Shown piece by piece: positions 1 to 64,000 of a stretch of DNA of 64,000 nucleotides. Origin of the DNA: Eledone cirrhosa (taxonomy: Eukaryota). The notes below the pieces were generated by a model. It searched no databases. It was not told the DNA's origin and was given only the letters and a program-made list of their open reading frames with translations. Position 1 is the stretch's first letter. Each line of letters begins with the position of its first letter. The translations under genes were made by a program, and so were the position numbers. The stretch covers positions 108,252,001-108,316,000 of the forward strand of contig OZ024742.1 in assembly GCA_964016885.1 (NCBI GenBank), written 5' to 3'.

Positions 1-400
1 ATGAACGCAGTCATATACCTTTTCGAGAACTACAAAACAAATATATGCCTCCTGGCAATATTCCCACGATTTCTCGAAGGCCTGCCGCAGTGTTAATATT
101 TGGTCGGCTGTGCTGCGTCCGGAGCGAAAACCGCACTGTTGATCAACTAGCTTGAGCTCGAAAATCTCCCTACATTTCTTTGCCAGACATTTAGCATAGA
201 TTTTACCGGGGAGTCTTAACAAGGAGATCCTTCTGTATCTGGAACAATCTCTCTTGTGTCCCTTTTTAAAAATTTGGATTATCATTCCCGACTGCCATTG
301 CTTAGGTTCCTTTTGAGAGATCTAGGCCACTTGGCACACACGAGTCAGCCAGAGAATATGTTCTCTATTTGAGGGTTTTAACATCTCGGACCGGATTTTT
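1..400 (-). mobile_element. RTE-clade LINE RT fragment (inverted segment)
   Basis: Minus strand reads QQCGFRSGRSTADQILTLRQAFEKSWEY...CFVVLEKVYD, N-terminal RT motifs typical of RTE LINEs; decayed; homologous to about 50290-50700 (-). Confidence 0.85.
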
Positions 401-409
401 ATCTTCCCC

Positions 410-1380
410 CAAAGTCTTGCTCAATTTTGGATATACTCTTGTCTCGAAAAGGGATATGAACTCGTTGCTTGGGCCCTGCTGTGGGATGTTCTGCAGGAGT
501 ATGGGATCGATAGTCAGCTTCTAGTTGCTCCGATATCTCTATACGAATGCCCGAGTATTTGTCTGGATAAATGGTGTTATATCGAAACCATTCAGTATGG
601 GATTGGGACTCCGCCAAGGGTGAGTACTCTCATCTCTCTTGTTCATTATTTTCATGATCAGGACTGACATGCAAAGCCGGGTTGGATGTGGTGTCACGAC
701 TGGTGGGTGTAGAATCGGCCGACTGGAATTTGCAGACATGGTGCATTTGCACTTGAGAGGTCTGATGCCGAATGCTGCATCGCTGGAACAAAAATCAGTA
801 CTGCGGAAACTGAGACACACGTCTTCTCAAGTAAACTTGCGCAGTGCACTCTACAAGTGAATGAAGTTCCACTGAAGCATGTGGAGATGTTCAAGTATCT
901 CAGGGCCGTGTTAAATAGTGGTGAAATTAAGTGCATAAATTGCAGGAGCTGATGCAGTGATGCGACAGCTTTAGCATTCCATAATCAGAAGAAGGGAGGT
1001 AGATGTAACAGCTAAACTCACTATCTTCAATTCGGTATTCGTGCCAACCCTTACCTTTGGTCATGAATCTTGGGTAATGACCGAAAGAATACGATCTCGA
1101 ATACAAGCAGCCAAAAAGAGGTTCTTCCGAGTTACTCAAGGTAGAGCCGCTACTTCTCTGAATTGAGAGATCACAGCTCCGATACTATGGGCTTGTGGTT
1201 AGAATGTCTTATGAAAGAATCACTCGACAGATTTTACGGGCAAAACCAACCGGCAGGAAATCTAGAGCAAGATGGTTGGATAACATCTACGAATTTGGCT
1301 GGTCACGCTTGGGGATCGAACCGGGTCAGTTGGAGACGGTTGTTTCTGGCAAGACCCGAAGGAAGGCGATTCAAACAAGC
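410..1380 (+). mobile_element. RTE-clade LINE RT C-terminal fragment
   Basis: LEKGYE..LLWDVLQEYG, GLRQG, LFIIFM, LEFAD(M), FKYL, LTFGHESW, RARWLDNI; multiple stops and frameshifts. Confidence 0.85.
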
Positions 1381-2299
1381 ATCTTTGGCACATACTACGC
1401 CATACTGAATCTCCCTGAGAATTACGTATGAGGTACACATGTCTATGATTTACTTCTCAATCAAGACGTTAACGTAACCGTCGTGGGTCCAACAACAACA
1501 CAAGGTGAATAAGCCTCTATAGGAAACTGGAATCTGACGACCAGTCCACGATGTTACAAAAGTTTAATTTGACATTGTACTCAAATCCCACAGGTTATCT
1601 AATTAAAGATGATATCGATAACATCTACGATTGATGTCAAAAATAGAATATCTTAGATATAAATGTCTAATTGATACGTCTTAAAAATACAAAAAGAAGC
1701 AAATAAACGTAAAAGTAAAGAAACAAAATACTAAATTATTCTTAGTTCCATCATTAATGAAATATCTGAATTAAAGAAACCATTTTAGAAACACTGCATT
1801 GAATTGCATACAAGAAACAAAACATTTTGTTTTTAGTTGTATTTTGTTCAATTATCTGGTATATTTATAACTGACATTCTTTGGTAAATGAATTACTGTT
1901 GTCAATCTCTCACCATGATGGACTCTAGTTTAATATTTCTACAGACAGTTCTATGGCGTCTCCGTTTGCTAAAAACTTCTAACATTTCAAAAACTCTCTT
2001 CTTACCAGTTTCAGCATTAGGAATATACACACTATCGACAAGCGTGTGTATGTTTGTGAGTGTGTGTTTCAACGACAAGTGATTCAGTTATTCGATCAAC
2101 CGAAGATCCTGTTCGTGAAATTAACATACAAAAAAAAAAAAAAAAAATAAAAATAAAACCCAACAACAACAAAAAGCTGAGCTTTCCACAGGCTCTTGTA
2201 TATTTTATTTAGTTCTCAGGGAGATTTAGTGTGATAGAGTGTGTGGAAACAGAGTGCCAGATTTAGTGTGATAGTGTGTGTCTTTGAAGTACATGTGTG

Positions 2300-2622
2300 T
2301 GTTGGACCACTGTCATTTCCGACGACGAGTCTCTCGTGGTTCGAACAACGGAAGAGCCTGCTTGTTAAATTAACGAGGCAAAATGGTTGTGGATTCCACA
2401 GACACGTGTATCGTTATTGTATTTTTCAGTGAATATTCAGCCTGATAGGGTGTATAACAAGGTTGGCTCTTTGAGTTATAGGTACACATCATTTTCAGCT
2501 AAGTAAAAGGAAGTAATATGAAATGAAATATTTTGCTCAAGGATACAACTCACCGCCAAAAATCTAATTCAGGACTTTGCGATCCTGAGCCGAACACCCA
2601 ACCATTAAGCTAGGCGCTTTCA
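2300..2622 (-). mobile_element. tRNA-derived SINE, family C (CORE-like), diverged
   Basis: Reverse complement has tRNA-like head and gtatccttgagcaaaatatttcatt segment; body shared with 29922-30235. Confidence 0.6.
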
Positions 2623-3015
2623 CATTTTTTATATATTTTATAAATGATAACACTGCTTCGCTGACGGTAAAATTTCATGAAATTGGCGTGAGAAATGTCG
2701 AACTGTCACTCTGGACGCTTCGTATCAAGATTACTTCATTTTCATATAGTAATCAAAATAGCTGGACAGCAGTCTTGGCACGAACGATATACAATGGATG
2801 TGTACGTTTTAATTTTGTTGATTTCAATTACCTCTGTAATTTATTTACATTATTCTTAACTCTGAAGCCGAGAATCATTCGGTTTCCTAAATAGAATGTT
2901 AGTCTACGATTTCAGTTATACCATAAACGTGGTTTTGACTTTGTGTGTAATTGTTCTCAACGTTCCACATATGACGTATTATTTTCGTTTTTTCCGTTCA
3001 TTGCCAGAGAACGTC

Positions 3016-3193
3016 TCCACTACTTTTGGCACAAGGCCAGCAATTATCCCAGTGTATTACTGGTACTTTATTTTATCGACCCCGTAAGGATGACAGGCAA
3101 AGTTAACCTCGGCGGGATTTGAATTCAGTCCGTAAAGGGACGTAACTGTGCTGCAAAGCATGGCGTCCGACCCTCTACCGATACTGCCAATCC
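3016..3193 (-). mobile_element. tRNA-derived SINE, family M
   Basis: Near-identical to five other copies; A-box-like tggcagtatcgg, B-box-like gaattcaaatcc, central gcc(t)gtcatccttacggggtcgataaaataaagtacc resembling the Meta-type SINE domain. Confidence 0.85.
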
Positions 3194-3317
3194 CTTCGTT
3201 TTTTTTCCGAGCTTTGCCAGGGAACGTTTCCATGAACCAAAGTATCGTCTTCCTGTCTTCCTTCGGTTGCAACGTTTTCCGAAATATTTACTTCTGCGTT
3301 CACAGATTGATTTTTTT

Positions 3318-3368
3318 AGTGTCAGAAGATCCCGTTAAGGGTGAAGGCAGCGATTCCTTGCTTAAACT
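3318..3368 (+). ncRNA. Type I hammerhead-like motif, CAGAAGA family (decayed, GAAG)
   Basis: agtgt-CAGAAGA-tccc gttaa gggt-GAAG-gca...tgc-TT-aaact, in a ~200 bp TA-flanked module repeated at 5752, 33721, 37469. Confidence 0.55.
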
Positions 3369-3476
3369 TTAATCTGTTATTTTAATAAATATTTGCTCTA
3401 CGGTTCTTATATATTTGATATATATTTATCCTTATCGAGCACTCTTTCGATTTTAGTCTTCAAATATGTTATTATT

Positions 3477-3514
<38 letters not shown>

Positions 3515-3516
<2 letters not shown>

Positions 3517-4420
3517 GAAAAATTGAACAGGGACAGAACAGAGAGGCAGTACGATAAATGTTTATTAAATTCAGGCTCAGGAGAGTGGGGTGTAGGTGGG
3601 GGACGACGTTTCGGGCATAAGCCCTTCTTCAGGTGAGAAGTGTGTGGGAACAGAGTTCAAAAGGTGTGTAGGGGAGTGGTGGAGAGACATATAGCGAAAG
3701 GAAACGGTGCGAATGAAAAATTAACAAATAAAGACATAAATATAATAAATAATAAATAAAAATAAAGCATGATCAAAATACAAGGAATGAGAAAATTTAA
3801 AAATAAAGGCATGATCAAAATAAACTGAAATTAAAAGGGGGGTAAACAGGTGGTGGAAGGGTGTGGGGTGAGTAGGGGTGGTGGCGGGTGGAGTGGGGAG
3901 AGGGAGACGGGGTGTCCGAGCGGGGAGGGCTGAAGGTGGTGTGTGTAGTTAGGTGTGCGTGTGTGTGTGTGTGTGTGGATGTGAAAGTGAGGGTTGGGGG
4001 AAGAACGGGGTTGCATGTTCAGGAAGGTGTGTGTGGGGGTGTTTTTGTGGGTTGGAGGGTCTGTGCGTGTGTGGATAGGGGGTGGGGGGAGAGGAATCAG
4101 GGGGCTGAGGGTGTAAATATGTGGTGGGAAGCACGTGTGTGTGGTTTAAGCGTGTTGTGGGTGTGGGTGGCGTGTGGATGAAAAAAAAATGTTGGGGGTG
4201 TGTGTGTGGGTGAGTTATATAGGTGATGGTGTAAGAGGATGGTTGAAAAGTTGGTAAGTTACACGGATGTATGGAGATTTTGGTTAGAAGTCAATAACGC
4301 GTGTGGGTAATCCAAGAAGCGGTGGTCGGAAGAGGAGAGATGTGGGGTGCGCGCGCAACAGGAAGTGGTCAGTAATGGAAGTGCTGTGGTCAGTTGGTGC
4401 TGAGACAGTGGTCGGAAGGG
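3515..4420 (-). mobile_element. PLE-like 3' region with hammerhead-like core
   Basis: Minus strand CTGAAGA-agggc ttat gccc-GAAA-cgtcg-TC (about 3602-3632) then AATAAA and (TA)n; stem I not evident; terminus shared with 28115-28190. Confidence 0.5.
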
Positions 4421-4423
4421 CAC

Positions 4424-4454
<31 letters not shown>

Positions 4455-4599
4455 TATATATATATTTATAAATAGATTTACATATGTATATATATATATA
4501 TAATATATATATAATATATATATATATTTATTAAAATAAATTATATTTATCCTTATCGAGCCCTCTTTGGATTTTAGTCTTCAAATTTATTATTATTAC

Positions 4600-4648
<49 letters not shown>

Positions 4649-4651
<3 letters not shown>

Positions 4652-4910
4652 GAATATATGAGAGGGATGAACACCGATACAAGTATACATGTGTTCGAAT
4701 TGCAAATGACCAAGTTAGATCTGTTGAAAAATAATAATTAAATTAGTATTTTTCAACCTAACTAACTAGGTCATTTGCAATTCGAACACATGTATACTTG
4801 TATCGGTGTTCATCCCTCTCATATATTCAATTGTATTACACGGCTCGGAAAGATTCCCTTCCTTGAGCTATTTAATTGTAAAAGACTATTTTGAGTTTCT
4901 AACTCAATAT
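4649..4910 (+). mobile_element. TA-flanked family D module with fold-back
   Basis: Palindrome about 4649-4832, then a tail homologous to 8960-9075 and 21200-21328. Confidence 0.7.
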
Positions 4911-4959
4911 ATGATATATATATATATATAAAGATATACATATATATATGTATATATAT

Positions 4960-5085
4960 ATTCAATAGAGAAACGCTTCTCACAAGACTAGAACTGTTTC
5001 ACTCGGGACAAATCATCAGGAAGCCGCTTCCTGGTGATTTTTCTCGAATGAAACAGTTCTAGTCCTGTAAAAGCCTTTCTATATT
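4960..5085. ncRNA. Back-to-back pair of type I hammerheads (CAG-ttctagtc-CTG family)
   Basis: Palindrome; arms read gcttc-CTG(A/G)TGA-stem II-GAAA-CAG ttctagtc (C/T)TG-..-(g/a)aagc; both arms carry mutations. Confidence 0.7.
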
Positions 5086-5269
5086 AAATATGTATACTCT
5101 GCTTTGTATTGAGTACCTTACTTACTGAGGTTAGCCTCGATTGAACGCGGGATGAACTTATATGTATATATATATATAAATATTTATATATATATAAATA
5201 CATATATATATATATATATATATACATACATAAAAAATATATATACATATGCAAAATTATACACACATA

Positions 5270-5337
<68 letters not shown>

Positions 5338-5446
5338 TTCAAAATATTAACAAAATAGGTATTCTTGTGATTGAATATTAACAAAATAGGTATTCAGTGA
5401 CTGAATCTTAACCATATACCATGTCATGGTATGTCATGCATCATCT

Positions 5447-5513
5447 TATTTTATCTGATGAGGACGTACTGTTGAACTTAAATCAATACCTCTGAAATAT
5501 GTATAATAAAATA
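5447..5513 (+). ncRNA. Type I hammerhead ribozyme
   Basis: tattttat-CTGATGA-stem II-GAAA-tatgta-TA-ataaaata; 8-bp stem I; related to 43582, 43777, 45239, 48950. Confidence 0.8.
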
Positions 5514-5797
5514 TAATTGATCCCAAGAATATCTATTTTGTTAATATTTTGAATTAATATTACTAACTCTTGAAAACCTTATTTGTTGAGTGCTTACAAT
5601 CTATTGTAAAACTCATTCTTTGATGTATTAATTGAACCTTGTTTAACTTTTAAACATATATATATATATATATATACATTTATATATATATACATATATA
5701 TATACATTTATATATACATAGAATCGGTGCTTTCACACTTAACGGGATCTTCAGAAGATCCCGTTAAGTGTGAAAGCAGCGATTCTTTACTTAAGCA

Positions 5798-6135
<338 letters not shown>

Positions 6136-6933
6136 TATATAAAGAATTAGTATATCTACCAACATATATATACAATGTATACCTATGCAAGCAAATATAT
6201 AGGTTTTGTCGTAGTAACTTTGTTGGTAGATATACTAATTCTTTATAATTATCTCCAAATTATTTTGTTGAGCAAAAAATTGCCAAAATTACTACTATAG
6301 TTCATAGTAACAGCTTGGCTACTGTCTTCTTAGCACCCCACTCCTTACTGATTAACCTCGATGTCACGTGGTTGATTCTTTTGAATTTGCCACCGGACAA
6401 GAAGGCAATGATTTTTTCAGTGTCCTGGAATTTAGTCCCCGCTTGCTCTATTCCATCTACTGAATATATTTGTGTATAAGTTCCCTGTGTCCACGCATCG
6501 CCAGGTATCTTAGCTGAGAATGACTCCCTGGTGACGAAAAGGTTTCTCCATGTTCTACATATATTTCCCTTTCAGAAACTAATCAGTTTGAGTGAAATTT
6601 AAGTAAGTAAGCTAATTACTATAATTTTCTTATTTTACGTTTTTCATATATATATATATATATCATAAAACATGTCTATAGAATCACCAGATAAAATATA
6701 TACCATTTCCTCTCCCAATTAGCATAATTAACTATATAAAAAATCGAATAGACCAGGCTATAAGAATAAGGCTTCTATGAAAAAATCTCTAACAAATAAC
6801 CGAAACGAGCCCTTCGCGTCGGCTACGACGGAATATTTATCGAATATTTCGACAGCGTAATCGCCCAGATACAGTCAATTAAACAGAATTAGGTGTAAAA
6901 TAAACTAGGAGAAAAGAGAATACATTTATTTAC

Positions 6934-7006
6934 CTCTACCATGGTTTCGTCCGCATTTTGAGATTTCCAATATCTTCGGAAATTCGAGCCTCGAACTCTT
7001 CAGGAG
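6934..7006 (-). ncRNA. Type I hammerhead ribozyme
   Basis: Inverted copy of 7636-7708. Confidence 0.8.
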
Positions 7007-7635
7007 TTTGCTCTAATCTAGACAATAAATTTTGCAAAGTGATCGCGCCAAGAATACATTCAAAAATGGCTAAGAATCGTGACGTAGCAGCGTTTATTTT
7101 ACACCTAATTCTGTTTAATTGACTGTATCTGGGCGATTATGCTGTCGAAATATTCGATAAATATTCCGTCGTAGCCGACACGAAGGGCTCGTTTCGGTTA
7201 TTTGTTGGAGATTTCTTCATAGCAGCCTTATTCTTATAGCCTGGTCTATTCGATTTTTTATATAGTTAATTATGCTAATTGGGAGAGGAAATGGTATATA
7301 TTTTATCTGGTGATTCTATAGACATGTTTTATGATATATAGCTCTGATTATTTAATTCATTAAGTTTTCATTGAGCCACAAAGTGACCCGTTGCAAAACA
7401 CGTATATGTATATATATATATATATATATATAAACCTTTATATGTAATAATCTCCCATTAGGTTGAGATACAAATTTGGCTGTATTGTGCTGTGCTTTCT
7501 AGCAAAAAGCCACCAGCCATAAGTAACTACCACACTCCTTCCAACCTGACGCTGCTACGTCACGATTCTTAGCCATTTTTGAAATAATTCTTGGCGCGAT
7601 CACTTTGGAAAATTTATTGTCTAGATTAGAGCAAA

Positions 7636-7708
7636 CTCCTGAAGAGTCCGAGGCTCGAATTTCCGAAGATATTGGGAATCTCAAAATGCGGACGAAACCA
7701 TGGTAGAG
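7636..7708 (+). ncRNA. Type I hammerhead ribozyme
   Basis: ctc-CTGAAGA-gtccg...cggac-GAAA-CCATGG-TA-gag, then AATAAA; palindromic stem III. Confidence 0.85.
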
Positions 7709-8055
7709 GTCAATAAATGTATTCTCTTTTCTCCTAGTTTATTTTACACCTAATTCTGTTTAATTGACTGTATCTGGGCGATTACGCTGTCGAAATATTC
7801 GATAAATATTCCGTCGTAGCCGACGCGAAGGGCTCGTTTCGGTTATTTGTTAGAGATTTTTTCATAGAAGCCTTATTCTTATAGCCTGGTCTATTCGATT
7901 TTTTATATAGTTAATTATGCTAATTGGGAGAGGAAATGGTATATATTTTATCTGGTGATTCTATAGACATGTTTTATGATATATAGCTCTGATTATTTAA
8001 TTTATTAACTTTTCATTGAGCCACAAAGTGACCCGTTGCAAAACACGTATATGTA

Positions 8056-8142
<87 letters not shown>

Positions 8143-8148
8143 ATATAC

Positions 8149-8187
<39 letters not shown>

Positions 8188-8510
8188 AATATATATATAC
8201 ATATATATATATACATATAAAATTAGTCCTTCATCAGTGATCTTCCAACTTTCATTGGTATTTCATCGCTTTAAAAATCATTTATACCCCTAGTTGGTGC
8301 GAGCAATAACAAATAAAGTTATTGGGACAAGTAAAATAGGGTGAAACGAGCGAGACATGTAAACAAAGAACGATGGTATGGCAACGGAAAGATAGGAAGA
8401 GACAAGCACATGAAATCTGTAAGCTTAAGCTTGGTGAATTCATGGTCGAGACATACAGACCATCCGACATGTGTGAAATGTGAGCGAGAAAAGAATTTCA
8501 CACAGGTTAA

Positions 8511-8514
<4 letters not shown>

Positions 8515-8597
<83 letters not shown>

Positions 8598-8752
8598 CAT
8601 ATATATATATACATATATATATATATACATATATATATATACATATATATATATACATATATATATATACATATATATATACATATATATATATATACAT
8701 ATATATATATACATATATATATATACATATATATATACATATATATATATAC

Positions 8753-8843
<91 letters not shown>
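8515..8843. repeat. (TA)n/(TACA) microsatellite
   Basis: About 330 bp TA-rich tract. Confidence 0.95.
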
Positions 8844-8847
<4 letters not shown>

Positions 8848-9628
8848 AAATATATGATAAACACGAAATGTGTTTATATTGCAACAGACAAAGTTAGCTA
8901 TTAATGAAATAAATTGTATTTACTTTAATTAGTTTATTTCATTAATAGCTAACTTTGTCTGTTGCAATATAAACACATTTCGTGTTTATCATATATTTTA
9001 AATGTAACTGCTCGGAAGAGCCCCTTCCTGGAGCTTAATTATTGTAAACGACTGAGAGTTTATTCTCAAAATATAATATAATGTATAGCTCCTTTATTGT
9101 ATGAGCTGATCCTTAATCCTGCATAAGCGGCTGTTATTTCTAGCACCGTGAATGCCGGATAGCTAGTTTTGGCCTGCCTGCACACGTGTAGTCAGACCTG
9201 CAAAATTTTTGATGTGAGATAGACTAATTTTACTGGATTCCTGTTGATAAGCACAGTAGATTTGGGTATTTCACTCTTTTATTTCTACTCCATTTCGATT
9301 CTCTTTATTTTTCAATTCACATTCCACCGTTGCGAAACTTATTTGGGTTTCGAGGTTCAAATTCGTCTACAGAACAGGTTTGAATTTCGAAATTTAAATA
9401 TGTCCAGGAATCATGGTCGTTGCCAATATAAGCTTGTCTTTATTGACTTATATCGAGACAGACAAATTGTATTTACTTTAATTAGTTTATTTCATTAATA
9501 GCTAACTTTGTCTGTTGCAATATAAACACATTTCGTGTTTATCATATATTTTAAATGTAACTGCTCGGAGGAGCCCCTTCCTGGAGCTTAATTATTGTAA
9601 ACGACTGAGAATTTATTCTCAAAATATA

Positions 9629-9632
<4 letters not shown>
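8843..9632 (+). mobile_element. Family D element with terminal direct repeats and 5' inversion
   Basis: 8911-9080 repeats at 9464-9632; 8843-8912 is an inverted part of the repeat. Confidence 0.8.
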
Positions 9633-9684
<52 letters not shown>

Positions 9685-9985
9685 TACACATATATACAAA
9701 TATACAAATATATACACACACACAAGTCGCATGAAAGTTGCTTAATTAATGCGGTGCTTGTGATTTAAGCTATTTTTAAGTGAAAAAATGCCTTGCATTG
9801 GACAATCCTATATTTTGAATAACTGTAATATCTCCAAAAAGAAGAACATGTCAATATCATTGTCTGCCAACGGTCCTATATCAACATTTCTCTTCTGGAA
9901 TGATGTCTTAACAAAACTTGGAGTTTCTCAAACCCGTTGGGCCAACCACGTGCTCGGGCCGAGTACTTCCATGTCTCCGTACATG

Positions 9986-10021
<36 letters not shown>

Positions 10022-10444
10022 TATATGAAATGTGGCTTTTGCAGCGTGATCTAGCCATGATACTTCCTTTTTGCGCGTGAAACCATGTGGTCTAAAAGGA
10101 AGCTGATGAGGGCAAAATTACGCCTTAATCCTATACTTCTCGTTAGTTTAGGTTTTTCATCTTTTCTCCATTATTTTTATCTAGCGCAAATCTCCAGAAT
10201 GTCTGCTCCATTAGTCTCATTCCCGCTTTTCTCCTTTCCTCCTCTCTTCACTCTTCTCTCATTTATCATCTCTTTAGACTCTCTTTCTTCCATTCTCTCC
10301 CCCCCACTTCGTTACTCCGCTCAATAAGAGGTCAAATTTTAACCCATTTTGCTAAGCATATAGTAATCAGTTTACAGTTATCCACTGCAGATTCCTACCA
10401 TTTTATAAACTAATTTAATAGAATCTCTGCGCTTGAGCACATTA

Positions 10445-10489
10445 TTCCTGATGATTTCATACGAATGAAACAGTTCTAGTCCTCTAGAA
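10445..10489 (+). ncRNA. Type I hammerhead ribozyme (CAG-ttctagtc-CTG family)
   Basis: ttc-CTGATGA-t ttc atac gaa t-GAAA-cag ttctagtc ctc-TA-gaa; one stem III mismatch. Confidence 0.7.
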
Positions 10490-10533
10490 GCCATTACTAT
10501 ATATATATATATACAACACGCGCAAACACACAC

Positions 10534-10571
<38 letters not shown>

Positions 10572-10610
10572 ACACGTATATATATATATACAACACACGC
10601 AAAAACACAG

Positions 10611-10690
<80 letters not shown>

Positions 10691-10720
10691 TTTGGCGCGT
10701 GTTGTATATATATATATATA

Positions 10721-11533
10721 TATTTAATACATTAACAGAGAAATCTTTAAGCAATACTCTGACCGGCTTCCGTCTCACTCAACAAACATTAGGATATACC
10801 TTAGTATAATCTTAATTTTACGTTTGGGGTGCTAACTATATGTATTTTGCGGATAGCCAGTTGTATTATTTTATATGAGACATAATTAAAATACATCTTC
10901 CTTTCCAAACAATTGTTTCATTATAAGTTTTCTACAAGTTGGGAAAATATGTCCAGGTAATGTAGAAGCCTACACATAGTCCGTAGGAATATATGCAGTG
11001 GGCACTTATAAATCATCAGTGGATGCCCGTCAAATATCGATATAAAAAAAAATTTCTTACCGATATCCAATGTTCAGCGAAGGTCCCCTTCCGTGTCAGA
11101 ATGACCGCCAAATTTGAAATTCCAGCAGTCTCAGAATGAGAAATTTTACACTGTCATCAAGCAGAAAGGGGAGGTCATCGCAAAACACAAGAAAAGAAAA
11201 TAATATGCACGCGGGTCAATTAATTCTTTCAATAATTTTAACCTTGCGTGTGAAGAACTCAATTAGATTTAAAAAAAATAAATATATGCATGTATTATTT
11301 ATACACGCATATAGGTATTTTCTTAGGCTAAAAACAGAGATAAGATACCAGAATAACAATCAATATTTCATACAAATAATAAATACGGAAAGTTACACTT
11401 AAAAGGTATCTGGAAATATTCATCACTGGCCAAATCAAGAGTATAATATTTAATACATTAACAGAGAAAGCTTTAAGCAATACTCTGACCGGCTTCCGTC
11501 TCACTCAACAAACATTAGGATATACCTTAGTAT
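10721..11533 (-). mobile_element. Non-coding element with ~85-bp terminal direct repeats and one hammerhead
   Basis: 10721-10808 repeats at 11447-11533; (TA)n on both sides. Confidence 0.8.
10904..11023 (-). ncRNA. Type I hammerhead with long stem II insertion
   Basis: tcca-CTGATGA-t ttataagt...acttataa t-GAAA-CAATTG-TT-tgga. Confidence 0.8.
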
Positions 11534-11549
11534 ATATATATATATAACT

Positions 11550-12335
11550 AATGGGGGAGTTGCTTATCATATCCGTGAGTACTGTTATCACATTCCAAAT
11601 CAGTCTTTCTACACAAAAAGCAGCTAGAAATGGTAAAATTTACCACACATCGGCCAACACATTCCCCTAGTCATGAGAACAATTTAGAAGATAGCCCCAG
11701 AAAGATGGAAGACGTACTAACTAAACTAGATCAGAGTTTCAACATACTACTGCTGAGAGAATTTAACCTCCCCGAGGTCAAATGGATCGAAGGCCACCTC
11801 CTCTCAACAGCACAAGAACAAAGACAGAGAAAGTTCCTGCTGGAACTTACAAACAGAATGTTCCTAAAACAAATGGTACTACATCCAACAAGAGGTGAGG
11901 ATATCCTGGATCTCTGCTTCACAACTAACATGGCACTCATCCACAATGTAAAGGTGACACCCGACGATTTTCTCGGTATATAAAATAGCAGAACTAACAA
12001 CATATAGTCTGGGAAAGACTAGATATGAAGCCACCAGGAACCAACCGGATTTTATCCAGACTCCACTTCCACAAAGCTAACTGGAAAAGGATTCTGGAAG
12101 AAATCCTGAAGCGAGACCGGCGCGACAGTTTCTCTATGCAAGATGTCAATATGCAACTTGAACATTTCGTGACAACAATTCAAGCTGTATGCATTAAGTT
12201 TGCCCGGAAAAAAGGCCAACAGACACAGACATATTATTCCTATAGACAGAAAAATTCATATGAGACGATGAACGAAGGCCTTCATCAAATTCGCAAAATG
12301 ACCGCCCCTGGAACGAAGACGGAAAAGGTACGCTG
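11550..12335 (+). mobile_element. CR1-superfamily LINE APE endonuclease fragment
   Basis: GGVAY, EFNLPEVKW, FLKQMVLHPTRGEDILDLCFT, LHFHKANW; decayed. Confidence 0.75.
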
Positions 12336-13917
12336 TAATATATATATATATATTCAGGTTTGAGGTTCACCACTGGATAGAGCTGGTCAATTCCGTATGG
12401 TCAATCTTAATGTAATAATATGGAGAGTACTCAACGTAAAGCAGTTCAACCGTCTTTGTTTTTGTAGTTGGTGGTGCTAGTACGGAGTTAAATATTATAA
12501 TGAAATGACAGGAGGCTGGATTTGTGTTTTGATCTCTCCATTTACTCCACCACCACTCTTGTTTGTTTATTTATATCTTTATATCTTTCTACCTTTGTAT
12601 TAATGTTTTTTCCACGTATTCTACTTCTATACATCCATGCACTTTTTATTTCTCTTATTCGGACTTTTACTCGCGTGTACCCATTAGCACACGACATTAG
12701 AATGTCTCCCCCTGGGAACATAAATACTGCAACCTGAACTATATTGTATTTCTCCTATGTCTTGATTTGTCCATCTTACTCCACCACCACTCTTGTTGGT
12801 TTATTTATATATTTATACCTTTGCTTTATTAATGTGCTTTTCCACGTATTCTACTTCTATGTGTCCATGTATTTCTACTCCTCTTAATGGGACTTTTACT
12901 CACTTGTACCCATTAGCACACGACACTAGAATGTCTCCCCTGAGTTCAAAAATAAATATTACCCGACTATATCCCTTACTCTACATCCCACTAGGATAAA
13001 TTATAGAGGATTGATATAATACAATTAACGTTTCTTCATAAAAGACTCTCTTTAACTAAACCCCACAACCCTAAACCTTAAAAAAGTTTTTTAAATGCTT
13101 AATTTTCAATTTTCTATTTGTTCAATTCTCAATCTTCTTACTCTTTAATTTTATAATGTTATTCTGAATTCTTTCAACTTCATCCTATAAATCTAAACAA
13201 TATCTTAACGTTCCAACTTTCTGTCGGACTGTTGGGTTGGTTTTCCTGGCAGCGGGCCCGGCCCCCTGGCGCATAGGCCTACCTTGAGTGTTTGGAAAAA
13301 TAAATTTCCCTTTCTTTCAGTAAATGAAACTACTCGGAGTGGCTTGATTCGCCCCAGGGGCCCGGCGCGCAGCCGGTTTTTTGACCGCGATATGGTACCT
13401 TTAAATTACAGATCAAATCAGAACTATTAGACGTATCACGCCTCCCTCTACTTAAGCAAATCCCCCTCCTGGGTAAAGGAATAGTACTGGTTTTGTACAA
13501 GAATGGCCTAATGATGCGGGCTGACTTCCTGCTGGCGCTCCTGAGGCCTGTTATACATTCCTAGAGTGCTCGGAAAAATCGATTTCCATATCTTTTGCTA
13601 GGCGATATCACTCGGAGTGATGGGCTGCCCAAACTTGTAGTCACCGCATGCTGTTTGACGGCTAAACAAAGACATAATCTTTACTCTATAATAAAATTGA
13701 AGTGTCTTCATAAAAGACTCTTTCTTTGCTTAAACCTCGCAACCTTAAACAATTTAAACTGTTTAACTTTCAATTTTCTAATTTCTTTAATTTTATAATG
13801 TTAATATTAAATATTAACTTTTTAACTTCATCCTATAAGTCTAAACAAAAATATAACGTTCCAATCTTCTGCTCACACATTATAATACACTGACACCCAC
13901 TATATTTACCTCTGCAA

Positions 13918-14418
13918 AGATACGGGTCCCTTTGAAAATATTTTTTTCGCGCCATTCCTGGCCTGACTGTAATCTGACATTAATATCGACCTTTCTTCCT
14001 CTTTCTTTCTATCTTTCTTCTTGTAGCCATCAACCCTGACTTTTCTTCTTCTTCCTTTTCTTCCTTCTCTTCTCCCTTCTTTCTGTCTTTCTCCTTGTGG
14101 CATGATATTAACGCTGACTTATCTCCCCCCCCCCCCTTTTTGTTTGCCTATATTTGACCGGTAGTAGTTGTTAAGATACGGGTCCCTTGGAATAAATTTT
14201 TTTCGCGACATTCCTGGCCTGACTGTAATACCGACCTTTCCTACTCTTTCTTTCTGTCTTTCTTCTTATAGCTGACATTAACCCTGGCTTCTCTTCTTCT
14301 TCCTTTTCTTCCTCCCCCCTTCTCTCTTCTTTCTTTCTTTCTTTTTTCTTGTGGCATGATATTAACGCTGACTTATGTTCCTATCCCTTTCTGTTTTCCT
14401 TTATTTGACCGGTAGTAG
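13918..14418 (+). repeat. Tandem duplication, ~255-bp unit
   Basis: aagatacgggtccc...tttgaccggtagtag occurs twice. Confidence 0.85.
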
Positions 14419-14522
14419 CACACTATAAGCTTTAGCCACGTCACTTGAGGGCGACCGGCAAAGGTGGAAGATGCTGGATGGCCCATGGATTTTATCTGTT
14501 ACATTCACTTATTATATTTCGA

Positions 14523-14580
14523 ATACCTGATGATATCACCGGATTCATACGGAACCCGGTCATTGAAATGATGATAGTAT
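14523..14580 (+). ncRNA. Type I hammerhead ribozyme (family C)
   Basis: atac-CTGATGA-stem II-GAAA-tgatga-TA-gtat-AATAAA. Confidence 0.8.
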
Positions 14581-14626
14581 AATAAACCTTTCAAGGATTT
14601 ACACAAGTCCAGCCTCCTGTCATTTC

Positions 14627-14697
<71 letters not shown>

Positions 14698-14719
14698 TAT
14701 ATATATATATATATATATA

Positions 14720-14764
<45 letters not shown>

Positions 14765-14769
<5 letters not shown>

Positions 14770-15140
14770 TAGGAATTCCAGCTTTGTCAGATTTACTCGT
14801 TTTATTTACAATCCTTTAAAATTTATAATGGTATTAGAATGAAATAGTATGGTAGAATATTAAATGTTAAGTGTTAATTGAACAAGTACTTTCATGCTTT
14901 CGCGATCTTCAGGTTCCTATTCTGTGGTGACAGTCAAGTTTGCAATTTTCAACTGTTGAAAATTGAAAAATTGACTGTCACCACACAATATGACCTGAAG
15001 ATTGCGAAAGCATGAAAGTACTTGTTCAATTAACACTTAACATTTAATATTCTACCATACTATTTCATTCTAATACCATTATAAATTTTAAAGGATTGTA
15101 AATAAAACGAGTAAATCAGACAAAGTTGGAATTCCTTTCC
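14765..15140. mobile_element. Palindromic PLE pseudo-LTR pair with two hammerheads (14880-14916 minus, 14992-15026 plus)
   Basis: ~185-bp arms homologous to 19245-19440; (g)aac-CTGAAGA-t tgc gaaa gca t-GAAA-gtac-TT-gtt(c). Confidence 0.85.
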
Positions 15141-15199
15141 TTTTATTAATATAATCTTCTATACACAATCATACACACCCGTGTATATATATATGTATA

Positions 15200-15590
15200 T
15201 ATATATATGGAAGATCATGGAAAGACTAGCACCACAGTTTGACATTGAGAGCTGGACCAACTCTCGAAAAGGGCGCGACTGTGAAGTGCCAATGTTCCTA
15301 TCCTTCATATCAAGAGGAATGACCAGATACTGTAATAGCTTGGGTTGCAAAGGACCCAAACAATTCTGACTGATCTACATGGTGAGGATGTAGATGATTT
15401 TCAAGATGCTTCTCGACATTCTGTTAACTAAGATCCCAGATGAACCAACAAATAAGGGCTGCAGCGACAAACACCCTCTTGCATCAGTGGCCAACCTAAT
15501 GTTAGAAAACGCCAAAGTCAATAAAACTTTGAAAAACGGTGAGCACTTTCTATATATATATATAAACAGTTCAAGAGTAACCAATCTAAG
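15200..15590 (+). mobile_element. CR1-superfamily LINE ORF2 C-terminal fragment
   Basis: IYIWKIMERLAP, YCNSLGCKGPKQF, FKMLLDILLTKIPDEP. Confidence 0.7.
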
Positions 15591-15642
<52 letters not shown>

Positions 15643-15974
15643 ATAATAAGAAAAAGTAAATAGTTTTATTTTATTATAGAAGGATATTTTATACATTCAA
15701 TAGTTGCATCAAGATAGGAATACAAAATTTACAAAATTTACGAAGTTAACGATATTATACCAACAAATTTTATAATATTTATGTAAAGTTTCGTTGTTAC
15801 TTAGAAGCACAATAGAAAACACAATAGAAATAGAAAAACACAATAGAAATAGAAAAACAATCTACAGACGGAAAACTTATAACTGGACATATAAACTCTG
15901 AAATTAAGAATTTAGTTGAAATTATACCAACAGTTATCAAAGATACAAGAGAAAGCCTACCACAACCCCCTTGA

Positions 15975-16661
15975 ATGTCAGAACTAAACGAAAGAAATTT
16001 GGAAAACAAAACACATCGAATAAGAAAAGAAATGTGGAAGACATGGAAAAAAATTCTTAACATAAGAAAACAAAACTTCTGGAAAGCATACAAATGCGAA
16101 AAATATGTCGAAACACATTCGAAATGGCTCTCTCTAACAGCACCCATACTCCCTCGTAAATACCTAATTACAGAAATTGCAGGAGAACCAGAAGAAGAAA
16201 CAAAACTCCGATGGGAACTTACATTGACAAAATTCAGGACCGACATCTCGATTTCTCAATGTAAACAATCCCGCTACAAAGCCAAATATGAAGCTATTGA
16301 TGAAGTCGAAATTTCAAAGCTAATGACTGGTAATATAGCTGAAAAACTACGAGAACTATGGATCAGAGATATCTCAAAAGAAGAAAGCAAATCAAGAAAG
16401 TTATGGCAGCAGAAACAATTATTTCTCGACGAATATGCTGCAAATTACGGTAAAGACTCTGGAACTCTGAGAAAAAGCATTAAAAGTGGACAATCTCACC
16501 AACACAACATACGCCAGAACACGTGGCAACACAAACACTCACCTTACCTTGAACCAAAGAAGAACTACGGTAAGAACTCTTCGCTTTTTCTACAAAAACA
16601 CCCTAACGCATACAACATGAACAAAAAGCACAAACACGATATTCCTTTGACCACACCATGA
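15975..16661 (+). pseudogene. PLE N-terminal region ORF fragment
   Basis: 228-aa helical, lysine-rich ORF upstream of PLE RT on the same strand. Confidence 0.6.
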
Positions 16662-17131
16662 GAAGTAGAAAAACCAGGAGATCATTCTCAAGATCTCAAC
16701 AGAGACTACCCACATGGAACGGGAAAAAAACCGTAGAATAACCAGATCACTCTCAAGATCTCAAAAGAGATTACCCAAAAGAAACTGGGCGAATAAACCA
16801 TCTAAATCTGAAAGCAAACCTAGTTCATTTCCCCAGATTGTTAAAAATAATGCTAACAAGAAATGGAAAAATAATATACATAATACCATAATAGTACAAA
16901 AAACATAACGAGACCAAATATAATATCACGACCAAAAGTTCATCAAGCAAACACCAACAGGAATATAAATCCTGAACAGAGAAAAATCCATTTTTTAACG
17001 TCAGGACAACAAAAACCGGAAAAAGAAAAACTCCAGGAGGAAACACCCAAAACAACTGTACACGTAGATCCTAAAATAATTAATTTATCCAAATTAACAA
17101 CGATCTTGACAATGATCTTGACAATGATGAA

Positions 17132-18290
17132 ATGCAAATTCTGTCAAAAGGACTGAAATTCACACCGACTCCAACAGTCAACCACCAAGATCTGAAGGAG
17201 GATACCCAAGAATTCTGTCGAAAATTACGTTTTGTAGAATTCTTCGCTGATAAAAGTAATGAGAGTGATAAATCACTAGTAAAGAATAAATCAAATTTCA
17301 CTCCGCCAAAAGGAAGAAATATCTATCTCGACCAATACATTGACATCCTGTCAAATTTCCTCTTAGACGTAATACTAATGTTAGGCCAAACATTAACAAA
17401 TCAGAAATGTCTGCACTTAAATGTATACAAAATGATAAAACAATAATAATTAAACAAGCAGATAAAGGGGTGCAGTCGTTATAATGGATGCTGAATACTA
17501 CAAAGATTTGGTTGAGGAACAACTGAAAGACACAACATTCTATCATGAAATACCGTCAAATATAGACCACAACATCATGAAGAAGATCAACAACCTGGTT
17601 TCAAAATACCACAACTCACTTACTGATAAGGAAAGAGACTACATCACCAATTTTGAGCCAAAACCCAGCAACCTGTATGGCCTACCGAAAGTTCATAAGT
17701 CAAAAGAAATACAACTGGCAGTAAAAGAACAAAACAGTGTGTACATTAAATTACTACACCCAAAAGACTTAAAACTTAGACCTATTATAGCTTGTCCAAC
17801 ATGCCCTACCCACCGTCTAAGCAATTTTGTTGACATTATTTTGAAACCACTATGTATTCACATACCCAGTTTCATGATATCGACTTCCTGTCCCATCTTC
17901 CCCAAACCACGGAAACGAATTCACTTCTACTTAGTTTTGATATGGTAAGCCTTTACACCAACATTACACATGATTTAGGAATAAAGGCGGTTAAATACTG
18001 GGTGGAAAAACATAGAGAAGTGATTCCCACCAAATTCACAGCGCCATTTATATTAGACGCAGTTAAACTTATTCTGGAAAACAACACTTTCTTCTTCAAT
18101 GGAAAGAATTACAAAACGCAACATCCCATACTGCCTAGCCAGAAGAATTTGTACCATTGTAGAAGATACGAATACCAGGAACAAACGCCTAACAGAACTG
18201 AGAGAATTTTTGCTCAAACAAAAAATACCCATCTCTACTTATAGAAAATGGCATACAGCGGGCTATAAAAATACCTATACAACAACCTAG
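17132..18290 (+). pseudogene. PLE reverse transcriptase, frameshifted and internally deleted
   Basis: LSKGLKFTPTP, IIKQADKG, LYGLPKVHK, LRPIIA, SFDMVSLYTNI, ENNTFFFNGKNY, then directly NIPYCLARRI. Confidence 0.9.
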
Positions 18291-18336
18291 GACAACCCAA
18301 GGAAGAAGAAACCAAGAACTGGTCATACCATTTATA

Positions 18337-18921
18337 ATGACACACAACCCATGTCACCAGCATATCTTCAACACTGCCAAAGCAAACCTACCGATCATTG
18401 CTCAAAGTAATAAATTAAAAGGCTTAATCACAGACCGATCTTTGACTATTAGTAAAAGACAGCCGAAAAAGTTGAAGCAATTACTAACAAAAGCAAAGTT
18501 TGACCTTAACAACAAAGACCAATCATTCACTGTATCTAAATGCAATGATAGTCGATGTATCACATGTCAATCCATACACAACGGTCAATATATGAACACA
18601 AAAACTGGAAAAATATTCCCAAATGCAAATATGAACTGCAAAAGCAGAAATCTAATTTACTGCATTAAATGCCCAAATTGTGAAGAACTATATGTCGGTC
18701 AAACTCGAAATGCACTATCGGAACGTGCACGGGTGCACCGACAGCAAATCAGAGACCCAAATGTCCGTCAGATACCCCTGAGTAACCATCTAGCAACATG
18801 TGGTCAGAGAATATTTATAATATTTCCATTCTACAAATTACACAGCCCAAGTGAAATCAAGAGAAAAATCAACGAAAAGAATGTTATTGATAAATTCCAA
18901 CCCAAGCTAAATGAACAATAA
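18337..18921 (+). pseudogene. PLE GIY-YIG endonuclease with Cys/His motifs
   Basis: CNDSRCITC...NCKSRNLIYCIKCPNCEELYVGQT...RARVHR...H. Confidence 0.9.
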
Positions 18922-19285
18922 TAATGGGGTATTACTCCCACTATGACTACGACCATGTCGACTACTACCACTAACAACAACAACAATAATAATAATAAAA
19001 GTGATGTTGATGATTATTAGAAAATGCTATTTTCATCATTTCTAAAAATAGCAAAACAATTGATGCTTTGGATAGGGTCAAATAGTAGTCGTTAGACATG
19101 CTCAATCAACCGTGACGCCTAAATCAATCAGCTGTAGTAATCCAGTGAAACTACACACCGAATGGACGAAATACAGTTTGCAGAATGTAGCATTCTGTAG
19201 CCGCTTTTCACTGTATATAAGGCACAAAATTTACCCATCTCATTACAGTTGAAAATTGCAATCGTGACTGTCACCACAGAATATT

Positions 19286-19320
19286 AACCTGAAGATTGCG
19301 AAATCATGAAAGTACTTGTT
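19286..19320 (+). ncRNA. Type I hammerhead in PLE 3' pseudo-LTR
   Basis: aac-CTGAAGA-ttgc gaaa tcat-GAAA-gtac-TT-gtt. Confidence 0.7.
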
Positions 19321-19802
19321 CAATTAACACTTAACATTTAATATTCTACCATACTATTTCATTCTAATACCATTATAAATGTTAAAGGATTGTAACTAAA
19401 ACGAGTAAATCAGACAACGTTGGAATTCCTTTTATTAATATATATAATATAAAACGAAAATCAATCAGTGATGCATCTGAACTCAATTTATCGTGTGTTA
19501 CATTTGTTTCGCCGGCGGACAGCTCGAGACTCGATCATTGTGTGGATCTGTCTGATTCTGGACCCGCATGTTCGACGGACACGTCTAATGATTTCGGAGC
19601 ATATTTTCTCAGTGGAGTATCTGACCCTATGGGCCAGTACTGTCAAAAACTTCATCCTCTTCGCGCGTCCAGTGATTGGCTGCTGGTTGTCTACATCATC
19701 ATAAATTCTGACCACAGGTATCATTCCGCTGTCCCATGTCTGCTACACTTCAATGAATTACTGCTGTGTTTTGTTGTCCACACATCAACGCGCGCACTCA
19801 CA

Positions 19803-19841
<39 letters not shown>

Positions 19842-20448
19842 CCATATAGATACCGACAGTCGTACGCATAGACTCCCGCTATACCCACACATTAAGGAGA
19901 ACATATAAACATATAAACGTACGCATACATTCATCCAGAGAGGCACGTACATACATAGACACATGCCCACAGGCCTATATACATCAACACGCACACACAC
20001 ATGCTCATAACATGCATACGCGAATGTATACACGTACACACAAACACGTACATGTTTATCGATCAGCTGGAGAAACGATCGATTAATGATCGAATCTGGC
20101 TCTGGAATCGGAAGCTCCTCAGATATGTGTTAACATGTAGACTCGCTGAAAACGTTGCATGTGCATACGTTACTTTACACAGTGAAGCGAAAATTGCATT
20201 TTTTCCACTAAAACTAAAATCTAAATTGCATTGATTTTCGGTGTTTGTGAATGTGCGTGCGTACAATAGTATATTTCTGTATGAATTTGCTTACCTTAAT
20301 TATCGTTAGTAGAGAGAGAATCACACAGACACACATATATGCATATACACACACACATATATATATATATATATGTGTGTGTATGCTTAGGTATATTTAC
20401 ATACATATTATATACATACCTATATATCTCTCTCTATTTCTCCCTCTC

Positions 20449-20540
<92 letters not shown>

Positions 20541-20949
20541 TGTGTATTTGTGTTTGTGTGCGTGTGTGGGTGTACATCGAATTTCGCACTTGTACATCTT
20601 TCAATAATTAACACAGATATATATATGACATCAACGCATATCCAAAATATTTACCAAATCCGTTATTAGATTCAAAAACAGATAGTGCCGCCTCTACCTT
20701 GTTTAACATGCAGACGCCAAGATTCTTTTGGGAAGATAACGTTAAGACAAAATGGTGAAGACTAGATACACTACAAACCAGCCGATCTGGAAACATATTT
20801 CCTTAACATGGTTCCGTTCCATATTTTATGTCTGCTTGTTTCCTAATTGTCGAACAGAATAACTATTTACGTAAAATCTTAACACATCAGAAAATTGATT
20901 TATAATAAATTTAAACCTACACTTTCAAATGCGCGTATATATATATATA

Positions 20950-21328
20950 TAAAAGAGAGATAAACACAGACATATACATAGATGTGTTCAAATCGTAAGG
21001 GACCAGATGATGAGCAAGAATTGGTAATCCTCTTCACAATTAATTTGCGAAAAAGCATAGACAAACGCTGTATGGGTGATTGGTAGTTACCACAATTCCG
21101 GTTTGTATTTATTTTCTTGATTTATTCTTAAATTGAGTCTGGCAAACCCTATTGTCCATAGTTAGTATTTTTTTCACCTTACCGAATCTCGCCCCTTACG
21201 ATTTGAACACATATATGTATATGTGTTTATCTCTCCTTTATATTCAACTATGATATACGGCTCGGAAAAATCTCTTTTCTGGAGTTATTTTATTGTAAGA
21301 GACTATTTTGAGTTTCTAACTCAATATA
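20950..21328 (+). mobile_element. Family D module with 5' inversion
   Basis: 20955-21002 inverted versus 21193-21236; tail homologous to 4780-4910. Confidence 0.65.
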
Positions 21329-21337
21329 TACCTTTGA

Positions 21338-21484
<147 letters not shown>

Positions 21485-21647
21485 CAATGTGGGTGTGTGG
21501 GTGTGTGGGTGTAGGTGTGCCTGTTAGTTAGGTGTGTAGCTACAGTTACTGGTTGCGTGCCGTTCGAAGTACCCAATGTTGTTACGTGATGGGTAGTATT
21601 CCAGAGTTAAGGCGGCTGTAGTGTGCAGAGTGAAAATAGATTAAAAA

Positions 21648-21880
21648 GAATCGAAGTCAGTGTTGCAGCATATGTACACATTTTATTGGCATATTTCAAT
21701 TGTTTCGATATCGATCATCTCAGGGTACAATCTTGATGACGGGTCCCAACTCTTTGACGAGATGTCGAAAAAGAGTCTGGCCACGTCATCATGATTGTAC
21801 CCAGAACTGATCGATATCGAAACAATTGAAATAGGTCAATAAAGTTTGTACATATGCTGCAACACTGATTTCGATTCTTC
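21648..21880. repeat. Fold-back palindrome, ~100-bp arms
   Basis: aagaatcgaagtcagtgttgcagcatatgtac...gtacatatgctgcaacactgatttcgattctt, directly upstream of a PLE RT remnant. Confidence 0.85.
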
Positions 21881-21889
21881 TTGTCGATC

Positions 21890-23130
21890 TCGTGACCCTT
21901 TTAGATAAAGCGTTGCAGTTTGCCACCAAATACACCCTCGTCTGTGACTTGGATAGACAGATCACTACCCATTGCAGAAAACCTTCCTCTTCAGTAATGG
22001 TGTAGCATGAGCAAAAAATCGACTATCTTAGAAATATTTGGTATCTCAACGGCATCATTCGATAGGGTTGATGTATGCGATTTGTTTGAATTATATATAT
22101 TAGATACGTTGCGAGTCAAATTCCCGGACTTCTACATGGGTTTATACCGCGACGATAGTCTGAGCTTATCAAGCCTTAAAAGTGGTGACGACCTCGACCG
22201 ATTTAAGAAAACATCTGATAGCCACATTCAATGAGTTAGGACTTAAGATCACTTTAGCAACCGATCTGATTAGCCTAAATTATTTAGACATCAACCTAGA
22301 CCTTCGCATTCAGACCTTTCCACGAAATTAATAAAAAATAATTCATATACACAAGGACTTATGTCACCCATCTACGGTCTTGAAATACTTCGTTAAAAAC
22401 ATCAGTACTAGGATTTCTAATCTTTCTTCTAACAAGGCCATCTTTGACAGAGCGACACTTTACTATATCACTGTGGTAACCAACAGCGGCTTCTTCGATA
22501 AAATTTCGTATTAATCACACTACCAATAGAAAGTAAAATAGAAATAAAAACATAATTTGGGTCTGCCCATACTTCTCACTTGGAGTTAGAACTAATGTAG
22601 GGCATCAATATAGATCTAACTTTAATGGACACAGGGTGAAATTCAAATATTCCTGTGCTAAAAATATGAAACCCCACATCACCAACCCCACGATCTCTCC
22701 CCCACTCGGCTGTTCATGCAGAAAGACGGAATATTACCCTCTACAACAACAGTGTGATATACCCGAGTCGTCCTTGGTTCGACCACGGCCGAACCAACAG
22801 CAGGCGGTCAAAACATATGTCGGAGGGCCAGTTTAAAGAACGCTTCCTTAACTATCAGATGACCTTTAGACACTCTGATAAGCGATCTTCCACGAAGCTG
22901 GCAAACCAAGAATGGTCATTGAAGGATGCAGACGTGAATTCCTCCATTCAATGGAAAATGCTCACCAAGTCGAGGTTATACGGAAATTGAGCGGTGTCCT
23001 GTAAATCGTCGTGGATAGATGAAAGAGTAACTAAGTTGCAAAGCTTACGTAACAGTAATTGCCTTAACACGAGAGCCGAGTTTTAAATCGTTGCCTCATG
23101 CTGCGAAATTTCTATTACGTAAATGGAAGG
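21890..23130 (+). pseudogene. Decayed PLE RT plus GIY-YIG (second PLE lineage)
   Basis: SFDRVDVCDLFELYIL, MGLYRDDSL, NYLDINLDL, CSCRK..PLQQQC, YVG..FKERF, TKLANQEWSLK. Confidence 0.8.
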
Positions 23131-24151
23131 ATCCAGGATAACCAAAAGTTTAACCCGGACTGAACTATCACAAGCGATCGTCCTTCATAAGTTGTCACCC
23201 CTACAATAGTATAATTGAGTTGTTTCTCTTGTCATTCAACGACCGACATCAGCCCCACAGAATCCAGCCAACTTATATATACTTCCAATCTCCTCTTTCT
23301 TCTAACTCTTTCCTAATGAAAAGCAAACGTCTGATATTTTGAAACATTCGTTTTCCTTTTCCAGCAATCGTGAAATTAATGACTTATTTTATCTCCCTGT
23401 CTATCTATGAAACCATTCTAAAAATAGTTGTTTTTCTTTTCTCGGCTGTATCATTTTCCTATTTACAAACTAGCATACTTAGGTAGAAGTAGACATTTTT
23501 CCTTTTTTCTTCTCTTATTATCTTTTTTCTTCAATAGTTACACACTAATTACACTTAGGCGGATCATTGCTTATCTACACTATTATATTCAGCTTCCTTC
23601 ATTTCTTCCTTAGATTAACCCAAGCATTGTCACTCCTGTTAAATATACATAGCACCGGCCGAACACATAGCCAGTGTTTTTTTTTTTGGGGGGGGGGGGG
23701 GGTGATAATATTGATAAATTACTACATTGAGATACTGTTCTAATGTATTAGAGTAACTAATAATTAAATTTCATTAATTAGGAATTTTGTATTAAATTAT
23801 ATTAAATTATATTTGCTTTGCTCTCTGGCAAACGCTAGACCCGGCATACCCATATTAACTCTACAACATTCCTTGTTTATCATAGGTTCTTACCCCCTTT
23901 AGAGATAGCTGTAAAGAATTCTCTCTTAACTCATGACCGGCCCTACATCCACAGGTCAGATTGTCATCTTACTCCCTCCCCTTCGTTCTACAAGCAAGTT
24001 CAGCCACCCCACCCCCCGCTATGAAGGAATTTAACTATTTATACAAAATCTTTGACCACTCCCTGTGACAGAAAAGAAAAACAACAATTTTTAGAATTGT
24101 TTGATATAATACTACTGCTATGCTTTCATTACATGTCCATATATGGACTAT

Positions 24152-24350
24152 ACCCCTTGATAAGTTCAGCTAGATTAGTACGGTCCTAACACTACTGGGT
24201 TAGTTCAGATCTAATTGATGAAACAGCCGGAGCTCAGCCATCGGGTCCTGACTCTTTTCCTATTACCCACTCTACTACCCTAAGTATCGAGTACTCTGGT
24301 GCGTTATGGTCCACCAGGTTCCTTACCACACTTCCTTCCTTATATATATA
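24152..24350 (+). ncRNA. Pseudo-LTR with decayed hammerhead (family B)
   Basis: acccc-TTGATAA-long stem II-GAAA-cagc..gcca-TC-gggt; 3' halves of this family at about 29000, 32890, 33480-33593, 45080. Confidence 0.6.
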
Positions 24351-24599
24351 TATATGAAACTTTCCTACCCAACCACACGCTCCGTAGCCCAGCACATAGT
24401 CGGCATAAATAGGAATAGGCTCACTTCCTCTAATACCACCGTAAACCCCGGAGCCACCCAACGGAACCAGCACGCGGGACACACCAGACCCTGGACAGGC
24501 CCATCTAGCACACTGGAACCGAACGACCCTGTGCTGATTGCGGCGGCTACCCAGCCAACCCTGAGTGATGGTAACCACGCGGTACATGTGCTGGGGCTT

Positions 24600-25030
24600 A
24601 AGAAGTCATGAAATTGCAGAGACCCATCACTATGCCCCCTTAGTAATGAATGCATGACGAAAAACGTAGTCTATAGGTGCAAGGTCACAACCCCTAACTC
24701 GGAGCACCACTACATAGGATCCACTGCGACGAGCTTCAAAGATAGGTGGTATAACCATCGCCATTCCTTTAACAGAATAGAAAAGGGAAATGTACGGCCC
24801 TTTCTGAATTGATCTGGAAGCTCAAACTTGAAAAGACCCCGCACTCTCTGGTCTGGTCCGTGGTTAGAAAGGTTCCCCCAGACAGGGGTGGGTCTGGTAT
24901 TTGCAACCTCTGTCTTAGTGAGACACTTGAAATACTTCATGGCGGAACCAAGCTATTAAGCAGAAGGGCCAACTTATTCGGCGCCTGTAGACACCTAAGG
25001 ACGGGAACTTTCCTTAAGCTATATGGATAA
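24600..25030 (+). pseudogene. PLE GIY-YIG endonuclease remnant
   Basis: NCRDPSLCPLSNECMTKNVVYRC...YIGSTATSFKDRWYNHRHSF / LSELIWKLK...CNLCLSE...CRH. Confidence 0.85.
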
Positions 25031-25695
25031 ACCCCGGTTCTGACCTCCCACAACGCCCCCCCCCCCCTGTAGGTCCCCTACACCCCGTACCAAAGACCAA
25101 TGGACTACAACCACTCATAGTTTGTTGTCCCTACGGTGGATTGTCCACCGGATCCTCTTCTGGTTACGAGGCAACAAAAGCTCGTTTATTGAACCTGAGG
25201 AACCCCCCCCCCCCGGGAGTGGCCCACACAGGAAGAACAATCATACCAAGGTACTAACCCTATACATATAAATGAGTGCCCGCAACCGTACATGGTGTGT
25301 GTATACTGGGATTACGTGAGTGTACACACTCATGTGAACGCAACGAAATACTAATACCCCAGGTTGCATTTGAAAAATGTTCAAGTGTATGCTTAGGAGT
25401 ATGTTTGTATATGCTCTCTTGTATGAGTGCACATGTGTATATAGACATACACGCACATCCAGAGGTATAAAAGTGTGGCTCGGTATGTGTATCTGTACTA
25501 AGGGATTCGCCTAAGCTCCAAAGCCCCCAAGCTATTGCTGTGAAGATATGTATCACACTCTACTTTGTCTCGTCTCAACAATAACTTTTCCAAACACCCA
25601 CTTTACTTTTCTTTAAAAATAACACCCACCTAGTTTTATGTCTGCCTTATACTTAGATTTGGGTGCCTCTGTTGTATATATATATGCACTTGTGC

Positions 25696-25773
<78 letters not shown>

Positions 25774-25904
25774 CTGTATGGATTTGTGTGTGTGTCTGAG
25801 GGGGTAGGTGTGAGTGTATGTACAAGTCAACCAACATAGGTCTTTTATTTCTAAACTCTCTAAGTATTTGACTCTTACCATAATGTTCAGTATTATCACG
25901 GTTA

Positions 25905-26085
25905 ATTGGCAGTATCGGTAGAGGGTCGGACGCCATGCTTTGACGCATAAAGTTACGGCCCTTGCCATTCTGAGTTCAAATCCCGCCGAGGTTAACTTTG
26001 CCTTTCATCCTTACGGGGTCGATAAAATAAAGTACCAGTAATGTACTGGGTAATTGCTGGCCTTGTGCCAATAGTAGAAACAATT
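25905..26085 (+). mobile_element. tRNA-derived SINE, family M
   Basis: tggcagtatcggtagag...gagttcaaatcccgccgagg...gtcgataaaataaagtacc. Confidence 0.85.
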
Positions 26086-26559
26086 ATCACCCCACATAAA
26101 TTCCTCAATTTGTATGTGTGGATATGTGTGTGTGTCTGTGGGGGTGGGTGTGAATGTATGTGCAAGTCAACCAACATAAGTCTTTTTATATGTAAATTTT
26201 CTAGTATTCTACTCTAACCATAATTTTCAGTAGTACATAGATTCCTCAATTTAAGATTGACCTGTAGTATCGAATTTCATACTATAAACCCCAATTGAAT
26301 ATATATCTGACCAGGAATGCTTTTTGTGAAAATCAGTCATATGGAACTATTGTCATCTTGCCTGACGGTTTGAACTTTACAACACCACCTGCCTCTTTGA
26401 GGTCAAATACCAACCCTACTAGCATCTACAAACTGACCAATGAGAATTAAGATTATTCCTGCTGACAACATTAAATTATTCCTAACAAGCTCATATGTCC
26501 CAAGGCTCTGATACAATCAACACCATAAACACAGAGCTGGCATATCTAAGAACTGACTA

Positions 26560-26615
26560 ACTGCCTGATGAGATCATAGCCACTCAATGGCTATCATCGA
26601 AATATATATAGCAGT
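26560..26615 (+). ncRNA. Type I hammerhead ribozyme, fully canonical core
   Basis: actgc-CTGATGA-gat c atagcca ctcaa tggctat c atc-GAAA-tatata-TA-gcagt, then AATAAA. Confidence 0.9.
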
Positions 26616-28033
26616 AAATAAAGGATTATGAGTTCATGCAATTGACTTATGTTTCGTCACTATATATATATATAAGAAGATAGTACAGCATAATCGAAGC
26701 TCTGGTTGCGGGCAAGCTAATGAATGCTGTCGGGAAGTGCAGCCAAACGCACTCAATAAAGAATTTTACCTTAGAGTTATAACATTACGTTTAGACAGCT
26801 ATGCAAATTGAAGCCAGCGACCGAAAAGAGAGCCGCTAGGACCAGAACAACGAAAGAACCGACTCAGGGAAAAGTTTGACTGTTATCTGGACCATCATGG
26901 ACATACAAAAATTATATAACATCTCCACTAGATTTCTGTAAATCCGAAATCAACAAAATCCATTTGCAGGGGCCTGTAAGTTAATTGGGCTTTGGAAGAT
27001 AGAACAGTGGAATTTACTTCGTCAACAGGTTTTTGTTCTTCCTCCTCCGGTTATAAATACTAGTAGTAAACACTGCCAGTAGACACGTGGATTCTCCGAA
27101 GGGAGGTAACCCCCGGTTTTGGCGGTCAAATTCAAAATTTGAACAATGGAATTAAATCCTTTACACAAATCGAATGAAAGCTCTCAACTAGATGTTATTA
27201 AACAAACATAAACAATTAACCAATCAATAGAATCGTCTAATTAAATTAATAAATTTAATTAGACAATTCTATTGATATATATATATGATAAACTAATGTC
27301 TGTATATATACAATTGAAGGGTAACCGAAACTCCGTGCTCATTTTTTGTATATGTACATTCCAATTAAATACATTTCCCTGTAAATTGAAACAATTACAA
27401 GGAAAAAAAATTACTTTAATTGATTTTCAGATTTGTGTCCCCATCAAAATGGATGTACATCTTCTTAACAACCAAAAGAAAAAACGCACCGGAGAACTTA
27501 TATTCCCGATTATTTATAGTAGGATCCTGAAATGACGTACTCATTTTTGCAAGACTTAATATAGGCACATGTTTATACGATTATGCGATTAAAACCTTGT
27601 ACTATTCTTCAAAATCAATAAATCCTATATCTATATTTTACTAATAATGCCGCCATCCTAGGTTTATTAAGGCTTTAAGTGAAGCAAAATATTTAGAGAA
27701 ATAATTCATATAAAAAACAAAAATAAATGAATTTTATTGAAAGACATTTTATCTCGCGTCTACAAATAATTGTCTTATTAATAAATTAGCAGAATACCTG
27801 TTAAAAAATATAAAAAGAAAATGTTTTGATTTAATAATTCATTAATTACATACAACATCCTATGGGAAGACGCATAAATTCCCGAGATTTCCTTTACCTT
27901 TGTATTTTTTAATTGATATACAAATGAATTTGCAAGGTTTAGTATATTTCAGGTAAATAGTATGGAATTTGTATTTCGATTGTTCTATTTAAAGCATCCT
28001 CAAATCTTAAATCTAGTATGATTATACGCACAC

Positions 28034-28114
<81 letters not shown>

Positions 28115-28190
28115 AAAAATTGAACGGGAACAAAACAGAGAGGCAGTACGAACAAAGGTTTATTAGTTTCACGCTCTTGAGAGTGGGGTG

Positions 28191-28246
<56 letters not shown>

Positions 28247-28296
28247 AAGAATGAAGAGTAACATGGTTGGCTGTACAACAAGGGGCTTTATTTCAG

Positions 28297-28407
28297 GTAT
28301 TGACAATTGTTTCATTGATCAGGTGAGTCCAGAGGTCGCTAATCGCTCGAAGTCGCGTCACTCGATCTCCATTACATTATTTACCTCTCACCAACTCCTC
28401 AGAATAC
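28297..28407 (-). ncRNA. Type I hammerhead with long stem II
   Basis: gtatt-CTGAGGA-gttggtgag...ctcacctgatcaat-GAAA-CAATTG-TC-aatac, then AATAAA. Confidence 0.8.
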
Positions 28408-28789
28408 AAAAAACAATTCACTCATGGCAAGATATATATAGAGAAATAGCGTATAATCAAAACAATAACATCAATAATAAAATATATATGATAAATAGGT
28501 AGAGAAGTTACAGATGTAAAAAGTAAAAAGTAAAAGATAAGAAAAAAGATACAGTAAAAAAGTATTACCTATAACGATAACCTGTACCCCATATACATAT
28601 GAAGGGTGAAGACCCTCTTCGGTCACGAAGTGTCATGTTTTGGACCTAGAAAGTTCCTCTCCGAGGCGAAAGTACGGGCAAAGTGTTTTTACGAAAGACA
28701 AACAGTCGCCCATGAATACCTGTCACCTGTCTCCAAGCCGATACCCCTTGGCACAAGTGACGTCGCATCTTATTTTCTTATTTTTCTAC

Positions 28790-28918
28790 TTGAGTGACGT
28801 GACTGGGACAACGCGAATTATAGTGTCTTGCTCAAGGACACAACGCACTGCCCGGTCTGGTAAACGAACACCCAACCTGACGATTATGAATCCAACACTC
28901 TAACCACCGTCCATGTGA
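28790..28918 (-). mobile_element. tRNA-derived SINE, family C head
   Basis: gtgtcttgctcaaggacacaacgc...ctctaaccac. Confidence 0.7.
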
Positions 28919-28923
28919 CTTTT

Positions 28924-28962
<39 letters not shown>

Positions 28963-29042
28963 ATATATGTATATGATTTCACGTGCTATACATCTAGCTG
29001 CCGAAACGGCCGGAGCTCAGCCGTCGAGGTCCTGACTCTTTT

Positions 29043-29084
<42 letters not shown>

Positions 29085-29921
29085 AATAACAAGAAAAATA
29101 TGGATGTATTTAGGACATGTTCTAATTACATATATATTCCAGTTGAATTTTATCCATACACCAAAAGCACTTTTATTGAATATTTAGAGGAATTATATTT
29201 TGAATAGAAATTCTATTGACAATAAGCAGTAATGTTTAGAACATTATTACATTTCGCCCTTTTTCATGATAAAAATACAAAATCTCTGAGAAGAAAAAAC
29301 CGGTTCTTCTATTGTCATTGGTTTTGCACGAGAATATCTTGCAGGCGATAAAACAGAACATGCAGAGAGAGAGAAAGTGAGTGAGTGAGTGAGTGAGATC
29401 CATAAGAATAATTTCTAAAGATGCATAAATATTCTAGTCAAGAATATCCACTATTTCTATATTTAGAAATTGATCTCACGTGCTATACATCTAGTTTTGA
29501 TTATTTTTATCTAGATATTTCTTGTGTGGTTCGCTAATAGCTACATAGCTACACCACAAGCCTTCTAGCAAATGTCTAATAATTTTGCATTATTTAATTT
29601 GTATTGGCAAAGACTGACACAAAAGGCCACCGGGCTGACTCCTGACAAGATATGTCGCTTCATTAAAATAAATTAATCATTCCAAGCAGAAACTTGTCTC
29701 AAATAGAAAGGCCTGCCGAAAAGTAGAGACATTTTTTTTTATCAAAATTACGATAGAATAGAATTTATCTTATCGTGATAATAAATGTTTAGATAGAAGA
29801 AGGTGTCGCGGTTGACTGAATTTTTTAGTGATTCCAATTACATAATGCTGGATATATTCCATAACATTCAGGCTATGTGAATTCGGCGTCCGTTAGTCAA
29901 CCTATAGATAAATTATGTGAA

Positions 29922-30235
29922 AGAGCATGGTTAAGTGGTTAAGGTGACGGGTTCACGTTCTTTAAGTCCTGAGTTTGATCCTTCGACAGGGCAGCGCAGC
30001 AGTGTGTCTTTGAGCAACACATTTTATTTCATGTAGCTCCAATCCACACAGCTGGTTAAATGAGCTGTCTGTATTTTATAGAGCCAGCCTTGCCACACTG
30101 TATAACATTGAATCTAAGAACTATTTGACGAGTACACATGTCTCTGGAATGATCAGCTACTTACACGCTAATCACACCAGCAGGCTATTCAGGTGTTCGA
30201 ACAATTGGAACACTAGTCGTCGGAACCGACGGAGG
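29922..30235 (+). mobile_element. tRNA-derived SINE, family C
   Basis: A-box tggttaagtgg, B-box-like gagtttgatcc, CORE-like gtgtctttgagcaacacatttt. Confidence 0.7.
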
Positions 30236-30934
30236 TGCAGCAAGAGATAAATCAGGGTTATTCTTTAAGAGATTAATCTTCATTTCTGATTAGGTACAAA
30301 TGATCTAGGTAATGATTTCTAATAAAGGCACAAGTTCGCCAATTTTGGGGGAAGGAGCAGTCGATTATATTGACACCAGTGTTTGAGTAATAATTCATTT
30401 TATTGACCCCCAGGAGAATGAAAAGCAAATTTGGCCACGGCAGGATTTGACAAGTGATCAAAATAATCTACAAATCATACAGAAATCTATATGTTATTGG
30501 GTGTAAAGCTAGGTCAAAGGTTATGAGCAATTCTTTACGTTTAATGTTAATAATTTTGAAGCAGAGAACTGTTATTCGAAGAAACAATAGAGCAACCTAG
30601 AAAATAATAAGAAATATTTAGCTATATCCCTCTAGGTTTTGAGATAAAATCCTAACGAAGTTAATAGTACATGTTATAACTATGGAACCAAACCTTGTTA
30701 TAATTATGGCGTCAAAGACTGTTATAACTATGGAACCAAAGCTTGTAATACACTGGGGTCGATTCAATACATGCTGTCTTACATAAATATTTTACATTTG
30801 GCCAAAACTGAAAATCAATTTATTTGTTGCAGAATGTTCACCGCTGAATTGTGCTACTACGGTATTTTTTTATACAGTTTATGGCTAGACTATATGCTAA
30901 ATATAAAACAGTGCTGGAGAACGTAAGGAACATT

Positions 30935-32842
30935 ATTCATTTAAGTTTGTTGGTTCACCACTGGATAGAACTGATCATTCTGTATAGTCAACCGTGATGT
31001 AATATTAGGAAAAGCACTCGACGTATTGCAGCTCACTCATCTTATGAATTATATATCCTATATTTCATAGATTTTAGGTTTAACATAAATAGTTAATACT
31101 CGAACCTACACTACGTATCACCTGATACCACCTCCACTCTTCTAACCTCTATATTTATAACCATGTATTTTCCAACCGTATTACCTATTGTTTATTATTT
31201 GTTACACGTTGATTTGTATTTTATTTCCTCTGTATTTTGATTTCTTCGATATTTTCTTATTTACTTCCATTTTTACTCCTATGATTGCCACCCTGGGTAT
31301 GACTGCATTTTATTTTCCTTATATACTCATCCTTCTACTCATCTGTTACCTACAATTAATACACGGCACTAGAATATTACTTTCTATACCCTTTATATCT
31401 GTTTATCTTTAATTACTCCCCTTACCCACCCAGGACTCACTCAGCATACAATTTAGTCCCCATTTTGTAAGGATTACATTGAGATATTAGTACATTGTGG
31501 TGCTAGGGTATATATCTACATCTCATCTGTATTTATTGCGGTGTGAGATGGGATTTTATCCCGTATTATTTCAAAATTGGACCGCACATGGAACCCGGGT
31601 TAACTTGGGATTGAGTATAGTTCCTTTACCTATTTCATCAATACATTTCTAATCTTTAATCATAATTTCTAACTCTACATTAAAACCTTTTGGGTTCTGG
31701 TTCTGACTGTACATCTGTGCACTATATATTTTTTAGTATTTTTTATCTATTTCATCTTGGTGTGAATAACTAATAATCGTTTGGTATACGATCGATGATG
31801 GGCTGGCTCTGACGGCCTTCCCGCTTGCACCCCCGGCGCCTGAGTCTGTCAACCTTCCTGGAGTGCTTGGAAAAATGAATTTCCCTTTATTTCGATAGAC
31901 GAAAATACTCGGAACGGTTAGTACGCCCTTGGGCCCTGGGTGAGCCGAGAATCCGTCACGTCACTGGTTATTGGCCGCGAAACAGTACTCTTAAATTTTA
32001 AGCTTAAATTTTACATTATTAATTTTAAATTCTACTCTAAAAGTTTATTATGACTATCAAAGATATATTTCACTTACATGAATGCTTCCTTCTACAAATT
32101 CTTTAACTAAATCTCTCAATTTTAAACCTAAATTTTACATTTTAAATCTTTAATCGTATTTTAATTTATATCTTTCAATTCTAAACCTAAATTTTACATT
32201 TATCTTTAATCGCAATTTCTAAATCTACATTAAAACCTTTTGGGTTCTGCTTCTGACTGTACATCCGTCCACTATATCTTTTAGTATTTTTTAGTACTTT
32301 TGTCTAGCGCCAACGAAAAAAAAAATTTTTCTTCTATGTAACCTGATCTCATTGGACCACTAGCATGTATCCATAGCACAGTAGTAGTCGTGTGATCTAT
32401 AAGCATACGCCCCGCCTGACCAGACCGACAAGACGAAATTAAGTAGATTCCTCACTTGAAGGCAGTCATCCTGGCTGGCAACTGCTGGCTCTAGCCGCCT
32501 TCATTTCTCTCTACTTTTCAGCCCCTTAGATTGTGTCTACCATTATTATATTCCTTTATTAGATAAATTTCGTAACACCTGATGATGTCACCGGGTTCTT
32601 GCAGAGCCCGGTCATTAAAATGTGCATAGTGTTTATAATAAACCATTAAAGAATTTCACCAGTCCAGCCTCCTGTCATTTTACTCAATAATAATTAACTC
32701 CATTCTTGCACAGCCACCAAGATTCAACATAAACGAAGAAGAGTGACGGCTTGCATTTAGTCGAGTGCTTTTCCTAATATTACATCACGGTTGACTATAC
32801 GGAATGGCCAGTTATATCTAGTGGAGAACCAACAAACCTAAA

Positions 32843-32846
<4 letters not shown>
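30935..32846 (+). mobile_element. Family C non-coding PLE-like element, copy 2
   Basis: Inverted terminal piece 30935-31045 matches 32740-32846; internal blocks homologous to 13260-13410. Confidence 0.75.
32574..32633 (+). ncRNA. Type I hammerhead (family C; GAAA mutated to AAAA)
   Basis: aacac-CTGATGA-long stem II-AAAA-tgtgca-TA-gtgtt; stem I covaries with atac/gtat of 14523. Confidence 0.7.
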
Positions 32847-32884
<38 letters not shown>

Positions 32885-33477
32885 AAAGAGTCAGGACCCC
32901 GACGGCTGAGCTCCGTTCGTTTCGTCAGCCAGATCTAGCTGAAATTGAAAATTGTCTGCCTAAAATTTAAGTAAGTGACAATGTCGCTACTTTAAAACAA
33001 TAGCTTTTAATTAAGCATACAGTGTATTGCAAAATACACTATATATATACATTCATATATATATATATATCCCTATTTCAGAGCACCAATTCTAATTTTC
33101 AATTTCTGCTGGGCCGGCGACCGCTCTGTAAAATCAGTTCCTGATTGTTACTGGAATTCTATAAGAATCCAACACACATAATTTTCGGCAGACGGGGAGA
33201 GTAGTGAGTTTTGATAAGTACCAAAAAGTACGAAACAGCGCTGCCAACTTATCTCCCCCTGTCTGCCGAAAATTTAAGTAAGTGACAATGTCGCTACTTT
33301 AAAACAATAACGTATGGTCTTCAAAATGCTTTTAATTAAGCATACAGTGTATTACAAAATACACTATATACACATTCATATATATATATATATATATATA
33401 ACAAAGGGATTGTGGTAAGGAACCAGATGGACTATAACGCATCAGAGTACTCAATACTTAGGGTAGTAGAGTGGGAA

Positions 33478-33590
33478 ATAGGAAAAAGTATAACCCCGGC
33501 GGCAGAGCTGAAACCGTTTCGACGGCTATTTCTGGAGTCCAGAAATAGCCGTCGAAACGGCTTGAGCTTTGCCGTCGGGGTCATACTTTT

Positions 33591-33593
<3 letters not shown>
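33478..33593. repeat. Palindrome of two family B hammerhead 3' halves
   Basis: Centre ctggagtccag; arms GAAA-cgg...ccg-TC-ggggt. Confidence 0.8.
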
Positions 33594-33626
<33 letters not shown>

Positions 33627-33720
33627 ATAATAATAAATTTGAATCCAAAGAGGGCTCGATAAGGATAAATATATAGCAAATATATAAGAACCGTAGAGCA
33701 AATATTTATTAAAATAACAG

Positions 33721-33771
33721 AGTTTCAGAAGATCCCGTTAAGGGTGAAAGCAGCGATTCTTTGCTTAAACT
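33721..33771 (+). ncRNA. Type I hammerhead, CAGAAGA variant
   Basis: agttt-CAGAAGA-t ccc gttaa ggg t-GAAA-gca gcgattctt tgc-TT-aaact. Confidence 0.7.
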
Positions 33772-33782
33772 TTAATCTGTTA

Positions 33783-33947
<165 letters not shown>

Positions 33948-36192
33948 ATGTATATATATATATATACTGTATATATATATATATATATATATACTGTATA
34001 TATATATATACTGTATATATATATATATACATATAGATATATAAATAGACATGCACATGTACATATATGTATATACATATACAGACACATATACTCCTAC
34101 ATACATAAACATGAATGGCTTTACGATACAACCTGTACAGTGAGGTATATTGGACAGTATGAACCCCAAAACATGGAGGGGGACAGGAATGATTACTCTA
34201 GGAGAATAAAGAGGATTTGTTCATTAGAACTCTCTGCGTACAAAAAACACATTGCTTATAATAAATTTGCTGTGTTCATCCTAATGCCAACATTTTGCCT
34301 GCTGAACTGGTCATTGTAAGAACTATACGAGATAGATGTAAGAATTGCAAGCTGCTCTGTGTTATTGGAAACATTAATATGAATAGTGACGTGGATAGGC
34401 TATATTTTCCGCGCAAAGAGAGTAGCTTAGGCTTAAAATTCCTATTAACATCATACAAGACCGAATAATAACACTAAAACAACAAAGTCAGCAACCATCT
34501 CACACAGGTTTTTAAAAAACCATTGTTAGGATAACCTAGGAAAGACATTGTTTAGATAGCCATTGTACTAGAGGAAGGACATGGAATGAAAGGTGACAAA
34601 GAACATTGGAAAACTCTACTCAATGCTCGCGCAAAATATAAGATTAGAATTTTGATATGTGAAGAATAAACGCAACTCCTTAATTCATAAGGTACGAATG
34701 GTTACGATATCTGGAACCTTCAAAATCTGTAAAACATTCTAATGATTTAAAGGATGAACGATTGCACCAGGTTTGACTAAAATATACTTTTCTTTACAAC
34801 CTTGTCAATTGGAAGTTGCTCGGTCAAAACTAAACCCAAATTTAAGAGAAAGAGATAACACACACACAAACACACGCACACGCGCACACACGCGCACGCA
34901 CGCATGCACGCACACGTGCCATCACACATGCACCACACACACACACGTGCACAATCACACACACACGCGTGTGCGCGCGCACACACACACACGCATATTT
35001 AACATATATATATATATATATATGCAAATCTGAGATGTCATTTTTGAAAAAGTGGTGGTGTTATTTCAATGCAATTTATTTAAATCATAATGTAATTAAT
35101 TATATTCACCGCAACAATTATAATTCTGCCAACTACGTTAAACATACCAATCTCCCAAATACACATCATATATTCACCATGGCAACTCTCATCACTAGTA
35201 TTAACAATCCCAACGACATTTTATAATTTTTTCTCATAATATATTTTCAATTCTTCAATTTTATACTGTTGTCAGCAGAAGCTGTATCTGAATGTATAAT
35301 ATAATTGACTTTAAACTATAACTCTATTTATTGAAATCAATAACTCATGCTTGTGTTATTCCATTAGTCGAACTTTCCATGATTTTCTCTACATTGTAGT
35401 TGCATATATATTACCTATCCTTTTGAGACAAAGCTTTGTGTCAAATTTCTGCTCGCATCCAAAAATTAGCCGTCCTGTCTTTTGTCACAGCTTGTATTAT
35501 TTAATATATACTTTACCATTATTTTTTACCAATCGAAAATTTCTGACAAGCTTTGTTGTCGATGTATTGAAGAGAAAGTTTATCTATTCAAAGGTTTCTG
35601 TTAGATCGATATAATAAAAGGTTTTATTCCATTTCCAGAAGATTGCATTTTAACAGTGCATCATTACTCATTGACCTGGAAGATGAAATATTGTCTGAGC
35701 TTTCAACAAACAAAACAAAAAGGAAAGAAACCGATCATCAGATTGGACCAAGGAAACAATATTACCATTAGTCTTTTTTTCTACTGGTGATACTATCTGC
35801 CGGTTGCAATTCCAGGCAAAGCGATGCGGCATTTGCAATGAACCAGGACAAATACCGAATCATTTAATTTGATGCCCTAACTACTCTGTCTATGAGTAGA
35901 GAAAATCTTTCCTTTGGGAATTATGATATACCGAAGTAGTTGGTTATTTCACAATGCTGCCGTTTATCAGCTCAGGTAGATTTCGAATATATACACTGGT
36001 ACAGACACACATACATGCACACACTCATTCACGCAAGTACCCATGAGCAACTTGTGTGTCAGGTAAGACATAATCCGCAAAACATCCGTACTCACCATAT
36101 AATAACTACCACCTATCTCCCTGTCATGATATTCATAAACTTCTTATATATTCAGTACATAATAAATACTGGCAAAGCGACACAAAATAAAA

Positions 36193-36371
36193 TAATTGTT
36201 TCTATATTTGGCACAAGGCCAGCAATTATCCCAATGTATTACTTTAACTTATCGAACCCGTAAGGATGAAAGGCAAAGTTAACCTCGGCGGGATTTGAAC
36301 TCAGACCATAAAGGGACGTAACTCTTTGCTGCAAAGTATGGCATCCGACCCTCTACCGATACTGCTAATCC
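36193..36371 (-). mobile_element. tRNA-derived SINE, family M
   Basis: Same consensus as 3016-3193. Confidence 0.85.
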
Positions 36372-37360
36372 ACAATGTCTCAGAGATACGTTATAGCGTA
36401 TTAAATCTGAAATACCTAAGTTACAATTAAGATATGATTTTTACTATCTTACCGTATCGCCAATCTCATTATCATGTCTAATGTTTCGGAAATACAGTGT
36501 CTGTTGGCTAGAGAATGTTTGAAGCTATCTCATATAATTGCCTTCATAACTCTGAAACACACAACTGATGTCAGAAATATATTTAAATGTTTTAGCCTGC
36601 ACAATAATAAACCCCCACTCTTATAATAAACCGAGAACATCATAAGATTTAAATAAGCGACATTTGAACAATAGATGCATTATAAATAATAAACTAGATT
36701 TGTTGCAATATTTAATTACAAGACTTACTTTTCGTTCAGAATACAAATCTCATTCAGTTTTGCTTTGTGTTTCTACACGGTTGATATAATTGTCAATATA
36801 TTTGTCCGTGGGAATGCTTTTGCGGACTTTTCCGCGTGGTGCAGCCCCATTCTTTTGTGACACTAGAACCCTTGCCTTTCCCTTCCTTTCCCGTTTTTTA
36901 TGTTTTATTATTTTACATTCCATTCTTTCTTCTCAACCAAAAAAGTATGTTCTTCTTTTATATATTTGAAGGTTTCAGATTACGTTATTATAAAATTTAT
37001 TGTTTTATAACAAATACAAAATATAAAAAGACTCTTTTCGACGATGTATTGTCCCATGTCAGCGAAATCTATATATCTAAAACAGAGAATATCTGTCTGT
37101 CTGACTCCTTAAAACTCGAGAACCACCCAACCGATCGTTTTCAAACTTTACACATGTAATGCTTATAGTCCTGTGAGTGTTTTGAGCAAAAGATATTTCA
37201 AATTTTCAATGCCCTAGGGACCGCATTTAGGCGATTTAGCGATCTCTCTCTATAATTCTTAGTCTTTCTTTTTAGATAGATACATAGATATAACGTTGCA
37301 CCCTTATAATATCTGTCTGTATGTCTGGCTGTCTGCATTACGACATTATGACGCTATATG

Positions 37361-37391
<31 letters not shown>

Positions 37392-37468
37392 ATAGTGTGT
37401 GTATATATATATATAGTGTGTAACGTTTTTCGAAATATTTACTTCTGCGTTCACAGATTGATATTTTT

Positions 37469-37519
37469 AGTTTCAGAAGATCCCGTTAAGGGTGAAAGCA
37501 GAGATTCTTTGCTTAAACT
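37469..37519 (+). ncRNA. Type I hammerhead, CAGAAGA variant
   Basis: agttt-CAGAAGA-tccc gttaa gggt-GAAA-gcagag att ctttgc-TT-aaact. Confidence 0.7.
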
Positions 37520-37530
37520 TTAATCTGTTA

Positions 37531-37571
<41 letters not shown>

Positions 37572-37575
37572 CATG

Positions 37576-37832
37576 TGAATTCTGACACCCCAGCGAACTA
37601 ACCATATTCACTGAACCAGAACAATTCTCCCATCCAATTTCTCTTGACCATTATCTTTTGCTTGTCATAAAATTCTCTAAAAAGGCTACAGAATAGATTT
37701 CCAAATAAGGGCGCGAAAATTTAATGAAAACTTGTTCACGTGACAGCCATGATTTCATTTATAACCAATCAAATTACGTTTATTAAAAAAAAGCCTTCGT
37801 GAGTCCCCCTTTTTTTAAATAAAAAGAATTTC

Positions 37833-37922
<90 letters not shown>

Positions 37923-38215
37923 AATAAACATACATATCTTTACTTTCTTTATTCAATAGAAAATCTGAATTCTGACACCCCAGCGAACTAACCATATTCA
38001 CTGAACCAGAACAATTCTCCCATCCAATTTCTCTTGACCATTATCTTTTGCTTGTCATGAAATTCTCTAAAAAGGCTACAGAATAGATTTCCAAATAAGG
38101 GCGCGAAAATTTAATTAAAACTTGTTCACGTGACAGCCATAATTTCATTTATAACCAATCAAATCACGTTTATTAAAAAAAAGCCTTCGTGAGTCCCCCT
38201 TTTTTTAAGTAAAAC
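37576..38215 (+). repeat. ~245-bp direct duplication separated by (CA)n
   Basis: tgaattctgacaccccagcg...gagtcccccttttttt at about 37576 and 37966. Confidence 0.9.
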
Positions 38216-38610
38216 GAAATTCAAACACTCATATGTGAAAAAAACAACCTGTTCCTCCCCCCCCCCCTGTTTGAAGAACTTTGTAACGCGAACTGGCGCG
38301 AAATTTATTATAATTATTGACCAACCAATCAAATTACTTCTCTAAAAACCTGGCATTTCGAGCCACTTTTTTCCATATAAAACAAGTAACATTCAGAGAC
38401 CAACCAGATGTGAGAAAAACCACAGATCCTCCATCTGAACTCTACTTTTGAAAAGCAGAAGAAATGCGAAACCGGTAAAGGAACCAAATAAATATATATA
38501 TTTTTTTTAAATAAGACTCCAGTTGCATTTTCGATTTCATATTTTTTTCTTTATACTTTCACTCGTGTAGGACACCTCGGTTATTTTTCATTTTGTAAAA
38601 AAAACCTCAC

Positions 38611-38677
<67 letters not shown>

Positions 38678-38974
38678 CATATATTTGTGTACAGATATTT
38701 TTGCATACACAATAACAAAATATAAACAAACGTATTTATTTCACGAGGCTCGATAAGGATAAATATATATTAAATATATAAGAACCCTAGAGCAAATCCC
38801 GAGCAACGCCGGGCCATTCTGCTAGTATAATATAAAATGATTGCAGGGAAAGAGTCGATCGTTATATTGGTCAAAAGAAACGTTTCTATTCGTCTTTCCC
38901 TTGTTATACTATCTGCCAATCACAACTCCTAGCAGAAGATAGATGATAATCAGATTGGACTAAGGAAACGATAT

Positions 38975-39142
38975 TTTTATTGATCTTTCCATTGCTGATA
39001 CTATCTACCGTTCGCATCTACTGGTAGAAGTAATAAAGTAAATTAAAGTATTTTGCCGAAGAACACAACACGCTGCCCTCTTCATAAATCAAACCCACGA
39101 CCTTATGATTATGAATCCAACAACCTAACCTCTATCCCATGC
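38975..39142 (-). mobile_element. tRNA-derived SINE, family C, diverged
   Basis: Homologous to 47420-47586. Confidence 0.55.
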
Positions 39143-39984
39143 GAGACGTTCTATAATGGACGGAAAACAGTCCAGATCTTAATCCGATAGAATATTCGTC
39201 GTCATGTCTCACGAGACTAGTGTTGTTTTCCAAATAGAACAACAGAGTCCAATGAATTGAAACAATCACCTATGCCGTGTTTAGAGTAATAAATTCTGAG
39301 AATGTGAAGAATCTTATCGCTTCCATGCTAAAGAAAATTGATCTGGTAATCAAAATAAGAGGTTATCCTACTATATACTAATATAAACTTTCCTATTGTA
39401 AAGTAAATAAAATAACTTTGATTTATGTAATGTTTCATATATGTGTTTTCGTGTATTTAAATCTCAACGTTATCATACTAGTCGAAAATATGAATTTTTC
39501 AGAAACATTGGTTTTAGAAAGATGAATATCTTATGACGGTGACTAGCCATCATTTTCTAGATTGTTTCTCATATAGTCTGATAACACAAGAACTTTGCTT
39601 CTCTTTCCTATACTATGTAAGTGCTTGTAGTTTTCTCCCAATATGTTCAATAATATTTTCAAAATATTATGCTGTTAAATATTTTGTTTTAAATACTATA
39701 AGTCATCTAACCCCATTAAACCTTAACATCTTACCAATACCTATATATTCTTCACATAACTACAAATTTCCTGCTTCGAAAGACATTTTGGTAGAAACCA
39801 TTCTGAAAAAAGCAAATTTCCTGCTATGAAAGACATTTTGGCACAATCCATTCTGAATGGTCATTCATATGATCCAGGCTACATGTTCATTTTTTCTGCT
39901 ATATAACGTTTAATATACAAATATGCTCTTAACAGCGAAGGCTGCTAAATAAATACATAAATAAATAAAAAACGGTAGGGAGAC

Positions 39985-40597
39985 AAGAGAGATTGTTCCA
40001 AATACAGAGGGATCTCCTTGTTAAGCCTCTCCGGTAAAGTCTATGCTAAGTGTCTGGCATATAGATGCAAGTGATTGTCGAGTCCAAGCTAAATGATGAA
40101 CAATGTGATTTTCCCCCCGGCCGCAGCACAGCCGACCAAATATTCACACTGCGGTAGTTATTTGAGAAATAGTGGGAGTATTGCCAAGAAGTATATTCTT
40201 GTTTTGTGGACCTTGAAAAAGCACATGGTAGCGTTCCTCGGGAGCTGCTTCTCCGACTTGATAGTTCACAGCTCCGATACTATGGGGATGTGGTTAGAAT
40301 GTCTCAGGAAAGAATCGATGGACTGATTTTACGGGCAAAACCAACCGGCCGGAGGTCTAGGAGTAGACCCCGAGCAAGATAGTCGGATAACATCCATGAT
40401 CTTAGCTGGTCACGTTTGGGGATCCATCCGGATCAATTGGAGACGGTTACTTCTGACAGGACCCTCTGGAAGGAGTGTTTGAGGACTCTACCCCCATGAC
40501 TCTCTCAAGAATACGTTGGCGAAGAAGAAGAAGAAGAAGAAGAAGAAGAAGAAGAAGAAGAAGAAGAAGAAGAAGAAGAAGAAGAAGAAGAAGAAGA
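39985..40597 (+). mobile_element. RTE-clade LINE fragment with (AAG)n tail
   Basis: DCSKYRGISLLSLSGKVYAKCL, DLEKAHG, large deletion, C-terminus, then about 25 AAG units. Confidence 0.8.
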
Positions 40598-42631
40598 ATT
40601 TATCTCTCCATAAAATTTACCTTAAAATCTTCAAATATACGCTGGGTTCTAGCATCAATATCAATTTAATTAGGTCACCAAAAGTATCCACTTCATACAA
40701 ATTGAACTAGCTATTTCAGGTATTTTCTAAATCCTGCATGGCATGTAGAAGGGAGCTACAAAAATATTACTTCGTACGCGGAGTCAAATCATAGGGGTGG
40801 TTATTCTCTGTTTAAGCCACAAAAATGTCTCAGGTGCATAAGAATTATCGTTTATGTGTTTCTGTGTATGGGAAAATTGCTGAATGTTTACACCAATTCA
40901 AAACTCTTAATTTATAAACAGTAGTTATATCTATCTTAACTTTATTTAAATGTTATAATCAACAATTATCCGAGCATAGCCAAAGATCACTGGCAGAAAC
41001 GTTTGAAATATGAAATATGTCCATACCTTTCTACGGTACATGGTTCCATATTGACTATAGATTGTTAGGATACTGTCAACGCTGCACAAAATGCAAACAA
41101 GTCGTAAGTAGCTTTCACTAGAGGATTTTATATAAAATATAAAATAGAGATATTTCTAACTCAGGGAAAAATAAGAAATATTAAATGAAAATCTTATTAT
41201 AAACATACAAATTGTGAATTAAACAATATGTTGCATCTTTCTTTTAAGAAATCAATCAAAATATTGGCCAAGAGCTGTTGGTAACCTTACAAGAAAACCT
41301 CCGGATAAATTGTCAATATGGGAAAGAATAGAACTTAAAAAGGGACATGTAAATGCCATAAAAATTATGTATAACATGCTTAGAGCAAGGTTTGGAAATG
41401 CCAATTTCAAAATTGTAAAAACTAAAATTTGTTTCATATTGCTAAAAAAAAATTAATGATAGAGTAAAAAGGGATAAAATGTTTATGTGGTATAGTATTG
41501 TTAACATAAAACTAGAGAGGAAAGCTGTTGGTTTGGATTTTATGAATCTTTAAAACAAGATGCCTGGAGCGAAATCTTTCAAAAGCTGAAATACACTTCA
41601 AAAGATGAGTAACATGCTGAAATAAAGATATTTATTATCTAGGAAGGAAATATAGACAAACGAAAACATCTATGAATAAACATAAATTGTTACCGAATAA
41701 AGATATATTCTGTATTCTGGGGTGTTTAATAATACTAACCAATACGCAAAGCAACCGAAGAGATAAAACATAAGGTAAAGAAGTTGTTATCAACATTATG
41801 CCATATGCATTAGAAGCGGCCCATAATTCCTGATGAAGTCGTAGAGACCCTGTCGTGACATGTGGCCTGTCTTAGGCACTGACACTTGTTTGCAAATATA
41901 TATAACTGAGTGTGAAATTTTGAATGAGAAAGTTATATAACATTATAATGTTAGTGATCGTGTTTTCCGCGCACAATAGTTGTACTTCCAATACTTATGA
42001 TCTCATCGTTGATTTATACGAAATTATTTCGCCTACTAGCAAACTCAGTATAGAAAATATAAAGAACATTTTAAAACATATTTCCATTAGTTTTTGCCAA
42101 ATATGTTACCTTGTCTTTTACTTTCAGTTGGAAATCGAAAACCGGAAAAAAAAAAATCTAGATTCCGTTTGATGTCAAATACTGAAACTACTGCGCACAT
42201 CAGGACACTTCGATGTCTGTCATGATTGTGTGATTATTTTTGTTCTTTTCCTACCACAAAGATCTATATAAAAACAAATCCCACGATAGAACACAGTAAA
42301 TGTGTTCTACTTTATCATGGTCATATACAAGATTGCTTATCGTACAGACGATGTGGCGCCTTCTTTGTCGAACGACCCGTTGCTAATTTTTCTAAACTGT
42401 GTTATTTCAAATTGATATTCTGTTTTCAGTAAACCAGATAATTATAAACCTAAGGTCATTTAAACCCCTGGTGTGTGACTGCAAATAGTTATTTCGTTAC
42501 TTTACATACTCAATTAAAGGAGAGTCAAAATAACACCACTTTCGGAAGTTAATTTGAGTTGAAACACTACTACACTACTTTCGCCAATCAATCATCAATC
42601 AAACTCACACAGTCCCACATTATAGTCATAA

Positions 42632-42815
42632 TAATTGTTTCTACTTTTGGCACAGGGCCATAAATTACCCCAGTGCATTACTGGTACTTTATTTTATCTA
42701 CCCCGCAAGGATGAAAGGCAAAGTTAACCTCGGCGGGATTTGAACTCAGAACGTAAAGGGCCATAACTCTATGCCACAAAGCATGGCGTCCGACCCTCTA
42801 CTGATATTGCCAATC
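42632..42815 (-). mobile_element. tRNA-derived SINE, family M
   Basis: Same consensus as other copies. Confidence 0.85.
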
Positions 42816-43372
42816 CACCGCCTTAAGTTATTATAGTCATAATAATGAAGATGTATATTGTATTTCTAAACTCTTTATTACAATCTCAATGTTTTTGGCA
42901 TTTTTGACTGTCCTTGAACCGTTCCCGTAGCATGTTTGATTTGGCTGGTAACTAATTGCTAGCCCTTGCCTCACACCTTCTTGAAGAAAGGATAGAGGTG
43001 TAGTGAGTGAAATTCTCCGACCATTCTTACGGTACGATGCAGCCAATTCTTACCGCGCACACGCTTGAGAGAGAGAGATATGGAAAACGATCCCAGTATT
43101 TGATTGGTACTTTATTTATCTACCCTTGAAGGATGAAAGGCAGAGTTAACACGGCTAGATTTGAACTCATATCGCGGACATCCTGAACAAATATCGCAAG
43201 GAATTCAACCCGACACACAAAATATTATATATATTGAAATATATATGAGATGGTCACGTCTGGAACATGATGACGTTCATAACAGAGGCTCTACACCGTT
43301 GCTCGACTTGCTAGATATAGCAATTGTATACAATCACAAACATACATATGTGTGTGAATGTGTGTATATAAC

Positions 43373-43460
<88 letters not shown>

Positions 43461-43543
43461 GGAGGTGAGTTTTATTGTAGCACAATAAAGCAATGCAAAT
43501 ATCGGATAAGTAGCACTCTACAGTTTGTAGGACTGGAGTATAA

Positions 43544-43877
43544 ATAATATAAGATCAAAAGATGGTTAAAAGAGTTCCAAGTATTTTATTATGCGCATTT
43601 CAAAAACAAATACCATCATGGGATGATATCTGCGGTTTTCATCAGATAAAATAAGGAGACATGATATGAAGCTTAAAAAACACTTGTGAGCAGTGAAGTT
43701 TTAAAACAACATATTATATGTTGTTTTAAAACTTCACTGCTCACAAGTATTTTTTAAGCTTCATATCATGTCTCCTTATTTTATCTGATGAGAACGCAGA
43801 TATCATCCCATGATGGTATTTGTTTTTGAAATGCGCATAATAAAATACTTGGAACTCTTTTAACCATCTTTTGATCT

Positions 43878-43885
<8 letters not shown>
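43544..43885. ncRNA. ~340-bp palindrome with two hammerheads (43582-43653 minus, 43777-43847 plus)
   Basis: tattttat-CTGATGA-stem II-GAAA-TGCGCA-TA-ataaaata on both arms. Confidence 0.9.
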
Positions 43886-43944
<59 letters not shown>

Positions 43945-43989
43945 AAATAACAGTAGGCTGGACTGGTGTAATTCCTTAAAAGGTTTATT

Positions 43990-44047
43990 ATACTATGATC
44001 ATTTCAATGACCGGGTTCAGTATGAATCCGGTGACATCATCAGGTAT
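43990..44047 (-). ncRNA. Type I hammerhead (family C)
   Basis: atac-CTGATGA-tgtcaccgg...ccggtcatt-GAAA-TGATCA-TA-gtat; in rearranged module 43950-44258. Confidence 0.85.
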
Positions 44048-45167
44048 TCGAAATATAACAAAGGAATATAATAGACAAAATCCATGGTGCTGAAAATCAG
44101 AGACATATTTTATAATAATTAACTCTGTACTCGCACCACCAACAACACAAACGAAGACGGGTGAGTTGCATTACGTTGAGTGCTCTCTACAATATTACAT
44201 CGAGGTTGACCATACGGAATGACCAGTTCTATTCAGTGGTGAACCAACAAACCTAAATATATATATATATATAAGAAAATAAGATGCTGAGGTTACATAT
44301 ATCGTTTAATCATAATAATTATTTCCACGGTTCTCCATGCAATCGAGATGTCCTTTATGCATTTGCTGTTGATTATGAGAACGGTTTCCTCAGATGAAAA
44401 TCGATATATTTGATATGTCGCTGGCAGAAAAACACACATCCATGTATGCGCCCAGCATACATATGAGTTCCTTGAAGGGTTTGCCAGGAGGCGCGTTTGT
44501 TAGAAAAAAGTATCAACGAAAACAGACGAAAAGTACGAAGAACTGTGTGTAGCCAAAACCAAGTAGACAGTTGAAGCAACAAAAAGAGCTCTGAGAGGGG
44601 TGGGGTATATTGTTGACAACCACCTATAGTCAACAACAACAACAACGACAACAACAAAAATGACAATAATATAAAACCGCCGACCAAAGTTGTCCACACT
44701 GGTCGCAATAGTCGTGTTGATACCACCGCCATATTGACAACAACAACTAAAGCAACAGCTATAGTAAAAACACTTACAACGACAACAACAACAAAACTAC
44801 AGACCAGCGTCGTGTATACAGGTCGTAGTCATTGCAGTGACGGTACCACCTTGTTGACCGTAAACAGCGATAACGCCAAAGCAATAAAAAGGAGTTTAGA
44901 GGTAGGTGGGTACACAGAGTTGGTGGTATCAATCACCATGACCATAAACAGTAACAGCAACAATGTGTGTGTACATATATATATATATATAACGAAGGAA
45001 ATGTGGTAAGGAAACAGATGGACCATAACGCACCAAAGTATTCAATACTTAGGGTAGTAGAGTGGGTAATAGGAACGAGTAGGACCCCGACGGCTGAGCT
45101 CAAGCCGTTTCGACGGCTAATTCTGGACTATATATATATATATGTACACACACCCACACACACATAA

Positions 45168-45199
<32 letters not shown>

Positions 45200-45238
45200 G
45201 ATATTAACAAATGGAAACTATATTTATAAAACCATATT

Positions 45239-45303
45239 TATTTCATTATACATATTTCAAGGACACCAAGTTAAATTATGGTGTGCTTTCATCAGATAAA
45301 ATA
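45239..45303 (-). ncRNA. Type I hammerhead ribozyme
   Basis: tattttat-CTGATGA-aag c acacca...tggtgt c ctt-GAAA-tatgta-TA-atgaaata. Confidence 0.85.
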
Positions 45304-45628
45304 TAATATAGATCAGTTTTATAAATAAATATTGACATACCCTTAAAAAATACAACCATTACTGTTGGAAGCTCCCGGATAGTGGAGTTGAAGCTTAATT
45401 ATATTATTATTAGTATTGGATATTTTTATTTTTAAAATAAGCCGTTGGGTTACGGAGAAAGATAAAGATAAAGAAGGAGAGAGAGAAAAAAGAGAGAGAG
45501 AGAGAAAAGAGAGAGAGACCAAAACAACAGAGAGAGAAAGATATATATAGAGAGAGAGGAGACAGAGAGAAGGGGAGAGAATGAAAAACTCTAAGTCATA
45601 TCTTGTTGAGTTAACTAAATAGAACTTT

Positions 45629-45684
<56 letters not shown>

Positions 45685-46389
45685 GTGTGTGTGTGTGTGT
45701 GTGTGTGTGTGTACAAATATATATTCCCGGATGCATTAGGCCCGAAACAAACCAAACAGGATGGCCATAGATGTAACGCCTTTAATCGCACTTCAGCTTA
45801 ATTTCATGGATGATCTGAGAAACGTAGCAACAGCTGCAATAACAAAAACAAACAAACAAAACAAACAGCATCAACAACAACTGCAACAATAACATAAACT
45901 AACCCAGTGAGAACTATCAAATATGTATAAATATATTATTAGAGAGACGGTACAATACATGTGTGTAAGTGTCTGCGTGTGTCTGTATATATATTTATAT
46001 ATATATATCTGTGTGTGTATGTATTTTTGTATGTATGTTTTTGCTTCAGAAATAATCACTCAAACGAATTTATCGGGCGTTAACAGTAAGAAAAAAATTG
46101 AGGTAATCTGTAATCTGTATAGTCGAATAGATACGTGAAACTGATGTAAAAACACTGGCTACAAAACAAAATGAACTAGAGGAAGTTTAATGTGCTTTTA
46201 TCTTCAGCATAGTTCGTGTTTTTTTTATTTCACGTTTATTTCCGGTTTGTGACCAACTGAAGTACATTCTGCAAATTACATTACGCTCGCCTCCCATCCG
46301 ATGAAAATACAAATTTCCGCTAATGCACTCTGACATAAAGTATATACAAATATGCCCACACGCACACACAAACACACACGCATGCACAC

Positions 46390-46480
<91 letters not shown>

Positions 46481-46617
46481 TGTAATATACGTGTCTCTCT
46501 CTCTCTCTCTCTGTATATATATATATATATATACGTTATTCCGGGTTGAGTCGGAGGTAACCACAGTAAGTAAGGTATTCAATACATAGCAGAGTATAAA
46601 AGTTTTAATATAGATGA

Positions 46618-46709
46618 GATTCTACAGGACTAGAACTGTTTCATTCTTTAGAAATCATCAGATTTCTGATGATTTCTAAAGAATGAAAGAGTTCTAGTCC
46701 TGTAGAATC
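46618..46709. ncRNA. Back-to-back hammerhead pair in a palindrome
   Basis: Centre tcatcag-attt-ctgatga; arms CTGATGA-t ttc taaa gaa t-GAAA-(c/g)ag ttctagtc ctg-TA-gaatc. Confidence 0.8.
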
Positions 46710-46734
46710 TCATCTATATTAAAACTATATATAT

Positions 46735-46766
<32 letters not shown>

Positions 46767-46864
46767 GTATATATAAATATGCAAGAGCACGTATGGATCT
46801 TTACGTGTATATATGTATATGTATATATGTGCGTATATGTATATATATGTATATATATATGTAT

Positions 46865-47360
46865 ATATAAGTATGTATGCGTACATACATATATGTATAA
46901 AGACGTACAGTAGTATGTATATATATATATATATATACATACATGCACACATATATATATGTACGTATGGATTCACCGAACATTTATAAAAAATGCTCGG
47001 TGTGTTTGTAAACAAACATCCCGAATTAAGCCGTACAGTGTCTAGCAACCATCGTTGCTCATTTGTTCAACACTGACAAAGGAACGCTGTACTAGTTTCA
47101 AGCTTATTAGCTATCGTCTGCAACGTATACCTTCCTGCCAGATGGTTGAACGTCTGAAAGTATATACTTTCCTTATGCATATCAACGGCTGAGCAGCCTA
47201 ATTTGCATATGGAGTGAGTTAATCGGCCGGGGTACCGAACACGATAAACGGAAAAAATGAAAGGAAATTTCATTTCTCACTCTTAGTACGGCTGTTACTT
47301 AAATATAAGTATGTATACGTACATACATATATGTATACAGACGTACAGTAGTATGTATAT
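46865..47360 (-). mobile_element. Retrozyme-like ~440-nt unit, about 1.1 copies; hammerhead 47085-47125 (CAGACGA)
   Basis: Terminal redundancy 46869/47307; inverted relative of 48145-48655. Confidence 0.75.
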
Positions 47361-47379
47361 ATATATATATATGAAAGAC

Positions 47380-47584
47380 GATCGACTTTCGTCAAATCGG
47401 ACCGAGGGAACAATGTTTCCGTTGGTCTTTCCAATTGCTAATACTATCTATCGGTCGCAACTCCAGGTAGAAGGAGCAACGTGAAATAAAGTGTCTTGCT
47501 CAAGGACATTACGCATCGCCTGGTCCAGGAATCGAACTCACAACCTTACGATTGCGAATCCAATTCTCTAACCACTCAGCCACA

Positions 47585-47586
<2 letters not shown>
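47380..47586 (-). mobile_element. tRNA-derived SINE, family C
   Basis: Reverse complement: A-box tggctgagtgg, B-box gttcgattc, tgtccttgagcaagacacttt. Confidence 0.8.
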
Positions 47587-48050
<464 letters not shown>

Positions 48051-48144
48051 GTATGGATTCACCGAACATTTATTACAATGCTCGGTGTGTTTGTAAATAA
48101 ACATCCCGAATTAAGCCGCACAGTGTCTAGCAACCATCTGGCCA

Positions 48145-48507
48145 TATTTAAGTAACAGCCGTACTAAGAGTGAGAAATGAATTTTCGTTTCATTTTTTCC
48201 GTTTATCGTTTTCGCTACCCCGGCCGATTAACTCACTCCATATGCAAATTAGGCTGCTCAGCCGTTGATATGCATAAGGAAAGTATATACTTTCAGACGT
48301 TCAACCATCTGGCAGGAAGGTATACGTTGCTGACGATAACTAATAAGCTTGAAACTAGTACAGCGTTCCTTTGTCAGTGTTGAACAAATGAGCAACGATG
48401 GTTGCTAGACACTGTACGGCTTAATTCGGGATGTCTGTTTATAAACACACTGAGCATTGTAATAAATGTTCGGTGAATCCATACGTACATATATATATGT
48501 GTGCATG

Positions 48508-48550
<43 letters not shown>

Positions 48551-48655
48551 TACCGTACGTCTGTATACATATATGTATGTACGTATACATACTTATATTT
48601 AAGTAACAGCCGTACTAAGAGTGAGAAATGAAATTTCCTTTCATTTTTTCCGTTT
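48145..48655 (+). mobile_element. Retrozyme-like ~450-nt unit, about 1.1 copies; hammerhead 48325-48365
   Basis: Terminal redundancy 48150/48601; cgttg-CTGACGA-taac taataa gctt-GAAA-CTAG-TA-cagcg. Confidence 0.8.
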
Positions 48656-48949
48656 ATATGTATATATATATATGTATATATATGTATATGTATATATATG
48701 TATATATATATGTGTGTGTGTGTGTGCGTGTGTGTGTGTGTGAAACATATGTAATATGTTATTAAATATATTATGATGCAATAATGAGTCTTTGTTCCTT
48801 TACTCTAATACTATTGATACTCTGCTCTGCAAGAGCATCGAGAGCTCACCCAGGATACCGCCAACGGACGCAATTATCTTTCACCTCTACATATAGATAT
48901 ATATACAATTATATTAAATAAATGGAAACTATATTTATAAAACCATATT

Positions 48950-49011
48950 TATTCTATTATATATATTTCAAGGGTACCAAAAATTTTGGTACGCTATCAT
49001 CAGATAAAATA
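48950..49011 (-). ncRNA. Type I hammerhead ribozyme
   Basis: tattttat-CTGATGA-tag c gtaccaaaa..tttggtac c ctt-GAAA-tatata-TA-atagaata. Confidence 0.85.
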
Positions 49012-49083
49012 CGAAGTGCGTTTTATAAATTTTGACATAACCAAAGAGAATATACCTTAACGGTTCAAGTTATCCTTGGATAG

Positions 49084-49146
<63 letters not shown>

Positions 49147-49208
49147 TGCGCACATAGATATGTTGGTACATGGTAGTGTATGCATGTGATTATGTTTGTA
49201 AGTTTAAT

Positions 49209-49380
49209 AATTGTTTCTACTATTGGCACAAGGCCAGCAATTATCCAGTACATTACTGGTACATTATTTTATCGACCCCGTAAGGATGAACGGCAAAGTT
49301 AACCTCGGCGAGATTTGAACACAGAATGGCAAGGGCCGTAACTCTATGCGTCAAAGCATGGTGTCCGACCCTCTACCGAT
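49209..49380 (-). mobile_element. tRNA-derived SINE, family M
   Basis: Same consensus as other copies. Confidence 0.85.
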
Positions 49381-49629
49381 ATGTGTTTAATAATACGTAT
49401 GAAACGAACCTCTGATTTAGTCTATATTGCATAGTTGTATATGTATGTGTGCATGCATGTATGTACATATGTATATTATTGTTCGTCCTACGGAGCCGAA
49501 GACGAGCAAGACTTCAAAGTTGGACGGAGTGCCGTTGGCTGTGGGTCCGGAGGTGACTGGTGAGGTCAATCTATTCTCTAAGTCTGGGACTTTGCCCTAC
49601 CACTCTATGTGAAGAAGTCTGTGGAGGTA

Positions 49630-50760
49630 GCTCAAGTGAAAAGCAACCGCCTCCAATTGATCTGGCTGGATCCCCAAGTGAGACCAGCCGAGTTCATGGA
49701 TGATATCCAACCATCTTGCTCCGGGTCTCCCCTTGGGTCTTCTACCGGTTGTTTTTGTCCGCAAGATCTGTCCAGGGATTCTTCCCTGGGACATTTTAAA
49801 CATATATCCGTAATGTTGGAGTTGCGATTTCTCAATTCCGAGAAATAGCGGCTCTATCTGAAGCGACAATCTGATCCTCATAATATTGAGTAACGTTACT
49901 CCAAAGACCTTTCGGAGGAACCCCATTTCGATTACTCGTCTTCGCAGCACAGATTCTCATTCCAGTCGTGCAGCACTCGGTATCAAATTATCAATTGCAT
50001 GTCGGAGATCACCTTCTAACGAGTTAACTAATACTATGCCTCTGTAAATCCCAGCCGAATTGATCCTACACCCGCTGGTCGTGATACCAATCCTGTCCAT
50101 GTAGACCATGAAAAGGTGACCGTACGCACTTGTGACGGAGACCGACACATACACTAAATGGTTTCGATTTAGCACCATTTATCCAAAAACAAATACTAGG
50201 ACATTTATTTAGAGACATCAGGGCAACAAGAAGCTGTCCATCGATCTCATACTCATGCAGAACCTTCCACAGCAGGTCCTGTAAAATGCGGCCATATGTC
50301 TTGTAGAGCTCTAAGAAACAAAATACTCCTCCTGGCAAAACTGCCACGATTTCTCAAAGATCTACAGCAGTGTGAATATTAGTCGATTGTGCCTGTCCGT
50401 AGCGAAAACCACACTGATCATCAGCCTGCTTGGGTAACCTCCTTACATCTTTTTGCCAATCACTTAGCATAGACCTTATCAGTGGGAATTAGCAAGGAGA
50501 CCCCTTTGTAATTGGAGAGCAACCACTTTTGTCTCCCTTTTTGAAAATTGGGATTATCACTATTGAGTGCTATTGCTAAGGGGCCTTTCCAGAGATTCAG
50601 GTCACTCGGCACACACGAGTTAGCCGGAGAATAACGTCTCTATTTAAGGCTTTTAACATCTCGGGCCAAATTGCATCCCCTACAGCGGCCTTGCCACATT
50701 TGAGCCCCAAAATAGCTCTCTTGTGACCTCAGCCTCTGAGAGGGTAGTCATCACTCCCAG
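49630..50760 (-). mobile_element. RTE-clade LINE RT fragment
   Basis: LELYKTYGRILQDLLWKVLHEYEIDG, EMGFLRKVFGVTLL, RPKGRPGARWLDII; same family as 1-1380. Confidence 0.85.
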
Positions 50761-51476
50761 ATGCACATCGTGTACATTAGAAAATGTACACGATGTGCAT
50801 CTGGGAGTAATGAGTCCTCATCAATGATCAGTAGATATCCCATCCCCTTGTTTTTTTCTTACCACATTGATATCAAGTGGGCAGCTGAATCCTACAACAG
50901 AACATTTGTTTAATATGTGATCCCAAACAGTGATATTAAGCTGGTTGAGTTTTAATTTGGCGGTGATTTTTATTTGTGGGTTCCTTCAGTATTTCTTTGA
51001 TTCTTCTGTCTCAGCATTTTTTTTTTTTTTGCGTCTTCCGCCATACATTCCATATTTTTCTGGTTACCACATTATACCTCGTGGGAAGGTAGTAATAAGA
51101 AGACATTCACAGTTGACAATAATATGGCTAAAATGTTCAGTCTTTGTCTTGTACAGCCTACATTTATTGTTAACTGATCACTTTACTTTTTTGTGCCATC
51201 GGTACTTGATTGGGATTTTTTGTTCCTGGCTTACATGGAGCTATCCTTCAAGGAGGGATGTTATGAAACTGTCAGAAATCCACGTTAGGCTTTTAGCATG
51301 GTTTATCTCATGTATGATTTATATTTTTCGTTTCAAACACCCATGTACAACGTTCTCGGTGAATTGGTCCATTTGTTATTTTGTTCGAGCTTTAAGTACA
51401 TTTTTCTAATATTTCTGGGAGAGAGATTTGTGACAGCTTTTATTTCCTGTAAAAAATCTCCTCTAGACTAGTGGCT

Positions 51477-51645
51477 ATTGGCAGTATCGGTAGAGGGTCG
51501 GACGCCATGCTTTCCAGCATAGTTACGTCCCTTTAGGATCTGAGTTCAAATCCCGCCGAGGTTGACTTTGCCTTTCATCCTTACGTGGTCGATAAAATAA
51601 AGTACCAGTAATGCACTGGCCTTGTGCCAAAAGTAGAAACAATTA
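51477..51645 (+). mobile_element. tRNA-derived SINE, family M
   Basis: Same consensus with a small internal deletion. Confidence 0.85.
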
Positions 51646-51721
51646 TTATTTTCATGTTAATAAAACTGGGTGAGATGGCTGCTGACTTTTTCTTCTGTTG
51701 AGCTTGTTGCTTCAGTGTTTA

Positions 51722-51762
<41 letters not shown>

Positions 51763-53984
51763 TGCATACAAATATGTTTGATCAGTTGCCAAATTTATTT
51801 TAAATCTATATGACAGCAGCCAAGTGTTAACAAAATCCTTTGAAACATTGAATGCGTTTTCTCTTGTTTCAAATTTTGGATACAGCAAGGCCGAGTCGTT
51901 ACTGAGTTCGCTTCGCAATCATTAGGTCCCGGTTTCTGAATATATGTATATAGAATGTGTTTCTGTGGGAGTATTTAGGTGAAGCTGATAATCCAATATA
52001 GATGTACGCTTGTCTGTATGTTTATGTATGTATGCGATGAAATACGTGATTATGAGAGAAAATTATAAATGCCGGTGAGCGACAGTAATCTCGTGTATAA
52101 CAGTAGCCAGCATTTTAAATCATTCGTGACACCACGGACAGTTATCATCCGAAAGAGTAATGTGTGTAATCAATGCTAACTCATTTATACTACTATTTAA
52201 TTATAGATTCTAACTCTGCATTGCTATTTATTCTTTACTCTTACTCTTATCTCCCGTTGAAGCTGTAGGTTCAACGAGATTTTATCAATTTCGTAACCAT
52301 CTTTATATTGTAATTAAAATGAAACGCCTACTACTACATTTTAGAATAATTAACACGGCATTCTTTCGCAGAATAGCTGAAGTGATATCCTATCAACTGA
52401 ACTCTTTGTAAAAGGTTAGTTCTTGATTAAATTTGGCTGCCAATTTCAGCTTTCTTCTTCATATCTTCTCAGATGTTAATAATAAAATTGAAATTACCTG
52501 TTGCTCTACCAACGATATTTTAATGACTGTTGGCAAAAGATAAAATGTACTTTTACTTACCACGTTATAATAAATATAAATGACTTGAGATTTTCTCTAA
52601 TCATTGAAATGTTTGAATGATGCATCTCGGTTCTAAGTTAAAAATATTAACTGCTAGCGAAGTGTTATTAAAATGAACGAAGATTGTACATTCTTCTAAT
52701 CTGGCTGACCTCCCAGAATGGGCAGCGAATTGGCAAAGTTACTAGAACGTCAGATAGAATACTTCGGTAATTATTTCAGTTCACTGTGTTCTGTGTTTAA
52801 ATCTCACCGAGGTGCATTTCATCATTACGAGGTCGATATATAAATTACTAGTTCAGTACTAGAATCCACTTTCTCTCTCTCGCTCTCTTTCTCTTTCTCT
52901 AAACGAAATTGACCACAGAGGGATGGGGTCCATCATGTTTACATTTCAAGCCACGCAGTAATGCACTACAGTGTCCACGACCCAACATGAATTAGAGTGT
53001 CACGATATGCTATTATAACAATTGATAAAAATATTGCTTCAAAACCTAAATGAATTTTATTGTCTTTGATCAAGAAAATCTAGAATGATTACCTTGTAAA
53101 AACATTTATCATCATCTCAAACAGTAAACAATTTTGAATATACTGTCCTCTAGCTGGTATTGTTTAGCCCCTGGTTAACACTGGTTAAGCTATTGGTGAT
53201 TATATTTATAATTTAAGACAGTGCTTGTAATTTTCAAATCATTCTGAACATGATCAGTAATTAGTTATATAGCTTTCTCATTATTAAGCCGCCATTTTGA
53301 ACATAACAAATGATCTTACATCAAATTATGAAAGAAGGCTTTTAGATAAATATTAACATATTAAAATAAACAGTTTGTATCGTAGACTCAGAGTCGGTTT
53401 CAGGCATTCTGATATCAAAAGAGTTATGCAAATCTATGGTCAAGCTCATACTATTGTAGGTCATCCATGACCAAGTTGAAATTAATCATTGACTGATATT
53501 ATATGTAATCCTGTCGTCAAACTATGATGATCTCTGTCCGCAGGTGTCCGTGACATAGGAATGACGAGACAGGTTTCTATTTAGAATTTTGCCCAAGTAT
53601 AAACGACGCTTTCTATGCAGAAAGTCTGCGGCTGTTGGACATACTTCTCTTACAATATATTTCTCACAGATTGCTCTATTTCTTTCCCCCAAACTTACTC
53701 TGACGCCGTAAAGAGAGGTTTATCTTTCACTCTTATCTATTTGTATCCTTTCTCTCTTTTTTCTTTTACTCCATACCTCACTTTATCCACATATCTACTT
53801 CCGATGTTGCGATAGCAACGACTTATATTTTGATATCCGACATTATACACTTTTCAATATCAAACTTGTACCATTATGTAAATGAGTTATGTCAGCTACA
53901 AGTCTTGTAAAAACAGAGAGAGGCATACACACATACATTTATACACACATACATACATACACACTACACAATAGATGCTTGGAA

Positions 53985-54359
53985 TTAAGTATAGTGTACC
54001 TGTGTACTATCAAATCGGGCAACTTAGCATGGCACTACATAGGTTCTACGGCTAGGGAATTAAAAAAAAGATGGTATGTACATAGACATTCTATGAAAAA
54101 CCGTAGACTAGAGAACTCAACGATGCTGGCCAATAAAATCTGGCAGCTTAAGGACACCAACCAGGAATATGGGATTAGCTGGTCGAAATTATCGAGAGCA
54201 AGGGCCTGCAATAATGGAATGTCCCACTCCGGACTCTGCAATGTGGAGCTTCTCCTTATTTTAAAGCATGATAAAATGCTGCTTAACAACAAAATAGTAC
54301 GATCAATTTTCTGTAGGCAAAAAGCAGCTACCAAGTTCTCTAACTTCAAACCGGCATGA
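53985..54359 (+). pseudogene. PLE GIY-YIG endonuclease remnant (open frame)
   Basis: IVYLCTI...YIGSTARELKKRWYVHRHSM...TMLANKIWQLK...GLCNVE...LLN...FCRQ. Confidence 0.8.
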
Positions 54360-54599
54360 TTCGATCCAGCAATCTCAGAATTCAAGCAGAACCATCCGGG
54401 TTTTAATGTACCAGCTCCACACCATCCCACTGTTATTAGTTGTCAACTGACCAACTGGTCATTAAATCAACATCATAAATCTCCCAACCTTTCTTTCACT
54501 CTCTCTCTCTATAGCCACATCACCTCCATTAAGATAAAACAATCAGTCTGCTAGACATTAACCACCCGTATATCATCACTGCTCCGTTCACTTTTTATT

Positions 54600-54606
54600 C
54601 TCTATC

Positions 54607-54637
<31 letters not shown>

Positions 54638-54653
54638 CTATCTATCTCTCTAT
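54600..54653. repeat. (TCTA)n microsatellite
   Basis: About 11 units directly upstream of the Tx1-like element. Confidence 0.9.
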
Positions 54654-54872
54654 CAGACGTGTGTCACTTCGCGGAGAAGTTTCCGTTAATTTATGTAAGA
54701 AAAAAACGTGAGTTTTTAGTTAAATTTTATATCATTGTGTAACTTGACCACCCGTCTGGACCTTCAGGTGGTGGGTCAACTCATTTTCGCCCCCTACAGG
54801 GGCGGAATATCCATCTAAAAAAATGTTCTCCATCGAATCTTGGAAAAAATATTGTAAAATTTTGATTACGTT

Positions 54873-56785
54873 ATGAACGCTGCGTCCAACGATAATGGTG
54901 GTGGAGAGGCGGTAAGACTACAAAGCTCGCAGTCAACAACGTCTTCTTCACTAGATTCTATAGAGGTGGAAAGACAAAATGAAAATAAAAAAACGAAATC
55001 ATATCCAAACAACACACATGACACCAAACAGTTCAATGACAACAAAAATAACAGCAAAACCAATAATGATGATAAAAGCAACAATGATAACAACAACAAA
55101 GAAAAAAATAAAGACAACGCCAATAACACCAGCATCAAAGACAACAACAACACCAAGGAAAATACGGATGATACCAACATCGGTGACAACAAGAATAACA
55201 ACAACAATAACAACAATAATGACAACACCACCATTCGGATTCCACAAAGAAACCAAAAATCTCCTTTGCGGAGAAAGTTCAAAAGAAAGAACAATTGATA
55301 TATCTCGACATAACAAATGCTGAACACCTTTTAAAGGACGCTAAGAGATATGTCACCTTCGAAAAAAATGGTGCTTTCAGCATCAATTCTCCGGTAGAAA
55401 TTCGCAAGGAAACTGCTCTCAAAACGATAGTTTTTAGGACAGTTTCCAATTCTACCCGAAAACCAGTCCAATTGTCACAGAAAGATATTGAACTGGTTTT
55501 CAAAGATTCAATGAATGATATTGCATTCATTCAAAGAAGCAAACTTTTTGGGAGTATTTCGGTACTCATGAAGGATCAATTGACGGCCCAAAATTACTCT
55601 GTGTCGCCAATTGTATCCAACTTGTACACCTTTTTCCCTACATACATGGGAAAAAGGACACAAAAGATCAGAATCACAAGTGTCACACCAAAGGTGAACA
55701 TATGGTGGATACTGTGCGGCTTCATCAATTTTGATGAAGACAGAATACTGTCAGTAGGAAAGTCCCCCAGAGATGTATTCAATGGGACTAGCATTGAAGT
55801 TCTGGTGCAAATGAGCCCAGAGCGAATAGCTATGATCCCACAGCGTGTACTCATGGACGGACTCACCTACATAAACCTTTCGGTTGAGGGTAGGCGGCCT
55901 TCATGTTACCATTGCTTTAGCAGGGGTCACCTGAGGGCTTCCTGTCCTAAACTAATGAACCAAAAAAAGGCTCTTCTGCCGACACCCATCAAAACAACAC
56001 AACCACTAACACCACCACAACAACAACAACACCAACACACAAAAATAACCACAACAAACACAGTCCCACCCAACCCCACTCCACCTAAAACCACTGCAAA
56101 ATCACATACAGACACAACAGCTCCCCAAGACATACCCCTCCCCAATCACACAGACGATACAACAGATGAGGCTATCTCGCCATCACCCAGTGAAGACGAG
56201 GGAGAACCCCATCGCTCGAAAAGAAAGAAAAGACATCACAAAAGCAAAAAACCAGCAAACACTACCACAAACATACAACCACCAACACAAACAACAAAAA
56301 TATCACAAACAAAACCCCCACCTCCTGAAAACAAAATACCTACAACAAAACGAAAGCACACACAAGAACTACAGATAAAAACAAACACAACACAAGAAAA
56401 TTACACTTACACTTACATAAACACTGAAAACAAAACACTAATGGAGACCATCACGAACGACCCTTCGGTTTTCACCGAAGGGAAAACTTTCGCCCACTCT
56501 ATTAAAAATAGCAAAAAACTGAACCTAAAACTGATTAGGGTCCCTATACAAACTTATAGGTCCCTAAAAGAAACATTTGAGAAGGATGTGGGTAATTCCT
56601 GCGTGAAACCACTCAACCGCGTCCTTCTCAAATGCCTCCCCCACCCCAGACACCCCCATCCCACCAGACCCCACCCCACCAAACATCTGCATCCCCACCC
56701 CGCCGGAAACCACCACCCATCCAGACAACCCCTCCAACACCCCCATGGAAATCGTGCGGCCTGGTCCCCAGGAGGCGAAGGGTGA
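54873..56785 (+). pseudogene. ORF1 (Gag-like, CCHC zinc knuckle), one frameshift near 55233
   Basis: CYHCFSRGHLRASC; Asn-rich N-terminus is in frame in copy 2. Confidence 0.85.
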
Positions 56786-56822
56786 GTGATCTCTTTTCCT
56801 CTTTTAACTTTTCAGCACCAAC

Positions 56823-59800
56823 ATGGCCAATATAAGAGTTGGATGTGTGAACGTACGCGGCCTGGGGATGCCCTGGAAACAGGGCAAACTCTTAAACGAC
56901 CTCAGGTCGCACAGTATGGATGTGGTAGCCATTTGCGAGTCCAGGATCCACGGCGAGCAACAGCTGGCCCCCATCTTCGATGACTTTGAGATCTACGCAT
57001 CTCTCTGTCAACCGGGGGGTGGGGCGGAGTTGCCGTTTTGCTGCGGAAACACCTGGGCCTCGTAACACACAGTACATCTGGACCTGGAGGGCCGACTGGT
57101 GGTCCTAGACGTTGACGGTAGTGAAGGTGGAGCCTTCAGGCTGGTGGCCGCATATGCCCCATCCGGGACACCGCGGCCAGACTTCTTCAAACGTCTAGAG
57201 ACTTTTCTGGGAACGTCCCGCTCCTTGCTTTTAGTGTGGGACTGGAATGGAATCCTAGATGCACGTTGGGACTATGTGGGAGCATGTCCCGATAAAGGTG
57301 GGTGTAACAGCCTCAAACAGTTAATCGACCGATTTGACCTGGCCGATAGATATCGACTAGATTTTCCGACTGCGCCACTGTGGACGTGGAGTAATCGTAG
57401 CGGAACATTTAGATCGTACCTAGATAGGGTTCTAGTTAGAAATAAGGATAGGGACATGTTAAGCTGTCCACAAATGTTCATGGTTGCCTATTTAGATCAC
57501 AAAGTAGTGACCTGCATGGCCAACCTTGATAGAACCCATAGACAAGGACCCAGCTACTGGAAGCTGAACTTGTCGTTACCGACAAGCAAAGCCTACAGTA
57601 GACGGATTAGCACTTTAGTTAAACAGCACTTGACAGGGGCCATTGTCATCAACAGATGGTGGTACTCTCTCAAGAGGGCTGTTAGATTAGACTCGATAGT
57701 TTTTAGTAAAGAATTAGCGTTAGATAGAAATAGAACCGAGAACGAACTGGTAGATAAAGTAGAAGAGGCAATTAGAAGTGGCAACGTAGCCAGCGTGCTA
57801 GCAACGAGAACGGCCTTGGACCAGTTCTTCGACGCAAAGCACGAGGGCTGCGTTGTCAGAAGCAAAATACGTGCTCTGGGAAACGAGGGAGCCAAAGCTG
57901 TTAGCTGGGCCCGAGTGACGGAGGCAAAAAGTGGCAACAAGTCCACGATTCGGTCTTTGAAGGACCAAAACGGACGCGTGATACGTGAGCCGAAGCAGAT
58001 GTGTGCGGCTTTTCAGCGGCACTTTGCTCGGCTGTTCGGGGGGAACGGCGCGCCGGGAGAGGCTATGGATTTTGGTCCATACCTCGACGGCCTACCGCGA
58101 CTCTCGGACAGCGAGGCAAAGTTCTGCGTAAAGCCGATTTCAGCCACTGAAATAGGGGACGCGCTGAGCCAATGCGGCAAACGCAAATCTCCAGGTCTCG
58201 ACGGTCTACCCTACGAATTTTACGTAGCAATGCCGGACTTATTCTCCGGTCTCCAGGAAGCGGTCTACTGCAAATGGCAACAGAACGGGAGAATTCCCAG
58301 TTCTGGAACCGGGGGCGTGGTCACACTAATCAGGAAGGACGAGAATAAGGGGAATGACATAGGCAACTTCCGGCCCATAACTCTGCTAAACACAGAGTTA
58401 CAGATTTTGGCCAAGGTGTTGGCAAAGAGGCTGGCGCTTGTCGTCGAGAACCTGGTGGGAGAAGCGCAGACATGCGCAATCCCGACCAGGTCCATATACG
58501 ACAACCTCCACCTCATGCGATACATCATAGAGAGGGTAGGGTGTAAACCCGGCTTCGGTGGGGCCCTGATCAACTTGGATCAGTCTAAGGCTTTCGATAG
58601 GGTTGACCATCGTTACCTGGATGCGGTGCTCGAGGCGGCAGGCTTCGGACCCGTGTTCAGGGGCTGGATTGCTGCAATGCACAACAGCAACATCTGCTCA
58701 AGGGTCAAGGTGAACGGCTACCTCTCGGAGCCGTTCCATATTACGCGATCCATTCGACAGGGATGCCCTCTCTCCTCCCTTCTGTACGTACCGACTCTCG
58801 AGCCACTACTGCGGAAGCTGGAGTTATTGCAGGGCATCCCTCTGGAACCGGGACTGCGGAAAACGGCGTCGGCCTACGCCGACGACGTGACAGTAATGGT
58901 GTCGAGCGCCTCGCAAATCGAGGAAGTCGGCACCTTACTGAAGGAATACGAAAGTGTCACAGGAGCGAAGCTGAACCGGGACAAATCCATCGGTTTGCAA
59001 CTCGGATCGTGGAGAGGCAGACCGATGCCTTCCGATGGCGTCGTCGGACGCTGGACGGAAGGACCGGTAAAGCTGCTCGGGGTCTGATTTGGTCCGGACC
59101 TCCAGGTGGAGGTGGAGAAGAACTGGAACGAAGTGACGGCCAAGGTGTTTGCACTCACCCAGAAGTGGGCCGAGTGCAAACTATCCTTGAAAGGTCGAGC
59201 GGAGGTGGCGAACACTTTTATAGCGTCCGCCATCTACTACCGCTTGACCGTCGTGCCTTGTCCAGCCAAAACGCTCGCCAAAATGGAGCGCGCGCTCTTC
59301 CGATTCCTTTGGAAGAGGCGGGCTCCTTTGGTGAGAAGATCCATCTGCTGCCAACACCCTTCTAACGGAGGGCTGGGGATGCCGTGGTTGACGATGCGCA
59401 AACACAAGCTCAGGCTGCGGCATCTCTACGTATTCCTCACCGGACAACCGGTGTGGGCCCCGTTCGTGAGGCGAGCCTTCCCACGACTCGTCTCGCTGAC
59501 CGAGCTGCAGTCCTGCGTCAAGCAAAGAACGAGGAAAATAGGCGACTGGCACATCGAATGTGCTCAGGCGCTCACAGCCATCTGGCAGGCGGACCCGGCT
59601 ATCAGTGGAGACTCCACTTCGTCATTCTATAGAGGGTTGGTCCGCAGCAAGTGCGACGACGCGCTCGGTGAAACTCTAGGCGTAGAGGAAGATGAACTGG
59701 CCAGTCTGTTCGGTAGGACCTTCCGCCCGGGACCGATGGACAACTTCCAAAAGTCCCTGGCCTGGCAGTGCTACCGAGGAGCTCTACCAGTTCGAGACAA

Positions 59801-60263
59801 GCTCTACAGACATGGGCGCCCGGGCAGGGACCCTGCAAAAAAGATCTGTCCGAGGTATGTGCGTAACGAAGGAACCGTCGCACACGCATTCATACACTGC
59901 CCGGGCGTCACTGACCTGTGGGGCTATGTAGAACGACTATTGTCGCGGGTGGGACCAATCCAGTTGACCACGGAGTCCATTGTCATGATCAAACCGCCAC
60001 CCTCCTTCAAAAACGAAGGAGTGGCGGTTTTCCTTTGTGTGATAGCTATGGCGAAAGAGGTTGTATGGTGGACAAGGTTGAAAGGGCTGAGGTCAGACAC
60101 CTTTCTCTCCGGCCAACAATTGATTCTTTTTTTCAAATACCACTTTGGAAGAAGAGTCAGGATGGAGAGAGAGGTGCTGTACCCCAGCAAGTTTTATGAA
60201 AGGTGGGTGAAAGTGGCGAGAATGGCCCGCGTGAATGGGCCTTCTCTCTATATCAGCCTGTAG
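56823..60263 (+). pseudogene. ORF2 APE endonuclease plus RT, disrupted
   Basis: CVNVRGL, YAPS, SYLDRVL, KSPGLDGL, FRPITLLN, LDQSKAFDRV, RQGCPLS, AYADD; compensating indels 57020-57070 and TGA at 59085-59087. Confidence 0.92.
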
Positions 60264-60736
60264 GTTGAGGAAAAGAAGGAGGATAGGAAAGGAGTACAAA
60301 CTCTTCGTACTCCTGGAGATGAGGGTTGCACATTTTTTTTCGGGGGTATGTGTTACCCATATAAACTGTCTCCCTCTATTGGGGAAAATCGACTAACTTT
60401 TTAAATTCCATTTGTGATAACATTTTACACGTTTTTATTGTATGTAAACTTCCCCCTTTGTATTTGTCCCCTTCTTTTGTGCCTCTGTGGCTAATAAAGA
60501 AATATATCTATCTCTCTATCAGACGTGTGTAACTTCGCGGAGAAGTTTCCGTTAATTTATGTAAGAAAAAAACGTGAGTTTTTAGTTAAATTTTATATCA
60601 TTGTGTAACTTGACCACCCGTCTAGGCCTTCAGGTGGTGGGTCAACTCATTTTCGCCCCCACAGGGGTGGAATATCCATTTAAAAAATTTTCTCCATCGA
60701 ATCTTGGAAAAAATATTGTAAAATTTTGATTACGTT

Positions 60737-62589
60737 ATGAACGCTGCGTCCAACGATAATGGTGGTGGAGAGGCGGTAAGACTACAAAGCTCGCAGTCAA
60801 CAACGTCTTCTTCACTAGATACTATAGAGATGGAAAGACAAAATGAAAATAAAAAAACGAATTCATATCCAAACAACACAAATGACACCAAACAGCTCAA
60901 TGACAACAAAAATAACAGCAAAACCAATAATGATGATAAAAGCAACAATGATAAAAACAACAAAGAAAAAAATAAAGACAACACCAATAACACCAGCATC
61001 AAAGACAACAACAACACCAAGGAAAATACGGATGATACCAACATCGGTGACAACAAGAATAACAACAACAATAACAACAATAATGACAACACCACCAATA
61101 CGGATTCCACAAAGAAACCCAAAATCTCCTTTGCAGAGAAAGTTCAAAAGAAAGAACAATTGATATATCTCGACATAACAAATTCTGAACAACTTTTAAA
61201 GGACGCTAAGAGATATGTCACCTTCGAAAAAAATGGTGCTTTCAGCATCAATTCTCCGGTAGAAATTCGCAAGGAAACTGCTCTCAAAACGATAGTTTTT
61301 AGGACAGTTTCCAATTCTACCCGAAAACCAGTCAAATTGTCACAGAAACTTTTGGGAGTATTTCGGTACTCATGAAGGATCAATTGACGGCCCAAAATTA
61401 CTCTGTGTCGCCAATTGTATCCAACCTGTACACCTTTTTCCCTACATACATGGGAAAAAGGACACAAAAGATCAGAATCACAAGTGTCACACCAAAGGTG
61501 AACATATGGTGGATACTGTGCGGCTTCATCAATTTTGATGAAGACAGAATACTGTCAGTAGGAAAGTCCCCCAGAGATGTATTCAATGGGACTAGCATTG
61601 AAGTTCTGGTGCAAATGAGCCCAGAGCGAATAGCTATGATCCCACAGCGTGTACTCCTGGACGGACTCACCTACATAAACCGTTCGGTTGAGGGTAGGCG
61701 GCCTTCATGTTACCATTGCTTTAGCAGGGGTCACCTGAGGGCTTCCTGTCCTAAACTAATGAACCAAAAAAAGGCTCTTCTGCCGACACCCATCAAAACA
61801 ACACGACCACTAACACCACCACAACAACAACAATACCAACACACAAAAATAACCACAACAAACACAGTCCCACCCAACCCCACTCCACCTAAAACCACTG
61901 CAAAATCATATACAGACACAACAGCTCCCCAAGACATACCCCTCCCCAATCACACAGTCGATACAACAGATGAGGCTATCTCGCCATCACCCAGTGAAGA
62001 CGAGAGAGAACCCCATCGCTCGAAAAGAAAGAAAAGACATCACAAAAGCAAAAAACCAGCAAACACTACCACAAACATACAACCACCAACACAAACAACA
62101 AAAATATCACAAACAAAACCCCCACCTCCTGAAAACAAAATACCTACAACAAAACGAAAGCACACACAAGAACTACAGATAAAAACAAACACAACACAAG
62201 AAAATTACACTTACACTTACATAAACACTGAAAACAAAACACTAATGGAGACCATCACGAACGACCCTTCGGTTTTCACCGAAGGGAAAACTTTCGCCCA
62301 CTCTATTAAAAATAGCAAAAAACTGAACCTAAAACTGATTAGGGTCCCTATACAAACTTATAGGTCCCTAAAAGAAACATTTGAGAAGGATGTGGGTAAT
62401 TCCTGCGTGAAACCACTCAACCGCGTCCTTCTCAAATGCCTCCCCCACCCCAGACACCCCCATCCCACCAGACCCCACCCCACCAAACATCTGCATCCCC
62501 ACCCCGCCGGAAACCACCACCCATCCAGACAACCCCTCCAACACCCCCATGGAAATCGTGCGGCCTGGTCCCCAGGAGGCGAAGGGTGA
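60737..62589 (+). pseudogene. ORF1 copy 2 with ~59-bp frameshifting deletion near 61347
   Basis: Lacks the DIELVFKDSMNDIAFIQRS segment present in copy 1. Confidence 0.85.
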
Positions 62590-62626
62590 GTGATCTCTTT
62601 TCCTCTTTTAACTTTTCAGCACCAAC

Positions 62627-64000
62627 ATGGCCTATATAAGAGTTGGATGTGTGAACGTACGCGGCCTGGGGATGCCCTGGAAACAGGGCAAACTCTTAAA
62701 CGACCTCAGGTCGCACAGTATGGATGTGGTAGCCATTTGCGAGTCCAGGATCCACGGCGAGCGACAGCTGGCCCCCATCTTCGATGACTTTGAGATCTAC
62801 GCATCTCTCTGTCAACCGGGGGGTGGGGGTGGAGTTGCCGTTTTGCTGCGGAAACACCTGGGCCTCGTAACACAGATGGTACATCTGGACCCGGAGGGTC
62901 AACTGGTGGTCCTAGACGTTGACGGTAGTGAAGGTGGAGCCTTCAGGCTGGTGGCCGCATATGCCCCATCCGGGACACCGCGGCCAGACTTCTTCAAACG
63001 TCTAGAGATTTTTCTGGGAACGTCCCGCTCCTTGCTTTTAGTGGGGGACTGGAATGGAATCCTAGATGCACGTTGGGACTATGTGGGAGCATGTCCCGAT
63101 AAAGGGAGGTGCAACAGCCTCAAACAGTTAATCGACCGATTTGACCTGGCCGATAGATATCGACTAGATTTTTCGACTGCGCCACTGTGGACGTGGAGTA
63201 ATCGTAGCGGAACATCTAGATCGTACCTAGATAGGGTTCTAGTTAGAAATAAGGATAGGGACATGTTAAGCTGTCCACAAATGTTCATGGTTGCCTATTT
63301 AGATCACAAAGTAGTGACCTGCATGGCCAACCTTGATAGAACCCATAGACAAGGACCCAGCTACTGGAAGCTGAACTTGTCGTTACCGACAAGCAAAGCC
63401 TACAGTAGACGGATTAGCACTTTAGTTAAACAGCACTTGACAGGGGCCATTGTCAACAACAGATGGTGGTACTCTCTCAAGAGGGCAGTTAGATTAGACT
63501 CGATAGTTTTTAGTAAAGAATTAGCGTTAGATAGAAATAGAACCGAGAAGGAACTGGTAGATAAAGTAGAAGAGGCAATTAGAAGTGGCAACGTAGCCAG
63601 CGTGCTAGCAACGAGAACGGCCTTGGACCAGTTCTTCGACGCAAAGCACGAGGGCTGCGTTGTCAGAAGCAAAATACGTGCTCTGGGAAACGAGGGAGCC
63701 AAAGCTGTTAGCTGGGCCCGAGTGACGGAGGCAAAAAGTGGCAACAAGTCCACGATTCGGTCTTTGAAGGACCAAAATGGACGCGTGATACGTGAGCCGA
63801 AGCAGATGTGTGCGGCTTTTCAGCGGCACTTTGCTCGGCTGTTCGGGGGGAACGGCGCGCCGGGAGAGGCTATAGATTTCGGTCCATACCTCGACGGCCC
63901 ACCGCGACTCTCGGACAGCGAGGCAAAGTTCTGCGAAAAGCCGATTTCAGCCACTGAGATAGGGGACGCGCTGAGCCAATACCACTTTGGAAGAAGAATC
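62627..64000 (+). CDS. ORF2 copy 2: intact APE endonuclease fused in frame to C-terminus, RT deleted
   Basis: Open from ATG 62627 to window end; GDWN intact; ...DALSQ|YHFGRRI junction at about 63980. Confidence 0.75.
   Translation, partial: MAYIRVGCVNVRGLGMPWKQGKLLNDLRSHSMDVVAICESRIHGERQLAPIFDDFEIYASLCQPGGGGGVAVLLRKHLGLVTQMVHLDPEGQLVVLDVDGSEGGAFRLVAAYAPSGTPRPDFFKRLEIFLGTSRSLLLVGDWNGILDARWDYVGACPDKGRCNSLKQLIDRFDLADRYRLDFSTAPLWTWSNRSGTSRSYLDRVLVRNKDRDMLSCPQMFMVAYLDHKVVTCMANLDRTHRQGPSYWKLNLSLPTSKAYSRRISTLVKQHLTGAIVNNRWWYSLKRAVRLDSIVFSKELALDRNRTEKELVDKVEEAIRSGNVASVLATRTALDQFFDAKHEGCVVRSKIRALGNEGAKAVSWARVTEAKSGNKSTIRSLKDQNGRVIREPKQMCAAFQRHFARLFGGNGAPGEAIDFGPYLDGPPRLSDSEAKFCEKPISATEIGDALSQYHFGRRI

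Follow-up and report, generated by a model that had tools for sequence, protein, structure and literature searches.

Splice-site-like signals at the ORF boundaries of a Tx1-like LINE from Eledone cirrhosa and of a related family: possible alternative splicing to single-ORF mRNAs

In the Ty1/copia elements, with their spliced gag mRNA, and in the intron-retaining Penelope-like elements, the balance between structural and enzymatic proteins is determined by splicing, and the introns persist since it is the unspliced RNA that gets copied. The former are LTR elements and the latter a separate class, unlike the L1-clade LINE described here, which belongs to a class that is normally cis-preferring and in which a spliced full-length RNA should itself be copied in cis. 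Splice sites are treated for TART in PMC1636488. For human L1, the account of SpORF2 in PMC2896524 describes the joining of a 5' UTR donor to an acceptor near the end of ORF1, at 1837 or 1920 of L1.3, which removes ORF1 and yields a translatable ORF2-only mRNA. Termination-reinitiation is described in the pertinent passages of PMC5972666, with a 63-nt spacer in mammalian L1 and an overlapping stop-start in SART1, while the passages on Zorro3 in PMC1965478 indicate that this element requires its ORF2 ATG. Finally, Kibi, Koshi and the crocodilian Tx1 are presented in the relevant section of PMC4494074 as microsatellite-targeting Tx1 families.

The window analysed here comprises 64,000 nt of an Eledone cirrhosa assembly (contig OZ024742.1, positions 108,252,001 to 108,316,000, forward strand). 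It holds a full-length L1-clade (Tx1-like) non-LTR retrotransposon with approximate boundaries at 54657..60505 (+) and with frameshifts and a stop in its ORFs, followed head-to-tail by a second copy (60521..64000, +) that extends beyond the window end. ORF1 (54873..56785, +), frameshifted near 55232 in copy 1, consists of an N-rich head, an RRM-like and CCHC core, a T/P-rich linker and a His/Pro tail. It has no Pfam match and its tail no Atlas match; the Atlas feature matches of ORF1 are to zf-CCHC/RRM clusters (0.90-0.92) and a ZCCHC3-like cluster (0.89), and a CxxC...H...C pattern is visible in its translation. ORF2 (56823..60263, +), damaged in copy 1 by two frameshifts, one near 57020 and one near 57071, and by a stop at 59085-59087, comprises an APE endonuclease, a reverse transcriptase and a zf-RVT region, with Pfam matches to PF03372, PF00078 and, below the curated cut-off, PF13966. 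A profile built from relatives of this ORF2 detects human L1 ORF2p (1e-166), and the closest named proteins, those of Argonauta hians (66%) and Octopus bimaculoides, agree with an octopod host; none of the 10 window ORFs has an exact match in the protein collection, and a single-sequence search of the PDB returned no match. The APE, RT and Cys-rich C-terminal portions of ORF2 together with the separate RRM/CCHC ORF1 identify the element, at the level of domain architecture, as an L1-clade LINE; the label "Tx1-like" is drawn from domain layout, and the RT tree was built without named Tx1 references. An Rfam scan of window positions 54000-64000 gave nothing at gathering level (seven sub-threshold matches) and hence no known ribozyme.

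The 5' end of copy 1 is flanked by a (TCTA)n microsatellite (54601..54654, +), a candidate insertion target, and TCTATCTCTCTATCAG of this flank also stands before copy 2. The element resembles Kibi, Koshi and the crocodilian Tx1, as described in the section cited above, in being an L1-clade element with an RRM/CCHC-type ORF1 beside a pyrimidine-rich microsatellite; its flank is (TCTA)n as against (TC)n, (TTC)n or (TTYC)n in those families, possibly a previously undescribed microsatellite target, observed at a single locus whose 3' flank lies beyond the window. The TCTCTCTATCAG boundary (54601-54656 and 60506-60522 regions) itself scores as an acceptor. An AATAAA lies at the 3' end (60493..60498, +), with no poly(A) tail before copy 2. 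The second copy has an approximately 60-nt frameshifting deletion in ORF1, and after 63979 it jumps to the equivalent of about 60138, a deletion of about 2 kb of ORF2 with short microhomology (63979-64000); neither deletion has GT-AG ends, and both were rejected as spliced introns. Elsewhere in the window, 17084-18921 contains broken-up RT-like ORFs and, after them, an ORF resembling a C-terminal endonuclease, together Penelope-like by eye, and long near-perfect inverted repeats at 6657-7985 and 46992-48458 (437 nt at 98% and 315 nt at 97%) are possibly MITEs or assembly features.

The ORF1 stop, TGA at 56783-56785, forms positions 2-4 of a consensus donor, GTGAGT, at 56782, and the sequence continues through a pyrimidine tract to a TTTTCAG acceptor, delimiting a 34-nt GT-AG cassette at 56782..56815 (+). 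The sequence-only reading had recognized this spacer and proposed that its removal fuses ORF1 to ORF2; both the cassette and the frame are as it described, removal of the 34 nt in silico (phase 2) giving ...G-G-E-G-T-N-M, which runs on in the frame of the ORF2 ATG (56823). The cassette also recurs identically in copy 2 (62586..62619, +), an agreement without weight since the copies are 98.7% identical overall and show zero differences across 56202-56828. The ORF2 start (CACCAAC ATG G, 56816..56826, +) has a favourable initiation context, AACATGG, 37 nt past the ORF1 stop. Two stops in the ORF2 frame of the spacer rule out readthrough or frameshifting from ORF1 into ORF2.

Scored with a generic U2 matrix of textbook frequencies, the donor at 56782 reaches 9.68 bits and ranks first among the 283 GT dinucleotides on the sense strand of the element, while the acceptor at 56815, at 12.73 bits, ranks first among its 366 AG dinucleotides. 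The second-ranked acceptor (12.2 bits; 54777..54799, +), which was absent from the earlier list of sites, lies within a hairpin upstream of ORF1, the second of the leader, such that the two best acceptors of the element stand just before its two ATGs; the third is at the 5' boundary. GTRAGT hexamers occur only twice on the sense strand of the unit, one at the ORF1 stop and the other within the leader; their absence from ORF2 is insignificant against codon shuffles (P 0.12-0.47). An equally strong donor-acceptor pair 25-60 nt apart is missing from both strands of the remaining 54.6 kb beyond the element and from all 95,032 background tiles, 9 of which contain a pair at looser cut-offs. The acceptor taken singly is less exceptional: one as strong occurs in 122 of 4,156 pyrimidine-rich tiles (2.9%), and shuffling of the 37-nt spacer produces its equal in 0.9% of 200,000 trials.

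These figures bear on the possibility of mere coincidence, in which half of the donor comes from the stop codon and the tract from a T-rich spacer, and a scan for notable features, from which the site was in fact chosen post hoc, picks the best-looking case. A G-stop-GT arrangement is expected for about 1.2% of TRA stops, and the frame would match one time in three. Moreover, no matching donor-then-acceptor layout is seen at four distant L1-like loci in which the start of ORF2 is visible (L046, L051, L052 and L054), the ORF1 end having been inspected directly in L052 only. Against this stands a related family which had not been selected for the feature and which repeats the ORF1-stop donor, the leader donor and the 34-nt cassette (see below), and coincidence is in our view very unlikely.

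The 5' leader contains two further donors, both of which the sequence-only reading had correctly listed: GTAAGA at 54695..54700 (+; 6.6 bits), which cuts a one-codon ATG-TAA at 54693, and GTGAGT at 54708..54713 (+; 7.2 bits), which follows an A-run. A hairpin with TGACC...GGTCAA arms lies downstream (54744..54779, +), the z-score of the region 54740-54815 being -3.1 in copy 1 and -1.5 in copy 2. Because 54695 cuts the one-codon ATG-TAA, joining it in silico to 56815 makes the ORF2 ATG the first, which is true of no other donor scoring at least 4. The earlier suggestion that a leader donor joined to this acceptor could give an ORF2-only mRNA therefore holds in silico for 54695 and has a precedent in human L1. 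As in the SpORF2 account, such a joining would remove ORF1 and leave an ORF2-only mRNA; the window element differs from the arrangement described there in that its acceptor is situated within the spacer, 7 nt ahead of the ATG, and is preceded at a distance of 34 nt by a consensus donor in the ORF1 stop, and in that the boundary donors recur in a sister family. At the other end of ORF2 two weak acceptors are present (60240..60263, +), at 60256 (5.4 bits) and 60263 (7.8 bits), which together occupy ranks 8 and 15 of 366; joining 56782 to 60256 in silico adds one residue to ORF1, which then ends at the stop of ORF2 itself.

A first scan of genome contigs gave no match, and a profile search of such contigs yielded 60 loci from the best 80 of 100 confirmed stretches. 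Of these loci, 45 (L001-L044 and L048, on contigs CAXXMW0100000xx) are tandem LINE arrays that form a sister family of the window element. The record holding them is titled as a bacterial MAG, although the arrays are eukaryotic, head-to-tail and mostly intact, and they are evidently host DNA that was binned as bacterial. The units measure 6.4-6.8 kb and fall into several subfamilies that are about 93% identical in ORF2. The sister ORF2 is about 43% identical to that of the window and groups with it in the tree with support of 100/100, and the ORF1 proteins are likewise homologous (E 7e-10). Past a shared YRSLK motif the ORF1 tail has 71 residues in the window, where it is His/Pro-rich, against 44 in the sister family. 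The Tyr-Arg codons of this motif form an acceptor about 160 nt before the ORF2 ATG (L009, L017, L024, L028), scoring 7.8-13.4 bits in the sister family versus 3.8 bits at window position 56559. A 3'-terminal GTGCC(T)TCTGTG...AATAAAG is common to window 60479-60499 and sister L009:8485-8515 and is a candidate RT recognition or processing signal. Eight sister loci gave nothing at gathering level in Rfam.

At the sister junction a G|GTAAGT comes after the ORF1 stop, with the ORF2 ATG about 14 nt past the stop, in all 47 distinct junctions; the donor itself, AAG|GTAAGT, stands 13 nt upstream of that ATG in 47/47. It is the best donor in 5 of the 6 sister units scored and the second in the sixth, and by chance a GTRAGT would fall within 20 nt of a stop in about 1% of cases. 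An acceptor before ORF2 is found in none of the 47 junctions. In its place (60 of 61 overlapping-locus matches) a second ORF1-frame stop overlaps the ORF2 ATG as TGATG. Judged from these junctions of one related family, the ORF1-stop donor is conserved and the acceptor and the fusion are not; conservation of the sites in related families was a check proposed by the sequence-only reading, and the fusion is family-specific at best. Bicistronic organization, a short spacer (37 nt in the window, 14 nt with TGATG in the sister family) and an ORF2 with its own ATG are shared with L1, SART1 and Zorro3; the passages on these elements cited above describe no splice consensus at the ORF1 stop, unlike what is seen in the window element.

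A second cassette marks the end of the sister ORF2, where a GTRAGT, a pyrimidine tract and a CCTAG are present in all 43 distinct copies. The distance to the first AG is 34-40 nt, with a floor of 34 nt reached in 7 copies, and the ends are fixed while the interior varies in length and sequence. An ORF2-frame stop lies inside the donor and is the real stop in the 6 copies in which an earlier TAG is TCG; splicing at the last AG in silico places a stop in the next codon in 15/15 variants. As the sequence past the AG is also conserved, the conservation of the acceptor is inseparable from that of its flank. The same region, L009:7815-7885 and equivalents, contains a GGGTCC-TTAG/TTCG-GGACCC hairpin followed by the 34-48-nt GT-AG cassette; its TTCG variants have a UUCG-type loop, and in them ORF2 continues to the stop inside the donor.

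Leader donors were found in all 11 representative sister leaders, which are of two types with the same ORF2. Type A (5/5) has a GTAAGT donor at an A-run, matching the position of 54708 in the window, and a hairpin like that of the window; type B (6/6: L020, L021, L028, L029, L031 and L036) has a GTAAGA donor with a TTTCAG acceptor 175-197 nt downstream. The type B donor is kept at 23/23 overlapping-locus matches. In 5 of the 6 leaders its reverse complement recurs downstream, and in L028, the one copy folded, it is buried in a hairpin. Nucleotide alignment of the leaders between the families is poor, and their resemblance thus rests on motifs; the T-rich leaders also give several acceptor-like sites through composition.

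Both families therefore display one layout, namely a distant donor, an ORF, a donor at its stop, about 34 nt, and an acceptor, which in the sister family is shifted by one ORF such that the ORF skipped would be ORF1 in the window and ORF2 in the sister. On account of this shared layout, the likeliest reading is judged to be alternative splicing that yields single-ORF mRNAs while the unspliced RNA serves as template, although we propose it tentatively and with somewhat less than even confidence. The splice signals have probably been selected rather than having arisen by accident, as suggested by the sister donors, the leader donor and the ORF2-end cassette. Under alternative splicing, the window cassette would be part of a lineage-wide set of spliceosomal signals at the ORF edges of this Tx1-like LINE, and its two ends would be alternative sites rather than those of one 34-nt intron. 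The acceptor at 56815 would be joined to the leader donor at either 54695 or 54708, producing an ORF2-only mRNA, with the ORF1-stop donor competing for this acceptor and damping its use; alternatively, the ORF1-stop donor could be joined to 60256 or 60263 to give an ORF1-only mRNA with its junction at the stop. The full-length unspliced RNA would serve as the copied template and might still make ORF2p by termination-reinitiation across the 37 nt. That part of the earlier claim which set splicing against reinitiation is not supported; splicing-controlled expression of ORF2 retains the support of apparently selected signals and loses the fusion. Weighing against alternative splicing are the weak 3' acceptors, the absence of an ORF2 acceptor in the sister family and the reliance on one independent related family. 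Furthermore, L1 cis preference predicts intron-less genomic copies, which the sequence-only reading had proposed to look for and which were found at neither of the 2 window copies, none of the 47 sister junctions and none of the 43 sister ORF2-end cassettes.

The same retention of the intervals in every genomic copy would be expected if U1 snRNP bound the boundary donors without splicing, ORF2 being translated by termination-reinitiation and the tract being just a T-rich spacer or the 3' arm of a hairpin around the stop. U1 can retain RNA in the nucleus, and the binding might serve such retention of the template RNA or control of 3'-end processing in the tandem arrays. Such a role would account for donors that are conserved while acceptors are not, for the burial of the type B leader donor in a hairpin, and for an acceptor that chance matches in 2.9% of pyrimidine-rich tiles; the sister TGATG would also fit coupled translation of the kind that the passages of PMC5972666 describe for SART1 and L1. 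It does not readily explain why the sister ORF2-end cassette keeps its tract and YAG across indels down to a 34-nt floor, and the junction hairpin that it could invoke folds no better than shuffles (z -0.6 and 0.1). Nor does the window ORF2 contain any A[AT]TAAA for the ORF1-stop donor to suppress, and for that reason a plain role in silencing cryptic poly(A) sites within ORF2 is not favoured. On balance, U1 binding without splicing appears somewhat unlikely.

The fusion proposed by the sequence-only reading would require the 34 nt to be a true micro-intron, whose excision gives an ORF1-ORF2 protein while unspliced RNA gives free ORF1p. That both sites rank first and the frame fits is in its favour, as is the fact that, among donors scoring at least 4, 56782 alone fuses the ORFs in frame with 56815; the 34-nt minimum is shared by the sister cassettes, and the 71-residue His/Pro-rich tail of the window ORF1 could act as a linker. 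Yet the fusion is impossible in the sister family, with its missing acceptor and its 14-nt spacer closed by TGATG. Canonical branch-point geometry for 34 nt fits neither candidate A, one lying at -26 (56789, 8 nt into the cassette) and the other at 56807 (8 nt before the last G); the former suits a distant donor. The length is far below the 10th-percentile intron lengths of 113 and 198 nt in two molluscs, from a table in PMC13644364 that has no octopod row, and stands, as the earlier reading had cautioned, below most animal introns, yet it is above the floor of about 30 nt for animals, the relevant part of PMC4675715 giving a validated minimum of 40 nt for Drosophila and of 30 nt for human. 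Routine excision is thus disfavoured by branch-point geometry and molluscan intron sizes alike. In addition, copying of a spliced full-length RNA, itself a complete template, should remove the intron from the genomic copies, and both window copies keep the cassette.

Searches of low sensitivity through homologues of the ORF1 tail, the ORF1 core and the ORF2 N-terminus recovered no fused ORF1-ORF2 protein. The sequence upstream of the ORF2 Met in P0041/P0152 was rejected as a fusion, its N-terminal part being unlike the window ORF1 tail (best E 0.21), with a spanning alignment of E 7.9 and a cluster member that breaks frame there; P0104 and P0109, which likewise reach far upstream, are gene models from Ixodes and were excluded. 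A kinesin-like gene model of O. bimaculoides, P0114 (XP_014773926.1), is a chimera that includes an N-rich stretch and a Tx1-like ORF2 start. Its N-rich stretch joined to A-N-M-ORF2 is compatible with an acceptor of the same phase, at the level of a gene model. Taken together, these observations leave the fusion unsupported, and a 34-nt micro-intron that yields it is unlikely. A broader variant, in which the lineage keeps true micro-introns of about 34-40 nt over its ORF stops, splicing switches among ORF1p, ORF2p and the fusion, and U1-held unspliced RNA is copied in trans, is in our estimation equally doubtful; if true, it would represent an intron-retaining L1-clade element that escapes cis preference, with near-minimal introns in a long-intron animal genome.

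The literature searched, which leaves most subscription papers and the Repbase reports outside, describes no splice signals at Tx1 ORF junctions. How ORF2p is produced from the two-gene RNA of L1-clade elements, and how the ratio of ORF1p to ORF2p is set, is a long-standing question to which the usual answer is reinitiation. Conserved donors at ORF stops offer a concrete alternative to this answer, testable at the junctions named above, and, if real, introns retained by a LINE would put to the test both cis preference and how short molluscan introns can be.
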